Source: a virus (taxonomy: Duplodnaviria > Caudoviricetes). From it: a stretch of DNA of 64,000 bases. The stretch covers positions 2,218 through 66,217 of the IMG/VR virus record IMGVR_UViG_3300011744_000001; one strand, 5' to 3'. The notes under the pieces were generated by a model. It worked only from the letters and a program-made list of their open reading frames with translations. It was not told the origin of the DNA and ran no database searches. This document shows, in pieces, positions 1 to 64,000 of this stretch (position 1 is the stretch's first letter; the number at the start of each line of letters is the position of its first letter). A program made the translations under genes and the position numbers.

Positions 1-689
1 TTTCTCAGACGTTGTGCAGCTTTAAATGCTAATTCTGCGGTTGCAGCTGGTAACAGTGATACTTCATCTTCATGACTATCTGAGATAGCTACACAAAATA
101 GTTCTGAATCTGGATTGTTACTTCTAGGCATCAAAATAGCATTTACATTTTCAAAATCACTAAACAGGAAATTAATATTTGCTGCTTTGGCTAATCCTGT
201 TGGTTTCAAATTATGGCGACAAATACTGCCTAGTAAGCCTGAAATTTCCTCAATTTTTTTAATGTAATCCCCACCAAATCGAACAAAGCCTTTGTATTCG
301 ACATCGTTTGTAGGTAAAACTTTCTGCCAATCAATGTATGATTCACTTAAAAATATTTTGAAACCTTCATAAGCATTATGATGATTTGGGATTTCAATTA
401 AACCTGTTTTGGTTTCGGCATCATATGAAATCTGGCAATTAGTCAAACCAGAATAACATTCAGTTTTATTTACAAAGCTTTGGGCATAAGCTTTAGGAAT
501 AATAAAAGAAATATCATTTTCAACATTATCCAATTTTGCATAAAAAAGGATGCACCCATCGGTTGCAACAATATGTCCTTTGTTGATTGCGATTGCATCT
601 AAATTTCTGAAATCCCATTCATCTTCATCTTTTGATGCAATTAAAGCAGCTCGAAGGAGGGCAAGGGGAACAAGTATTTTATTATCCAT
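1..689 (-). CDS. DNA polymerase III beta-clamp-like phage protein, 3' end outside window
   Basis: Read by hand: ATG at 689 overlaps the upstream TAA (TAATG). MDNKILVPLALLRAALIAS...IAINKGHIVATDGCILF...YIDWQKVLP...NAILMP has clamp-like ATDG, WQKVLP and ILMP motifs. Frame is open to base 1. Confidence 0.6.
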   Translation of the reverse strand, partial: MDNKILVPLALLRAALIASKDEDEWDFRNLDAIAINKGHIVATDGCILFYAKLDNVENDISFIIPKAYAQSFVNKTECYSGLTNCQISYDAETKTGLIEIPNHHNAYEGFKIFLSESYIDWQKVLPTNDVEYKGFVRFGGDYIKKIEEISGLLGSICRHNLKPTGLAKAANINFLFSDFENVNAILMPRSNNPDSELFCVAISDSHEDEVSLLPAATAELAFKAAQRLR

Positions 690-940
690 TAGAAATTTCC
701 CTCATTCAAAATACCATGTGTGTATAACTTTTTGCGAAGAGTACCGCGGTTTAGACCTAATCGAAGTGCTACCCGTGTTTGATTACCCCGTTCTTGAATT
801 AGTAATTCTTCAATAAGTGGCTTTTCGAAAACTTGCACAACTTCGTTATAGATATTGCTATCTTTAGACTCGATAATTGAGCGAACAATCGCTTTGACTT
901 GTTGTTCGGTGTAAATAGGCAAATTAACTTTTGTATTCAT
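689..940 (-). CDS. fis: Fis-family HTH DNA-binding protein
   Basis: [22 protein letters not shown] closely matches the E. coli Fis C-terminus [22 protein letters not shown]. Confidence 0.85.
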   Translation of the reverse strand: [83 protein letters not shown]

Positions 941-986
941 TTACTTTTCCAATATTTGAGACAGATTTAGAGAAGGGCACCAAAAT

Positions 987-1727
987 TTAAGCTTGGCCCC
1001 ATCGCTCATGAGTTTTTTTGTTCTTACATGCTGCAACGATGGCTTTTTCGAAATTCGTGCCTTTAAAACGGTTATATGCAGCATCTAAAACGGAAGTATC
1101 AGTAGCTTTATTAATTGCTGAAATTGCGTCATTAAAAAGCTGGTTTTCAGTGCGCTTAGGCTTGGGTTCACTCAGGTTTTGTTGAACGTCTTTAGTTTCG
1201 TTAACTACTGGGGCCTGTTGCTGTTGAGCTTGCTGATTTGAATTTACAGTCTGAGAATTACTGTAGTAATGGTCATAAGCTCTTTGCTGATAACCTGGTG
1301 CATTCCAGTATCCAGCATGAATATCGCCAGCAAACCCCAGCAGACTTAAAGCTTTAACAGTTGCATTGGTTTTTGACTTCTTAATCGCGTCTTCGTCATA
1401 AACCAGTCCAGTGGTTGCTTTATACAAAGCCTTTGAACCAGCTGTTTGATCAAAACAGCACTTTTGACCATCTTTCATGTACCAGAGCGTGATTACTATC
1501 CAATGGTGTATAGTCACATCATCAATTTTTTGGAATCCATGATCTTTAACATCTACGCCCCAACCGTGACCAATAGGTCCGAAGGTCTCAGTAGCTCTTT
1601 GAATTAACCAATAAGCTTTTGGTGAAGTTCCTTTATATGGTTTACCTACAATATCTTTGGTTTGTGTCGGATCAGTAATACAAACTGAATGCCATAAATT
1701 CATGTTTTGGTTGTTTCCATTTCCCAT
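987..1727 (-). CDS. Single-strand annealing protein, Rad52/Sak-like
   Basis: LWHSV..TDP..TK, RATETFGPIGHGWG and DAIKKS.T.A..KALS.LGF motifs; low-complexity Q/N linker; located in the early left operon. Confidence 0.6.
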   Translation of the reverse strand: MGNGNNQNMNLWHSVCITDPTQTKDIVGKPYKGTSPKAYWLIQRATETFGPIGHGWGVDVKDHGFQKIDDVTIHHWIVITLWYMKDGQKCCFDQTAGSKALYKATTGLVYDEDAIKKSKTNATVKALSLLGFAGDIHAGYWNAPGYQQRAYDHYYSNSQTVNSNQQAQQQQAPVVNETKDVQQNLSEPKPKRTENQLFNDAISAINKATDTSVLDAAYNRFKGTNFEKAIVAACKNKKTHERWGQA

Positions 1728-1739
1728 GATCGCAACCTC

Positions 1740-2321
1740 CTAACCTAAAATCTTTCGTTGTTTAGGATCACTTTTAAAAAAACCTTTTTCATCAAGATAT
1801 TTAGTACGACGTACTAACTCTTTTGCTTGTCTAGCTTTATATAGATGAGGTGTGACTTTTTCGGACGGTGTAATAGCAATTAATTGACCATTTCGTTCAA
1901 TATAAAAATCAAAACCGTTTAACTGTGTTCCCCAAGTTAAGTATTTGCTTAAACCAATAGGCAATTTAGAATCAGGATTGCGCTTAAGTACATAAACAGA
2001 GTAATTCTCGAATCCCACGCGATAACGTTCATTACCATCACCATCGTTATTTAAGTATTCGCAGAAATACTTTGAAGATTTTTCTTTATGCTTTTGAGTC
2101 TCATAAGTTTTCATTGAAAAGCGAAACTTAAGACAACCGCTAAAAATATCTGCAATTGAAATTGGGCAATTCTTTTCTATGAAGGTCCAGTCTTTTGTAT
2201 CAACTTCTGCATATTCAATACCGATGCCTTTGCTTAAAGATTCAAGCATTTGAGCAGGGCTAATTGTTTGATTGAAAGCTTCGAATGGATCTTGATTTAG
2301 GTGTTTGGCTGCTGTAGACAT
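1740..2321 (-). CDS. Hypothetical phage protein
   Basis: 193-aa ORF coupled to neighbours; no recognised motif. Confidence 0.6.
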   Translation of the reverse strand: MSTAAKHLNQDPFEAFNQTISPAQMLESLSKGIGIEYAEVDTKDWTFIEKNCPISIADIFSGCLKFRFSMKTYETQKHKEKSSKYFCEYLNNDGDGNERYRVGFENYSVYVLKRNPDSKLPIGLSKYLTWGTQLNGFDFYIERNGQLIAITPSEKVTPHLYKARQAKELVRRTKYLDEKGFFKSDPKQRKILG

Positions 2322-2782
2322 TAGCGAACCTCCACCAATTTATTAGATTCAATAAAGTTTTTAATTGCTTCGTTGATCTGTTTATGGTCTTGGAAAATTG
2401 TGAAGTCATCCACGTATTCGCCAGTAGCACTATTTTTAATTTTGCCAATGTCCAAACGTGTAATAGTTACATCAGGATATTGGCTTTCAGTTACACCATA
2501 ATCCCTTAATTTTGCTTCAAACTTGAATTCCACAGGAACAAGATAACCATCAAGATTAACTGTTCCGATACCAGTATCTTTTGACGTAATTGAAATATAG
2601 ATTACGCCCAAGCTAGAAGGGCGTGTATCAGGGATAAATGTGGTTTCATCAGCTTTAGAGCTTACAGGTTGAGAAAATGCGATTGTGATTCCAACAATCA
2701 CTATTAACGCGATAACTGCCGAAATAAACATTACATTTGGGAAACTAAATGTAATATTGTTTTGAGATAGCTTTTGTTCCAT
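2321..2782 (-). CDS. Hypothetical protein with N-terminal hydrophobic segment
   Basis: 153 aa; VMFISAVIALIVIVGITIAF membrane anchor; TAATG coupling to the next gene. Confidence 0.6.
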   Translation of the reverse strand: MEQKLSQNNITFSFPNVMFISAVIALIVIVGITIAFSQPVSSKADETTFIPDTRPSSLGVIYISITSKDTGIGTVNLDGYLVPVEFKFEAKLRDYGVTESQYPDVTITRLDIGKIKNSATGEYVDDFTIFQDHKQINEAIKNFIESNKLVEVR

Positions 2783-2832
2783 AATGCTGTCGTTCCGTAA
2801 TTTTCTTGCTTAACGCAATGAAGATTGATCTT

Positions 2833-2874
2833 AAGAAAGCCCCGTCCTCGTCGAAAATTTCGGGGCTTTCTTTT
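2833..2874. terminator. Bidirectional intrinsic terminator
   Basis: AAGAAAGCCCCG-n16-CGGGGCTTTCTTTT hairpin. Confidence 0.75.
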
Positions 2875-2890
2875 GTTTAAAATTTAAAGG

Positions 2891-3727
2891 TTATGCTTTA
2901 AATGTTCCGATACGAACTGGGTTGTCAGGTAACAATTCAATTACTTTTTCTTTGAATTCCTGAATGATGTCGTTTTTCAATAATTCTTCACGAACGATTT
3001 GCAGTGCAAATACTGGATCAGAATCACCTGCATTCACAATCAAGCGTAAACGGATTTCTTTTTTATCGAGACCAAGATAAGCAGTGTCTGAAACTTTGAA
3101 GTATGCAGGTAAAGCATTTTCAGAAGCTTTTACAGCTACTTGTTCAAGTTTAGAGCGAGATTCATTAGTGTTATTTACAACTGAATCAGCTTTTACACTT
3201 GTATCAATTGACATGTTGCGAACAGCGCGAATTGCTAAACCACTTGTAATAATTTCATCAGCTTCTGTATAAGCCACAATCACGTCTGCCCAATCTTCAA
3301 GTAGAACGGCAAATGATTTTTGATTTAATTTATTGCCTTTTAACTCGTTAAGCTTTTTCCATAGAACTGTAGGTTCAAGTTCTAAGGTCGCTGTATAGTC
3401 ACAATGACCTTGTGGAAGAAGAGGGGCATCAAAATTTAAAACAGCAATTGCAGTGACATTTTTGTGATCGACAAAAATAGGTGCAGCATATGGAATAATA
3501 ATTTCATCATCATGCTTATGAGGATTGCTATCTAAAACAAAACTTTTAAAATCAACAAATGAAGGGGTTTTAAAAGAACCACGAGCGCGATTACGACCAG
3601 CTTGATATTCTTCAGTATCATGGATATTGAAGTTTTGGTGCAAAGCAATTACCGAACCACGGTCAAATTGTTTGAACGGAGAACATAATTCAACTACAGA
3701 AGCAACTTCGGTTTTTTCTAGTGACAT
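2891..3727 (-). CDS. DUF2303 (YfdQ-like) phage protein
   Basis: DTEEYQAGRNRARGSFKT, PQGHCDYTA and FAVLLEDW motifs; paired with a YfdP-like gene; start moved to ATG 3727. Confidence 0.8.
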   Translation of the reverse strand: MSLEKTEVASVVELCSPFKQFDRGSVIALHQNFNIHDTEEYQAGRNRARGSFKTPSFVDFKSFVLDSNPHKHDDEIIIPYAAPIFVDHKNVTAIAVLNFDAPLLPQGHCDYTATLELEPTVLWKKLNELKGNKLNQKSFAVLLEDWADVIVAYTEADEIITSGLAIRAVRNMSIDTSVKADSVVNNTNESRSKLEQVAVKASENALPAYFKVSDTAYLGLDKKEIRLRLIVNAGDSDPVFALQIVREELLKNDIIQEFKEKVIELLPDNPVRIGTFKA

Positions 3728-3772
3728 GAGATTTAAAATCCTAGTAAGCACAGGGGGAGCTACGGTGAAGTA

Positions 3773-4099
3773 TTAAACTTCGTCTTTAAAAAGGGATTCG
3801 GTGTGCTTGGCGAAAAGGGAAACGTCACCACCTAAATTGACGTGCATAGGTGTTTTTTCGTTGTGTTCTTCAACACGTTTGCCTTTTGCAAGAGGTTCAT
3901 TAAATGAGAGTTTGCTTTCTACTTGGACTTGAGAGTCTGCAAGTTTGCTAACTTTAAGTTTGATATTGATTTCACCGACTTTGCCAGTTGAAACAACGCT
4001 ATTTGCGACTTCTGTAATGGCTACGCCAAATTGTTTTGAAAATACACCAGCGCCAATATCTTCGATAAATTGCTGTGCATCGGTTGGTTTGTTTGACAT
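3773..4099 (-). CDS. YfdP-like phage protein
   Basis: TDAQQFIEDIGAGVF...TPMHVNLGGDVSLF pattern, directly upstream of DUF2303. Confidence 0.65.
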   Translation of the reverse strand: MSNKPTDAQQFIEDIGAGVFSKQFGVAITEVANSVVSTGKVGEINIKLKVSKLADSQVQVESKLSFNEPLAKGKRVEEHNEKTPMHVNLGGDVSLFAKHTESLFKDEV

Positions 4100-4144
4100 T
4101 TTTCACCACCTAAATTTTAGGTTTTTGTTGTTGGTGAATTAAAT

Positions 4145-4205
4145 TTATCAAAAGATAATTTATCAATCAATATCAAATGATAATTAATTTATCAAAAATT
4201 GATAA
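4145..4205. promoter_or_regulatory. Left operator cluster (OL-like)
   Basis: TTATC-AAAA-GATAA (4145-4158), ATATC-AAAT-GATAA (4170-4183) and TTATCAA-AAA-TTGATAA (4189-4205) upstream of the leftward operon. Confidence 0.7.
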
Positions 4206-4285
4206 TTATTTTTTAAGTTACTGATAATTATAGGTATAAAAAAAACCTGAAATTATCAGGCTTAAATGTAAATAAATGTGTTTAA

Positions 4286-5035
4286 TTATAAGTCACCACT
4301 ACGCCATTTGACTCGACCTTTTAATTCAATGGCATTCAAATTCTCTTTAGCAACGATTTCATCTGGGTATGTACTTTTATCTGCATTATCAGATGCTATA
4401 CGCAAGCTACCATCAATATTTTTAAAGAATCTCTTAATTCTCAATTCTTTATTGGCAACAAACACATATATTTTTCCACTTATAACATCATCAAGAGTTT
4501 TAATTCTTAAATCAACCAGGTTCGCATCATTATGGTTAATAGTGGGCATCATGCTTTCACCATCACCAAAAACAATACCTGTGTTTTCAAATTGAAGTGA
4601 CAAGCCTTTTGCTCTTAAGAAGCTTTCTTTGAAAATAATCCCTTCTTTCATGAGCTCATCTTGGTTTGTATAGCCCACACCACAAGCAGCTTTAATGTCG
4701 TAAGCTGGAATGATAACTAGTTCATCATCATCTTTCTCTGGAGCAGGGCGAATTACACCTTTAGAAATTTGACTGTTTGCTAATGGGTGATCTTCATCAG
4801 TGACTCTATCTAAGAATCCTGTATTTAATCCCAACTTTTCTTCAATTTGCCGAGCTTTGGTTTCAGATACATTTCTGGAACCCTTTTGCTCAGGAAGCAT
4901 AAGCATTTGTGATAGGTATGAGGGATCAATTTCTACACCTTCAGCAAATTTTTCTTGCGTCTCAAATTGTTTCTTTTGAATTGTGTCAGAAATCAATAGA
5001 CGTAAGTTCTGCCGTCTAATCGCTTTAATGTCCAC
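4286..5035 (-). CDS. cI: CI-like repressor (HTH plus S24 peptidase)
   Basis: N-terminal HTH; ACG cleavage-site region; GESMMPT Ser and RIKR Lys of the S24 domain; AGGAG RBS; divergent from cro. Confidence 0.92.
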   Translation of the reverse strand: MDIKAIRRQNLRLLISDTIQKKQFETQEKFAEGVEIDPSYLSQMLMLPEQKGSRNVSETKARQIEEKLGLNTGFLDRVTDEDHPLANSQISKGVIRPAPEKDDDELVIIPAYDIKAACGVGYTNQDELMKEGIIFKESFLRAKGLSLQFENTGIVFGDGESMMPTINHNDANLVDLRIKTLDDVISGKIYVFVANKELRIKRFFKNIDGSLRIASDNADKSTYPDEIVAKENLNAIELKGRVKWRSGDL

Positions 5036-5056
5036 AACTGTAGTCTCCTAAATTCA

Positions 5057-5130
5057 TTATCAAATGATAACCAATTTAATGATCTTTTGCTAATTTTCTT
5101 GTTGCACAATTAATTATCTTTTGATAAATT
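5057..5130. promoter_or_regulatory. Right operator/promoter (OR/PR-like)
   Basis: TTATC-AAAT-GATAA (5057-5070) and TTATC-TTTT-GATAA (5114-5127); the latter overlaps TTGCAC-17-TAAATT (5102-5130). Confidence 0.72.
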
Positions 5131-5160
5131 AATTTTGATAAATTTAATGGTATTTGATAA

Positions 5161-5427
5161 ATGGCAAGTGTTAAGCATTGTATGCCCTTAAAAAAATATT
5201 TCAGAACTTTGTCAAAGGCTCAAAAAGAAGAATTTGCTGAACGTTGTGAAACTACTGTTGATTACATGAAGTTAATTATTTTTGGCGTGAGAAGTTGCAC
5301 AGCAAAAATGGCCATTGATATTGATCGTGAATCGAAAGGTGCTGTGAAGTGCGAAGAATTATGTCCTGAAGCGGATTTTAACTATCTTCGTAATTATCAG
5401 CCGACTATTCAAAAAGCTACAAGCTGA
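5161..5427 (+). CDS. cro: Cro/YdaS-like regulator
   Basis: 88 aa, divergent from cI; KEEFAERCETTVDYM and GAVKCEELCPEADF motifs. Confidence 0.8.
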   Translation: MASVKHCMPLKKYFRTLSKAQKEEFAERCETTVDYMKLIIFGVRSCTAKMAIDIDRESKGAVKCEELCPEADFNYLRNYQPTIQKATS

Positions 5428-5443
5428 AATTGTAGAGGTGTTA

Positions 5444-6100
5444 ATGAATAACCCTGTGCTTATACAAAATTCGAGTAATGCAACAAGCAGCCTCGATTTA
5501 TTGAAGATCATTAACCAGGTTCGAAATCAGTTTGGTGAATCGATTATCAGACCTAATGATTTTCATGCTCGTGTTTTTGATGAATTAGAAGGTGAGTACT
5601 ACGAAACCTTCGTTGTGAATAATCCTAATAATACGGTTACAAGTGCAGCATTGCTTAATCATGACCAGTGCATATTAGTTGCAATGCGTGAGTCTAAAGG
5701 CGTTCGAAGAAATGTCTTAGAAATTCTGAAACAGCAACAGGCACAAATTCCTCAAACATACGCTGAGGCTTTGCAATTAGCTGCAAATCAAGCACGTCAG
5801 TTAGAACTAGCAGCGCCAAAAGTTGAGTATTACGACAAGATCGTAGAACGCTCAACACTGCTTAATGCTTCGCAGGTCGCTCAGAAAATAAAAATTTCAG
5901 CAGTAAAACTGAACAAGCTTTTAGACATTTTTGATGTTTATCACAAAGGCGTTAAACGTGCGCGTTTATTTCAGCAGTGGTTTATCGATAAAGGTTTTGG
6001 AGAAGTGAAACAAACTGAGCTCGGCTTTTCACAGCCAATGTTCACAACAAAAGGAGAGGCTTGGGTAATAGAAAAATTAACCAATGAAGGTTTGGTTTAA
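5444..6100 (+). CDS. Phage antirepressor (Rha-like N-terminus plus KilAC/ANT domain)
   Basis: IPQTYAEALQLAA linker, APKVEYYDKIV and FTTKGEAWV of the KilAC domain. Confidence 0.8.
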   Translation: MNNPVLIQNSSNATSSLDLLKIINQVRNQFGESIIRPNDFHARVFDELEGEYYETFVVNNPNNTVTSAALLNHDQCILVAMRESKGVRRNVLEILKQQQAQIPQTYAEALQLAANQARQLELAAPKVEYYDKIVERSTLLNASQVAQKIKISAVKLNKLLDIFDVYHKGVKRARLFQQWFIDKGFGEVKQTELGFSQPMFTTKGEAWVIEKLTNEGLV

Positions 6101-6160
6101 CCGCCTCTTGCGCCAACAAGAGACGGTCAAAAATTTTATTCATTTAATTTCGAGGTAAAA

Positions 6161-6964
6161 ATGAACTCAATTACTTTATCAGAACATCGTTGTGCAAACA
6201 AATGTACTGATTTTAAAGCACAGGGTGAGCAGTGTAATCACTGCATGATTCAGCATATTGAAAAGCAAGAAGCTGCTTTAGGTTTAGCACCAGAGTCTGC
6301 ATACATCCAACCACAACAACACTTACTAAGTGTGGTTGGAGGCATTAACCAGGCACTAAAAATTCTTAATGATAATCCAGATGCATTTGACTGGTATTCA
6401 TTAGAAAAGAATTACTACTACGATTCTGAAGTTAGATCGAATTTAATTTCTCTTGAAAAGCTTCAAAATGCTTGTAATGAATACTTTGTCGCGGTTTTTG
6501 GTGGCATCAAAGCAATTAAATATCTTGTTGAGAATGCACCAACTGGTGCGACTCATTTTGATCGTTATTTCGAGAAAATTGATTTTCTAAAAAAAGAAAT
6601 CTTTATTTGGGTTGAAGGCGATTGGTCTAAACAAGAATTAAGAATCATGGGATTCAGTAAGGCTATTGCAGAGAGTATTGCAATCAATGATCTGAAAAAT
6701 ACTTTAGAGACATATCAACCTAAGGTTATTCCAACTTTTGCAGAAAGTAATTTTACATATGAACAAATTACACAAAGCACAGTTGACCGCATTGAGTTTT
6801 TCAACAATCAAAAATTGATTGCACAACAAGATGGAAATCTTTCAGAAGCTGATTCTTTTGATAATCAAGCTGATGGTGCATACCTATTGTGGTTTCATTT
6901 AACAAAGTCATGTCAAAGCAAATTTGATCTTGATCGCCTACAAAAATTGGTAGGTGCTCGATAA
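6161..6964 (+). CDS. Hypothetical phage protein
   Basis: 267 aa with N-terminal Cys cluster and the APTGATH phage motif. Confidence 0.6.
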   Translation: MNSITLSEHRCANKCTDFKAQGEQCNHCMIQHIEKQEAALGLAPESAYIQPQQHLLSVVGGINQALKILNDNPDAFDWYSLEKNYYYDSEVRSNLISLEKLQNACNEYFVAVFGGIKAIKYLVENAPTGATHFDRYFEKIDFLKKEIFIWVEGDWSKQELRIMGFSKAIAESIAINDLKNTLETYQPKVIPTFAESNFTYEQITQSTVDRIEFFNNQKLIAQQDGNLSEADSFDNQADGAYLLWFHLTKSCQSKFDLDRLQKLVGAR

Positions 6965-7251
6965 TGAAATCAAACAAAAATAATCGTCCACACCTCCAAT
7001 GTGTATTCAATTTCCATAAGTCGGCAATTTCTCTTTTGTTAGAAATGCAGCAAGAAGCAATTCAGGCATCTTCTCCAGACGATCAAGTTTGGCGTGAGGA
7101 CTGGAAAGCACGTTTGGCTTATGAGCATCAATTAAAAGATGACGTTTGTGAGCAAATTGAATCATCGTTATTTGCTTCGAACTTAATCAATTTTAATGGT
7201 GAAAGCGTTTTTGTTGTAGTTGCTGATGAAGCACGGGCAGGTGCTGCATGA
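6964..7251 (+). CDS. Hypothetical phage protein
   Basis: 95 aa, overlapping start and stop with neighbours. Confidence 0.55.
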   Translation: MKSNKNNRPHLQCVFNFHKSAISLLLEMQQEAIQASSPDDQVWREDWKARLAYEHQLKDDVCEQIESSLFASNLINFNGESVFVVVADEARAGAA

Positions 7252-7757
7252 AAACTAAACCAATTGATTTAAATGCTATTGAAGTGATAGCTCTTTTAAG
7301 TAATGGCAATGTTCAAATCAGAAGAAAGGTTAAGCCTAAAAGCGGTGGGGAAATCTTAGGCTGGGGTGGAAGCAATATTGCTATGGAAAAAATTCCATGT
7401 GATGACCCAGATAACAGTCACGTTAGAACAGTGGTCTGCCCATATGGTCAAGTTGGAGACCGTCTTTTTGTCCGTGAAGCATTTGCCAAACAAATTAGAA
7501 ATGTAGGTGGTACGCCTCATGAGCAATTTGTCTATAAGGCATCAAATCCCAATGCAGTTCACTTTGCTGACTGTAATGGAAAATCATATCCAGTTAAGTG
7601 GAAACCAGCACCCAAAATGGCTCGTCATGCATCACGATTAACTCTTGAGATTAAAGAAATATGCGTGGTTCTCAAGGAGACTAAACAAGCTAAGGAAAAC
7701 CCAAATCAATTTATGTGGGTGATCAAATTTGAAGTAATTCAAGGCGGTGCTGTATGA
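7248..7757 (+). CDS. Hypothetical phage protein (ASCH/PUA-like family)
   Basis: CPYGQVGDRLFVRE, WKPAPKMARHASRLTLEI and NQFMWVIKF motifs. Confidence 0.55.
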   Translation: MKTKPIDLNAIEVIALLSNGNVQIRRKVKPKSGGEILGWGGSNIAMEKIPCDDPDNSHVRTVVCPYGQVGDRLFVREAFAKQIRNVGGTPHEQFVYKASNPNAVHFADCNGKSYPVKWKPAPKMARHASRLTLEIKEICVVLKETKQAKENPNQFMWVIKFEVIQGGAV

Positions 7758-8230
7758 CTATGGCTGAAAAAAAGCTATTTGGCATGGCAGATAACAGAAC
7801 TGATCTCTGGGCAACTCCCCAAGAATTCTTCGACAAGCTTAATGCCATTTTTAACTTTAATCTTGATGTTTGCGCGCTTGAAGAAAATGCAAAGTGTGAA
7901 CGATTCTTCACGCCTGAGACAAATGGATTAAATCAAGAGTGGACAGGCACTTGCTGGATGAATCCGCCGTACGGTCGAGAAATTATTGATTGGGTTGCAA
8001 AAGCTGCACACACAGCAAAACAAGGGCATACCGTTGTTGCTCTTGTTCCAGTACGGACAGATGCTCGATGGTTTCAAGATTACTGCTTAGGTCGTGAAAT
8101 CCACTTTATTCGTGGTCGCTTGAAGTTCGGTGGTTGTAAGGACAATGCACCATTTGGATGTTGTGTTGTCGTATTTCGTCCAAGTTTGCGCGATGTCAAT
8201 TGGAATGATTCTAAAGGCGGTGCTGTATGA
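7754..8230 (+). CDS. Phage DNA N6-adenine methyltransferase (phage Dam family)
   Basis: WATPQEFFD, LDVCA and WMNPPYG motifs. Confidence 0.88.
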   Translation: MTMAEKKLFGMADNRTDLWATPQEFFDKLNAIFNFNLDVCALEENAKCERFFTPETNGLNQEWTGTCWMNPPYGREIIDWVAKAAHTAKQGHTVVALVPVRTDARWFQDYCLGREIHFIRGRLKFGGCKDNAPFGCCVVVFRPSLRDVNWNDSKGGAV

Positions 8231-10131
8231 CTACCTTTGTAAAATTATCACACTCATTTAAAACTCAATTCGATTTAAATTTTTCTGAAAAAATTATTGT
8301 TGATTTCTTTGCTGGTGGCGGTGGAGCAAGCACAGGTTTAGAAATGGGTCTAAACCGAAGCGTATTTGCAGCTGTAAATCACAATCCCAAAGCACTATCA
8401 ATGCATGAGGCTAATCATCCTCACGCAAAACATTATGTTCAGGATGTTTTTGCAGTAGATCCTGTAGAAATCTGTGAGGGGTATCCAGTCGGCTGGTTTC
8501 ATGCGAGTCCGGATTGTACTCATCACTCACAAGCTGCTGGCGGTCAACCACGGAAAAAAGAGATTCGTGATTTAGCGTGGGTTATTCCTAAATTTGCTGG
8601 CAAGGTAAAACCAGACATTATTTCAATGGAAAATGTTAAGCAGATGCTTAATTGGGGGCCATTGATTGCAAAACGTGACAAAGCCACTGGGCGCGTTGTG
8701 ACCTTAGATAAAATAATTGTTAATGGGAAAAAACAGTATCGAGTTGCAGAACATGGTGAATATGTACCACGAGATAATCAATTTTTAGTACCCGATCCAA
8801 AAAGAATAGGACAAACATGGAAACAATTTGTTCGTCATCTTGAGGGATTGGGCTATGTAGTTGAGTGGAAAAAGCTTGTTGCTGCTGACTTTGGTGCTCC
8901 AACTACTCGCGAGCGTTTATTTGTTATTGCTCGATGTGATGGTCAGCCAATTGTGTGGCCTGAACCAACGCACATAAAGAAATCGAAAGTTACTAAAGCA
9001 ACCAAGAAAAAGCAAAAGTGGCGTGCAGCTGCTGAAATCATAGATTTTAGTGACCTTGGCAAATCTATTTTTAATCGTCCAAAACCATTGGCTGATGCAA
9101 CATTAAAGCGAATTGCTCGTGGAATTAAAAAATTTGTTTTAGAAACAGATGAACCTTATTTAGTTGAGTCAACATTACCATTTATTAGCCGTGACTTTGG
9201 GACTTCAACAGGGCATCAAATCACTGAACCTTTGGCAACTACAACATCAGCTTTTGGTGGTCATAGTGCTTTGGTTAGTCCAATTATTGCACCATTCCTG
9301 ACTGAATTTGCCAATGCTTCACAACAGCGTAATTGGTCTATTGATCAACCATTAACGACAATTTGTGCTCAAGTTAAAGGTGGGCATCATGGTTTAGTTG
9401 CTCCATTGCTTATTCATGCTGGACATGGAGAAGGTACACCAGAAAATCCAAGATGGAGTGATGGGTGTGACAATATTCTTGATCCTCTAGGAACAATCAC
9501 AGCTTCTGGTGCAAGTCGTAATTTAGTTGCAGCTTACATGATGCAAGCGAATGGTGGTTTTAATGAAACAGATGGGCGACATCTTTTCGAACCATTATCA
9601 ACCATTACAAATACTGGTAGTCAGCAACAGTATGTATCGGCTGTATTCACACAAGCTTTTTATGGTGACAAATCAAATTCAGATCATCGTGCTGATTCGC
9701 TAGATAGTCCGCTGCGGACAATAACTACGGAGAATCGACACAGTATTGTTAGCGCGACTTTAAGTAAAGAAAACTATGAAGGTGCTTTACGTGTTGCAGC
9801 GTTTTTTATCAATTTCTATGGCAATGGTGATGCTCGTGATATTACCGCACCACTTGACACACTCACCACAAAAGATCGGCTGGCTCTAGTTACTGTTTGG
9901 ATCAAGAACGTACCTTGGGTCATTGTTGATATTCGTATGCGAATGCTTAAACCGCGAGAGTTGTATAAGGGGCAAGGTTTTCCAGATTCTTACATTATTG
10001 AAAATGGACACGATGGCAAGCCCTTAACAAAAACAGATCAAGTGCATATGTGCGGTAACAGTGTGTCTCCTTTACCAATGGCAGCCATAGCAAAAGTAAA
10101 TAATCCATTTCTATTAGGTGGTGCTAAATGA
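8227..10131 (+). CDS. DNA cytosine-C5 methyltransferase with long variable region
   Basis: DFFAGGGG (I), SPDC (IV), MENV (VI), TTRERLF (VIII), RMLKPREL..GQGFP (IX) and CGNSV (X) motifs. Confidence 0.92.
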   Translation: MTTFVKLSHSFKTQFDLNFSEKIIVDFFAGGGGASTGLEMGLNRSVFAAVNHNPKALSMHEANHPHAKHYVQDVFAVDPVEICEGYPVGWFHASPDCTHHSQAAGGQPRKKEIRDLAWVIPKFAGKVKPDIISMENVKQMLNWGPLIAKRDKATGRVVTLDKIIVNGKKQYRVAEHGEYVPRDNQFLVPDPKRIGQTWKQFVRHLEGLGYVVEWKKLVAADFGAPTTRERLFVIARCDGQPIVWPEPTHIKKSKVTKATKKKQKWRAAAEIIDFSDLGKSIFNRPKPLADATLKRIARGIKKFVLETDEPYLVESTLPFISRDFGTSTGHQITEPLATTTSAFGGHSALVSPIIAPFLTEFANASQQRNWSIDQPLTTICAQVKGGHHGLVAPLLIHAGHGEGTPENPRWSDGCDNILDPLGTITASGASRNLVAAYMMQANGGFNETDGRHLFEPLSTITNTGSQQQYVSAVFTQAFYGDKSNSDHRADSLDSPLRTITTENRHSIVSATLSKENYEGALRVAAFFINFYGNGDARDITAPLDTLTTKDRLALVTVWIKNVPWVIVDIRMRMLKPRELYKGQGFPDSYIIENGHDGKPLTKTDQVHMCGNSVSPLPMAAIAKVNNPFLLGGAK

Positions 10132-11201
10132 GTTTAGAAAATAGACAACCTAATATTCAAAATCAAATTCTATTTGGTGATTGCCGAGAATCAATGCAGC
10201 AACTCATTGATCAAGGTGCCAAGGTTCAAATGTGTGTTACTTCACCTCCGTATTTTGGATTACGTGATTATGGCGTTAGTGGTCAACTTGGTTTAGAGAG
10301 CACGGTTGATGAATACGTTGAAAATATGGTTCAAGTTTTTAGATTGGTTCGAGAGCTGCTGCATGATGACGGTACGCTCTGGTTAAATCTGGGTGACAGC
10401 TACGCTGGTTCTGGGCGCGGAATGACGCGAACAGGTCTGAACGATGGGAAAAATCCTAAAACGAAAGGTTTGATTCTACCGAAACAAAATGCAGCTCAAT
10501 CAAATTTAAAACCTAAGGATCTTATTGGTATTCCTTGGCGTGTTGCCTTTGCTTTGCAAGCTGATGGTTGGTACCTACGCCAAGATATTATTTGGCACAA
10601 ACCGAACCCAATGCCAGAAAGCATCACAGACCGATGCACCAAAGCACATGAGTATATTTTTCTATTTAGTAAATCGCGTAAGTATTTCTTTAATCATGAG
10701 GCCATTAAGGAGCCCGTTGCTGAAAGTTCACTAAAGCGTCTTTCTCAAAACATTGAGAATCAGTATGGAAGTGAACGAGCAATAGGTAAAACCAACGGTC
10801 CAATGAAAGCCGTTATCTCGAGATCTTCACGTGACAATTTCAAACGTGAAAATAGTAAGAGAGCTGCTGTCATCCCGAATCAAGCTACAGGGACACATCG
10901 AGCAGAGCGAGAAGATAGTGAATACGATTTACTAACTCGAAACAAACGCAGCGTTTGGTATATCGCTACAAAACCATATAAGGGCGCTCACTTCGCTACA
11001 TACCCGCCAGACTTGATCGAACCATGTGTCCTTGCAGGATCTCGAGCAAATGACATTGTGTTCGATCCTTTTATGGGAAGTGGTACCACTGCTGCTGTGG
11101 CATTAACTCATGGCCGTCAATATTTGGGGTGTGAATTAAATCCTGAATACGAAACTTTGCAAACAGAACGATTGAATTCTTTAAAAAAAGAGGTGGCTTA
11201 A
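10128..11201 (+). CDS. N4-cytosine/N6-adenine DNA methyltransferase, beta class
   Basis: VTSPPY catalytic motif near the N-terminus; DPFMGSGTT SAM-binding motif near the C-terminus. Confidence 0.92.
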   Translation: MSLENRQPNIQNQILFGDCRESMQQLIDQGAKVQMCVTSPPYFGLRDYGVSGQLGLESTVDEYVENMVQVFRLVRELLHDDGTLWLNLGDSYAGSGRGMTRTGLNDGKNPKTKGLILPKQNAAQSNLKPKDLIGIPWRVAFALQADGWYLRQDIIWHKPNPMPESITDRCTKAHEYIFLFSKSRKYFFNHEAIKEPVAESSLKRLSQNIENQYGSERAIGKTNGPMKAVISRSSRDNFKRENSKRAAVIPNQATGTHRAEREDSEYDLLTRNKRSVWYIATKPYKGAHFATYPPDLIEPCVLAGSRANDIVFDPFMGSGTTAAVALTHGRQYLGCELNPEYETLQTERLNSLKKEVA

Positions 11202-12178
11202 TGCATTACTACGAAAAGAAAATTGGTGATTACCATCGTAAAGCAGGTCGCCTTAATATTTTACAGCATGGTGTTTATAACTTGCTTATGGATGCTTGTT
11301 ATGACCGCGAAGCATTTCCAACTGAAGCACAAGCGATTGATTGGGTCTGGGCTGAAACTGATGAAGAAATTGCAGCAGTTAAGTTTGTTTTGAAAAAATT
11401 CTTTGTTATGAATGAGGAAGGCATCTACATTCAGAATCATATACAAGAAGATTTGATTGCATATAAAACTTATATCGCTAAACAGGCAGAGAATGGTAAG
11501 CAAGGTGGCCGTCCGAAAGGGTCTAAAAACAAGGCGAAAACAGGTAATGATTCTGGTGAATCTCAACAGGGAGAACAACTAACTGAACAAACCCAAGAAA
11601 ACCCAACGGAAAGCGAAATAAACCCACCGCTTAACCAAGAAAACCCAACGGAAAGCCAAAAAAAGCCTAAACCAATAACCATTAACCAAGAACCACTAAC
11701 CAATAACCAAGATAGTAATGGTAATAACGCGAGTGAGGAAAAAGTTAATTTTGTCCCGATTCAGTTTGCAACCTACAAAGCACATGACAAAGAGTTTTAC
11801 TCGTTACTTGAACTTGCAAGTGAGCATTCACAATTTCAAATGGACTTTATTGATCTAGCGGTACCAAGACATGAATCAATTTCATCAACTGATTTTCAAA
11901 CCTTGCTACAAGATTATTGTGATTTCTTTGCAGCGAAAAACGATAAAAACACGCCAAGCATTTGGTTTGTGAAATGGCTTACTTGGATACAAAACAACGT
12001 TCAAGATGTGATGAAACGCCGTGAGAAACTGACTAAAGCGAATCAAACTGTAAATACAGATCGACCAGCTAAGGGCTATTTTGAGCGCATTCTCGATGAA
12101 GAACAAAGCGCAAACACCATTGTGGACGTAACGCCTTCAAAAAAGCTGATAGCTAGTGGGGAGTACGGACATGCATAA
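11201..12178 (+). CDS. YdaU/DUF1376-family replication initiator
   Basis: MHYYEKKIGDY...QHGVYNLLMDACY N-terminus, ENGKQGGRPK, and internal DNA repeats. Confidence 0.8.
   Translation: MHYYEKKIGDYHRKAGRLNILQHGVYNLLMDACYDREAFPTEAQAIDWVWAETDEEIAAVKFVLKKFFVMNEEGIYIQNHIQEDLIAYKTYIAKQAENGKQGGRPKGSKNKAKTGNDSGESQQGEQLTEQTQENPTESEINPPLNQENPTESQKKPKPITINQEPLTNNQDSNGNNASEEKVNFVPIQFATYKAHDKEFYSLLELASEHSQFQMDFIDLAVPRHESISSTDFQTLLQDYCDFFAAKNDKNTPSIWFVKWLTWIQNNVQDVMKRREKLTKANQTVNTDRPAKGYFERILDEEQSANTIVDVTPSKKLIASGEYGHA
11593..11712 (+). repeat. Iteron-like repeats (probable lytic origin inside the initiator gene)
   Basis: Exact 22-bp repeat CCAAGAAAACCCAACGGAAAGC at 11593 and 11635, followed by TAACCA-rich repeats. 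Confidence 0.7.
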
Positions 12179-12920
12179 AATTACGATTCAGGATATACGC
12201 ATCCTAATTTCAGATTTACGAGTAATTCACGCTGCGCAATTCAACAAGAATTTTCCAACAACGGGTGATAACGCCATACCGATGGAGTTTGTTGAATCAA
12301 AAGCGATGGAATGCCTGTGTGATGTCAATGTAGATCAGTTTGAACGCGCACGGACCAGATTACTTAAATCGGGTGGAAAGTTTATGCCGTCTTTCTCTGA
12401 TTTCCGTGATTGGTGCATTGGTGAGACGTGGATGTCAGCAGATGAAGCATGGGCGCGTGCATGTCGTTTTACAGCTGACAAAAGTGTGCAAATCACTCAA
12501 ATAACAAAAGTTGCTCTGGATGAGGTTCTACCAATGATCTTCGACGGGTATATGAAACCTGCTCGAGAGCAATTTATTAATACATACAACGCATTTGTGG
12601 CAAAGGCACAACAAGTGGGACGTATCCAAGAAATGTATGTACCGCCAAAGCAATTGGAACACAAGAAAAAAAGCCATGTACCAGTATCTAATGATGAAGC
12701 TGTACAGCGCCTTAACGCATTGAAGCAGAAGCTAAATATTAATAATCGCTCAATTCAACAACCGCAAAAACTTGAACCAAAACAAAACTTGGCAAGTCCA
12801 GCAGTTCAAGAGCCGTGGCCTGATCCATTCGATCAACCAGACGAATATTTAGAAGCATGTGAGCGTGATGGTCTGAATGTCCCAAAAACCGTTATTAAGC
12901 ATATTGGTGGTACAGCATGA
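12171..12920 (+). CDS. Replication protein (lambda P/helicase-loader-like position)
   Basis: FMPSFSDFRDWC and WMSADEAW motifs, directly after the initiator. Confidence 0.55.
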   Translation: MHKITIQDIRILISDLRVIHAAQFNKNFPTTGDNAIPMEFVESKAMECLCDVNVDQFERARTRLLKSGGKFMPSFSDFRDWCIGETWMSADEAWARACRFTADKSVQITQITKVALDEVLPMIFDGYMKPAREQFINTYNAFVAKAQQVGRIQEMYVPPKQLEHKKKSHVPVSNDEAVQRLNALKQKLNINNRSIQQPQKLEPKQNLASPAVQEPWPDPFDQPDEYLEACERDGLNVPKTVIKHIGGTA

Positions 12921-13402
12921 ATCAGACAATAGCTCAAGCAAAAGAGCCAACAGAAGCGAAAACAACGCAATTTAAAAAGGGTACAAGAGTACACATAGAT
13001 TTCATTAGTGATTCGCGTACTCAGTTTTCAGGTAAACATATCAAAGGTGATGCAATTGTAGATCGCCATGAAGATGGTTATGTCTACGGACAATTGGAAC
13101 AAGGCACCCCGTTTATGTGCCCTGAAAACTTTGTTCAACTCACTTCACTGGAACTAATTAAGCAAATTCGTGAAGAATTCGAAACATGGTTAAAACAGCA
13201 AAAGCAATATTCAGTTTTGATTAATCAATATGGTGTGGATGTTTTTACTTACGATTCAATCGACGGTTATCAAAAATTAGCTGTGGCATTGGCATTTGAA
13301 CTCTGGAAAGAACTTCGCTTAAGCCGTGCTGAAACTAAGGCTTTACTTCATAAACTCAATACGTTGAACACTGCTTCAAAGGGTGGTGATCATCATGGGT
13401 AA
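12917..13402 (+). CDS. Hypothetical phage protein
   Basis: 161 aa, ATGA-coupled to neighbours. Confidence 0.55.
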   Translation: MNQTIAQAKEPTEAKTTQFKKGTRVHIDFISDSRTQFSGKHIKGDAIVDRHEDGYVYGQLEQGTPFMCPENFVQLTSLELIKQIREEFETWLKQQKQYSVLINQYGVDVFTYDSIDGYQKLAVALAFELWKELRLSRAETKALLHKLNTLNTASKGGDHHG

Positions 13403-14081
13403 AAGTCGTAATTTATGGGAACAGTGGGCGAAAACCGGCAAAACTGAATTCTTTGCAATGCATCCACTGATTGAAACCAAAACGAATCGCCAAGCACGCG
13501 CACGTAGAGCTTTAGATAAAAAAGTTATTTTGCCATGTGCTGTGACTAGTGAAACTGTAAACGGTGATCAACTGCATCAAGGCAGTACAGGTGGATTAGT
13601 CATTACAGGTAAAGGCTTTATCACTGTAAAACTACCTTATGGCATTAGTGCTAATGATATTTGGCGTGCCACGATTGATGAGAGCACAGGTAAACAACGT
13701 AATAGTTTATCGGTTGGTGCTAAGAAATTTAAACGTCGAGTTTTTGAAATCTACGCACCAATTTTTAAAGCGCTTAAATGGAAAGCAACTTCACAACAAT
13801 GTGAAATTCGATTGCTTGTTCAGCCACCACGAAAAACTCGTAGTTACAGTGCAAGCACTTATCCGCGCTTTGATATTGATAACTATCCAAAACTGCTAAT
13901 CGATTCTTTGAAAGGTACAGAGCTGCTTTTTAAGGACGACAATATTTTTGTCAAAGAAAAAATCGAATTTGCAGAACCTACTGAAGATGGTTGTGTATGG
14001 CTTTCATGTGTATTTATCGACGAAACAAACTGGCTTGATAAAAAAGTCGATTTTGAGTGGCTTGCTGGGAGAGTTGCTTAA
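13395..14081 (+). CDS. rusA: RusA-family Holliday junction resolvase
   Basis: LPYGISANDIW, RFDIDNYPKLLIDSL and FKDDNIF motifs. Confidence 0.8.
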   Translation: MGKSRNLWEQWAKTGKTEFFAMHPLIETKTNRQARARRALDKKVILPCAVTSETVNGDQLHQGSTGGLVITGKGFITVKLPYGISANDIWRATIDESTGKQRNSLSVGAKKFKRRVFEIYAPIFKALKWKATSQQCEIRLLVQPPRKTRSYSASTYPRFDIDNYPKLLIDSLKGTELLFKDDNIFVKEKIEFAEPTEDGCVWLSCVFIDETNWLDKKVDFEWLAGRVA

Positions 14082-14782
14082 TGGCTAAAAGAACTGATTT
14101 AGAAAAACGAGTCATGATCGGTCGTAAACTTGCACTTGCAAGAGAACGCCGTGGGATGCTTCAACATGAAGTTGCTATCGAATTGTTTGGCGTAGAGCAA
14201 AAGAACCGTATCAGTGAAATGGAGCACGGTAAAACATTGCCTGATGCGGAATTGCTTCAAGTGATGTGCAGTATGTACCGTGTTTCAGTGGACTGGGTGC
14301 TGGGTTTTACAATCAATCCAGAGCTTAATGAAACAGAATCGGTTGCGGGTATTTTGTTTAATAGTGTGGGTGATTTGCTTTCGGAAAATATAAATGCGAT
14401 TACAGCTCAGATTTCTTTGATGTGTGCCAGACATATCACCTCATTTCCTAAAGCCTTGGAGATACAGTTATTGGAGCAATCCAAAGCTGTTGCAAAGCAG
14501 TTCCTGCAACTTGATCGTGAGCAGCAAGAGAAATTACAGCCTGTAATGATGGATTTAATCAAGACCATTCAGGAATGTGAAAAAGATCGGGCGGTTCAAT
14601 TTAATCATATAGCAAAAGGGCTGGAAGATATAACTGACCGTGATGAGGATGAAATTCAAGAAAAAATACTTCAAGACTTAAAGAGCCAGCGTAAGACACG
14701 GTTTGTCCAAACATCATTAATGACTGAGGAGAAAGAAGAAGCACAGCTTGATTTTTTATCTGGTGATGTACTGGGCGGTTAA
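14081..14782 (+). CDS. XRE-family HTH regulator (candidate late regulator)
   Basis: LALARERRGMLQHEVA...RISEMEHGKTLPD HTH. Confidence 0.75.
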   Translation: MAKRTDLEKRVMIGRKLALARERRGMLQHEVAIELFGVEQKNRISEMEHGKTLPDAELLQVMCSMYRVSVDWVLGFTINPELNETESVAGILFNSVGDLLSENINAITAQISLMCARHITSFPKALEIQLLEQSKAVAKQFLQLDREQQEKLQPVMMDLIKTIQECEKDRAVQFNHIAKGLEDITDRDEDEIQEKILQDLKSQRKTRFVQTSLMTEEKEEAQLDFLSGDVLGG

Positions 14783-14784
14783 TT

Positions 14785-15636
14785 ATGGCAGTGCAATCAT
14801 ATTCACAGGAAATCTGGGATCGGCTCAAAGAGGTTTATGAGTCATCCCCGAAGATCACATGGCAAAAACTGGTTGATCAGGTTGGAGAGGAGATGGGCTG
14901 TGATATGCCATCTCCGTCCGTAGTACGCCGTAAAGCAATCACTGAGAAATGGAAAAAGTGTACTAAAAACCTAGTCAAAAAGACTGCCCGTGAACTCCAC
15001 AATGAAATTAAAAAATTGACTAGCAAAAAGACTAGTCAAGAAAACTCACAATCTTCTGAAAATCAAGGAGAAAATAATAGTCAAAATAATGTCAAAAAGC
15101 CGTCAAATATTGCTGATTTTTGGGGTCAAAAATCGAAGTCTGATAAAGGATTTTCCACGGCGGATTTAAATCGCCTTACGTCTGCCAAAATTATCCAATT
15201 GAACCGCCACAGATTGGCTGATTTAGGTCAGTTGGCGGGTGACACAATTACCAGTGTGATTCATATCAGAGATGAAGTCTTGCAGCTCGATATAAACAAT
15301 TTGAACGAGGATGATGTGGAATCCCAAAAAATTGTGAATGGCCTGAAATTCAAGATGGGTTTGATCAGTCAGATTGTGGACCTGAATGTTAAGCAAAGTA
15401 TCACTTTAGCCAATATCGCTAAGTCAGAAGCCTTGTTCTGGGGCTTTGAGGTTGAGGAGTTGAAAGACCAGTCTGAGGTTCAGGCAAAACGGTCTGCAAC
15501 TATATCTGATGCTGAAGAACGTATGCGAATTGCCAAAGAGAAAATGGCAACTGATAAGAAAGCTGCCTTTGCCCGCAAACTTGCATTAATCGAAGCGGGT
15601 GATCCTGAGGATGACGAACAACAGGTGGAAGCATGA
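14785..15636 (+). CDS. Putative terminase small subunit
   Basis: N-terminal HTH-like SQEIWDRLKEVYE...VRRKAITEKWKK followed by helical and coiled-coil regions; weak assignment. Confidence 0.45.
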   Translation: MAVQSYSQEIWDRLKEVYESSPKITWQKLVDQVGEEMGCDMPSPSVVRRKAITEKWKKCTKNLVKKTARELHNEIKKLTSKKTSQENSQSSENQGENNSQNNVKKPSNIADFWGQKSKSDKGFSTADLNRLTSAKIIQLNRHRLADLGQLAGDTITSVIHIRDEVLQLDINNLNEDDVESQKIVNGLKFKMGLISQIVDLNVKQSITLANIAKSEALFWGFEVEELKDQSEVQAKRSATISDAEERMRIAKEKMATDKKAAFARKLALIEAGDPEDDEQQVEA

Positions 15637-16322
15637 ATCAAAATACTTTAACACACCGCGAATTATGTGAGATCGGCGCAGCGCTTTTACGAAAGCCTGA
15701 GTCTGCAAACGGTCATGGCTGTCATTTCTCTATCATTGAACCATCATGCTATGGAGAGAATCCAGATGTATTCGGCATTCGTCATGGTAGTGATGGTTAC
15801 GACATTGGCACGATACTACTGGAAGCTAAAACAAGCCGCGCTGACTTTCTTGCTGACCGTAAGAAACCACATCGTATTTCTCCAGAGAAAGGTATTGGGA
15901 AATGGCGTTATTTCATTTGTCCGACTGACTTAATAAAACCAGATGAATTACCTGAACGCTGGGGGCTTATCTATGTCTCACCAGGTAAGCGCTGTAAATA
16001 CATTAAAGGCGCAATGGCAGTACCTAAAGATTGTGTTGGCTACAGTGGAAAGTATCGGCACGGCGGAAAGTTGGAAATCAGTTTTAATGAATTTGCTTTC
16101 CATAACCGTAATGTTGAAAACGAATTTAATTTACTGGCTTTGGCATTGGCCCGATTAAGAGACCCAGAGCAAATTCTTTATATGCAGCGTGAATTTTCAA
16201 AGCTGGTACAAAGAAATTTTGATCTTGAACGGGAGGTTAATAGTCTACAGGCCTATAAGACTACTGCTGACCTAACAACGATTGTGAACAATATTAAATC
16301 TAAAAAGGAAACAGTTTTATGA
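15633..16322 (+). CDS. PD-(D/E)XK/MmcB-like nuclease-fold protein
   Basis: ENPDVFG...LLEAKTSRADFLAD motif. Confidence 0.6.
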   Translation: MNQNTLTHRELCEIGAALLRKPESANGHGCHFSIIEPSCYGENPDVFGIRHGSDGYDIGTILLEAKTSRADFLADRKKPHRISPEKGIGKWRYFICPTDLIKPDELPERWGLIYVSPGKRCKYIKGAMAVPKDCVGYSGKYRHGGKLEISFNEFAFHNRNVENEFNLLALALARLRDPEQILYMQREFSKLVQRNFDLEREVNSLQAYKTTADLTTIVNNIKSKKETVL

Positions 16323-16539
16323 ATCAATATATGTTGATCCACCTGCACTATGACCTAAATGAAGCACATAAACTTCTTGTTAGATTAGCCACGCCGTGAT
16401 TCAGAATAATGCGCCTAAAGGGGCAACGCACTATTATCAAAATCAGTGGGATGTGGCTTATCACTTTTATTCAAAAGAAGTTAATTTGTGGTTTGTTTGG
16501 GTTGATCATTGTGATTAATGGTCATCTAGTTAATTTTCT

Positions 16540-16581
16540 TCGGAACCTCATGAGGATAAAGTAATCTTAAAATATTAGAAT
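16540..16581 (+). promoter_or_regulatory. Late-promoter motif upstream of the tape measure gene
   Basis: TCGGAAC-N29-TAGAAT; member of the repeated TTGGAAC motif family. Confidence 0.6.
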
Positions 16582-16610
16582 CACTCTATGTAAAAATTGG
16601 GTGATTTTTT

Positions 16611-18965
16611 ATGTTTAATGATGATGAAAACAAGCCATTCCTGCAATATGACGAATTGGGCTTCATTATCGGTCTAAAGCAAACAGGTCGTGACATATCC
16701 AAGATTGATAAAACAACAGAAGAAATCCGAGACATTTTGCTAGGCTTTCAGAAGAACCTGGAACAATCACTATTATCAAAATATTCGGTACCCAAACCTA
16801 AGCTAAGTGCATTAGAACAGGCATTGATTGATGCCCAGATTAAACCAGTAGATTCTGATGATCTATTAAAGGAAATGGCGAACCCTATTGTTCAGGCCAC
16901 ACTGGCTTTAGACAAGGTTGCAAAAACGCTGGATGATTTAATTGAAGAATCAATTCCAGAATTAAAAAGAAATCGTTCCCCGAATGTATTACAACGTCAG
17001 GCCGTTGAATTGGATTCACCTGAGAGTGTACTACGTGAATTTTCCAATAGAGGGAATGAGCCAAGTAGGGATAATTCAACTGCTGTAAATCAACAAACCG
17101 AGACCACACGCGCCGTTGGTCAATCAGGACCTAAACCAGGTGTATCTGCTGAACAAATTGACCCAATTCCAGTACAGCGCGAACGTGATTCAAAAGGGCG
17201 CTTCATTGGCGGAGCAAGTGAATCTAAATCGACATTGGGTAAAATCGCTCAAACGATTGGCACGGCGATTAAGGGTAGTATTGCAAGCACTCCACAAGGT
17301 GTGGACCCAACAGTTGATGCAATCAATGAAGTCGCCACCGTACTGTCACCAGTTAAACGTGCGGCTGGCTTTATGCTTCGTCCACTTACGGGATTAATGA
17401 AGTCACGCAAGCGCAATGAACCATTGCCAAAAGAACAATCTGAACACAACAAAAAACAAGTAAAGCTACTCCAGCGTATTGCTGACAATTTACAATCTAA
17501 AGGTGGGTTGCTGGGTGGCATTGGTAAGCTGATCGGTGCAGGTGGTGGCCTACTGGGTGGATTGCTTGGCGGGTTGCTGGGTAAAGGTGCCAAAGGCCTA
17601 GGCAAGATTCTAAAATTCGGTAAAGGATTACCTGTCATTGGTGCGTTACTCACTGCTATGTCTTTTAGTGGATGGAGCGAGAAGTCTACAAAAGAGAAAG
17701 GTCAAGCAACGGGTTCAGCGATTGGTGGTTTGGCTGGTGGTGCACTGGGTAGTATCTTTGGCCCAGTAGGAACCATTGCAGGCGCTGCTATCGGTTCATG
17801 GATTGGTGACAAGCTTGGCGGTGTTGTTGCGCCGTATGTCAAAGAATGGACTGATTCCCTGATCAATGCAGATATTCCATCCGTAATTAAAAAAGGCTGG
17901 GATGGGTTTATTGACCTGGTATCGAATGCATTTAATCTAACTCCCGCTGGTGCTGCTGTTAAAGGTGCAAAAACTTTTGTTGATTGGGGCAAAGGTGCAG
18001 CCATGACAGTTGGCAACACAATCTCTCAGGCATGGAATGATACCGTTGGCGATGGTGATAAAAAGGTTGCCAAGTTTGGGGATGCTGCTAATTCTGGGAA
18101 GTTGGGGAAATATCAGCCATTGGCGGATGCTATTGCTAAAGGTGAGGGTACTTATACTTCTGTTAATACTGGTGGTAATCCTAGTAAACGTGTTAAAGGG
18201 GATTTTCAGTCAAAGAATGTACCAAATTTAACTGATATGACCATTGATGAAATATTGAAAGCAAATGAAAAACCGTTCGGTGATTCTAATCGAATTAATG
18301 CTGCTGGTAAGTATCAGATTATTGCCTCAACTTTGAAGAATGTTAAAAAAGATATGGGGCTTACAGGTAAAGAAAAATTTACTCCCGAATTGCAAGATAA
18401 AATGTTCATGCATTTATTACCACAATCAGCTAAGAATTATGTAGAGGGCAAAAGTGGTAATAAAGATCGTGCCATTTCTGATATTTCAAGTGTATGGTCA
18501 TCTGTGGCAAACCCAAACACAGGAAAAACAAGTCATCAGGATGGAATAAATAAAGCATCACCACAATCTGTTAATCGAGTTGGTACTGCCCTTGATTTGG
18601 CTAAATCAAAACCTAATATTCGCTCAACTACACAAAGTAGCCAATCTATAAGTAATATTAAATCACCTATAGCTAAAGATGCTGAATCTATAATGCAAAA
18701 AGTTAAGCAGCAAACTTCAACTTTAAGCTCTATACCAGCAGTGACACCTATAGCAACTCGATCCCAGTCTATTGCAGCAAGTTATACTCCGCCAAAACTT
18801 GAAACTAAAATTGAACCAGCCAAAGAGTACCTTACATCGCCTGATCCACAAAAAGTTCATGTAGTGAACTCAAGTGGTGGTAATATTAGTCAAAATGTGA
18901 GCAATCGCATATTGGCTCACGCAATAACTGGTGGATTGGGGATGGGGATTAAGTGGAATGGTTAA
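16611..18965 (+). CDS. Tape-measure-like virion protein with lysozyme-like muramidase domain (P1 Sit-like role)
   Basis: Gly/Ala-rich hydrophobic segments; AIAKGEG..., AAGKYQII and ISSVWSSV lysozyme-superfamily motifs at about 18111-18606. Confidence 0.75.
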   Translation: MFNDDENKPFLQYDELGFIIGLKQTGRDISKIDKTTEEIRDILLGFQKNLEQSLLSKYSVPKPKLSALEQALIDAQIKPVDSDDLLKEMANPIVQATLALDKVAKTLDDLIEESIPELKRNRSPNVLQRQAVELDSPESVLREFSNRGNEPSRDNSTAVNQQTETTRAVGQSGPKPGVSAEQIDPIPVQRERDSKGRFIGGASESKSTLGKIAQTIGTAIKGSIASTPQGVDPTVDAINEVATVLSPVKRAAGFMLRPLTGLMKSRKRNEPLPKEQSEHNKKQVKLLQRIADNLQSKGGLLGGIGKLIGAGGGLLGGLLGGLLGKGAKGLGKILKFGKGLPVIGALLTAMSFSGWSEKSTKEKGQATGSAIGGLAGGALGSIFGPVGTIAGAAIGSWIGDKLGGVVAPYVKEWTDSLINADIPSVIKKGWDGFIDLVSNAFNLTPAGAAVKGAKTFVDWGKGAAMTVGNTISQAWNDTVGDGDKKVAKFGDAANSGKLGKYQPLADAIAKGEGTYTSVNTGGNPSKRVKGDFQSKNVPNLTDMTIDEILKANEKPFGDSNRINAAGKYQIIASTLKNVKKDMGLTGKEKFTPELQDKMFMHLLPQSAKNYVEGKSGNKDRAISDISSVWSSVANPNTGKTSHQDGINKASPQSVNRVGTALDLAKSKPNIRSTTQSSQSISNIKSPIAKDAESIMQKVKQQTSTLSSIPAVTPIATRSQSIAASYTPPKLETKIEPAKEYLTSPDPQKVHVVNSSGGNISQNVSNRILAHAITGGLGMGIKWNG

Positions 18966-18966
18966 A

Positions 18967-19308
18967 ATGAGAAAAATTATTTTATTTCTAGGTTTGGGCA
19001 TTGCTCTAAATTCAACTTTTGCTGCTTCAAATCAAGAAAAAGTAAAAGCATGTGAGCAAACCTTGGCTGCGGGTATGTTTAACGGTCTTTTGGAAGATGT
19101 CTGTGGTTTTGAGGGGAATGTTAAAGCAAATTTAATGGCTATGTATGATCAAGGCCAATGCAGAAAAATAATTCCACAGAAAACGGTAGATAAACTTGCT
19201 AAAGATGTTGTAATGGATACTAAAAAGAGAATAGATGCCTATAGTAAACACACCTTTTGTGAAGAAAACATGCAGCCATACGTTGATTTAAAGAAAGAAT
19301 TTAAATAA
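18967..19308 (+). CDS. Secreted Cys-containing protein (candidate muramidase immunity protein)
   Basis: Signal peptide MRKIILFLGLGIALNSTFA; four Cys; starts 1 nt after the tape-measure stop. Confidence 0.7.
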   Translation: MRKIILFLGLGIALNSTFAASNQEKVKACEQTLAAGMFNGLLEDVCGFEGNVKANLMAMYDQGQCRKIIPQKTVDKLAKDVVMDTKKRIDAYSKHTFCEENMQPYVDLKKEFK

Positions 19309-19350
19309 ACAAGGTTCAGGGAACTTTTATATTTTAAAGGGGTAAAAGTA

Positions 19351-19878
19351 ATGAGTAAAATTTTAAAGAAAGTTGTTTTTGTTATTGGTTTAGGGATGAT
19401 GCATACTGTTTATGCCGCAGATATAAAAACAACTGGAAATGAAAATAAAGCAAACCAGTACACAAGGTGCGCTTCTAGTGCATTAACAACTGGGTTCATT
19501 AAGACAGCTTTTAATCAGCAAAGTGATCGTGAATCTCAAGCTCTTATTTATGGAGGAGCAGGGATGGCACTGTATGCTGGCTATTTAACATCACCTGAAT
19601 ATGCTTTGAGTAGTTATAAAAATCACCAACAAAAAATAAAACAAGACTCGTTAAAATATATTAGCAATGGAACTCGAAATGAAATTTATAAGTTTACAGT
19701 TTCATACTTAGTGCCAAAAAATGAGAAATGTGAACCTCTTTTTAGAGAGCTTGGGAAGATTTTAGCGAAAAAAGATGCTGATTGGGATAATTTTCAAAAT
19801 TCTGATCAAGCTAAGGAATTAATGGAGAATATTACGCAATCTGCAAAAGAAATGATTGTCGGTAAAAATTCTAATTAA
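19351..19878 (+). CDS. Secreted protein of unknown function
   Basis: Signal peptide ending VYA-A; two Cys. Confidence 0.7.
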   Translation: MSKILKKVVFVIGLGMMHTVYAADIKTTGNENKANQYTRCASSALTTGFIKTAFNQQSDRESQALIYGGAGMALYAGYLTSPEYALSSYKNHQQKIKQDSLKYISNGTRNEIYKFTVSYLVPKNEKCEPLFRELGKILAKKDADWDNFQNSDQAKELMENITQSAKEMIVGKNSN

Positions 19879-19911
19879 GAGGAAAGTAGTTCATCGCACA
19901 GATGACTTAGA

Positions 19912-20028
19912 AAACAGGAAGTTGTTGTTAAGAATCAAAATAGTGGTACTATTAATCAAAATGTGAGCAATAGAATTTTAGCTCATGCAATAACAGGTGG
20001 CTTGGGGCAGGATAAATGGGGCGCATAA
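19912..20028 (+). pseudogene. Orphan copy of the tape-measure gene C-terminus
   Basis: Encodes KQEVVVKNQNSGTINQNVSNRILAHAITGGLGQDKWGA*, against QKVHVVNSSGGNISQNVSNRILAHAITGGLGMGIKWNG* at the end of 16611-18965; no start codon. Confidence 0.85.
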
Positions 20029-20405
20029 TTTTAGGCTTAACAATAATTTGTTTAAGCAATGTGGCGAAAGCTGGAATAGATAAATGCAAAACATATACCA
20101 ATCAAACTGATCTTAATAAGTGTGCCTCAAGGGTGCTTAGTGAAAGTGATGCTAAATTAGGAAAGATTTATTCTAATTACCAAGCTGAATTAAGCCCTGA
20201 CGAAAAAAATCGTTTAAGGGAATCACAAAAGTTATGGGTACAGTTCAAAGAAAAAGATTGTTCTTTTGAGGCATCACCTGTATCAAAGGGATCAATGTAT
20301 GGTTATGTTCTTTCATCTTGTTTGGTTAATAGGACGGATAAAAGAATAACAGAGCTTGAGAATATGACTAGCTGTAAAAATGGAACAGAACCAGGTTGTT
20401 TGTAA
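20016..20405 (+). CDS. LprI/DUF1311 lysozyme-inhibitor-family secreted protein
   Basis: Signal peptide; NQTDLNKCA...LRESQKLWVQFKEKDC...CLVNRTDKR is the LprI pattern. Confidence 0.85.
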   Translation: MGRIILGLTIICLSNVAKAGIDKCKTYTNQTDLNKCASRVLSESDAKLGKIYSNYQAELSPDEKNRLRESQKLWVQFKEKDCSFEASPVSKGSMYGYVLSSCLVNRTDKRITELENMTSCKNGTEPGCL

Positions 20406-20458
20406 ACCTCAAGGATTTTATAAGTTGGGTTTAAGATTGGATTAGGCAGGAAGTCTAA

Positions 20459-20704
20459 ATGTCTAAAAGAAAATTATCATATGCCCAGCACTTGGTCAGC
20501 ACACCCAAAAAACGTGGAATCTATTTTTGGGCTCGCCGTGGCATCTCACTTTTGATTGCTATAGGTGTGGGTGGATTGGCTGAATCCTATATTGGCGATA
20601 CTGGGGCATTTATCGCAGGAATAGCAGTATTTTTGGTGGTTTATATTTTTATATCTCATTATTTAGCATTGGTTGTTTTGGCAATAGAAGATATGATGAG
20701 TTGA
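20459..20704 (+). CDS. Small membrane protein
   Basis: Basic N-terminus followed by two hydrophobic helices. Confidence 0.65.
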   Translation: MSKRKLSYAQHLVSTPKKRGIYFWARRGISLLIAIGVGGLAESYIGDTGAFIAGIAVFLVVYIFISHYLALVVLAIEDMMS

Positions 20705-20715
20705 AAGGTATTTAA

Positions 20716-22154
20716 ATGAATTTAGTTTTAGGCGCGAATACTATTGTGCCAAATAAATTGCTTAATATTAATATAAGTGTTTTTGGGTTTCTTTATCTGA
20801 GGTGGATTTTAGTGCGTATGCATTATACGGCAAAGATTATAAGATAAAATCAGATGACGATATGATATTTTATGGTCAGGTTTACAATAAAAACAAAACT
20901 ATTCAATTGAAGAATTTAAGCATTAACACCGTTGGATTTTCAATTATTATTCCAAAGCTGGCAGATGATGTGCAGCGGATTGCTGTATGTGCAACATTGG
21001 TAGAAACCGACACAAAATTTTCTATCCTGAACAGGCTAAATGTCAAAGTTCAGTTAGAGGAAAGCTTGATATGTGGGGGTGATATAGATTGCAAAGATAG
21101 ACAAGAATCAGCATTAATCTTGTGTGAGCTATATCGGCATAAAGATAACTGGAAGTTCAAACTAGTTGGTCAAGGCTTTTATGGTGGTTTGAAGCCGTTA
21201 GCTGAGTTTTACGGAGTTGAGATTGCTGATGAGCAAGTTATTGAGCAGTTTGAAAATAAAGTCATCTTAGATATTTCACATGAAATAATAAAGGAGTTTA
21301 AGATTTTACTCAAAGACTTGTTAGATATTGAAAATCCATTAAACAAAAAAGCCCAGAAAAAGATTGAAAATTTTTGTGATAGCAAAAAAATAGATTTTGA
21401 AGAAATTATTTCTTATGCAAGACGTGAAGTGAATAGTTTTATGGAGTTCTATTTGTCATCCTATTATTTTGATGACATAGAGGAAGATAAGGCTCACTTT
21501 AAAAATTTATATGATATTTTTAAACCCAGCAAAAGAATTATCACAGATACCAACAAGATGTTTTCACGTTTAGATCGTGCTGATAAAGTTAGAAAAGGAA
21601 AACTAAAACCTATTCAAGTTAAAGGGATAATTACCAAAAATACTGAGCTTATATTCTTCTATTTGGATTATGTAACTTTACCTTATGACGAAGATGAAGA
21701 AAATATCTATGTGCACGAGGGGGAAATTTTCCTAACAAATGAAAGAATAATTTTTAAATCTATTGATCAAGTTATAAATATACCATTTTCTAATTTGGTA
21801 TCTGTTGATTTAAATAATGATGAGTTGTCCATCTTATCAAAATCTAAAAAAGCATCATGCACAATATTTTCAGATGATGCCTGTGTTTTACATGCTTATA
21901 TTGAATTGGCATTAAAAATGTATCATAGGCAGGCTGATGTTTTACAAAGCAGTAGTTATAAGAGAAAGAAAATTCCCCAAGCAATAATGTCAACGGTGTG
22001 GCAACGTTGTGGTGGCGCTTGTGTTGAATGTGGTCGAACTCACGCTTTAGAATTTGATCACATTATTCCTTTATCTAAAGGTGGTTCAAATTCTGATAAA
22101 AACTTACAGATACTATGTCGGGAGTGTAATTTGAAAAAACATGGACGAATATAG
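20716..22154 (+). CDS. TerD-domain / PH-like / HNH endonuclease fusion with apparent 5' frameshift
   Basis: TerD motifs (DDMIFYGQ; LILCELYRHKDNWKFKLVGQGFYGGL), EGEIFLTNERIIF and C-terminal HNH (CVEC...FDHIIPLSKGGSN...LQILCRECN). The TerD-like start MNLVLGAN at 20716 is 1 nt out of frame with the 20802 ORF. Confidence 0.8.
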
Positions 22155-22214
22155 GTTAAATCCCCCATTTTTTTACACCATCAATAATCATTTAAAACCA
22201 TTCAAGTCAAAATT

Positions 22215-22544
22215 ATGAAAACCAAAACTCTAGCCTTAATAACCCTTTCTCTACTAACAATCGGATGCCAAAAGCAACACGTATCCGATCCAAAAGCCAC
22301 GGCGCAAATTGAAGCTGCTGATAAAAAGATTGGTGAGTATCTGGACCTGCTGGACAATCCTAATGCGGATAGAGAAGAACAGAGAAAAGTGTTGTGTGAA
22401 GAATATCCAAGCACCTATGAAAAAGACTATGTGCCTGCATTGTTAAAGCTTGAACCAGGCAATTACACCAAAGAGGGCCTGCAAAACGATTTTAAAATAG
22501 TGTTTGACTCATATTTAAAGAAATTGGATATTAAATGTACTTAA
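22215..22544 (+). CDS. Lipoprotein
   Basis: Lipobox LTIG-C after a basic and hydrophobic signal peptide. Confidence 0.8.
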   Translation: MKTKTLALITLSLLTIGCQKQHVSDPKATAQIEAADKKIGEYLDLLDNPNADREEQRKVLCEEYPSTYEKDYVPALLKLEPGNYTKEGLQNDFKIVFDSYLKKLDIKCT

Positions 22545-22567
22545 TTTAGTATTTATTTCTAATTTAC

Positions 22568-22596
22568 TTGCTTATTCACATTTAAGGGCGTATAAA
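22568..22596 (+). promoter_or_regulatory. Sigma70-like promoter of the phage tRNA
   Basis: TTGCTT-17-TATAAA ending 12 nt before the tRNA. Confidence 0.6.
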
Positions 22597-22608
22597 GCTT
22601 CAATCCGT

Positions 22609-22685
<77 letters not shown>

Positions 22686-22842
22686 ATTAATACGCTCTGT
22701 GATATTTAAATTGCTGTTTCAAATATATAGGCAGCAATTAAATTAGCTTAAATAACCCTAAAAAAGCTAACAATTATTAGATTCTATAAATGCTGTTTCT
22801 CCTCTCGTCAGTCCTAGAATTGTAGTAAATCAAAACGATCAC

Positions 22843-23091
22843 TTGAGCTCAGAAATGAGTGATATTGAATTGAATATTATTAATGAATGGCATTTAGCCA
22901 AAGCCTGTAATGGCAACGAAATTAGTGTAAAGATTATTCCCGTTAAACGTCAGCAAAGCACCTTGAATGGCTTTAAATGGGTTGAAGTCGGTAAAAAGGT
23001 ACTTTTACAGTCTGGACAGGAAGTTGAATTCAACCTGGACGGTAAGAGCTTCTATACAGCAGTAAATCAGCTGTATCGTTTGACTTCATAA
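22843..23091 (+). CDS. Hypothetical protein upstream of the cold-shock gene
   Basis: 82-aa ORF; ATG 22855 is an alternative start. Confidence 0.6.
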   Translation: MSSEMSDIELNIINEWHLAKACNGNEISVKIIPVKRQQSTLNGFKWVEVGKKVLLQSGQEVEFNLDGKSFYTAVNQLYRLTS

Positions 23092-23197
23092 TGTAATACA
23101 CTTGTAGTATCTATTTGAACATGAGTAGATAGAGTTAAAAGTAAATCATTTATTTTCAACTCTCTTAATTAACAAAGATTTAAAAGGTTTAGATTTT

Positions 23198-23407
23198 ATG
23201 TCTGAAACAGTAAACGGAACAGTAAAGTGGTTTAATGAGACTAAAGGTTTTGGTTTTATTCAAGCTGATTCTGGTCAAGATGTTTTCGCCCACTTTAGTG
23301 AAATTCAAAGCAATGGTTTCAAGGTTTTACAAGAGGGCCAACGTGTGAAATTCGTTTTGGGTCAAGGTAAAAAAGGACCACAGGCAATGACGATTACTGT
23401 TATCTAA
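23198..23407 (+). CDS. csp: Cold-shock protein (CspA family)
   Basis: GTVKWFN, KGFGFI (RNP1) and VFAHFS (RNP2); terminator at 23431-23455. Confidence 0.95.
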
Positions 23408-23598
23408 TTTCAGATAGTCAGTTAAAAAAGAAAGCTCACATTGTGGGCTTTTTTTACGTTTGGAATCACCTGAAATTTGAACAACTCATGCTTTCCATAA
23501 TTGATGTGCAGGCTAGACCGTACATCGAAAGGAAAAGCGTATCTCATACCGTCCGCCTTTCTGCCTGTCTAATTTTTTAGACGGTTAGGTATGTAGAA

Positions 23599-24132
23599 AT
23601 GAACATAGCAAATAATCCTATTCAATTCTCAAATGTGGTTTTAGGGAATGAGCAGCAACTTGGTGTGAATGCTCGTGACGTACATGCTGCACTTGAAGTG
23701 AAAACAGACTTTTCAGATTGGATGAAACGCCGTATTAAGCAGTGTAAATTTGAAGAAAATTATGACTATATGCTGATCCTCAAAAAAGAGGAGCAGGTAT
23801 CAGGTGCTAAATATCTCAATGAATACATCATCTCTATAGATATGGCAAAACATCTTGGTATGATGGAGCGTAACAATAAAGGTCACGAAATCCGAAAATA
23901 TTTCATTGAACAAGAAAAGATTGCTCGCAGCGTAACTCATAATTTGCAAATTGAAATCGGTAAGGCTATGCAGTATCTTGAGCAATTCTCTAATTCGCTT
24001 TCGGATGCTGGCAGATTACTCTGTGTGGGTGGTAAGCAGATCAAACCTAAATTACTTAAAGAACTAGATGAGTTGGTAGGGCAAGTACAGCCTTGTCTCA
24101 ACTCCTATGATGGCAAAAATATTCTTGAGTGA
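23599..24132 (+). CDS. AntA/AntB-family antirepressor
   Basis: VNARDVHAAL, DFSDWMKRRI, FEENYDY and EYIISIDMAKHLGMMERN motifs. Confidence 0.85.
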   Translation: MNIANNPIQFSNVVLGNEQQLGVNARDVHAALEVKTDFSDWMKRRIKQCKFEENYDYMLILKKEEQVSGAKYLNEYIISIDMAKHLGMMERNNKGHEIRKYFIEQEKIARSVTHNLQIEIGKAMQYLEQFSNSLSDAGRLLCVGGKQIKPKLLKELDELVGQVQPCLNSYDGKNILE

Positions 24133-24203
24133 TTGGAACACAATCTATTTTCACCATACTATGAATGCAAAATAGCCCTATACACCAATAGGGCTTTTTT
24201 ATT

Positions 24204-24716
24204 ATGGGCAGTTTAAACCTTGCGGCGGTTACACCAGATACGCCGTATATCAAAAAAATCAAGGCAGCATTGGAAAAAGGAACAGGGGATAAGATTCCGA
24301 TTGTTGAAGTCAAAAAAGTTCAACGGAAAGGCGGAGTCAGTACCTCACCTGTCTTTTTTCGGTTTGCTGGTGGACAGGAACTGGTTTTGTACGTCCGTGC
24401 AAGCGCCGATGTCATCAAGGCAGAATTGAACGGTAAGGAAATCGTCCTGCCAGGTGATTTCAGCGACGACTATCAGCCGACATTTGATAATGCGGTTTCT
24501 GGTGTTGCCAGCCTTGTTCGAAAGGCTCAATCAATGATTGATGAGCAAAATAAGAAAGATAAGTTTAAATTGCCACCACGAAATAATCGTGGTATCACCC
24601 AGCAGCTGAATGACAAGCGCGAAGAAGAAAGTCAACTGGATAAAGATATAGCTGGATTGACTTCACAGCGTGACCAATTGCTTGAGCAGTTGCGACATAT
24701 TCAATCCCTCCCATAA
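24204..24716 (+). CDS. Hdf/DarA-N-like virion protein
   Basis: Resembles the DarA N-terminal fold (F.F..GQ.L.L...); coiled-coil tail; preceded by the late-promoter motif. Confidence 0.55.
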   Translation: MGSLNLAAVTPDTPYIKKIKAALEKGTGDKIPIVEVKKVQRKGGVSTSPVFFRFAGGQELVLYVRASADVIKAELNGKEIVLPGDFSDDYQPTFDNAVSGVASLVRKAQSMIDEQNKKDKFKLPPRNNRGITQQLNDKREEESQLDKDIAGLTSQRDQLLEQLRHIQSLP

Positions 24717-24908
24717 ATTTGTAAATGAACAAGTGCGATTAGGCGAAATCAACCCTCAATTTGCGGAAGCAGAATATTTGCGACCCATGCAATCAAATTG
24801 ATTACACCTTAAAAGGCTACTTGATAAAGTAGCCTTTTTTATTGGAACAACAAGAATTTTCAACATACCCAAAGCCATAACCTAATCAAAATAGTATGGA
24901 GTGGGCAA

Positions 24909-25274
24909 ATGTATCTGACGTATCAATCTGTGATTGTTGATGTGTTTCTAATCGTAAGTTATATCCTGCATGTGGCACTTGCGTTCAATAGTACAAAGAA
25001 ATTGGCAATGCCTATGAATGCCCTTTTAAACAAGGGTGTTACAGAGCTCATTTTCAAGAAAATAAAATGGACACTCTGGCTGCTGTTAATTTTGGCACTG
25101 TTCATTACCTACATTATTACCTGGCGCTTCTATACATTGCTGACTTTTTTAGATATTGCTGGTTATGGCCTATATATCTTTTTGATTGCCTTTGCCATGT
25201 ACTCATTCACATTTCTTGGGGCATTTATCCTGTGTAGGTTGATGCTCATTGCTGCACAGAGGGCGGGGATATGA
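24909..25274 (+). CDS. Membrane protein (three hydrophobic helices)
   Basis: Hydropathy pattern; GGAG RBS. Confidence 0.65.
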   Translation: MYLTYQSVIVDVFLIVSYILHVALAFNSTKKLAMPMNALLNKGVTELIFKKIKWTLWLLLILALFITYIITWRFYTLLTFLDIAGYGLYIFLIAFAMYSFTFLGAFILCRLMLIAAQRAGI

Positions 25275-25609
25275 TTGATTACCCAAAGATCATGGCAATG
25301 ATTGAGCACTGGCTTGAATCCGAAATCAACGGCTATTTCGGTTCTGACTATGGACCAGACTTCAATAGTATTTTGCTTGCGCCGTTAAGTGCTCCAGTTG
25401 CCAATAACTTCATTGAAAAAATGAAATCTGACATTCCAATCCTGAAACAGCTAAGCGCCGACCAGCTTCAATTGTGGTCACGGGATGAGGGGTTTGAAAC
25501 AAAAGTCATTTATTTGCAGGTTGGCAACCAGATTGCAATTAATTTGAACCAGGTACGGGACATGCAGTTATCACGTAACGGGGAGACATACGATGTTGAC
25601 GCAAGCTGA
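25271..25609 (+). CDS. Baseplate wedge protein (gp25-like position)
   Basis: NGYFGSDYG motif; directly before the baseplate J-like gene. Confidence 0.5.
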   Translation: MIDYPKIMAMIEHWLESEINGYFGSDYGPDFNSILLAPLSAPVANNFIEKMKSDIPILKQLSADQLQLWSRDEGFETKVIYLQVGNQIAINLNQVRDMQLSRNGETYDVDAS

Positions 25610-27035
25610 TTTTGAGGCACGTATTGTCGCAGTGCTGGACGATTACGAGATTCTTGAACGGTATAACGCACAGGACCCGATTGTGCTTAGGTTCCTACGC
25701 TCAATTGCAGCATTTCTGTCTTTATTTAGTCAGGAAGTGGATATATCCGAGATTGAGCCATTCATTAAAACCCGTGACAGGTCAATCATTGCCGATGCCA
25801 CAAACAAGGGTATTTTACCAATCGGGATGCCAACACAGCATGTACTGGAAGTGCTGAACCGATCAGCGAATAGCATTACTTTAAGTCAGGGGCGAATGAT
25901 TGAGGACAACAGTGGCAGCAGACCATGGCGCTTGCTTCAATCCGTAACGGTCAATGCTGGTGAAACGGGGGAAGTGCTGGTTGAGCAGAGCGAATACCGA
26001 GAAGTCCAGTACACCGTCCAAAGCACAGAAAACTTTCACCGTGTTGAGTTGCAGCTCAGGGATGATTTATCACTGGCAGGAATTACCGTTCGGGATAACT
26101 CAAATCAGGCATACCAGCTTAAAAAACGCTGGATGAGCGTCGAGCCCTTGGAATATGCATTTAACCTCACTACAGACAGCCTACGCCGTATTTTCATTGA
26201 GTTTGGGGATGATGAGCGTGCAGGCCGTACAGCACAGGCAAACCAGGTATTCACGTTTGGAATTCTTGAAACATACGGGGATGTCGATGTATCACGGTTG
26301 AAAGATGCATCATTACTCGATGTGCTGACTACAGATGAAACCAAGGTATCTGTCAGATTCAAGCAAGGCGGTATCGTTCGGCAGGGTGCTGATCCTTTGA
26401 ATATTTCCCAGTTGCGTGTGCTTGCCACATATCCAGCGCTCTATGATGAAAATGCCGTGTTTCTGGGGAATTTTGATTATTCGGTTCGCCAAAAGTTTAT
26501 GGCCCGTTGCCACTATATCGCGGTATGGAATGAGAACGAACAGGACCGTTACTATGGCGTGACCTACCAGGACATTAACCACTTGCACATTGCTGTGGTC
26601 GCCAAAAACAATGCAGAACAGGCAAACCTTGAAACTGAAATTATTCAATACATTGGCTTGCTGGATAGCCTGTATAAAGATCGGGTGCGTGTCCATGCTG
26701 TTGTGGAGAAGCCGTTTAATATTACCCTGAATGGGCGCTTGGCAGCTGTGCATGATCTTGACGGCGTGAAAGCCCAGATCAAGGGATTGCTGGTTGACCG
26801 CTACGGACGTACAAAGCTTAGTGCAAGCCGTTGGCTGGTGAATGGGTTTAATACCCAAGGCATTTCAACACAGCTTAGAACCAATATTGTCGCGTTTCAG
26901 GACAATATTAGTGACTTCTCCTTAAATGTGCCTGTTGTACTCAATAAACCGCACGAATGGGTCTATATCTCAGAACCAAGCATTACCTTGAACATTGAGC
27001 GCACGGCTGAAACATCGGGGGCGGCATGGATATAA
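25593..27035 (+). CDS. Baseplate J/BplA-like protein
   Basis: 480 aa; TRDRSIIADATNKGILP N-terminus; neighbourhood of a contractile-tail module. Confidence 0.6.
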   Translation: MLTQADFEARIVAVLDDYEILERYNAQDPIVLRFLRSIAAFLSLFSQEVDISEIEPFIKTRDRSIIADATNKGILPIGMPTQHVLEVLNRSANSITLSQGRMIEDNSGSRPWRLLQSVTVNAGETGEVLVEQSEYREVQYTVQSTENFHRVELQLRDDLSLAGITVRDNSNQAYQLKKRWMSVEPLEYAFNLTTDSLRRIFIEFGDDERAGRTAQANQVFTFGILETYGDVDVSRLKDASLLDVLTTDETKVSVRFKQGGIVRQGADPLNISQLRVLATYPALYDENAVFLGNFDYSVRQKFMARCHYIAVWNENEQDRYYGVTYQDINHLHIAVVAKNNAEQANLETEIIQYIGLLDSLYKDRVRVHAVVEKPFNITLNGRLAAVHDLDGVKAQIKGLLVDRYGRTKLSASRWLVNGFNTQGISTQLRTNIVAFQDNISDFSLNVPVVLNKPHEWVYISEPSITLNIERTAETSGAAWI

Positions 27036-27664
27036 ACTTTACCCGTCCGATTGACCAGCAGAGAAATAATCGTCGGAGTTCTGGGCTAGAAACGGCCATG
27101 GCAAAGGCCTTTAAACAGGTTTTTGCTGATGTGTTTCAGGAACAAATTCAGGATCTGCTGGATTACGGCGCTCCGCATATTGGCAGTCCAACTGTGGTTG
27201 AGCGCTTCTCAAAACAGGATGGTTTGGTCGTGCTACGCCGTCCTGTGACTTCTGACACCCTGATGCGGGTGATCTATGCCAACTGGTCCAGCATGGCAAG
27301 TGAGCGCGGTCTGGGCTTTCTTGAGTTCGTTTTGCGTATGCTGTGGACGGACCAATGGCAGATTAAGCGGATGTGGCACCCGATCAGCACCTATACCAGC
27401 TATCCGCAATACCTCATTGATGAGGAACGCCCTGACCATTTCCTGACAAGCCGAATCCGAATCACCATTGATGAATCGGTTGATCTTGCTGAGATTGTAG
27501 AGCTTTCACCCATTATCCGCCGTCTGGTGCCCGCAAACATTGTAGTCAAGGTCAATGCCAAGCAACTGGATGTCGATGGGGACTTACCGATTGGAGTGGG
27601 TATCGTGAGTCAATCCTTTATCGTTCAGGATTTTAGTGTTGGCATTACAGATAACGCTATTTGA
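27026..27664 (+). CDS. Baseplate protein (I-like position)
   Basis: RGLGFLEFVLRML and IRRLVPANIVV motifs typical of baseplate I-type proteins. Confidence 0.5.
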   Translation: MDINFTRPIDQQRNNRRSSGLETAMAKAFKQVFADVFQEQIQDLLDYGAPHIGSPTVVERFSKQDGLVVLRRPVTSDTLMRVIYANWSSMASERGLGFLEFVLRMLWTDQWQIKRMWHPISTYTSYPQYLIDEERPDHFLTSRIRITIDESVDLAEIVELSPIIRRLVPANIVVKVNAKQLDVDGDLPIGVGIVSQSFIVQDFSVGITDNAI

Positions 27665-27757
27665 ATTGGAACTCATTAAATCTAAATAGTTCAGGTGATG
27701 GTTTTATTTAACTGCTTTATGCAGAGAAATAATTAACCATTTACCAGGACTTTTTTC

Positions 27758-28225
27758 ATGTCACAAAACAATGATCAAGAAGAAAACCAGATTGCACTCA
27801 CAACCGATGTGGGTAGTGATGGTGATCTGCTAATCGAGCAGTTTTTGGGTTTTACCAATAATCCAGCTTTAAGTGATGAAGCTTTTGACCAGTTACTTGC
27901 GGGTCAAGCTGTAGAGGGTGTTACAGCCTATAAGCCTGCCACCTTTTACCAGATTTCAGCGAATCCTGAATCAATTGACTATACCAATCCATTCGATATT
28001 CATATCCATTTTCAGGATGGGCCAACGGTTATTGACGGTGTAAATGGGGCCACAAATGAATCACTGTTAAAAATCCTGATTCACCGTACCAAGTATCTTG
28101 ATGGCAAGTTTCCGTCCGACAAGAACAAAGAAGCCATTACTGCAATGGAAACGGCTTTAGCCGCCTTTGATGTGCGTACTGCTGAACGCCAAGCCCGTGG
28201 GGTTGAGGGCCAGCAAGTCGAGTAA
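27758..28225 (+). CDS. Tad1-like (Acb2/Tad1 hairpin) signal-sequestering anti-defence protein
   Basis: IHFQDGP...GVNGATNESLLKILIHR...FPSDKNKEAITAMETALAAFDVRTAERQARGVEG matches the Tad1 C-terminal pattern. Confidence 0.75.
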   Translation: MSQNNDQEENQIALTTDVGSDGDLLIEQFLGFTNNPALSDEAFDQLLAGQAVEGVTAYKPATFYQISANPESIDYTNPFDIHIHFQDGPTVIDGVNGATNESLLKILIHRTKYLDGKFPSDKNKEAITAMETALAAFDVRTAERQARGVEGQQVE

Positions 28226-28284
28226 TCGTTTGAACTCACCCTATGCACTGTTGCATAGGGTTCTTTTTTATGAGGAATTATAAA

Positions 28285-28479
28285 ATGCGAATGAGTAAAG
28301 TTGCCTTATTACATGCGATTGGTGCTGCTGCCCAGCTTGGATGTTCAGCTTTAGAGACTTCACCAAGACAACACGGCGCTTATAGCTTGCCTGAATTTAC
28401 ACCCTCAAAAGTGGATAAAAAGCCCAACAAAGTAAGTCAAAAGAAACGCCGTCTTAAAGCGCGTCGATTAGGTCACTAA
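28285..28479 (+). CDS. Small basic phage protein
   Basis: GAGGA RBS; K/R-rich tail KVSQKKRRLKARR. Confidence 0.6.
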   Translation: MRMSKVALLHAIGAAAQLGCSALETSPRQHGAYSLPEFTPSKVDKKPNKVSQKKRRLKARRLGH

Positions 28480-28497
28480 ACAATGGGGAGTATTCTA

Positions 28498-28617
28498 ATG
28501 AATTTACTCACGCTATTTTTCCTGATCATTGTAGGGCTAATCAATTGTGCAATCTGGCTTATTGCCATGATTGCATCGTTCTGGTTTTACGAAATTAAGG
28601 AGTTAAAGAAATGCTGA
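28498..28617 (+). CDS. 39-aa membrane microprotein (not in the ORF track)
   Basis: GGGGAG RBS; MNLLTLFFLIIVGLINCAIWLIAMIASFWFYEIKELKKC; overlaps the next start. Confidence 0.55.
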   Translation: MNLLTLFFLIIVGLINCAIWLIAMIASFWFYEIKELKKC

Positions 28618-28844
28618 CTAAAATCTATTGTTCTCAACACCAGAACTCGCAGTATTTAGATTTATCAGAGATTGACTCCATTGAAGTTTCAGACTCAGAT
28701 TTTGGCCGTGGTGGTTATACATATGGAAAAAGTGAATATTCCAGTGTAATGATAGGACTCAAGAGTGGTCATTCTTTGAATATGACAATTAAAACCTCAG
28801 ATATTGAAAAGCTTTTAGTGTTGGAACAGCCCAAAATTAAATAG
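28611..28844 (+). CDS. Hypothetical phage protein
   Basis: 77 aa with AAGGAG RBS. Confidence 0.6.
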   Translation: MLTKIYCSQHQNSQYLDLSEIDSIEVSDSDFGRGGYTYGKSEYSSVMIGLKSGHSLNMTIKTSDIEKLLVLEQPKIK

Positions 28845-28891
28845 CTGGTGAAGTGAAAAAATAGCCCTAATAGTCATATTGGGGCTTTTTT

Positions 28892-29812
28892 ATGTCTGAT
28901 TCAAAAGGTCGAAAAACGAAAAGGATTACATTCAATTTACATGAACGTGGTCGCCAGTTTCTGGGTAAAGACCGCAGCAATGTTGATATGAATGAAATGA
29001 TCAAACAGATCAACAGCCCGCAGATTCAGGAAATGGCGAAAACAGGCACATTGTACGGCTATAACGGGCATGAAATCCGTAAGCGTTACGGCATGAATCC
29101 GCCTGATTCCGTGATTGTCGATGGCAAGGTTGTTTACCTGGAACGTGCATTTAGAACCCTTGAGGTTTATGCCGATAAAGAGGGCAATGTCTCTCATGTA
29201 ACTGAGTTTCTTGATAACCCATCTGGCGAGTATGCACGTAAACAGTATCAGGCACGGGTGGGCGGCTTTAGCTCAGCACAGAACTATAAGCGTGCAGGTT
29301 TGGGGCTTATTCCTGTTGGCTTTTATGGCTTTGATTACGTTACACAGCCAAATTACACAACCAATGTGGGGGATGGTCAGCTATTTGATGGCTTGGCTAT
29401 TCCTGTTGAGCAGGACGGATTGGTTGCCTGTTTTGACAATGCAACTGACATTACCCAGCTATCCGCATCTGAAGCCATGATTGCCCATTTACTTGAGCAA
29501 CAAATTATACGTGACTATGACAATATTCACACTCAAACAGAGTTGCTGAATATGCACGGTCAGGCACTTGACCAGATTGATGTTTTGTCCACTCAGGTAG
29601 CACGTAAAGAGAGACGTGAAGCACTTCAAGCGCAGCGCCAGCATGATCTTTATTCGGGAATGGTTGGGGAGGTGCGCTCGTTTGACTCGGTATGTGAAGA
29701 AGCGGATGCATTGCTTAGTGAAAGTGATCTGGCGCGTATGCGAATCAACGGCGAAACACCAAAAGACAAGAAGCCAAAACCACGTATTTTTAAAAGCATG
29801 TTTGGATTCTAA
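28892..29812 (+). CDS. Prohead protease (T4 gp21/P1 Pro-like)
   Basis: YGYNGH, VGGFSSA and GFDYVTQPN resemble the herpes-type protease His/Ser motifs. Confidence 0.65.
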   Translation: MSDSKGRKTKRITFNLHERGRQFLGKDRSNVDMNEMIKQINSPQIQEMAKTGTLYGYNGHEIRKRYGMNPPDSVIVDGKVVYLERAFRTLEVYADKEGNVSHVTEFLDNPSGEYARKQYQARVGGFSSAQNYKRAGLGLIPVGFYGFDYVTQPNYTTNVGDGQLFDGLAIPVEQDGLVACFDNATDITQLSASEAMIAHLLEQQIIRDYDNIHTQTELLNMHGQALDQIDVLSTQVARKERREALQAQRQHDLYSGMVGEVRSFDSVCEEADALLSESDLARMRINGETPKDKKPKPRIFKSMFGF

Positions 29813-29817
29813 GGGGA

Positions 29818-30633
29818 ATGACAATGACATTACCCAAGGATTCACTGAAATGTATTCAAAATGCCTGGTACAAACTGCTCGTTGATTTTCGTGCATGGTA
29901 TATGCCCGAAACCATTCAGACGGATGAATGGAAAAAACGGGATGTTCGAACAGCGATTAAGTCATGTCCATCACGGATGATGGATGATTCAGAAGCTATG
30001 CTTTCTGAATACCGAAAAAGCCAAAATGCTGATGTGACTGGCGGTGCAACGGCGTTTATGCCGATCATGCTGACAGCCACGGCGCTTGTGGACCAGCCAC
30101 CCGACACCATGCAGTTAATTCCGATGCCGTATTTCGTGCCTGTGGTAATTGAAGATGAACAGGTCCAGATACGTTTAATTGCAAAGACAGTCCGCGCTCA
30201 AATCGCGTTTTACGCAACCAATGCGCATGATGCACGTTCAGTATGTGACCAGTTCTGTGCATATGTAATGGATGAAAGTAAGCGCCGTTTTGCTGTGCCG
30301 TTTGACATGGGCAACAACCACATTCAAAACAGCACATTCACAATTGTTGAGAACCAGTTGTTTCCAGCACCTGTACCAAGCGAAGCCATCAACCTATCCA
30401 TATTTACCATTGATGTGCAGTTAATTGGTTATGCACCTCAAATCATCGGCCTTGGTGGTCAACATGATACAACCACAGGCAATGGCTATAACCCTTATGA
30501 CGGTTCAGCAATAGACAAGCCACTAAATGATCTTGTTGTCGTTCAAGCGGATCAGTTCTCTGAAGATGGTCATACCCGCGTGCTTGCTGACCGTGACACA
30601 GGTGAAATCACAGTGGAGCAGATTGATGACTGA
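29818..30633 (+). CDS. Virion morphogenesis protein (tail-completion-like)
   Basis: 271 aa in the late module; function inferred from context only. Confidence 0.45.
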   Translation: MTMTLPKDSLKCIQNAWYKLLVDFRAWYMPETIQTDEWKKRDVRTAIKSCPSRMMDDSEAMLSEYRKSQNADVTGGATAFMPIMLTATALVDQPPDTMQLIPMPYFVPVVIEDEQVQIRLIAKTVRAQIAFYATNAHDARSVCDQFCAYVMDESKRRFAVPFDMGNNHIQNSTFTIVENQLFPAPVPSEAINLSIFTIDVQLIGYAPQIIGLGGQHDTTTGNGYNPYDGSAIDKPLNDLVVVQADQFSEDGHTRVLADRDTGEITVEQIDD

Positions 30634-31156
30634 GAATATCGAAAAAACCGAAACGATTATAAAAATTGATGCGCGGGTGACTGGTTTTTCAAATGACCAG
30701 ACCCGTTTGATCAGTCTGTGTTTTCCCGACACTGGCGAAATTATTGTACAAAAGATAGAACTTTTTACGACATTACCTGTCAGGGCTGATCAGCAGGCCG
30801 ACACAATTGTTGTCACGGATTCACCGAACTTAATCCAGAACTGGCAATTAAAGTTTGATGCAAAGGAGCATCTTGAAGAAGTGATTCGGGTTTACCTGGC
30901 TAGTTATCGTGCTGAACTTGTCGAGTTTGAAACGTCCCTTGAGCGTTACAACCCGATGAATATCTTACAGGTTCGTAAGATTGATAAAAACGGACTACAA
31001 CAAGAGTTTGACAGTAGCTCACTAAACAACGGTCATATCGCCGCACTCATTTCAATCTGGGCAACGCATAAGATTTCAGTGGCTCACGCTGTAACTTCGA
31101 GGGAGACTATAAAAGAGGAATATATAGATAAAACCATGCTGCCGTTTAGTATTTGA
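30626..31156 (+). CDS. Hypothetical late protein
   Basis: Start moved to ATG 30626, which overlaps the previous stop. Confidence 0.55.
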   Translation: MTENIEKTETIIKIDARVTGFSNDQTRLISLCFPDTGEIIVQKIELFTTLPVRADQQADTIVVTDSPNLIQNWQLKFDAKEHLEEVIRVYLASYRAELVEFETSLERYNPMNILQVRKIDKNGLQQEFDSSSLNNGHIAALISIWATHKISVAHAVTSRETIKEEYIDKTMLPFSI

Positions 31157-31354
31157 TGATATGGTAATAAATATATCGTTCAGATAGTTTAGAAACACCA
31201 TTCTGGTATGTCCTTTAGTGGTTTCAGGTTTTCTACCGCATAGGTAGTCTAAAGCTCTACAAGCACGTAGGGCTTTTTTGCTTTTGGAACACATGAAAAA
31301 AGCAATAAAATTATAAACTTAAAATAAAAATAAATTCCTATGCCCTAAAAATCA

Positions 31355-33349
31355 ATGGCACTAAAACCATTAAAAGAGATTGGCGAATGGTGGGAGCTTT
31401 GCGCACGCTATCGCTATGACATCTATGCCTTTGCAGTAGAGGCATTGGGTGTTACCCCCACTTGGCAACAAGAACTGCTTTTTGAATCAATCCAGTTTGA
31501 CGGAAGTCGTACATCTGTTGCATCGGGGCATGGTTGCTTTGGCAAGGGCACAAAAATCCGTTTGGCAAATGGCAAGTGGAAACGTGTCGAAAAAATAACA
31601 ATCAATGACGCGGTAATGGGCACGGATGGCTTTACTCCGCGTGAAGTCATTCAGGTTGTAAAGGGATACCAGGAACTTTATCAATTTGAGTACGCAAACG
31701 GCTCAAGGCATGTTTACAACAAGTCTCATATCCTTTGTCTGGTTTCACTTGAGACAAAAAATGGCTGGAAAGCTGGCGATACCATGGAGGTTTTGGTATC
31801 GAAATACCTGGAATGGCCTGAAGAAACAAAAAGACAATTCGCCGCATACGAATTCAAGCACAGAAAATTCCAGCCCGTAAAAATCAATAATGTCACTGCT
31901 TTGGGGGATGGTGACTACTATGGCTTTGTGCTGGATGGGGATTCAACGTTCCTGACCGCTGATAACATGGTTCACCATAATACGGGAAAAACCGCGTCGG
32001 CAGGTATTGTTGCACTCTGGCACCTGTTGTTCTTTGAAGAATCCCTCATGATGTTTACTGCTCCACAGATCGGGCAGTTAAAGAAACAGGTCTGGAAAGA
32101 AATCAGTATCAACCTGTCACGGCTTAAAAGCGGGCCTCTGGCATGGTTGGCGGATTATGTCGGTTATCAATCTGAACTCGTCTACATCAAAGGCTACAAA
32201 GAAAAGTGGTATGTCTTTGCCAAAACCGCAGCCAAGCATCAACCAACAACGATTGCAGGGAACCATGGTGATAACTACGCCGTATGGGTGGACGAAGCCA
32301 GCGGTGTAGATGACGCAATTCTTGATGTTGCTTTTGGGGCATTAACGCACGAAGATAACCGTGCAATTATGACCTCACAGCCCACCCGTAACGCGGGTAT
32401 GTTCTATGAGACCCATCATAAGCTGAGTCATAGGGCGGGTGGCGTTTGGATTGCACTCACATTCAATGGTGAAGAATCACCACTTGTCAGTAAGCAGTCA
32501 TTAGAAGAACAACGACAAAAATACGGTAGTCGTGATGATCCGCAATATCAAATCCGTGTTTTAGGACAATTCCCTGACCGTGCCGATGAATTCCTGATCA
32601 CTAAACGTCAAGCTGATGATATGTATGTCGGTGCATCCATTTTTGAAGATCATGTTTTCGGTTATGTGATTACTGTCGATGTCGGCGGTGGTGTTGGCCG
32701 TGATGACTCTGTTATCGCTGTATCTAAAGTCTGGGGTGAGGCACAGTGGGGTGATCGTGCTAGACGTGTCGAAGTGGTTGATATTCCACTGTGTAAGAAC
32801 AAAGACGATGTGGTTGAGCTCCTTGCCAAAATTAATGAATGTATTCTGAAATACCCTAATGCAACCTTGGTTGTTGATGACAATGGTGCTGGTAAAGGCT
32901 TGGGGCAGTTGCTTAAAAAGCACGGTATCTGGTACATGCCTGTGTACTGGGGCGGTGCCTGCTTCAATAATGACAACCGAAAAGAGTATGTGAATAAGCG
33001 TGCTCTGGCCTATGTTTGTTTAAAACGCGCCATTGAATCAGGACGGTTCAAGGTTAAAACCCGCAAGTATAAGGTCAAGATTCAGGACCAGATTATTAAA
33101 ATCCCGTATACGTTTGATGAGCACAGTCGATACAAGATTCTAAGCAAGGATGAGATGAAGCGCCAGGGGATTAAATCTCCCGACCTTGGTGACGTTTTTG
33201 CCTTTATCTTCTTGGAAAACGTGTTCTATACAGAAGCCTTTGAAAGTGTGGTAGTAGCCGATGATAGTCCAGAGGCTCAGGAACGGGCAGAGAAGAAAGC
33301 ACGTTTTGACAGATTACGGAAAGCAGCGCAGGCATTGGATCAAGGGTAG
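31355..33349 (+). CDS. terL: Terminase large subunit (PacB-like) containing an intein
   Basis: SGHG-[intein]-TGKT Walker A, VWVDEASG Walker B, TSQPTR, and VDVGGG nuclease motif. Confidence 0.92.
   Translation: MALKPLKEIGEWWELCARYRYDIYAFAVEALGVTPTWQQELLFESIQFDGSRTSVASGHGCFGKGTKIRLANGKWKRVEKITINDAVMGTDGFTPREVIQVVKGYQELYQFEYANGSRHVYNKSHILCLVSLETKNGWKAGDTMEVLVSKYLEWPEETKRQFAAYEFKHRKFQPVKINNVTALGDGDYYGFVLDGDSTFLTADNMVHHNTGKTASAGIVALWHLLFFEESLMMFTAPQIGQLKKQVWKEISINLSRLKSGPLAWLADYVGYQSELVYIKGYKEKWYVFAKTAAKHQPTTIAGNHGDNYAVWVDEASGVDDAILDVAFGALTHEDNRAIMTSQPTRNAGMFYETHHKLSHRAGGVWIALTFNGEESPLVSKQSLEEQRQKYGSRDDPQYQIRVLGQFPDRADEFLITKRQADDMYVGASIFEDHVFGYVITVDVGGGVGRDDSVIAVSKVWGEAQWGDRARRVEVVDIPLCKNKDDVVELLAKINECILKYPNATLVVDDNGAGKGLGQLLKKHGIWYMPVYWGGACFNNDNRKEYVNKRALAYVCLKRAIESGRFKVKTRKYKVKIQDQIIKIPYTFDEHSRYKILSKDEMKRQGIKSPDLGDVFAFIFLENVFYTEAFESVVVADDSPEAQERAEKKARFDRLRKAAQALDQG
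31535..31981 (+). mobile_element. Mini-intein (149 aa, no homing endonuclease)
   Basis: Begins CFGKGTKIRLANG, has block B NKSHILCL and block F YYGFVLDGDSTFL, ends VHHN, and is followed by Thr+1. Confidence 0.92.
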
Positions 33350-33453
33350 TCTTACCTCGATAGCTAATCGTTTAGTCTTGGCTTAGTTTTGGAACATCCC
33401 ATAATTCAAGTGAAATAAACCATCTAAATTAGCCATAGAACTAAGGGTGAGCT

Positions 33454-34566
33454 ATGGCTATTCAATATTTTCTAACAGATGTCGGGCGAGATATTGCCCT
33501 CAATGCAACAAGTCTGGGCTTGAATGTATCACTGTCTCATATTGGCGTTGGTACAGCGAAATATGACCCTTTGACTGAATTGGACAGAACGGCGTTAGTG
33601 GCGGAAGTTGAACGTTATCCACTAAACGGTGGCGGTGTAGAGCCGAATTCTCACACGCTGCGATTTGTCACCAGTATTGAGCCGACAATCACCGTTGATG
33701 GCTTTGAAATCGGTATTTTCACAGATACAGGGGCACTTTTTGCGATTGCATCAACAACGGGCAATGATCCATTGATTCGCCTTGTTGCCAATATTGTTGC
33801 GATTGCATCTTTCGGCATGATCCTGTCCACGATCAACCTAACCAATCTGATCATAACGGTTGATCCGAATACGCCTATTTGCGTTGCATTGATGAATCAG
33901 CATCTTGATCATCCCGACCCACATACCCAGTACCTTTTAAAAACTGATTTTAATACTGGGGTAATTGCGCTCCAGTATGCCGATAGTGCTTTACAGCAAA
34001 ATATTAATACAGAAGAAGCAAATCGGATTAGTGCTGATAATTTACTTAATAATAAAATTGATTATGAAATTAATCAGAGAACAAATGCTGATAATACCTT
34101 GCTAGATAATCTTAATAGTGAGCAATCGAGCAGAATTTATAGTGATAATTTGATCAATGATAAAATTGACCTTGAAATTATTAATAGAATTAATGCACTG
34201 AATGACATTGAGAATAGAAAATTTGACAAGGCTGGTGGAACTGTTGCTGGTAATGCGCTGATTACAGGTGGTCTGACTGTACAAACATCATTATTGCTCG
34301 GTTCATTTTTGGCAGCTCAGAATGGTTATACTCCTTTACCAAACGGGCTAATTCTTCAATGGGGAAAAGTAAGTGATGACTTTGCAATATATAATTTTCC
34401 TATTGAGTTTCCTAATGCTGCTTTTGCGTTAATCGGTCAGCAAATTAGTGGTGGAGGTTCAAGTAAAGTCTATGTTGAGATTATAAGTAAATCACAATTC
34501 AAGGTTTTTGAAGGCAGTGGTGCAACATCTGGAACTGAGTTCTATTGGTTTGCTATTGGAGTTTGA
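33454..34566 (+). CDS. Tail fibre protein
   Basis: Collar-type N-terminus, HLDHPDPHTQYL, 18-aa coiled-coil repeats, and C-terminal NGYTPLPNGLILQWG tip domain. Confidence 0.85.
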   Translation: MAIQYFLTDVGRDIALNATSLGLNVSLSHIGVGTAKYDPLTELDRTALVAEVERYPLNGGGVEPNSHTLRFVTSIEPTITVDGFEIGIFTDTGALFAIASTTGNDPLIRLVANIVAIASFGMILSTINLTNLIITVDPNTPICVALMNQHLDHPDPHTQYLLKTDFNTGVIALQYADSALQQNINTEEANRISADNLLNNKIDYEINQRTNADNTLLDNLNSEQSSRIYSDNLINDKIDLEIINRINALNDIENRKFDKAGGTVAGNALITGGLTVQTSLLLGSFLAAQNGYTPLPNGLILQWGKVSDDFAIYNFPIEFPNAAFALIGQQISGGGSSKVYVEIISKSQFKVFEGSGATSGTEFYWFAIGV

Positions 34567-34568
34567 AG

Positions 34569-34898
34569 ATGAATCAAACAATCAAAATCGGTGACAGCTT
34601 TGCGCTGCCGATTCAGTTCTATGACACTGATACCAAGCTTGGCATGGCAATCACTAATGACATGCTTATTTCTGCCCAGATCATCAATTCACAGAATCAA
34701 GTGATTGCTACACCTGTTATTACTATTTATCCAGATCAGGTTGCAGATGCGGGGTTTATCTTGCTTGAAGTGCCTGCATCTATTACACAGGCATGGAAAG
34801 CAGGATCAGCACAACTCGATATAAAGCTTTCAATCAATGAGAACGTGCGACACTCGCAGAATATTCAATTTCAGGTTGTTCGGAGCATTACACAATGA
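34569..34898 (+). CDS. Fibre-associated/baseplate upper-like protein
   Basis: IKIGDSFALP...AQLDIKLS pattern after the fibre gene. Confidence 0.5.
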   Translation: MNQTIKIGDSFALPIQFYDTDTKLGMAITNDMLISAQIINSQNQVIATPVITIYPDQVADAGFILLEVPASITQAWKAGSAQLDIKLSINENVRHSQNIQFQVVRSITQ

Positions 34899-35068
34899 GC
34901 AATATTGCATTAAAGGTATTTTGGTCTAATGAACCAATACCACTCAACCGAAAAATTGATAGAGCAGCTATTAATGTGCCGTTTGGTGTGTTGATTACTC
35001 ATCCGACTTGTTTGATTAAATCCGTGAATGGCAAAGTTGGCGACGTGGTTTTAAATGCTGCTTATTGA
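34895..35068 (+). CDS. 57-aa ORF ending in an SVNGKVGDVVL fibre motif; probable truncated remnant
   Basis: Read by hand; ATGA overlap with the previous stop. Confidence 0.5.
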   Translation: MSNIALKVFWSNEPIPLNRKIDRAAINVPFGVLITHPTCLIKSVNGKVGDVVLNAAY

Positions 35069-35117
35069 ATCTTGAAGAATCAAAAATTAATGAAATGTGG
35101 GAGTATGGGTTAAATCT

Positions 35118-35390
35118 ATGATCAATGAGTACCGCAATGCCATCCGCGACCTGATCAATAAGAACATTCAGCAGGGAACACTGAATAACCTGATTGTGTG
35201 GGATGTACGCTCAGATGAGGCACAGGACCCAACGCTATTAAGTTTGCGAATTTATGGTTCACGCAAGCATACGGATGTTATTCAGGTTGCTTGTGGTGTC
35301 AGTGGTATCTATGAGAAATTGCCAGAAAAGCGCATTGCTGTTCCTAAAATCACTGACATTATGCGATTGCGCACTGAATACCAGGTCTAG
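35118..35390 (+). CDS. Hypothetical late protein (tail X/LysM-like position)
   Basis: DPTLLSLRIYGSR motif resembles tail X proteins. Confidence 0.45.
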   Translation: MINEYRNAIRDLINKNIQQGTLNNLIVWDVRSDEAQDPTLLSLRIYGSRKHTDVIQVACGVSGIYEKLPEKRIAVPKITDIMRLRTEYQV

Positions 35391-35399
35391 GGAGGGATT

Positions 35400-36572
35400 A
35401 TGTCAAGTAATGATTCTTTCCAGCAAGCCTACAAACAAATGCAGGAAGCCTTGAATAAAGGTAGTTTGCGTAGGGATTTACAGGGCCGTAGGAGCGTTGA
35501 TAATCAACAACGTAAGTTGGCAGAGCGTGAAATTGAATACGATGATCGTGGACGTAAAATTCCACGTCCCATGTTTTTACGTCCTGAAGATATTGCAAAA
35601 GGAAAAGACTATGATGTTGAAAAGGTTCTTTTTACAACATTAGGCCAGCAAAAAGGGGATAGGCCACGGCGTATTACCCGTGATGATATTTTAGCGTTTC
35701 AAGACAATATCTTGCTGCTTAAGGATCAATACAAAAAAGGGATTACGATTCAGAATATTGTCAATTTGAGTTTGCAGGATGATATTGACCGTGCGAATGA
35801 GCAAATTTATATGGCCGTTCCGCTTAGCCGTAAAAGTGGTGTGGTTCATTTCTTAACAAATGCTGGACCCAACAGTAAGGTCCAAAATCACCACGTGGAA
35901 GTTGAGTTTTCAAACTTCAATTCAGTTGTATTTGACATTAAAAAAGAGGCTGTAAGCACTGTAAAAAACCGCATTGCAAATGGAAAGATCAAGTTTGAGT
36001 GTGATTGCGAACGTCATACATTCTGGTTCAGGTATATGGCAACAATTGGTGGTTATGGGCTAGGTCGGCAAGAGGGAGGCTTTCCCAAAGTCAGGAACCC
36101 ACATTTATCTGGTGTGGCATGCAAACACGTTTTACGTGTGGTCCACTGGATTTTATCTCCCGCAGGTATCCAATACTTAAAAAAACAGGTTGAGGTGGAG
36201 CGTACTAAACAGGTGGGGGCACGCTATAAGCAGTCAGATGCCAAGATCAAGGACCAGTTGAACCAGCAGATGGCAGACATTGAAAGCGGAAAGGCAAAGC
36301 CAATTATTCCGAACATTCAAAAAGCTGAACAGGAAATGATGCGCCGTGCCAACAAGGTTGCAAAAAAATACTTTGCTGATCAGCTTAAAAAAATGAAACA
36401 GGCTGAACTGGATTTAAGAAAGGCATCAATACAGGCGCAACTCAATGCTGTATTGCATACATTCAGCAAGGACCAGCAGCGTGAGATCAATAAAACCGTT
36501 GATTCATGGGTAAAAGGTAAAATGTCTGATTTTAGTTTTGACATATTCATGCGAGGGCTAAATGTTAAGTAA
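35400..36572 (+). CDS. SWIM-type zinc-finger phage protein
   Basis: CDC...x...GVACKH ligand pattern. Confidence 0.6.
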   Translation: MSSNDSFQQAYKQMQEALNKGSLRRDLQGRRSVDNQQRKLAEREIEYDDRGRKIPRPMFLRPEDIAKGKDYDVEKVLFTTLGQQKGDRPRRITRDDILAFQDNILLLKDQYKKGITIQNIVNLSLQDDIDRANEQIYMAVPLSRKSGVVHFLTNAGPNSKVQNHHVEVEFSNFNSVVFDIKKEAVSTVKNRIANGKIKFECDCERHTFWFRYMATIGGYGLGRQEGGFPKVRNPHLSGVACKHVLRVVHWILSPAGIQYLKKQVEVERTKQVGARYKQSDAKIKDQLNQQMADIESGKAKPIIPNIQKAEQEMMRRANKVAKKYFADQLKKMKQAELDLRKASIQAQLNAVLHTFSKDQQREINKTVDSWVKGKMSDFSFDIFMRGLNVK

Positions 36573-37116
36573 TGCTGTCAATCGAGTGGTGAATGGCCGA
36601 CATTTAGCAGCTCGCCGTATTGTGATGAACACACTGGGGAGTATCCCTGCGCAAGTGTGGCGTAAGCGAATTGTCTATAGCAATCCAGGTGATGAAAGCA
36701 CTCCAGTTGATCCGCTATCGTTTGAAGCAAATGCACTGTCAATTCAGGACGAGCCTAATTATAAATATGATCCGCTGGGCTTTGCTTATGTACTGCCAGA
36801 TAAATTTAATGGCGGTGTGATCCATAAAAATAACAGCATGAACAATCCTAGTGATCTGGTGATCATTGCACAAATTGAAGCCTACAACGCTGATTTGCCC
36901 ACATTATCAGAGCAAATTTTTCAGATTCCCGATATTCAGTTTCAAGAGGGTGATTTGCTGGGATTAATGATCTATGAGGGGTTTATTGTCTGGTTTGAAA
37001 TCGTTGGAATCAGTGGGCAAACCATGATGTCGGACTTTGGTAAAAAGTATGTATTAAACCGCCGTGATGAATTGGGTGTTGATCCAGTCAAAGATGAAGT
37101 AGATTTGAGGAATTAA
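36562..37116 (+). CDS. Putative head-tail joining protein
   Basis: 184 aa in the head module; context only. Confidence 0.4.
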   Translation: MLSNAVNRVVNGRHLAARRIVMNTLGSIPAQVWRKRIVYSNPGDESTPVDPLSFEANALSIQDEPNYKYDPLGFAYVLPDKFNGGVIHKNNSMNNPSDLVIIAQIEAYNADLPTLSEQIFQIPDIQFQEGDLLGLMIYEGFIVWFEIVGISGQTMMSDFGKKYVLNRRDELGVDPVKDEVDLRN

Positions 37117-37119
37117 GAA

Positions 37120-37422
37120 ATGACATTTTTAGTTTTTAATGAAGTTGACAAAACCACTGGTGACAAAGGCAAGATTGCCCAATGTACGTCTGCAATCTTC
37201 AATTACCAAGTAATTGGTGCGGGTGCAGTGGTTGATTTCTCTGGGAGTAACCACCCTAATGCTGACATTGATAATGAAGATCATTGGTCGCCAATTGTGA
37301 CAATTACTGCAGGCACACCAGATACAGAACCATTTCGTCAACATGCGTGGGATAAGCTCAGGTATGTCGTAACTGCTGGTTCGGATGTTGAGATTTATGT
37401 ATCCAGTGGAGTGAGTGGGTAA
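37120..37422 (+). CDS. Hypothetical virion protein
   Basis: 100 aa, GAGGA RBS, followed by the terminator at 37436-37468. Confidence 0.55.
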   Translation: MTFLVFNEVDKTTGDKGKIAQCTSAIFNYQVIGAGAVVDFSGSNHPNADIDNEDHWSPIVTITAGTPDTEPFRQHAWDKLRYVVTAGSDVEIYVSSGVSG

Positions 37423-37566
37423 AGTTATTTAATTAAAAATAGGTCCTACAAGGGCCTATTTTTTTATCTGCCCTTTTTGAATAAGGTATTTTCAGAATTG
37501 GAACAGGGCACCTAAGCGATTTTTCACCCATGCGAATCTAGGTTTATCAAATTTTCAACCTAAAAC

Positions 37567-39348
37567 ATGGGTGCAGAGATGTCCTTAACATTACCTGAAC
37601 AACTACGAACTCCATATCAGGCGCAATTGGCTGCCATTCAAGAATGCCAGAATTATTTTTATAAGAATGGTGAAGAATCTGGCTTTGATTCGGCGAATGG
37701 CATGGCAGAACTTCGTCCATCTACATTAAATGAGCTTCTTGAAGTCATTGGGTTTGATAGTGCTTCTAGTGTCGATCATGCAATCAAGCTGGGTATTCAA
37801 CAATATCAATACTGCCATGGTGGTGAACTGCCACATCCATCTGTTCTTGCAACTGCGTTGGATGCGGGCCGCACGATTGCCAATGCTGTAAAAAAATTAA
37901 GTGCAAACGCCTTGGATGCCTATGTAAAACTTGAATCTGGTTTCGATGATGTGAGCAATACTCATCAGGAATCAGTCAGTATTGTGCCAGCAATGACGGT
38001 TGCAACCATTGCTACAGTTATTGCTTATGCAATGCCGATCATTGCTTATATTCCAAACAGCAACGGTTCAAATGAAGTGCCGATTGTGGCTGTACGATTT
38101 ACAACAGACCGTACCTTTGGTGCTATGCATCAGGGCGAGTATTTAGATGGTGTGAACGCATCTAAGCCATATTCTGAGGGGCGTTTCCGTTTTGCTCTAA
38201 GTAATGGTGGGGCTGGTGCTACATATACAGTCACTGCGCGCACCGCATATGATGACTTTGATGCCAAAACACCTGATGCGACAGCACCATTATTGCCATT
38301 CATTAGTGGAAACATTTCAATCCGTATTAATGGTAAAGAAGTTGCACATACCCGTAATCGCACTAAATCGAAATTAGTAGGTGTGATTTCTGCAATCGCT
38401 GAAAAGAAAGCAAAACTGAATGGTGTTGAATATTCAGTAGCTGCAAGTAGCATCAATATTGATACAAGTGCGATTTCTGTCACGCTGAACCAGGCATTGC
38501 CTAACGGGGCAAAACTTGAGGTTTTTCTTGTTGCGGACTTTGATGCCCGTGACAGTGAAAATAAATTTAAGCTAACTCCAGTTGGTGCGAGTCTTGTACC
38601 AGAATATGAAAATCTTGTCAGTTCGCCAATCGTCACCCAGATTCGTGCCTCTCATTTACTGGTAAACCAGTTAACCAATGAATTGAATTTAGGGTTTGTA
38701 GGTACCGCATTATCCATAATGCAGGGTAAGATTTTCATTGAGCAGACTGTGCGTTTGTTGGGTGAGGGTAAAGAGCGTGCTCTGTATAATGAACGTGAAT
38801 ATACATTCGATGCAAGTCGTGGTGTTACAGGCAATTTAGCGGCGGCATATAATACTTCAGGCGACTTGTTTGGCGAATTCATGAAGTACCTTGAAGCTGC
38901 TAAACAAGACATCATTCAGGATACTGGCGGTGCTACAGTTGGTTTTGATCTGTATGTTGGGGACAGTGCAAAAATCTTCTTTGCTCAGTTATCTTCCGAC
39001 AAGATGCCAGTGAAAACTGGTGCTACCGCAGGTCATGGTCAGATTGTCCGTATTGGTACATTATCGGATGGAACCCATGTCTATCATGTCCCAAGTTCAG
39101 CAGGCGTACTGGTTCAAGCTGACCAAACTTTTGAAATGTTGCTCGCTGGTCGTGGTAGTGAGCCTGTGCGTAATCCTTTGGTGGGTATGATTGAAATGCC
39201 ACTAACTGTGAAAGAAGCGACTCCAGACCCACGCGAAACCCTAATCGCATTGATTGGTTCACAGGCTGCTGAATTGAATCCGCTTGATCGCTATGCGGAC
39301 CAGTTTGCAGTGATTAATGCTATCAATATGCCAAAACTTAAAAGCTAA
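37567..39348 (+). CDS. Major capsid protein (P1 gp23-like)
   Basis: 593 aa, own late promoter and terminator; N-terminal region with three GFD(S/D) sites consistent with a processed prodomain. Confidence 0.7.
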   Translation: MGAEMSLTLPEQLRTPYQAQLAAIQECQNYFYKNGEESGFDSANGMAELRPSTLNELLEVIGFDSASSVDHAIKLGIQQYQYCHGGELPHPSVLATALDAGRTIANAVKKLSANALDAYVKLESGFDDVSNTHQESVSIVPAMTVATIATVIAYAMPIIAYIPNSNGSNEVPIVAVRFTTDRTFGAMHQGEYLDGVNASKPYSEGRFRFALSNGGAGATYTVTARTAYDDFDAKTPDATAPLLPFISGNISIRINGKEVAHTRNRTKSKLVGVISAIAEKKAKLNGVEYSVAASSINIDTSAISVTLNQALPNGAKLEVFLVADFDARDSENKFKLTPVGASLVPEYENLVSSPIVTQIRASHLLVNQLTNELNLGFVGTALSIMQGKIFIEQTVRLLGEGKERALYNEREYTFDASRGVTGNLAAAYNTSGDLFGEFMKYLEAAKQDIIQDTGGATVGFDLYVGDSAKIFFAQLSSDKMPVKTGATAGHGQIVRIGTLSDGTHVYHVPSSAGVLVQADQTFEMLLAGRGSEPVRNPLVGMIEMPLTVKEATPDPRETLIALIGSQAAELNPLDRYADQFAVINAINMPKLKS

Positions 39349-39416
39349 CCATCCTGATTAAGGCGCTTTCATGCGCCTTAATCATTTCATTATTTCTTCT
39401 CTAATGGTGAACTAAA

Positions 39417-40037
39417 ATGACTCAAGAACAAGATAAAACTCAAACTGCTGGTGATGAGGTTAAAACTGAACGTAAAAGACCAGGTCCGAAGCCAAAAAAA
39501 GCACAATCGCCTGTTGATGATGTAAAACAATCGGATCAGGACGGACCTGGCACAAATACTGAAGAAAACGGAAATGCTGGTGCAGAACCACAGGTCAATG
39601 AGTCCGCCTCTTCATCACAAACAGAATTGCAGGTGAAGCAGGAAGTGAATTCACCAGATCAGGAACAAGATGCTAAAAAGGTTATTTCCGATTTGACAGA
39701 TGAATCGAAAACACTGGAAGTGAAATCAACGCCAGCCAAAAATGAAAACCCGTTTTTGCAGGCTGCTGGTGATCAAACACCACAGGATGTTGAAGAAAAG
39801 AACAACGAAGAAATCGTGGTTCAAAAAAAAACCATTCATCAGCGTTATAATCCGTTGGAAGTTACTGTCCGAAATAATGGCCTGAGCACCGTTTATGAAC
39901 CGAGCACAAAAACTTCAATCAGAGCGGGTGAGACTGTTACTATTGAGTGCCCGACAAATACAGTAAAACAAACTGTGCTTGGCAATATTAAACAGTTTAA
40001 AGCGCTTGGTAAAAATGTTGAGGTTCTAAATGGCTGA
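39417..40037 (+). CDS. Putative head decoration protein with low-complexity N-terminus
   Basis: C-terminal domain resembles the next ORF. Confidence 0.5.
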   Translation: MTQEQDKTQTAGDEVKTERKRPGPKPKKAQSPVDDVKQSDQDGPGTNTEENGNAGAEPQVNESASSSQTELQVKQEVNSPDQEQDAKKVISDLTDESKTLEVKSTPAKNENPFLQAAGDQTPQDVEEKNNEEIVVQKKTIHQRYNPLEVTVRNNGLSTVYEPSTKTSIRAGETVTIECPTNTVKQTVLGNIKQFKALGKNVEVLNG

Positions 40038-40314
40038 TCATGATTTTGATGGTACTAATCCACTACTGGAAGCTCTCGGTGATGAGCCAACAGTACGTGA
40101 TGTGACTTTGTTTAATCAAAGTTATAAAAAAATCATAGAACCGTTGACTGGTATTCATATTCAACCTGGTCAAACAGCCGTTATCCGCGTTACTGGTGAT
40201 GCGGCTTTTAACCAGATCAAGGGCAATGTGGATCAGTTGAAAGCATTGAAAGATTATGATGTTCTCGCCATGAGTTTTGAAGTGGTTGATGATGAACCTG
40301 ATCCTGAGTCCTAA
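40030..40314 (+). CDS. Small paralogue of the 39417 C-terminal domain
   Basis: Shared V...N...EP.T...I..G.T..I...GN..Q.KAL pattern. Confidence 0.55.
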   Translation: MADHDFDGTNPLLEALGDEPTVRDVTLFNQSYKKIIEPLTGIHIQPGQTAVIRVTGDAAFNQIKGNVDQLKALKDYDVLAMSFEVVDDEPDPES

Positions 40315-40435
40315 ACAATTAGAATCCTCTTTAAAACTCTGCTTCTGGCAGAGTTTTTTTATTGGAACATACAAAAATTACCCGAATAGCCACGGCGCAA
40401 AATAACTAAAACGTTTAACCAAAGGCGCAAACAAA

Positions 40436-40714
40436 GTGAACACAACAAAGATTTTGGGAGAAGCGGTTGGCATCCAAAGCCAAGGGGTGGTGGACCGCAC
40501 AGAAACACGGACAAATGTTGGCTTAACCAGCGCAATCATTATTGGACTGTTTAAACGTGGCCGTGTTGACCGTCCTATGGTGATACACAATGGCAACATC
40601 CGTGGGCAACTTGGCTATGAACCGAATAATCCCTACTACATGGCTGTGCAGGACTGTCTGGATACGGGTGTGCCCAGTATTCAGGTATTGCGGGTTGGTA
40701 GCTTGGCAGCTTAA
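40436..40714 (+). CDS. Stand-alone sheath N-terminal-like module
   Basis: TSAIIIGLFKRGRVDRP...AVQDCLDTGVPSIQVLRV resembles sheath N-termini; 71/88 identical to the N-terminus of 56624. Confidence 0.7.
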   Translation: MNTTKILGEAVGIQSQGVVDRTETRTNVGLTSAIIIGLFKRGRVDRPMVIHNGNIRGQLGYEPNNPYYMAVQDCLDTGVPSIQVLRVGSLAA

Positions 40715-40738
40715 TTTCAGGTGAATAATGGAGCAAAC

Positions 40739-42025
40739 ATGAGTACGTTAAAACTATCAGCAGCTGGTGTATTGTCAATTAATGGCGTGGGTGCAAGTGT
40801 ACTGACCTTGGATTTTTCAACATTTAGTTTTTTGTCTGATACAGAACTTGAAATTGCATTTTTCAGCAAAATCAGTGCGCCCCTTTTACTTTCTGATCTC
40901 ATCATGCGATTAAGAATTGTGGATGCCACAACGGGTGATGAGGTAATTAAAATTCAGGGTATTGTGAATTCTTATCCTGAAAATATGGCATCCATTGTTG
41001 CGGTGGCTGATGCGACTGAAGAATTTGAACAGTTTGAATTATCCCTTGGAGTGGATGCTTTTAACGCTATATTGGACTGTGATGCCTTTAACTCCTTGAA
41101 CAGCTTGGGGCGTAACAAGGTTAATTTGACCCTAGATGATGAGCAACCGCCGCCATTTGATCCAGATGTAACCTATAAATTCCTTACAACACTGGTTGAC
41201 CCACCTGCATACCTGGCTTTGCCTGTAGCGGAGGAATTGCCACTTTATGTCGCAATGTTGAGGGCGGCGGAAAAGCTGAACATCCCGCTTGATGTTGAAA
41301 TTGATCCATCTATCACCCCTGAACAGGCAGCACAGTTTGCAGAAACACTGGATGCACAGACACATCAGGTTCAAACAATCTGGTCCCCTAACTTGTGCCG
41401 TCCCCGTGATGCGGTATCGTTGCGTGGACGTAAGATTTTTGCGACCTATATCGGTCAGCATATCGGTGACAAGCTACTTCGCAATGCACGTACCAATGCA
41501 CAGGGCTATGCACCGATTCATGTTGCGGTGGCTTGGAAAGATTTCCCTTTCCGCAAAAAGGCACTGGAACTTCGTCAAGATGTTGTACTCGATGAGCCAA
41601 CAATGGAAATGCTTGCAGTTGCAAAAGTAAATGTGGTGCGCCCAATCAAGTTTGACGTTGTGCAGTTCGTTTTAAGTGATTTATTGACACAGTACCAGAG
41701 TGCAACCAGCGCATTACGCTTGGTACCAGCCGCTGAAATCGCAATGCGTACCAAGAATGATGCGGTCAATATCCTTAAGCGTCATATGTTGAAGCCAACA
41801 GCCGACTATTTAGAAAAGGCCAGCAAGGAACTTGATAAATATTTATCTGGCGCAGTTACTTCTGGATGGTTAAAGCCAGCAGAGGATTTAGGTGGAAAAC
41901 CTTATGACTTCCGATTAACGCCTGATCAGGACAAGCCTTTTGAACGGGTTCGATTATATATGGCACGCCGTCCAGAGGGTGCGGTGCGGTCAGTCATCTT
42001 TGATGAAGATGTTCTTGTTAAGTAA
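40739..42025 (+). CDS. Contractile tail sheath protein (P1 gp22-like)
   Basis: LAVAKVNVVRP, LSDLLTQY and AVTSGWL sheath C-terminal features; GGAG RBS before ATG 40739. Confidence 0.7.
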   Translation: MSTLKLSAAGVLSINGVGASVLTLDFSTFSFLSDTELEIAFFSKISAPLLLSDLIMRLRIVDATTGDEVIKIQGIVNSYPENMASIVAVADATEEFEQFELSLGVDAFNAILDCDAFNSLNSLGRNKVNLTLDDEQPPPFDPDVTYKFLTTLVDPPAYLALPVAEELPLYVAMLRAAEKLNIPLDVEIDPSITPEQAAQFAETLDAQTHQVQTIWSPNLCRPRDAVSLRGRKIFATYIGQHIGDKLLRNARTNAQGYAPIHVAVAWKDFPFRKKALELRQDVVLDEPTMEMLAVAKVNVVRPIKFDVVQFVLSDLLTQYQSATSALRLVPAAEIAMRTKNDAVNILKRHMLKPTADYLEKASKELDKYLSGAVTSGWLKPAEDLGGKPYDFRLTPDQDKPFERVRLYMARRPEGAVRSVIFDEDVLVK

Positions 42026-42051
42026 CTTTAAATTATTAAGTGGTGATATAA

Positions 42052-42831
42052 ATGTTTGGTGCAAATGGTCCATTCAATAAAAATCCGAACCAACCTTTGG
42101 TGCTTCGTGATTTTGATTCGGCAGCTGCTGGGATTACCACCAGCGTAAATACAATGACAAGCTCAATTCGTGAAGAACTTTCATTCATTGAGCATGTGCG
42201 TGAAACAGCATTGCATATCGTATCTGATCTTGTGAATGCAGTATCAGATGGCACGCTTGAAGAAGATGAGTTGCCGACTGACCGACTGGATTCACTCATT
42301 ATTGATGCCCTTGACGGTGCCGATGATGAGGATGGTACCTATGAAAATGCGCTAGTCGCCTCGATTGATGATGCCTTTTCAACATTTGGTGTTGATGATT
42401 CGGTGATTCAAGAAATTTTTAGCGATAACGTGGACGCTGCCGATGCTGCAATTGAAGCTGCTGCAAGTACAGTAATTGCCAATATGCCTGATGAGGGTGA
42501 TCCACTGGATGAACTGGTTCGTGAGTTTATTTACGGTGAACCTGATGAGGAGGAGGGTTTTGACTCTATTGGTGGTAAGAAAAAATTGTCTCGTGGACAG
42601 ATGAGCACTAAAACCGTAGGTGGGCGTAAAGTACGTTACAAGGCAATTGCAGCGATTCGAAATGGCATCAAGAAAATCGTGAATAAGCGATTGCCTGGTC
42701 AGAAAATCCGCCTTTCAAGTGGTCAAAAAGCGGGGCTGAAAAAAGCACGTTTGAGGGCTCTATCTGCAAATGCAATTCGTAAGCGTATGAAGTCTCTAAT
42801 TAAGGGCAAAAAGATGGGATTGCATAAATAA
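42052..42831 (+). CDS. Acidic-then-basic protein, candidate scaffold or internal core protein
   Basis: D/E-rich residues 23-170 bounded by FDS motifs; K/R-rich C-terminal ~85 aa. Confidence 0.55.
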   Translation: MFGANGPFNKNPNQPLVLRDFDSAAAGITTSVNTMTSSIREELSFIEHVRETALHIVSDLVNAVSDGTLEEDELPTDRLDSLIIDALDGADDEDGTYENALVASIDDAFSTFGVDDSVIQEIFSDNVDAADAAIEAAASTVIANMPDEGDPLDELVREFIYGEPDEEEGFDSIGGKKKLSRGQMSTKTVGGRKVRYKAIAAIRNGIKKIVNKRLPGQKIRLSSGQKAGLKKARLRALSANAIRKRMKSLIKGKKMGLHK

Positions 42832-42956
42832 TCCATTTAATAAATTTCATAAAAGACTGCATCATGATTGCAGTCTTTTTGTTTTGGAACACTCCTAAAA
42901 TTCATTTCTATTGATCACTGAAAATAGAACCATTCAATAAGATATTGAGAATAAAG

Positions 42957-43604
42957 ATGCGTCAAACCAATCCAATGCTTATCGGTCAGATGCGGGCTGA
43001 TGCTGTGGCAATCCAGCAGTTAGGCTCTCCAATTCTGGCATGTCAGGGAATGCTTGTTCCGCGCGGAATGGAAGATTACCGTTTTTTAATTAAAAGCTGT
43101 CCAAGACCTATTGTGAGTAATGAGGACCCAACTGAAGTACAGTATCCAGGTGGTTTCACTGGAATTGTGGCAGGCCCACCTAAAACCCACTACACAGGCA
43201 CTTTACAGCTTTTAGTGACAGAAGCGGGCCATGATCAACTGTTTGCAGACTATATCGTAGCTAATAAAGGTATGATTGATTGTGATTACTATGATGGTCA
43301 TGTTCAAAGTTTTACCCGTGCATATGAATTAGAAAATTGCGCCATTCGATTTGAAATGGCAGAGTTTGATACAGAGAGTCGATCACAGGCAATGGTAATT
43401 TCCTGTCCAATTGATTTTAACTTCTTTGGTAATTTTGCGAGTATCGGTGGTAACGGTACTGTCTTACCTGGGAAAAGAGGAGTTGCTGGTGTTGAGGGGC
43501 TGATCAACCGCGTTCAGAGCGTAGTGAGTGCAGCACAATCAGCAACAAACCTGGCGCGTTCAGCGACAAATGTTGCACGTCAGATTGGTTCACTGTTCGG
43601 GTAA
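42957..43604 (+). CDS. Tail tube protein (P1 Tub-like)
   Basis: Beta-rich ~215 aa protein under its own late promoter in the tail module. Confidence 0.55.
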   Translation: MRQTNPMLIGQMRADAVAIQQLGSPILACQGMLVPRGMEDYRFLIKSCPRPIVSNEDPTEVQYPGGFTGIVAGPPKTHYTGTLQLLVTEAGHDQLFADYIVANKGMIDCDYYDGHVQSFTRAYELENCAIRFEMAEFDTESRSQAMVISCPIDFNFFGNFASIGGNGTVLPGKRGVAGVEGLINRVQSVVSAAQSATNLARSATNVARQIGSLFG

Positions 43605-43610
43605 TTTGCC

Positions 43611-44063
43611 ATGCAATTATTACCTGATGATGGTTCACAAAATCCCAGAGTGATTGCTGGTCCCATTTCGGTGCTGGCATCTAATTTCCATCAAAAATTG
43701 CAGATGAAAGGGTATTCCCTGCTTTTGGAGGATGTGACCGCCGCACTGATACAGGAAACCGAACGTTACGCTGGTTGGGCTACCTTGTCTTGTCAACGTG
43801 GCTTAACCAGTGCAATTGAAATTAATGGAAACCTTATATTAGAGGGTTTTGAGTATGCAATCATTGAACCCTGTTTTAGTGCCAATTGCGACCTGATACA
43901 GGCGCAACTGGTGGAGGGTTCAAGAAGCATGGGCGGTGATGGTTTTGGCCTGTCAGTCAGTGAGGCTGAACAGGCTTATCGTGAAGCCAAGGAATTGATG
44001 CCTAAAAATGCTTTTGTCGCGCCTCCATTTAGCTTTAAGACGATGGGGGAACGTGATCAATGA
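43611..44063 (+). CDS. Virion morphogenesis protein
   Basis: 150 aa; context only. Confidence 0.45.
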   Translation: MQLLPDDGSQNPRVIAGPISVLASNFHQKLQMKGYSLLLEDVTAALIQETERYAGWATLSCQRGLTSAIEINGNLILEGFEYAIIEPCFSANCDLIQAQLVEGSRSMGGDGFGLSVSEAEQAYREAKELMPKNAFVAPPFSFKTMGERDQ

Positions 44064-44953
44064 GGATTGCGATTCTATCAACCAACAAGGTGATTTCAGC
44101 CTCTGAACTCATTGTGGCAACGCTAAGGACTGATCTGGTGCCTGTGCCCGTCAGTGTTGAATTTGCCGTCAAGCATACAAAAGAGCTGGAGCAGCAGCTG
44201 GTGTCTGGTGCTGAACTCCTTGTCACTGATATTCCGCATTCATTTGAAATTGTTTATGCCAATCCAATAAAGTCCCAGACCATTAAGGAAGATGGTCGTA
44301 TCGGGGGTATTTCATGTATTGCGGTTTTAAAGGGTTGCAAGAAATTACTTTCTTTTGCATCCAACGCCACAATTCTTGAACAAACGTCATTTAATGCTGC
44401 CTACCGTACCTGTGGTGCATCCAATATCCGCTTGGGTGAAGATATTCCATTGCCTGAATTTATTTGTCTTAAAGGGCGTTTACCAACAGAGCGTTTGGCA
44501 TTGTATCTACAGCAAGAAGCTGCGGTGATCTGTTTCAAGAACCTGAAGATCAGTGCATTGAAACTCGATGCAATTTTTAAGCAGGACACAGTATTAAAGC
44601 TTGATCCAAGTGAAATACAGTGGATTGATAGTAAGGTATTGGAAAAACACCAAAAATCATCATATGTGGCGGTTGAGACAGACGGCTCGACCATTGGTGA
44701 TGACACCACAACACAGGGGCAGTCAGTCATTCAAAAAGCGGGGCTGGATGCACGTCAGTTAAAGAATCTTGAAAAGGTTTTGATTCCGCGTGGGATTGTT
44801 CACCGCCCAATAAACTTTGAGCTTAATGCGGGTGATCTCGTCGAAATTGACAAAAAGAACTATGTGATCCTGACTGCCGCGCATCATGTCGAGACAGGTG
44901 CTATTGGTGGAAATGTAGGTTCAGAAACAAAACTATGGCTTGCGAGCTTGTAA
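44060..44953 (+). CDS. Baseplate hub protein
   Basis: 297 aa directly before the spike gene. Confidence 0.5.
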   Translation: MRIAILSTNKVISASELIVATLRTDLVPVPVSVEFAVKHTKELEQQLVSGAELLVTDIPHSFEIVYANPIKSQTIKEDGRIGGISCIAVLKGCKKLLSFASNATILEQTSFNAAYRTCGASNIRLGEDIPLPEFICLKGRLPTERLALYLQQEAAVICFKNLKISALKLDAIFKQDTVLKLDPSEIQWIDSKVLEKHQKSSYVAVETDGSTIGDDTTTQGQSVIQKAGLDARQLKNLEKVLIPRGIVHRPINFELNAGDLVEIDKKNYVILTAAHHVETGAIGGNVGSETKLWLASL

Positions 44954-44972
44954 ACACTTTTAGGGGAATGAA

Positions 44973-45488
44973 ATGAACCTGGGTTTTAGAAAAGCAAAAA
45001 TTCTCTCTTATGATAAAAACAAGCGTACTGCAAAAATCCATATACCAGGTTTAACTGATGGTGCGAGTGATGGTTTGACCGCAACTTTTGCCAATCCAGT
45101 GGGCGACAGTGACAACGATACAGAGCGTGAAATCAAAATAGGTGAGGGCGTTTATATTTTCTTTGAAAATGGGGAAGAATCACGCCCTGTAATTGCGTTC
45201 TTTTTTGGGCATGGTGAAGATGTGGTGGTGGACATTCGCCGTATTCGTCAAGAAAACATTGAGCTATTGGCCCGCACTAAAGCGACTATTGAAGCACCCA
45301 CTATCCATTTAAAGGGGAAAGTAGTGATTGAGGGTGATGTTGAACATACGGGAAACCAGACAACCACAGGCAAAATTACTGCAACAGTTGATGTTGTTGC
45401 TGCGGGTGTTTCAGGTAAATCACACCGTCATGGTGGTGTGCAAACAGGTAGCGGTCAATCTTCACCACCAATTCCGACTGGAACATAG
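44973..45488 (+). CDS. Baseplate spike (gpV/gp5-like)
   Basis: OB-fold N-terminus, beta-helix repeats and the SHRHGGV metal-binding apex motif. Confidence 0.8.
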   Translation: MNLGFRKAKILSYDKNKRTAKIHIPGLTDGASDGLTATFANPVGDSDNDTEREIKIGEGVYIFFENGEESRPVIAFFFGHGEDVVVDIRRIRQENIELLARTKATIEAPTIHLKGKVVIEGDVEHTGNQTTTGKITATVDVVAAGVSGKSHRHGGVQTGSGQSSPPIPTGT

Positions 45489-45548
45489 CACCTAATGGAA
45501 CCAGCCAAGCCCTCAAAATTGCCTTAATTCTTAATTTTTGGCTTAGAT

Positions 45549-47093
45549 ATGGCTGCTTCAGACATTTTATCGCTCTTGTTGGGACCAAGTGTTAATAGCG
45601 TCGTTCCACAGGAAATGGTGGACGCGAATCAGGAAGCCATGGCGCATATGTATGAATCCGTTGCGCCGTTTTCGCTTGGAACACATCCGACAAAGGACAA
45701 TAAAAAACGGACCCGTAAGGAAATCTATACCAAATGGGAGCAGATGCTAAAGTTTGCGCCTGTAGCGGAGGGAATCGGAATTCATGTAATGGCTGCTTTG
45801 GGCGGGGATACCCATAGCGGGCAACAAATTTTTATTACTCCAGCAGAACGTTTAAGAGGCAAAGAGTTAAGTGTCACGGAAAAGGCACAGTTGGAAAAAC
45901 TCGAAGCCCGTATCAAGCCAGTAGAAACCATCATAAACAAGTACATAGTGAAACTTTGTTCCGAGGGTATCTCGTTTGGTGATGCCTATGCCCGTGTATA
46001 TGGTAAGAAAGGCGTGGGTATTACTGATTTACTGAGCAATGAATATACCTATCCACCCCAGATTCAGGCCTACGAACAGGGTAGCAAAACTGTTGCATAT
46101 TTTGCTCTAAATCCGAAAAATTGGTCAAAGGTGATAACCAAGCTCAACAAGAACCAGATGGTTCGGATGAAGCTGCCACGAATTTTAAATGTTCCCCAGT
46201 TTGATCCTATTGAAGCAAACATAATTGCTCAAATGCTGGAAAATGACGATCCTGAACAATCACCAATTTTACCCAGTCAGGTTGGTGGTTCCTTTCTCTA
46301 TATGATTGAGAAAGCATATGATGATGTCATTCTTGCACTGACAACAATGAACAGTCAGCAGGTTGCCGATGCTGTCAACCAGATGTTTTTAACCCTGAAT
46401 ATGTCTGGTATGCCACCAGCCCAGCGAGAGGCCTATACCCGTGCACTGGAGGGGATACTTAGGGACCATGAGAAGTTTGTAAAAAATGCCATGGAGGGTG
46501 GAGAGAGTATCTGGAACACCAAATATCATGTATTGCCCACTTGGGATGAAAAGCAAATCCTAAACCCTGTGGGGGACATTAAGGGACAGCGTAATTCACC
46601 GATTAACATTGAAACCTTTATGATCAATGTCCGTATCCTGATGGGCGGGATTGGGCTTGACCCTAGCATGGTTGGGTGGGCAGATATGTTGTCTGGTGGA
46701 ATTGGCGATGGAGCTTCTTTTCATACGTCTAGCCAGATCATGCGCCGTTCGATGTACATTCGACAATCAACCTCTCAATTAGCTAATGATCTCATGCATT
46801 TAGACTGGGGCTTTGCATATAACGAACAGCTAGATGAACAAGATTTTCCGTGGCAAATTGAATTCTCAAGCACACAATCGGCTGCTGTGACCGAAGAAAA
46901 CACCAATAAACAGACACAGATGAATACAACCCTGTTGAAGATTCAGGTGATCACTTCATTGAAAGAATCCGACTTATCAGAAGAAACCATGCAATACATT
47001 TTAGAAAAAGATGCAGGGTTTAATTATCATGATGCCTGTCGCATAGCCAAGGATATTGCTGATTCCCGTCAAGTTCAGGGAGAACAAGAATAA
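45549..47093 (+). CDS. Portal protein (P1 Prt-like)
   Basis: 514 aa, own late promoter; GDAYARV and GGIGLDPSMVG features of T4/P1-type portals. Confidence 0.6.
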   Translation: MAASDILSLLLGPSVNSVVPQEMVDANQEAMAHMYESVAPFSLGTHPTKDNKKRTRKEIYTKWEQMLKFAPVAEGIGIHVMAALGGDTHSGQQIFITPAERLRGKELSVTEKAQLEKLEARIKPVETIINKYIVKLCSEGISFGDAYARVYGKKGVGITDLLSNEYTYPPQIQAYEQGSKTVAYFALNPKNWSKVITKLNKNQMVRMKLPRILNVPQFDPIEANIIAQMLENDDPEQSPILPSQVGGSFLYMIEKAYDDVILALTTMNSQQVADAVNQMFLTLNMSGMPPAQREAYTRALEGILRDHEKFVKNAMEGGESIWNTKYHVLPTWDEKQILNPVGDIKGQRNSPINIETFMINVRILMGGIGLDPSMVGWADMLSGGIGDGASFHTSSQIMRRSMYIRQSTSQLANDLMHLDWGFAYNEQLDEQDFPWQIEFSSTQSAAVTEENTNKQTQMNTTLLKIQVITSLKESDLSEETMQYILEKDAGFNYHDACRIAKDIADSRQVQGEQE

Positions 47094-47827
47094 TGTTTGG
47101 ATTGAATCTTGAGATTGAAAAAGAAGCTCCAAAATCTACAACTAGAATTACACATGGTATGTGGTCAGGTATGTCAGTTGATCAAGCTAAAGTGGAATAC
47201 AGTAAACTCTATGCGGTGGGGACGCTTTCAACAATCCATTTTGGTGTAAAGCTTAAGCCGTTTGATTTGACTGGAGCTTTGGCGCGAACAAAAATTAATC
47301 TACGCAATCCTTATGAGTTAGCAAATGAATATGCTGATGATTTTGCTTTATTTTCAAGAGAACAAGGATGGGATACACCAAGTAATGGCGACCCTATTCC
47401 ACTCGTTGATAAAGATTTTATGTTGCCTTGGTTGTGTCAGAGTATTGATCTTTCAATTTTGGATGCTCAAACAGACAGTGTTCAAGTAGGCGCATTTCAG
47501 CTTAATCACATTACAGGCAATGGATCAGGTGAAATCTCAATTCCATTTATTGAAACCCGTAATGCTGCCATTTTGAATAGTGCAAGAGCAATCAAGGCAA
47601 TCATGTTTCCAGATGGAGAAAATGGCGGAACTCAGGCATTACCCAAAGATTATTTGATGGAAATGCAGATCTACATCTACGACAAACACAACCACAGAAC
47701 TAAAGTATTTTTTATTGAGCATCTGGTCGCATTACAGGCGGGGAGTATCCCCCTCGATGCAACAAATAAAAATGGAATTGGCATCGTTACCCTTAATTTT
47801 GTGAAGATGTTTCCAATGCTGCTGTAA
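47093..47827 (+). CDS. Tube-like baseplate protein
   Basis: Tube-fold-like WLCQSIDL...ISIPFIET pattern. Confidence 0.4.
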   Translation: MFGLNLEIEKEAPKSTTRITHGMWSGMSVDQAKVEYSKLYAVGTLSTIHFGVKLKPFDLTGALARTKINLRNPYELANEYADDFALFSREQGWDTPSNGDPIPLVDKDFMLPWLCQSIDLSILDAQTDSVQVGAFQLNHITGNGSGEISIPFIETRNAAILNSARAIKAIMFPDGENGGTQALPKDYLMEMQIYIYDKHNHRTKVFFIEHLVALQAGSIPLDATNKNGIGIVTLNFVKMFPMLL

Positions 47828-47903
47828 TTGGAACAGCCCATCTCCACACAAAGCCTGAAATGTAAAAATTGCCTCAATCACAATAATATTGGGGCATTTT
47901 TCA

Positions 47904-50147
47904 ATGCGTAATATCGACATTTTTCATTCATTGCATGAACCGCACACCAGCCGTGTTGTGGAGGGCTTTGATTCAGTTAATAGTGGTTCATGCTCAATCG
48001 GGATCATCAAGGGGCAATATCGTCAGCTCAATGCGATTGTGACTGAAACCGCAACCGATGATGACCAGTGGCGTATTGTGAATTTGAAAGGTTCCCGTAA
48101 AAAATTCAATTTAGATGGCCCTGTGACTGACATCCCAGCCTTTGATTCTGTGGCTGTGCTCGGTGCTGTGGATGATGATCAGGCCAGTGCCTTGGCTCAA
48201 CTACAATTCGGGCGTATGTTTGATGCCAGTGAAGATGATGTAATTGAAACCAACCTAAATGGCCTTTTACGCCACTTGGCAACCCCACATTTTCACAAGC
48301 ACAGCCAGTTAATTCGTCGTCATCATTTAACAGCATTGCAAGACGTTCCTTGCGCCGTTGTACCAGGTTGGGATGGGATTGAACTCACCACACATGAGGG
48401 CAAAACCGCAAATCTACTGTTGGATATGCAGCGCCATGATGACCAATCAGGATTGTTGTCAAGTTTTGATGGACTGGCTCAATTGCTGGAATCCATTGGT
48501 GCCGAATATGCAGATTTTGATTCAATCATTGTTGAGTATCAGTATCTCGACAAACTGATGAATATGCTGCATAAAGCAATGCAGACTGCATCAAAGGGTG
48601 GTGTTAAGGTTTTAAAGGTAGACCAGAGCGACAAGCCTTTCCGCCATAAAAAGGTATTAAACGTTGCCGTTTCCTATGACTTTGAAGATGGGCAAACCAT
48701 AACAATCCTGTTTCATCATCCTGATCGGGATGCCAAACGTATTGCACCACAAGATACTTTGTTGTCTTGGAAAATCCTGATGAATAACCGAGATGTAACG
48801 GGTGTGATTCAGCCGAATCAGGGAGAGGGTATTGCCTTGCCCGTGTTGGCAGGTCGTGTCGTTAAACTGATTAACCAAAACAGTGCCCGATTCAAGCGAA
48901 CACAAGTCAAGAAAGCTGCCAGTGCTCAAGCTTTGGCAGATGCCGAACAACGTATCGCCGAAAAACAGAATCAAAAATCTGCATTGGAGGCAGAAATTCA
49001 GGGGTTATTAGCCCAGATTGATGAATCAGCTAAATCGCCGACACGGGCAGAGCTAGAACAGGTTCAGCAAATTACCGATGAGATGAATGCTTTTGGCGCT
49101 GACAAAGTTGGTTATCAAGGCATTGTCGCATCGATTGAGGATGGGGAAAAAGTAAAAGATATGCCTGATGGTTCCTGGGTGATTAAACATTCAGATCATG
49201 GATATACTTTTTTCTACCAATTACCTGATGGTAATTATGGCGCATCCGAGACATTGCCAACCTTGGAGCAGGCTTATCAAAATATGCTTGAAAGCCGAGA
49301 AGCAAATTTAAAATATCCTGATGACAGCAATGCATTGACAAGTTATAGGGCTTATAAGGATGGGGTCAACACGCCCGAAGCAAGCCCGAATAACGCTAAA
49401 CTCGTGACAAAAACAGAAGCAAGAAATATCTATGATGCACTCAGTATTCGTCATAGTTGGCTCACTGGTGGCACCACTGAAGAATTCTTTAGACAGAACT
49501 ATCCCGAAAGTATTAATGAAGCCTTGACAGATGCTAAGGCATTGCTGGAACGGCCTTTCGGAAAAGTTGCAACCGCAGCAGGCCTGAAACAGTCAATTGA
49601 AAGAATGGTTCAATCCGTTGAAAACACGATTGAACGCTGGAAAGCTGGAAAAACAGAAGATGCACCAAAAACCAAGACTTATCCACCTGTTGAGGACTTG
49701 GGAAATGGTTTTTATCGGGCATTTAAAAACGATAAAAGGGATGATGAATGGATCGCACATATTAACCCAAATGGAGAATGGGAAGTATCTGCCAATAACG
49801 CCCAGTCACGGGCATGGAACCGTGGGTATGGTGCGCCACGTTTCTTTAAAACAATTGAGGAAATGATGGTGAAGTATCCAGCTTTTAGATCGTTGCCTGC
49901 TTTGCTGGAGGCAAAAGTACCAGATGGAAATGAACCTGATGAGACTGGGAATGAGGCATCTACAGATGATGCAGATTACCTGAATAAAGTGATTAAAGGG
50001 GAAGTGGATTTCTCTAATTCAAGTGAAGTTGAGGCCCAGCTTGAAGCAATTGGCGGACGATTAGCCCCTGAGATTAATGATCTATTTGAACAAGCTGTAA
50101 CGGCATATTCTGTATATCAAGTCGATCAGGCTAAATTAATTAACTAA
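47904..50147 (+). CDS. darA: DarA-like internal virion anti-restriction protein
   Basis: DarA-N region (FEDGQTITILFHHPD...NNRDVT...QNSARFKR), coiled coil, and DarA-C-like end (DYLNKVIKGEVDF...LFEQAV). Confidence 0.7.
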   Translation: MRNIDIFHSLHEPHTSRVVEGFDSVNSGSCSIGIIKGQYRQLNAIVTETATDDDQWRIVNLKGSRKKFNLDGPVTDIPAFDSVAVLGAVDDDQASALAQLQFGRMFDASEDDVIETNLNGLLRHLATPHFHKHSQLIRRHHLTALQDVPCAVVPGWDGIELTTHEGKTANLLLDMQRHDDQSGLLSSFDGLAQLLESIGAEYADFDSIIVEYQYLDKLMNMLHKAMQTASKGGVKVLKVDQSDKPFRHKKVLNVAVSYDFEDGQTITILFHHPDRDAKRIAPQDTLLSWKILMNNRDVTGVIQPNQGEGIALPVLAGRVVKLINQNSARFKRTQVKKAASAQALADAEQRIAEKQNQKSALEAEIQGLLAQIDESAKSPTRAELEQVQQITDEMNAFGADKVGYQGIVASIEDGEKVKDMPDGSWVIKHSDHGYTFFYQLPDGNYGASETLPTLEQAYQNMLESREANLKYPDDSNALTSYRAYKDGVNTPEASPNNAKLVTKTEARNIYDALSIRHSWLTGGTTEEFFRQNYPESINEALTDAKALLERPFGKVATAAGLKQSIERMVQSVENTIERWKAGKTEDAPKTKTYPPVEDLGNGFYRAFKNDKRDDEWIAHINPNGEWEVSANNAQSRAWNRGYGAPRFFKTIEEMMVKYPAFRSLPALLEAKVPDGNEPDETGNEASTDDADYLNKVIKGEVDFSNSSEVEAQLEAIGGRLAPEINDLFEQAVTAYSVYQVDQAKLIN

Positions 50148-50159
50148 GGATATTTTCAA

Positions 50160-50477
50160 GTGAATGCATTAGAGAAATTAAAACTCACGAAAGAATTACG
50201 CGCCTTGATAGAAAATATTCCCAGTTTAAAAGGCATGGAAAAGTTGCAGGGTACAAAACGGTTGCGTGAGTTGATTGAATTACTGGGCGGAAAAATTACT
50301 GAATCTGTCAACGAGCTTTTTCAATCGATCATAGATGGAAAGGTGAATGTTTCTATTGAACTTCTACAAAATGTTCGTAGTGAAGCGGAAAAGAATCTCA
50401 ATGATCCTCTGCTGATTGATGCAGTTAATATCCTAATTAATCAAGTGAATGAACTGGTTGGAACAGCACAGTCTTAG
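50160..50477 (+). CDS. Small protein between darA-like and ddrB-like genes
   Basis: 105 aa, MNALEKLKLTKEL N-terminus. Confidence 0.6.
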   Translation: MNALEKLKLTKELRALIENIPSLKGMEKLQGTKRLRELIELLGGKITESVNELFQSIIDGKVNVSIELLQNVRSEAEKNLNDPLLIDAVNILINQVNELVGTAQS

Positions 50478-50532
50478 CAACTGTACATACAAAGAAAATA
50501 GTCCTTAATTGGGCTATTTTTTTGTGTGTGAA

Positions 50533-53500
50533 ATGAGCAAAGTCAAGAATGTGACAAGTGAGGCAGGGGTTTTAACTGCTTTGGATGAGATGTCGAATCT
50601 TATTACAGAATACCAAAAAGAGAATTTCAAATTTCTGTCTGGACAGCCTATTGCATCTATTCAATCAGGGCTGATTAAGCCTGATGCCGAGGGTAAAATC
50701 ATAAGAAATGCAATGCAATGGTTGCGTGATTGGCTGGCTGCAAATAATCATGATCAGGAATTTCAAAATGAACAGTTAGGTACAGTAATCATTGCCCCCA
50801 GCGGCATTAAATCAGCTATGAGCCATAAACCGAAACAGATAGATATTCAGGGTCTGCCTACTTTACCCTTGATTATTGAAAAGGCGCGGGTTCTAAGTCG
50901 CTCAATGGATGATGAGGGCAAGCCGATTGAAAATATTGTTGTGGCTGCTCCAATTCATCTTGATAATGAAAAATGTTATATGGTGGTTCGGTTGAGACGA
51001 CACACTGAAGATAAGAATGATAAACCTAGGTTTTACACTCAGGCTGTTACCATTGCTAAGGACATAAAAAAAGGGAACATCCCTTCAGACCAAGTGGCTG
51101 GGCAAAATAATTTGCTTACCCAAAATGGAGGACGCTCCCGTTTATTAAATGTACTGTATGAAGCCTTGAATGTCAATATTGAGCAAAAATCAAAGAAAAT
51201 TAAAGTGTATGGCTGGAAAGCTATAGAAATGGCAAGAAATCTGACATTTGAACAATTGGAAATTCTCACCTTAAAAACGCAGAAAGAACATTTCATTCCC
51301 AAGGAGCAAAGAACTAATATTTATCTATATGATCAAAAGGGTCGAAAGAAGTTGGATGTGCTGAGCTGGGCTGTGCATCATAAGTTAGAAGAATTTAAAA
51401 ATAACCCAAATGAAAATGATAAACCTTTAGACCATGAGGATTTATTAAGGATCAGGAACGAGTTTCAGGTAGATTATGAACAAGGGGCATTTGACGGTGT
51501 TGATGGATTCGACAGCATTGATGAAGATGGTCAGTGGGTATTAGATAAAATCGATTCAATGATTGCTGTATTACAAAATTTGCATGGTGGTGAAAACAAG
51601 GTATTAAAAGGCCGTAGCAACAACGTAAAAACAGCAAAGGGAACCAAGGTATCCACCGTATTTGCGGTGCTTGAGGCTGATAAGATCATTGCCTCACATA
51701 CCGCCACTGGTGCAGAGAATCCAAATTACCCGCAAGAGTTACAGCCGCGCGACCGTAGCCGTGAATCATCACAGGCATGGGTACAGAAAACATCAAATAC
51801 GCTTGATCCTGAAAGTCTGGGGCGTTCTGGGCGTGCTGATACAGGTGCTCCGATTGTCGGTGATGATCTGGTCGTGGAATCTGGCAATGGGTGTACCATG
51901 GCAATACAGCTTGCCTATGAGCGTGGAAATGCGGATGAATATAAACAGTGGCTGATTGATGAAGCTGAATATTTTGGCTTTAACGCGGAAACAATTACCC
52001 AGTTTAATCAACCTATCCTTGTCAGAATCCGTACTTCTGAGGTTGATCGTGTTCAGTTTACTGTGGAGGCAAATCAGGATGACAAGCTTTCATTCAGTGC
52101 CACAGAACGTGCCAAGTCTGATGCAAAACGATTGGATGAGAATTTATTGTCCCTGTTTATGCCAGGTGATGATGGGGATTTACTGACAGTAGCAAATCAA
52201 AAATTCATACAGGGTTTTCTGAAATCACTGGGCGAAACAGAGGCAGCGCAATACATCACTAAAGATGGAAAGCCAACACAGGCATTGGTGACACGTATTA
52301 AGGCGGCAATATTCAGCAAGGCCTATAATGATGACCGACTACTTGAAATGATGGCAGACCAAACCAAGCCAGACCTACAGAATATGCTGAATGCCTTGGG
52401 TGCAGCAGCCCCTAAATTTATTGAGGCTCAATCGGTCAGCCGTGGCAATGTTCAGGATGTTTCAAGCTCTATTGTGGATGGTATTGAACAGGCACTGGAT
52501 AAACAGGTTGCCAATGCCATTATTGACGCTGCCAATACAATATTGGCTGCAAAGCACAATGATCAGGATATTGCAGAGTTTGTGAAACAGCAGGGCCTAT
52601 TTGGTGACCTCGGAGAGGGTGTGCCAGAGCTTGCAATATTCCTGTCTAAAAACAGTCGCAGCGCAAAAAAGATGAGTCTGTTATTTAAGGCAATGGCTGA
52701 ATTTGCAGAGAAACAGGCATTAGACCAACAGAATATTGGTCTGTTTGGTGATCCTGAACCAGTCAGCATTAAAGATGCGATTGATTACGCCGTAAACATC
52801 ATTGAAGAAAATTATGGGGAAAATACCAATCTGAGCATGTTTGATTCAGTTGATTCAATTTTCACACCTACGTCTTTTGACCAAAAAGCCCATGAAGCTG
52901 CCACATCACCATTAAATGATCTTGAGCAACCCTCTACTGAACAAAAACAATCTGGTGAATATCAGAAAGGTCATTTGTCTATTGGTGACTTAAACATTGC
53001 CATTGAGAATCCAGCAGGTTCATTCCGCTCTGGCATTGATGCACAGGGTAATGAATGGCGAATTAGGATGCAGCACCACTATGGTTTTATTGAAAATACC
53101 ATGGGTGCCGATGGAGATGAAATCGATGTATTCGTTAAAAACCATTTAGACCATATTCCTGACCATGCCTATATCATCAAACAACTAGATAAAGATGGAA
53201 AGTTTGATGAGCACAAAGTGATTTTAGGTGCCGAAACTGAGGATGAAGCCAAAGAAATTTATCTGTCCAATTATGAACAGGACTGGCAGGGTTTTGGTGA
53301 CATTAAAAGAATATCCATGGCTGATCTATTGCAGAAAATTCAGCACACCTGGTCAGGGTTTGATTCTTGGGCTACAGATGGAAGCTATGAACATATTCCC
53401 TTGAATAAGATCATCACTGACAATGTGCCAAAAATTCATGAAAGCAAAATCAGTAAAGAAGACCCAATTGTGGTGATTGAAAAGCTTGGCAAATATCACC

Positions 53501-54702
53501 TTATTGTTGGTTTAGGACGATTGGCGTTGGCAAAACAACGCCGTGAGTCATTTATTCCTGCAATTATTTTCGATGCTAATGAGGTGAAAGATTCAATCAT
53601 TCAAAAGGCGATGAAAAAAGCAGGTGTGATAGTTGACCCTGTAGCTTTAGCTGCTTTGATTGTGGATGAATTAGAAAAAAGTTTACTCCATAGTTTTGAC
53701 TCTATTGAAGGTAACGTTACTAGAGACAATGTGCTAGATGTCATTGATCAGTTGATTGAGACTGTTGAACGGTTCGAGATTGAACAGCACCAAGATCAAC
53801 CTCATACCCACGATGAAAAACAAGCACTTGAGCTATTTGAGTCTTTAGGGCGAGAGGGCGTGATGCAACGCCATGAAGCAATTATTAGTATTGCCCAAAA
53901 GCGGATGGACGAATGGATTAAAAAGCAAGGCGGGTTTGATGATAGTAACCTCACTGCTATTGATTACATGACCGATGATGAGAGAACAGAATTTCATTTA
54001 TTGAATTTAGCATTATCTCTTGGTGTAAATACTCAAAAGGAAGCACAGCAGAAAGTACAGGAAAGATTAGCAACTCGTCGTGGTAAAAATGGCATCACCC
54101 ACATTGAGGGCAAGCAATCTGAAATAACAACTAATGATGTGGTGGAAGAGTCCTTTAGCAAGGCGGAGGCTAATACCGAAGTGAGTGATGCAGATGATCA
54201 TAGTGTTTTAGGCAAAATGAAAACTAAGCTTGCTCGCTTAGAATCTGAATTTGACATGATTTTCAGTGATCAGCCGTTTATGGGGCATGGTGGTACACCA
54301 TTTATTCTTGATAACTCTAAAGGTCGTCAAATGAAGCGTAATCACGATAAGCGTGAAGAGCGTTTGCAGGCAAAGAAAAAACAGATTGAAGACCAAAAAG
54401 AAAAAATTCAAAACATGGAGTGGCGAATTGCTAGTCGTAATACTCAGACTAAAAAGAGTGCGAAATTTATTGAAAAAAATCCTATTCATCAAGGCTTGTT
54501 TGAACTGGAAAAATTAGGTTTGGTCAAACAATGGAGAAAGAATCCTCAGTACTTTTTTGTCAATGATTTGGATAAGGTGGCTTTGGCAACTTTTGATGGT
54601 GAGATTGGCTTCTCTAAACGCTTCCCTGTTAAAACTCAAGCCGAACTAGATACAGTTAAGGCATTAGTCGCTCAGGCAAATGCTTTTGAAAATGTTGCTT
54701 GA
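50533..54702 (+). CDS. DdrB-like large polyvalent protein (LPD3-like, ddrB-type ParB, InPase domains)
   Basis: LPD3-like N-terminus; ParB-like LQPRDR...VVESGNG(C)TMAI; InPase IENPAGS.RSG...HYGFI...GADGDEIDVF...FDEHKV; start moved to ATG 50533. Confidence 0.75.
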   Translation: MSKVKNVTSEAGVLTALDEMSNLITEYQKENFKFLSGQPIASIQSGLIKPDAEGKIIRNAMQWLRDWLAANNHDQEFQNEQLGTVIIAPSGIKSAMSHKPKQIDIQGLPTLPLIIEKARVLSRSMDDEGKPIENIVVAAPIHLDNEKCYMVVRLRRHTEDKNDKPRFYTQAVTIAKDIKKGNIPSDQVAGQNNLLTQNGGRSRLLNVLYEALNVNIEQKSKKIKVYGWKAIEMARNLTFEQLEILTLKTQKEHFIPKEQRTNIYLYDQKGRKKLDVLSWAVHHKLEEFKNNPNENDKPLDHEDLLRIRNEFQVDYEQGAFDGVDGFDSIDEDGQWVLDKIDSMIAVLQNLHGGENKVLKGRSNNVKTAKGTKVSTVFAVLEADKIIASHTATGAENPNYPQELQPRDRSRESSQAWVQKTSNTLDPESLGRSGRADTGAPIVGDDLVVESGNGCTMAIQLAYERGNADEYKQWLIDEAEYFGFNAETITQFNQPILVRIRTSEVDRVQFTVEANQDDKLSFSATERAKSDAKRLDENLLSLFMPGDDGDLLTVANQKFIQGFLKSLGETEAAQYITKDGKPTQALVTRIKAAIFSKAYNDDRLLEMMADQTKPDLQNMLNALGAAAPKFIEAQSVSRGNVQDVSSSIVDGIEQALDKQVANAIIDAANTILAAKHNDQDIAEFVKQQGLFGDLGEGVPELAIFLSKNSRSAKKMSLLFKAMAEFAEKQALDQQNIGLFGDPEPVSIKDAIDYAVNIIEENYGENTNLSMFDSVDSIFTPTSFDQKAHEAATSPLNDLEQPSTEQKQSGEYQKGHLSIGDLNIAIENPAGSFRSGIDAQGNEWRIRMQHHYGFIENTMGADGDEIDVFVKNHLDHIPDHAYIIKQLDKDGKFDEHKVILGAETEDEAKEIYLSNYEQDWQGFGDIKRISMADLLQKIQHTWSGFDSWATDGSYEHIPLNKIITDNVPKIHESKISKEDPIVVIEKLGKYHLIVGLGRLALAKQRRESFIPAIIFDANEVKDSIIQKAMKKAGVIVDPVALAALIVDELEKSLLHSFDSIEGNVTRDNVLDVIDQLIETVERFEIEQHQDQPHTHDEKQALELFESLGREGVMQRHEAIISIAQKRMDEWIKKQGGFDDSNLTAIDYMTDDERTEFHLLNLALSLGVNTQKEAQQKVQERLATRRGKNGITHIEGKQSEITTNDVVEESFSKAEANTEVSDADDHSVLGKMKTKLARLESEFDMIFSDQPFMGHGGTPFILDNSKGRQMKRNHDKREERLQAKKKQIEDQKEKIQNMEWRIASRNTQTKKSAKFIEKNPIHQGLFELEKLGLVKQWRKNPQYFFVNDLDKVALATFDGEIGFSKRFPVKTQAELDTVKALVAQANAFENVA

Positions 54703-54890
54703 TTTGGCAGTTTATTTATTTATACGTGATAATCATGGTGGTTTGATCGATGTCCAGAATCAGCGTGGAGTTGGATATTTAAATGGTCGGTTGTGCCAAT
54801 TCGAGTTAATCAAATAATGAATTGGAACATGCCCTAAGTTTGATTGCACCAAAAACGCAAAATAGCCTTATTCAGATAGGGCTTTTTTTT

Positions 54891-55718
54891 ATGGCAGATT
54901 TGGCAAGCGCACAGGCAGCGAACGCTGATACAACGACCCAGCCAGAGGATTTGAGTGCAGATCCTTTTTGGGGATTTGTCTCAAAACATAAATTTGCTGA
55001 ATTTAACCTGTGCATCAAAACGAAAGATGAAAATGACCAGGATAAATATGTCACTGATACGTCACAGCCAACAATCCGCGCATTTCTAACTGATGGCGAC
55101 ATTAATTTTGAAAGCCAATGGCAAACGCCGTTTGAAAATTCCAATCCTGAATTAAAGATGCCAATGCTGATGGCTGGTCTACAGACAGGGCAGACCGTTG
55201 CCTCTATCGGTGCCGTTGGTGGGGCGCTGTTTGGCAAGGCAGCGGAGGGTATTGCATCAGCAATGCAGCCAATCGCTGATTTTGCGAAAAAGGTCGAGGG
55301 TAAGACCAATTTAAATAAAGTTAATACCACTCAGGTTTTTCTATCCACTGCATCAGTACACTTAAACCTGAATGTCTTTTTCATAGCTTTGAATGATGCC
55401 CAAAAAGAAGTGGAAAACAAGATTATGCATTTGCAGTCTTGGGCTGTACCAGCGCATCTATCGCAGGGAACGGTGCTGACTGATATTTCAGACCAAGGGA
55501 TTGATGGGCTGTTTTCAGGTGTGATTCCACCATTTTTAACAGTCTCGACCCATGGCAAAACCTACTTTCCTTTTGTTCTCCAAAGTGTTTCTGCTCCCAT
55601 TGTTGCGCCAATTGATGAGGCTGGCAACAGGTTAAGCCTTGCCGTAACACTAAGTTTGATGAGCAAAACTGCCTGGGATGCTCAGGATGTCCGTAATCTT
55701 TATAACTACAAGGTGTAA
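54891..55718 (+). CDS. Tube-like baseplate/tail initiator protein
   Basis: The tracked TTG start at 54822 lies inside the promoter motif, so ATG 54891 is used; function from context. Confidence 0.45.
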   Translation: MADLASAQAANADTTTQPEDLSADPFWGFVSKHKFAEFNLCIKTKDENDQDKYVTDTSQPTIRAFLTDGDINFESQWQTPFENSNPELKMPMLMAGLQTGQTVASIGAVGGALFGKAAEGIASAMQPIADFAKKVEGKTNLNKVNTTQVFLSTASVHLNLNVFFIALNDAQKEVENKIMHLQSWAVPAHLSQGTVLTDISDQGIDGLFSGVIPPFLTVSTHGKTYFPFVLQSVSAPIVAPIDEAGNRLSLAVTLSLMSKTAWDAQDVRNLYNYKV

Positions 55719-55720
55719 AT

Positions 55721-64000: not shown

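Follow-up and report, generated by a model that had tools for sequence, protein, structure and literature searches.

A swappable wall-cutting tail module and tip-linked cassettes for exported proteins, including a predicted LprI-family plug of GH24-type tail lysozymes, in a P1-like Acinetobacter phage

The envelope proteins Ltp of prophage TP-J34 and gp15 of prophage HK97 block DNA entry via the tape measure protein of the incoming phage; to our knowledge, neither inhibits an enzymatic module, and neither is encoded by a cassette linked to the tip of a tail gene. Exclusion through inhibition of a tail lysozyme is known to us from one virulent phage, T4, with its Spackle protein (gp61.3). In the periplasm, Spackle acts as an inhibitor of the tail lysozyme gp5 (PMC7677548). 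In phage P1, the tape measure protein Sit carries a muralytic domain (PMC9024508). LprI-domain (DUF1311) proteins are predicted immunity proteins beside lysozyme-like effectors of type VI secretion systems (T6SS) (PMC9796082, PMC12135965). The Pfam name 'lysozyme inhibitor' of this family is without direct experimental basis in the literature: the part of M. tuberculosis LprI known to inhibit lysozyme is its MliC domain, and the LprI-domain protein ScwA of Salmonella gives no lysozyme protection (PMC7933661).

Here, we analyze a locus within a 64,000-nucleotide stretch of DNA (the window; positions 2,218 to 66,217 of IMG/VR record IMGVR_UViG_3300011744_000001) from a P1-like temperate myovirus of Acinetobacter. 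In our reading, to which we assign a probability of about 0.55, a tail protein with a swappable wall-cutting module is followed by tip-linked cassettes for exported proteins, among which an LprI-family protein would block GH24-type relatives and act in superinfection exclusion. The locus as a variant of Spackle-like exclusion is partly supported. Like Spackle, the proposed LprI inhibitor would be a small, disulfide-containing phage protein with a signal peptide that binds an incoming GH24-type tail lysozyme. However, Spackle belongs to an unrelated helical-bundle family, and its inhibition is allosteric, at a distance from the catalytic residues; in our structural model, LprI lies over these residues. 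T4 also differs in being virulent, in encoding its inhibitor as an early gene far from gene 5, and in having neither module swapping nor a cassette array.

The second likeness, to CDI, Rhs and T6SS loci, had been drawn in an earlier note on this DNA. Shared with these loci are an enzymatic module that varies (at least five types) within an otherwise conserved protein, signal-peptide proteins directly downstream, retained fragments of the upstream gene and the LprI domain itself. The comparison is only partial because the orphan gene ends found here consist of the conserved tip without an alternative catalytic part. Furthermore, the variable module lies upstream of the conserved junction rather than downstream, and the enzyme is a virion part used for entry rather than a toxin delivered between cells.

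The large tail gene of the window comprises the following features:

16611-18965, plus strand: 784-aa tape-measure-like injection protein (open reading frame; full-length match to phrog_6922 at E 1e-170; further match to the tail-associated lysin phrog_1047)
17472-17855, plus strand: glycine-zipper/hydrophobic segment, aa 288-415 (match to PDB 9ki1 chain g; weak match to Pfam Gly-zipper_Omp)
18099-18620, plus strand: lambda-lysozyme-like muralytic module, aa 497-670, a swappable catalytic cassette (tblastn; profile match to lambda lysozyme)
18848-18965, plus strand: conserved C-terminal tip (invariant alignment columns; peak nucleotide identity and same-codon use; junction sequences)

From the N- to the C-terminus, the 784-aa protein consists of a helical part, the Gly-rich hydrophobic segment, the muralytic module, a linker and the conserved tip. 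We read it as a probable tape measure protein because its Gly-rich segment matches a solved 'probable tape measure protein' (9ki1 chain g, E 9e-11) and a search among the sheath, tube, baseplate and portal genes found no second candidate. The gene sits outside the tail block, two further large virion-type proteins (752 and 1397 aa) are present, and the syntenic homologue in phage ABMM1 is annotated as 'tail tip lysozyme'. The protein resembles P1 Sit, T5 Pb2 and TM4 Tmp, tail proteins that are likewise long, mainly helical and equipped with a wall-cutting domain on the C-terminal side, and the window phage resembles the P1 group in its sheath, Hdf and Dar-like genes. In contrast to P1 Sit, the family of the module varies from phage to phage, and cassettes for exported proteins come after the gene; tblastn of the 784-aa protein against phages gave no P1-group matches, and no sequence similarity to Sit was detectable.

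The earlier note had placed a lysozyme-like domain in this virion protein, and the module proved to be real. Searches by tblastn with aa ~495-670 retrieved phage proteins whose annotations read lambda lysozyme, endolysin or tape measure (E down to 3e-29), and a 10-sequence profile of the module matched residues 60-129 of phage lambda lysozyme (PDB 3d3d, 1am7) at E 2e-5, versus only E 0.17 for the module as a single sequence. As judged by eye, a G-E-G-T/S motif of the module falls at the position of the lambda R catalytic Glu. Pfam models gave no match over the lambda-like module of the window, and its AlphaFold2 model was poor (pLDDT 57) and returned no match with Foldseek. The designation 'muramidase' used in that note may be too specific, since lambda lysozyme is a lytic transglycosylase of family GH104.

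Swapping of the catalytic domain among related phages, also predicted from the window alone, was borne out by comparison with about 30 Acinetobacter relatives. This position is occupied by at least five module types, which are scattered over a backbone tree of 29 genes; those recognized in the relatives by Pfam and PDB matches include GH24 (PF00959), PF18013, a lytic transglycosylase (9udh, E 6e-14) and, weakly, an endolysin (7q47). The alignment of homologues diverges in the module only, which has its own upstream and downstream junctions within the gene; for example, ABMM1 has the N-terminal part and the tip in common with the window protein and carries a PF18013 module instead. The backbones of relatives L015 and L022 are 99% identical, yet their modules are lambda-like and PF18013, respectively, and four changes on the tree are needed to account for the four GH24 rows. 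Sequence comparison thus establishes the wall-cutting module as an exchangeable cassette among close homologues.

Behind the tip, the window contains the following features:

18958-19308, plus strand: exported four-Cys helical protein (113 aa from ATG 18967; probable start at ATG 18958)
19351-19878, plus strand: second exported protein, 175 aa, a cassette mobile between phages (same gene in relatives)
19906-20028, plus strand: orphan tip, 40 codons that repeat the gene end without a start codon (open frame; HMMER; direct repeat)
20016-20405, plus strand: LprI/DUF1311 protein of 129 aa, exported and predicted to plug tail lysozymes of the GH24 type (Pfam PF07007; co-fold)
20459-20704, plus strand: 81-aa membrane protein cassette, common to other island variants (77-82% DNA identity in L015, L017 and L023; inverted in L057)
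20802-24132, plus strand: rest of the low-GC variable island (TerD-HNH nuclease, lipoprotein, tRNA-Met, cold-shock-like gene, antirepressor)
22215-22544: island lipoprotein
22609-22685: tRNA-Met of the island

Assignment of the gene at 20016-20405 to the LprI family, made in the earlier note, is well founded: PF07007 scores 68.7 bits against a cutoff of 22 (E 6e-19), and the DUF1311 structure 3gi7 matches at E 5e-13. Across 90 sequences, cysteines C24, C36, C82 and C102 show little or no variation, the Q30/G92 motifs are conserved, and a signal peptide is seen by eye. Pfam and PDB searches for homology to Spackle gave DUF1311 entries only. Among the relatives, LprI comes after three of the four GH24 modules, and none of the 25 non-GH24 modules has LprI as its first downstream gene (hypergeometric p about 0.001, treating loci as independent in a small sample from one genus); the remaining GH24-type phage (L062, the same as L097) has a 305-aa exported protein in its place. 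All three GH24-LprI cases have sister backbones with non-GH24 modules (support 100/100, 100/100 and 95/95), and the 95-aa tail between the module and LprI tracks the backbone (81% for L016-L017 versus 53% for L016-L019).

Co-folding of the small proteins with the enzyme had been suggested as a check, and for the window LprI with the GH24 module of L016 it gave a predicted complex, with scores of 0.73, 0.72 and 0.72 in three runs against 0.00 for the best of three controls; the alignment for the GH24 chain was shallow (3 rows). The co-fold mark is reached by 58 of 80 solved complexes and by 2 of 110 mismatched pairs. The runs share at least 96% of contacts, with a partner pLDDT of 93. On the GH24 side, the predicted interface comprises residues 475-480 and 484-488, including Glu477 and Asp486 from the E-x8-D motif, and on the LprI side the conserved patches 28-35 and 88-101; LprI is thereby predicted to cover the catalytic Glu and Asp of the module. 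The PDB contains no similar solved complex, DUF1311 being present only in 3gi7 and 6ar7, neither of which is a complex. Comparative and modelling data together support the GH24 module and LprI as a putative enzyme/inhibitor pair. In the window itself this pairing is absent: the resident module is lambda-like, and LprI would be directed at GH24-type rivals.

Both proteins after the real gene end carry Sec-type signal peptides, as judged by eye, in agreement with the earlier description of two secreted proteins, the first with four cysteines. The four-Cys protein has 11 relatives, all from Acinetobacter and with the four Cys invariant; its AlphaFold2 model (pLDDT 85) is all helical and gave no convincing structural relatives. 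The 1-nt gap described ahead of its gene is correct for the start at 18967 (stop TAA at 18963-18965, one base, then ATG), but homologues begin M-V-K, and the true start is therefore probably ATG 18958, which overlaps the stop of the structural gene. The gene for the 175-aa protein recurs in L020, L022 (partial) and L063 in differing arrangements at 75-83% DNA identity, and searches of Pfam, NCBIfam and Atlas with the protein gave no lead. The island ends at a terminator-like hairpin (24174-24195) ahead of the conserved Hdf-like gene at 24204, and its content is different in every relative examined. By these alignments, the genes behind the tip form a shuffled mosaic island of exported proteins. 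Covariation with the module, as the earlier note had expected for the downstream genes, is seen in three of four cases for GH24-LprI, the one pair with strict effector-immunity-like pairing, but not for two further families: the four-Cys family adjoins lambda-like modules (window, L008, L014) and PF18013-type modules (L063; in L078/L079 it lies upstream of the gene), and a family of small exported proteins labelled 'FPPKD' after a sequence motif follows at least four module types.

This lack of tracking in the four-Cys and FPPKD families is what would be expected if the end of this late gene were an ordinary permissive site for cargo, whose exported proteins benefit the lysogen by different means, for example through immunity to T6SS lysozyme-like effectors, envelope changes or receptor masking, with no tie to the tail enzyme and with GH24 and LprI linked by physical closeness. 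We consider this explanation unlikely, though a serious competitor. It agrees with the low GC content of the island (0.29-0.38 versus about 0.42 for the phage), with its unrelated cargo (TerD-HNH nuclease, toxin-antitoxin pairs, a cold-shock gene, an antirepressor and a tRNA), with distant DUF1311 genes that stand alone in Acinetobacter chromosomes, and with LprI-domain proteins predicted as orphan T6SS immunity proteins in Pantoea (PMC9796082). However, the GH24-LprI combination recurs on three backbones even though the intervening stretch tracks the backbone, the co-fold places LprI on the catalytic cleft of the phage module, and the extreme polymorphism of the module among nearly identical backbones is hard to explain without a selective agent that targets the module.

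The overlap of the first cassette start with the structural-gene stop suggests translational coupling and late co-expression, and no promoter or terminator signal was detected between the cassettes and the late structural gene. Both observations would suit a first downstream protein that acts on the phage's own tail enzyme as a safety factor, rather than in lysogens against rivals, for example by restraining released or misdirected enzyme in the producing cell or by shielding infected cells late in infection, when sibling virions could lyse them from without; T4 Spackle, too, keeps lysis from without in check (PMC7677548). We regard such a role as improbable, since it leaves unexplained both the LprI gene behind an orphan tip in a lambda-type phage and the second cassette stacked in L024, and an exported partner would be separated from the tape-measure-like protein, which is synthesized in the cytoplasm.

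In the tip, positions with an identical amino acid share their codon in 0.80-0.84 of comparisons, versus 0.53-0.58 in the flanks. The last tip codons contain the Shine-Dalgarno region and start codon of the next gene, and cassette starts overlap the tip stop codon; therefore, a cassette moving between phages would take a piece of the tip along, and the tip would provide homology for the left-hand crossover. The resident tip region of the window has only 70-76% DNA identity to relatives.

The duplicated, start-less gene end reported previously was confirmed: no ATG, GTG or TTG occurs in its frame, which runs open from 19906 up to a stop at 20026-20028, a 94-nt direct repeat (18848-18941 versus 19914-20007) is 78% identical, and the orphan matches the full 784-aa protein by HMMER at E 2e-8. 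Its overlap with the LprI gene, which starts at 20016, was likewise confirmed, and the orphan supplies the ribosome-binding region of that gene. Over 19914-20019, DNA identity to the L008, L063, L017 and L015 tips is 88-94%, compared with 78% for the resident tip over the 94-nt repeat. Homology runs on into LprI in L016, L019 and L024, where tip and LprI are contiguous, and the orphan shares its G-Q-D-K-W ending with the tip of the L016 type, to which LprI is directly adjacent. The same-strand position of the orphan as a direct repeat 1066 nt downstream of the resident tip might suggest that it arose from the resident gene end by local duplication in tandem or by slippage, without horizontal exchange. 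This origin is contradicted by the higher identity to other phages' tips, by the L016-type ending and by the homology extending into LprI, and is very improbable.

The alignments identify the orphan as a recombination scar of foreign origin. The orphan and the LprI gene would have come from a relative whose tip directly abuts LprI, and would have joined behind two resident cassettes through an unequal or illegitimate event. A second, independent orphan lies in L024 (9444-9512), ahead of another cassette; both consist of the conserved tip only, without an alternative catalytic end. Two independent orphans, the foreign-like origin of the one in the window and the conserved synonymous sites support the tip as a probable recombination point. 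The earlier proposal is thereby retained for the downstream genes but not for the catalytic domain, because the orphan has the tip without a catalytic part. Likewise, the wider picture of a polymorphic entry-enzyme/inhibitor system stands as far as module swapping, the tip junction and the GH24-LprI pair are concerned, whereas general covariation is lacking and the island holds unrelated cargo.

In the proposed exclusion mechanism, LprI would be exported to the periplasm and sit over the active-site cleft of GH24-type tail lysozymes, so that local wall cutting by incoming GH24-type relatives would be blocked and their DNA entry lowered. In GH24-type phages, LprI would exclude the phage's own type, and in the lambda-type window phage it would be an added cassette against another type. 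We infer that such inhibitors may in turn drive module swapping. Tail muralytic domains are often dispensable in good growth conditions, as in T7 gp16 and TM4 Tmp, and blocking them may therefore exclude only weakly. A broader version, in which each module type has a matching periplasmic inhibitor, tip-linked cassettes are stacked against several rivals and phages escape by swapping the module, with the corollary that DUF1311 is a general plug of GH24 active sites, is tentative and in our view rather doubtful.

The locus suggests that the principle of tail-lysozyme inhibition extends to temperate phages, in modular and exchangeable form and with an unrelated inhibitor family, and inhibitor-based exclusion may explain the high variability of tail muralytic modules. 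DUF1311, a large family with a doubtful name, gains a concrete and cheaply testable candidate role; the arms-race version, if true, would provide the first mechanism for this family of thousands of proteins, including T6SS immunity candidates. The locus also suggests how cargo arrays may grow in phages, with the translation start of a cassette embedded in the conserved end of the upstream gene, which then travels along as an orphan. For work on Acinetobacter phages, prophage inhibitors of this kind would help to predict which lysogens resist which phages.

The anatomy described by the earlier note was confirmed in the window: a 784-aa open reading frame, a 1-base gap to the next ATG, two signal-peptide proteins, a start-less copy of the conserved C-terminal tip (the orphan tip) and an LprI gene are all present. 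The resident and orphan tips form a 94-nt repeat with 78% identity, and the orphan frame matches the end of the 784-aa protein with an E value of 2e-8. The features are as follows.

16611-18965, tape-measure-like virion protein (784 aa) with the lysozyme-like module at aa ~497-670
18848-18965, conserved C-terminal tip of this gene
18958-19308, four-Cys protein
19351-19878, 175-aa protein
19906-20028, orphan tip
20016-20405, LprI (DUF1311) protein, its start overlapped by the orphan tip
20459-20704, 81-aa membrane protein

The IMG/VR record is 66 kb long, lies nearly all inside the window and is 97% complete according to CheckV. PHROG matches identified a temperate myovirus with P1-like features, in which DNA methyltransferases, a primosomal protein and RusA on the left side are followed by antirepressors, an Hdf-like protein, baseplate, terminase, P1-type sheath, tube, portal and a Dar-like giant protein. 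The closest isolated phage is Acinetobacter phage vB_AbaM_ABMM1 (ABMM1), and all relatives found (L handles below) are in Acinetobacter genomes or viral contigs; a megablast search with the region gave no match in 50,697 phage records. The Gly-rich segment of the 784-aa protein matches a solved tape measure protein, and no second tape-measure candidate was found among the tail genes of the window. The obvious analogue is the tape measure protein Sit of P1, which includes a lytic transglycosylase domain and whose gene lies away from those for sheath and tube (PMC9024508); the two proteins share no detected sequence similarity. The lysozyme-like module matched no Pfam model. Its tblastn matches were phage proteins with lambda lysozyme, endolysin or tape measure annotations, and as a 10-sequence profile it retrieved phage lambda lysozyme (E = 2e-5). 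The family call rests on this profile and tblastn evidence, because the AlphaFold2 model of the lambda-like module was poor (pLDDT 57, 4-row alignment) and a Foldseek search on it was meaningless.

About 30 full-length homologues were recovered from viral contigs, from species-representative genomes and from 247 Acinetobacter genomes. All of them can be aligned over the N-terminal two thirds and over the final ~100 residues, and the middle falls into unrelated groups; the ABMM1 homologue, for example, aligns at aa 1-515 and 665-779, with a Pfam PF18013 domain between these segments.

Catalytic module types among homologues of the 784-aa protein
Lambda-like: window, L008, L014, L015, L066
GH24 (PF00959): L016, L019, L024, L062
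Lytic transglycosylase (PDB 9udh, E = 6e-14): L013, L017, L067
PF18013: ABMM1 group, L022, L023, L025 and others
Endolysin-like (weak match): L020, L021
Further type without a family match: L018 group

The module types are scattered on the maximum-likelihood backbone tree, where the six labels together required 18 changes, a number not lower than with shuffled labels, and the GH24 label required 4 changes for its 4 rows. The backbones of L015 and L022 are 99% identical, whereas their modules are lambda-like and PF18013, respectively. These comparisons indicate that the catalytic module is a swappable cassette, and the polymorphic entry enzyme postulated in the earlier note is thereby borne out. 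In Acinetobacter sp. NIPH 2699 (L012/L075), the homologous gene at L012 6980-8398 is truncated upstream of the muralytic module, at 472 aa, and behind it an exported peptide of 65 aa rich in Cys and His is encoded; this shortened gene represents either a decayed prophage or an enzyme-less variant.

The genes 3' of the tip differ in every relative. The first is usually a small exported protein from the four-Cys family, the FPPKD family (labelled after its motif) or LprI, or a singleton of 122-351 aa. Toxin-antitoxin pairs, HNH nucleases, cold-shock genes and antirepressors lie farther in this island, which has a low GC content and is limited on the right by the conserved Hdf-like gene. Cassette order varies, the 175-aa gene being found also in L020, L022 and L063 and the 81-aa membrane gene in L015, L017, L023 and L057. 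Many cassettes begin M-V/L/F-K because the start codon of the first cassette is embedded in the final codons of the tip, as A-ATG-NTT-AA, and the G-rich tip end acts as its Shine-Dalgarno region. Nucleotide identity peaks in the tip (0.81-0.90), where the same codon was used for the same amino acid in 0.80-0.84 of comparisons versus 0.53-0.58 in the flanks. Tip conservation thus exceeds protein constraint, as frequent recombination would give. Approximately 60 nt of the tip (Q-E-V-V-V..N-Q-N-V-S-N-R; window 18848-18941 and relatives' tips such as L014 9077-9193) are kept at synonymous sites too; recombination or gene conversion could account for this, as could a DNA or RNA signal that has escaped recognition. 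The scan detected no promoter in this stretch at its threshold. Across 16300-24300, promoter and terminator counts were at or below the shuffled expectation, with none located between the structural gene and the cassettes, and no integron-type boundary repeats were found around the cassettes.

Several further observations concern the island and its remnants. Some Acinetobacter chromosomes contain isolated pieces of the tip (L072 3504-3620, L074 3658-3711 and L073 3085-3180) that lack the remainder of the gene and lie beside remnants of the Hdf-like gene; they are decayed prophages with a surviving tip. At L063 (G125:C1) 948-3230, an integrase-like N-terminus is fused in frame to the last 420 aa of a homologue. 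Behind it lie a four-Cys gene whose C-terminus is altered and three further exported-protein genes, and the arrangement looks like a prophage remnant retaining the cassette array. The gene at 20802-22154, a candidate for defence, encodes a 450-aa protein in which Pfam places a TerD domain at the N-terminus and an HNH nuclease at the C-terminus; L016 has another HNH protein at this place. A 109-aa lipoprotein (22215-22544, lipobox L-T-I-G-C) is also found in the islands of L016, L017, L020 and L024, and the label 'recombination directionality factor' carried by its PHROG, phrog_478, looks like a mislabel for an exported lipoprotein. ARAGORN placed a tRNA-Met (CAT) gene within the variable island at 22609-22685. 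By eye, toxin-antitoxin pairs of Phd/RelE-like and HigB/HigA-like types were recognized in relatives' islands (L008 11370-11874, L063 5655-6159 and L057 3525-4222).

An origin of the orphan tip by tandem duplication was rejected, as it is only 78% identical to the resident tip versus 88-94% to the tips of L008, L063, L017 and L015. Its homology begins sharply at 19914 and runs unbroken through LprI in L016, L019 and L024, and its ending is that of the L016-type tip, which directly abuts LprI. The orphan thus arrived together with LprI from a relative and now supplies the translation start region of LprI. A second, independent orphan was found in L024, in the order tip, LprI, 23-codon orphan tip and FPPKD-family gene; a scan of IMG/VR with the conserved tip DNA revealed no further orphans or new contigs. 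Neither orphan contains catalytic sequence, and thus the tip is a junction for swapping downstream genes, whereas the catalytic module is exchanged via other junctions within the gene. The tip as a recombination point, as first proposed, therefore holds for the downstream cassettes but not for the module, and the CDI-like logic of orphans fails here.

Three of the four GH24 modules have LprI as their first downstream gene, compared to none of the 25 modules of other types (hypergeometric p about 0.001, assuming independent loci). These three GH24-LprI cases are independent of one another on the backbone tree, each having a sister with a different module and a different cassette (L016/L017 and L024/L013, support 100/100; L019/L008, 95/95). 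The ~95-residue tail between GH24 and LprI tracks the backbone rather than the module (L016-L017, 81%, versus L016-L019, 53%), so that GH24 and LprI are not one contiguous imported block. In this small sample, the pattern argues for GH24 and LprI being kept together by selection.

However, the match of downstream gene to module is only partial. A different protein is found where LprI would be expected in L062/L097 (GH24), the four-Cys family adjoins both lambda-like and PF18013 modules and once lies upstream of the gene, and the FPPKD family follows at least four module types. No LprI was found downstream of GH24 relatives in other phage types (L098-L101), tblastn of LprI against phages gave no match, and none of the distant DUF1311 genes in ten Acinetobacter chromosomes adjoins a lysozyme or tail gene. 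In metagenome contigs, a four-Cys relative with 45% identity immediately precedes a distant homologue whose module is PF18013-like (L078 344-691 and L079 1934-2281); the family is linked to the homologous gene in two different arrangements. The four-Cys protein gave a good model (pLDDT 85) with no Foldseek relatives at E <= 0.001. Its best VIA-align matches were type II secretion pilotins (Z 7.6 and 7.3, a range common for helical proteins), and the immunity proteins Tai4 and Rap2a reached only Z about 5. The 175-aa protein had no match in Pfam, PHROGs, NCBIfam or Atlas.

Complex prediction with the window's mature LprI (90-row alignment) and the L016 GH24 module (aa 452-615) scored 0.73, 0.72 and 0.72 over three runs, compared to 0.00 for the best of three controls. 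The pair thereby passed the tool's mark, a level attained by 58 of 80 complexes with solved structures and by 2 of 110 mismatched pairs. Contacts agreed to at least 96% between runs, with a partner pLDDT of 93. The predicted interface includes GH24 residues 475-480 and 484-488, which by the GH24 motif of T4 lysozyme (E11, D20) hold the catalytic Glu477 and Asp486, and the contacts on LprI lie in the two most conserved patches of its family. No similar solved complex was found, 3gi7 and 6ar7 being lone DUF1311 structures, and recall of a known structure is therefore unlikely to explain the result; LprI binding to the GH24 module remains a prediction. The phage's own endolysin was rejected as the LprI target, being GH108. 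This endolysin (58448-58972; GH108 and PG_binding_3) belongs to a family unlike every tail muralytic module seen.

T4 Spackle inhibits the gp5 tail lysozyme in the periplasm and causes exclusion (PMC7677548), and proteins with the LprI domain have been predicted to confer immunity where they neighbour lysozyme-like T6SS effectors (PMC9796082, PMC12135965). Lysozyme inhibition by the LprI domain itself has never been shown, and Salmonella ScwA gave no protection against lysozyme (PMC7933661); the literature searched held no link of LprI to prophage exclusion. The enzyme-inhibitor pairing suggested in the earlier note thus finds support for GH24 and LprI but not for the four-Cys and FPPKD families, and the note's idea as a whole is partly right. 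The array consists of tip-anchored cassettes and is also a general cargo site, in which GH24 and LprI would form one enzyme-inhibitor pair with comparative and modelling support.

Follow-up and report, generated by a model that had tools for sequence, protein, structure and literature searches.

The DNA analysed here (the window) is a 64 kb stretch out of a 66 kb IMG/VR virus record whose completeness is rated at 97 %. The locus at positions 27666–28844 raises two questions: whether the first of its four small genes encodes a true Tad1 protein, a phage sponge for immune signals, and whether, as a first-pass annotation had proposed, this gene heads an anti-defence operon in which its three neighbours are candidates for new inhibitors.

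A Tad1-family gene among the late genes of an Acinetobacter phage

The gene, referred to here as tad1, lies on the + strand within a run of late genes, in the following setting:

Starts at 23599: Ant-like gene, upstream of tad1
Starts at 24204: Hdf-like antirestriction gene, upstream of tad1
Between the Hdf-like gene and the baseplate J-like gene: a small membrane ORF and a phrog_4683 protein
25593–27035, + strand: baseplate J-like gene
27026–27664, + strand: phrog_4620 protein, the conserved upstream flank, after the baseplate J-like gene
27758–28225, + strand: Tad1-family gene, 155 aa, pI 4.3, identified by phrog_2428 (1e-37), phmmer, the family profile and an AF2 model
28892–29812, + strand: phrog_4727 protein (306 aa), the conserved downstream flank, followed by phrog_4333, phrog_4179 and the large terminase
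Starts at 31355: large terminase, termed intein-bearing, followed by tail-fibre, sheath and further tail genes

The closest isolated phage is the Acinetobacter myophage vB_AbaM_ABMM1, which is temperate and plaque-forming (PMC10345192) and has an identical local gene order; a megablast search of positions 27000–29900 against phage records gave no match. The terminase homologue in an Acinetobacter venetianus prophage (L003) has a Hom_end_hint domain. Hdf-like and 'released upon infection' PHROG matches are both present in the window's phage.

Position 27666 is the first base of a 93 nt intergenic gap past the upstream stop (27664), and the open frame of tad1 comprises just 162 codons, so that 27758 is its sole usable start. 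The 155 aa product contains all of the motifs quoted in the first-pass annotation, namely FQDGP (85–89), GVNG (94–97), NE.LL (100–104), R110, N123..AI and R140..ER144..RGVEG (the final RGVEG at 147–151), and it matches solved Tad1 proteins far beyond chance. Searching with phmmer returned CmTad1 (8kbb, E 1.1e-8), gp184 of phage phiKZ (8y6v, 5e-7) and, with weak pairwise similarity, CbTad1 (E 0.028). An exhaustive search gave 1876 representative relatives at E ≤ 0.001, most of them 100–130 aa long and with the C-terminal ~72 residues in common, and a family profile (A1) made from an alignment of 122 relatives matches CmTad1 at 6.5e-24, CbTad1 at about 1e-18 and phiKZ gp184 at 3.4e-17. These profile alignments span nearly the full length of the solved chains, with positions 19–125 of 126 aligning to residues 22–131 of the 132 in the CmTad1 chain.

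The Pfam family PF24729 (Acb2_Tad1_hairpin) matches neither the window protein nor its 97 % relative, even at E 10. Distant relatives of 110–112 aa do score against it (P0030 and P0026 at 28.3–29.4 bits and P0029 at 24.1, with a gathering threshold of 27 bits), and precomputed PF24729.3 marks are found on P0001, P0003, P0015 and P0017; to judge from its sequence, the window protein is too divergent for this Pfam family. PADLOC gave no match for tad1, and scanning the four proteins of the locus and their neighbours directly against Pfam yielded no meaningful match.

An AF2 model based on the A1 alignment (mean pLDDT 91.2, pTM 0.80, disorder limited to residues 1–6) has five strands (12–21, 24–33, 55–57, 63–68 and 80–85), a short helix (40–47) and two long helices (100–117 and 121–146), and presents the Tad1 architecture of an N-terminal antiparallel beta-sheet with two long C-terminal helices forming a wedge. 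Foldseek against the PDB at E ≤ 0.001 gave Tad1 chains only among the matches listed (probability 1.0, target-normalised TM 0.66–0.73). In VIA-align, model residues 11–155 align with the entire CmTad1 chain at Z 10.9 and an rmsd of 2.5 Å (116 residues), and with CbTad1 at Z 10.5 and 2.9 Å (116 of 125 residues), and the next unrelated match (Z 6.8) involves the helical hairpin only. Because the superpositions cover the whole of both chains, residues ~11–85 constitute the beta-sheet half of the Tad1 fold, which contains a residue, Y64, that is nearly invariant across the family and which is enlarged relative to CmTad1 by ~30 residues that include helix 40–47. The first-pass annotation had described an additional acidic N-terminus of ~75 aa; this region is acidic (13 D/E vs 1 K/R in residues 1–75) but it is not additional. 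The ORFs themselves lie where that annotation had placed them, the structural comparison that it proposed recovers the Tad1 fold with both Foldseek and VIA-align, and its Tad1 assignment is backed by the sequence profile, the fold and the pocket residues described below. The product of 27758–28225 is thus a genuine Tad1-family member.

The best match in both sequence and fold is CmTad1, from a Clostridioides mangenotii prophage (8KBB, 8KBC and 8KBD), which shares the beta-sheet and helical-hairpin architecture as well as the FQ.GP, G.NG, NE.L, R, N..AIT and R...R..G.EG motifs. CbTad1, from a Clostridium botulinum prophage (7UAV, 7UAW, 8SMD and 8KBE–8KBH), has the fold and the gcADPR pocket residues in common with the window protein, and differs in that its loop residue R57 is replaced by Thr. 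The anti-CBASS sponge Acb2 shares the PF24729 hairpin family name with Tad1, and some relatives of the window protein match PF24729; no solved Acb2 chain appeared in the phmmer and profile searches (E ≤ 1–10) or among the Foldseek and VIA matches listed, and a distant kinship through the hairpin domain is possible. An N-terminal beta-sheet is a feature of Tad1, as against Acb2. Among phages of the same host genus, ABMM1 gp82 (OQ471969; 152 aa) belongs to the same clade, with 53 % identity over residues 19–155, and its gene is positioned as in the window, with the baseplate J-like and phrog_4620 genes ahead of it, phrog_4727 downstream and TTGGAAC upstream. The Acinetobacter Tad1 clade is not new, having already been catalogued in 2022: a total of 799 Tad1 homologues were listed by Leavitt et al. 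2022 (10.1101/2022.05.03.490397), and their Table S3 includes a 152 aa A. baumannii protein of the ABMM1 type. All ten of the diverse homologues tested in that study blocked type I Thoeris, including an A. baumannii homologue that belongs to one of at least two types (10.1101/2022.05.03.490397).

The match to phiKZ gp184 (8Y6V chain I) deserves separate consideration. The Tad1 domain is found in its C-terminal ~100 residues, but gp184, unlike the window protein, is 230 aa long with an extra N-terminal part; it is processed by the head protease and resides in the capsid vertex complex at the inner capsid surface (PMC11297242). The window protein could accordingly be conceived as mainly virion-associated, packaged or structural in the manner of gp184, with sponge activity secondary or DNA-delivered, and the location of tad1 between the baseplate and other late genes, with which it shares an upstream TTGGAAC, as well as the Hdf-like and 'released upon infection' matches that suggest packaged cargo, point in the same direction as the gp184 match. 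We nonetheless consider this very unlikely, as the resolved part of gp184 is mainly beta-strand with large portions unresolved (PMC11297242), so that the Tad1-like domain need not be structural, and the window protein consists of the Tad1 fold with no further domain attached. Packaging of the sponge in the virion is no more than conceivable.

Ligand pocket and oligomer contacts

Residue roles in CbTad1 and CmTad1 were taken from 10.1101/2023.11.15.567273 and mapped onto the window protein by HMMER (phmmer) alignment, with an offset of +10 in the 8KBB chain numbering that is consistent for all eleven named residues. The correspondences are:

gcADPR and 2',3'-cGAMP pocket: CbTad1 F82, N92, R109 and R113; here Y113, N123, R140 and R144
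Cyclic-trinucleotide phosphate contacts: CmTad1 R88 and T95 (CbTad1 R90 and T97); here D121 and T128
Cyclic-trinucleotide base contacts: CmTad1 C87, A91 and M92; here S120, K124 and E125
Hexamer contacts: CmTad1 K96, Q98, E99, M102, W103 and K106; here A, E, T, A, A and V

Within the pocket, N123, R140 and R144 are conserved at 99–100 % in the 122 relatives, and the aromatic position is variable, the residue at Y113 (F82 of CbTad1) being Y, I, L or T within the clade. The beta4–alpha1 loop has the same length as that of CmTad1, and the C-terminal tail is present. The explanation that best accounts for the locus overall, and to which we assign a probability of about 0.78, is that a temperate Acinetobacter myophage uses tad1 to make an immune-signal sponge of the Tad1 family. 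If it works as CbTad1 and CmTad1 do, its protomers would interlock head to tail through their two long helices, and the pocket formed by Y113, N123, R140 and R144 would be expected to take up gcADPR, the signal of Thoeris, and perhaps certain cyclic dinucleotides as well; the signal would be held without degradation, and the host effector would stay off.

The variability at the position of CbTad1 F82, the ~30 extra residues of the N-terminal sheet, the altered cyclic-trinucleotide site and the broad functional diversity of sponge families (10.1101/2025.08.24.671296) could also be read as signs of a Tad1 fold with a shifted ligand range, one that binds another nucleotide signal (His-ADPR, N7-cADPR or a cyclic mononucleotide) or cyclic dinucleotides only, and not gcADPR. 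Such a shift seems unlikely given the invariance of N123, R140 and R144, the presence of the pocket-closing loops and the blocking of type I Thoeris by ten out of ten diverse homologues, one of them from A. baumannii (10.1101/2022.05.03.490397), and we favour a sponge for gcADPR.

The cyclic-trinucleotide site is a different matter. Binding of these ligands is a secondary function of Tad1, described in 2023, and does not define the family. At the position of CmTad1 R88, 15 of the 17 members of the Acinetobacter clade have Asp or Glu, and since an acidic residue here replaces the Arg that grips the trinucleotide, binding of cA3 and cAAG is probably weak or lost. T128 is kept in the window protein and is replaced by A in half of the clade. 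Judging by i, i+3, i+4, i+7 periodicity, K124 and E125 share a helix face with D121, and K124, one helical turn from D121, could partly compensate for the lost Arg. Among 105 other close relatives, Arg is present at the R88 position in only 10 and the Trp corresponding to CmTad1 W103 in 14. The interface residues of the CmTad1 hexamer, a trimer of dimers, are not kept in the window protein in this alignment, and because small residues occupy the hexamer-contact positions, its oligomer is perhaps other than a hexamer.

Tad1 is a well-studied sponge family and there is little here that is new in kind. What is gained is an annotation for a gene that is labelled 'hypothetical' in ABMM1 and in Acinetobacter genomes, together with a suggested anti-Thoeris function for these temperate Acinetobacter phages, some of which are considered for therapy. 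A natural Tad1 variant with both the trinucleotide site and the hexamer contacts replaced could also help to separate the two binding functions.

Small ORFs, hairpins and a recurrent intergenic motif

The interval between the two conserved flanking genes contains the following features in addition to tad1:

27666–27707, + strand: conserved element upstream of tad1, consisting of TTGGAAC, 27 nt and TGGTTTTAT (alignment A3)
28238–28271, + strand: terminator-like hairpin (10 bp stem, 4 nt loop) and T-run, directly 3' of the tad1 stop
28285–28479, + strand: ORF2, 64 aa, pI 11.1, matching PHROG 23724 and 32548
28498–28617, + strand: ORF3, 39 aa, a single long hydrophobic stretch (GRAVY 1.46), with GGAG 8 nt upstream
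28611–28844, + strand: ORF4, 77 aa, matching PHROG 5518 at 1e-10, with homologues P0180–P0190
28821–28893, + strand: next copy of the motif (TTGGAACA-N30-AAAATAG) with a hairpin and T-run (28863–28886), ending at the 28892 start codon

The three tiny ORFs of the first-pass annotation (a basic protein, a 39 aa membrane protein and a 77 aa protein) do exist, with homologues at the same place in relatives. PHROG 23724 aligns from exactly the Met of ORF2 at 28285, and a 78 aa version starting at 28243, which overlaps the hairpin, is unlikely. The ORF2 protein has an N-terminal hydrophobic segment, resembling a signal peptide or anchor, and a basic tail whose sequence (KPNKVSQKKRRL.ARRLG) is strongly conserved; it is 49 % identical to its homologue at the same place in locus L005. 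ORF2 homologues occur in 8 of 201 Acinetobacter genomes, with five loci lacking tad1, and in these five prophage contexts ORF2 is always followed by a gene for a 56–58 aa protein. A lipoprotein or o-spanin identity was rejected, because the Cys does not form part of a canonical lipobox, and the homologues in L005 and L009 do not have it.

ORF3 has an alternative start at 28483 that would give a 44 aa product; it lies 3–18 nt from ORF2 and overlaps ORF4 by 7 nt (ATGCTGA); a homologue is present in L009 and a longer, 86 aa form in L007. A role of ORF2 and ORF3 as essential lysis genes was discarded, since plaque-forming ABMM1 and several prophages lack both. ORF4 is 38 % identical to ABMM1 gp83 and lies beside or near tad1 in seven of eight strong matches within the genus. 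It is modelled (pLDDT 73) as a small beta protein of five strands that ends in a helix, for which Foldseek found no match at E ≤ 0.001 and the VIA peak was Z 6.2 (PH-like) against a noise level of 7–8; assignment to a PH-like or Sso7d-like fold was dropped, the resemblance being weak and below noise. None of ORF2–4 has a match in PADLOC, Pfam or the named PHROGs, phage records searched by tblastn with ORF2 and ORF4 gave none at E ≤ 0.01, and the clusters retrieved from the ESM Atlas for these two ORFs were all unnamed ones, viral or bacterial.

In L005, L007 and L009 the hairpin proper behind tad1 (28238–28261) persists, with compensatory changes; L010, L011, L012 and ABMM1, in which ORF2 or ORF4 abuts tad1, lack it. 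Upstream of tad1, TGGAAC and, 27 nt on, TG.TTT.AT are invariant in ten related loci (alignment A3), and a pattern search for the element gave one match vs 0.08 expected. A recurrent element, TTGGAACA-N29/30-AAAATAG, also has TTGGAAC as its first half, the second box being different in the tad1 copy; the nine full copies found all lie on the + strand, with none on the opposite one. Thirteen TTGGAAC sites (24133, 24842, 27666, 28821, 31284, 33389, 37498, 40362, 42884, 47828, 50458, 54822 and 57983) lie 51–92 nt upstream of a start codon or, in the case of 54822, at an ORF start, and those before tad1 and phrog_4727 are kept in the relatives examined. Scanning for sigma-70 promoters turned up none in the vicinity of tad1 or ORF2, and an Rfam search of 27000–29500 likewise found nothing. 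Two successive copies of the motif bracket tad1 and ORF2–4. Should the element mark transcription starts, the four genes would constitute a single unit that the hairpin attenuates internally, and the next unit would then begin inside the 3' end of ORF4. Expression of tad1 may be late, given its location among late structural genes.

A variable cargo slot behind tad1

Of 201 Acinetobacter genomes sampled, 13 contain family members according to the Tad1 profile. In the prophage lineage, twelve related loci, all of them in structural regions of phages or prophages, share one gene order, namely J-like, phrog_4620, tad1, a slot, phrog_4727, phrog_4333 and TerL, and the contents of the slot vary:

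Window and L009: ORF2, ORF3 and ORF4
L007: ORF2, an 86 aa ORF3-like gene, a 97 aa gene and ORF4
L010 and L011: ORF2 and ORF4
ABMM1, L012, L028 and L029: ORF4 only
L005: ORF2 and an FRG-domain gene on the minus strand
A. venetianus prophage (L003, L004 and L008): HATPase_c, DUF4325 (STAS-like) and a 201 aa protein
L006: a 435 aa secreted protein
L013: a minus-strand protein with a Jacalin-like domain

The foreign cargo has a G+C content of 30–34 % and the slot of the window 38 %, as compared with 43–46 % in the surrounding 2 kb segments of the phage. Apart from a chance-level DrmA match, PADLOC found nothing in tad1, ORF2–4 or the cargo genes of the sister loci. In L009, the divergence of ORF2 and ORF4 outpaces that of the flanking genes (36–59 % vs 76–86 %).

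ORF2–4 are thus real, dispensable accessory genes in a cargo slot. Their interpretation in the first-pass annotation as new inhibitor candidates within an anti-defence operon is not supported: their association with tad1 is one of position, the slot carries unrelated cargo in sister prophages, in this lineage the terminator-like hairpin separates tad1 from ORF2, and no library or fold search ties ORF2–4 to defence or counter-defence. An anti-defence role is possible on grounds of position, and the placing of the four genes between successive motif copies, the tight packing and overlap of ORF2–4, the proximity of ORF4 to tad1 in most of its strong matches and the fast divergence of ORF2 and ORF4 would all suit inhibitors that are co-expressed with tad1. 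We regard this as rather unlikely, however, given that ORF2 recurs without tad1 and that the FRG, HATPase_c with DUF4325, Jacalin-domain and secreted proteins of the sister slots are typical prophage cargo and not counter-defence; moreover, the membrane or secreted character of ORF2 and ORF3 would fit superinfection exclusion or envelope functions equally well, and ABMM1 forms plaques with ORF4 only. Also improbable is a more elaborate scheme in which a distinct Tad1 sub-type (a dimer or other oligomer that has given up the trinucleotide site) and a phage-specific late-type promoter are combined with a translationally coupled trio of a secreted basic peptide, a 39 aa membrane protein and a small PH-like protein, at least one of which would be a new envelope-acting counter-defence or exclusion factor. 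With tad1 taken as the sponge gene and ORF2–4 as accessory cargo, the slot and the conserved regulatory motif could guide searches for new phage accessory genes.

A further Acinetobacter copy of Tad1 (L034) lies in a different context. Among five lysogen genomes, a ThsB_TIR gene is present in one and a SMODS gene in two.

A recurrent intergenic element

A bipartite intergenic element, TTGGAACA-N29/30-AAAATAG, is repeated in the window, where all nine full copies lie on the plus strand and none on the minus strand. Its first box, TTGGAAC, is found at the following sites, of which that preceding tad1 (27666) has a different second box.

Window positions of TTGGAAC element sites
24133, 24842, 27666, 28821, 31284, 33389, 37498 (+)
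40362, 42884, 47828, 50458, 54822, 57983 (+)

Late-gene start codons are situated 51-92 nt downstream of the element copies, with the 54822 site located at an ORF start, and an A-run and a hairpin plus T-run often intervene, directly 5' of the ATG. Related Acinetobacter prophages retain TTGGAAC copies 5' of both tad1 and the phrog_4727 gene. The element probably serves as a late promoter or an activator site specific to the phage.

Cargo of the phage and its relatives

Two PHROG matches, to 'Hdf-like antirestriction' (24204-24716; 2e-35) and 'released from the phage upon host infection' (47889-50147; 2e-23), agree with a separate entry of the first-pass annotation, in which the phage was noted to carry packaged cargo of the P1 Dar type. 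In sister prophages the slot between tad1 and phrog_4727 holds foreign cargo of low GC.

Slot cargo at related loci
L005:6753-7703 (-), FRG-domain protein
L008:7617-9571, trio of HATPase_c, DUF4325 (STAS-like) and 201-aa proteins
L006:6615-7922, secreted protein of 435 aa
L013:7301-8872 (-), 523-aa protein with a Jacalin-like domain

No member of this cargo is present in PADLOC, and it is possible that it serves in prophage defence or exclusion.

The phrog_4620 protein (27026-27664), encoded 3' of the baseplate J-like gene, has a length of 212 aa in this phage and the majority of relatives, and of 377-379 aa in two from IMG/VR (L005:4777-5910 and L006:4771-5910); the C-terminal half absent from the shorter form could represent an exchangeable region with a distal or receptor-binding role.

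ORF2 relatives and decayed copies

Relatives of ORF2, the first small ORF after tad1, occur in other Acinetobacter prophages (L019, L021, L022 and L023) and share a hydrophobic N-terminus and an SQKKRRL.ARRLG tail. A conserved 56-58-aa protein (MTDKVQAKKDL...) is always encoded next, with VSR-like endonuclease and nin-region-like genes nearby. ORF2 is therefore a small mobile gene that has a different, second partner in these prophages.

Other Acinetobacter genomes contain a decayed tad1 with four in-frame stops and a decayed ORF4 with one (L045, G159:C15, and L031, G171:C3); the ORF4 copy adjoins an intact tad1.
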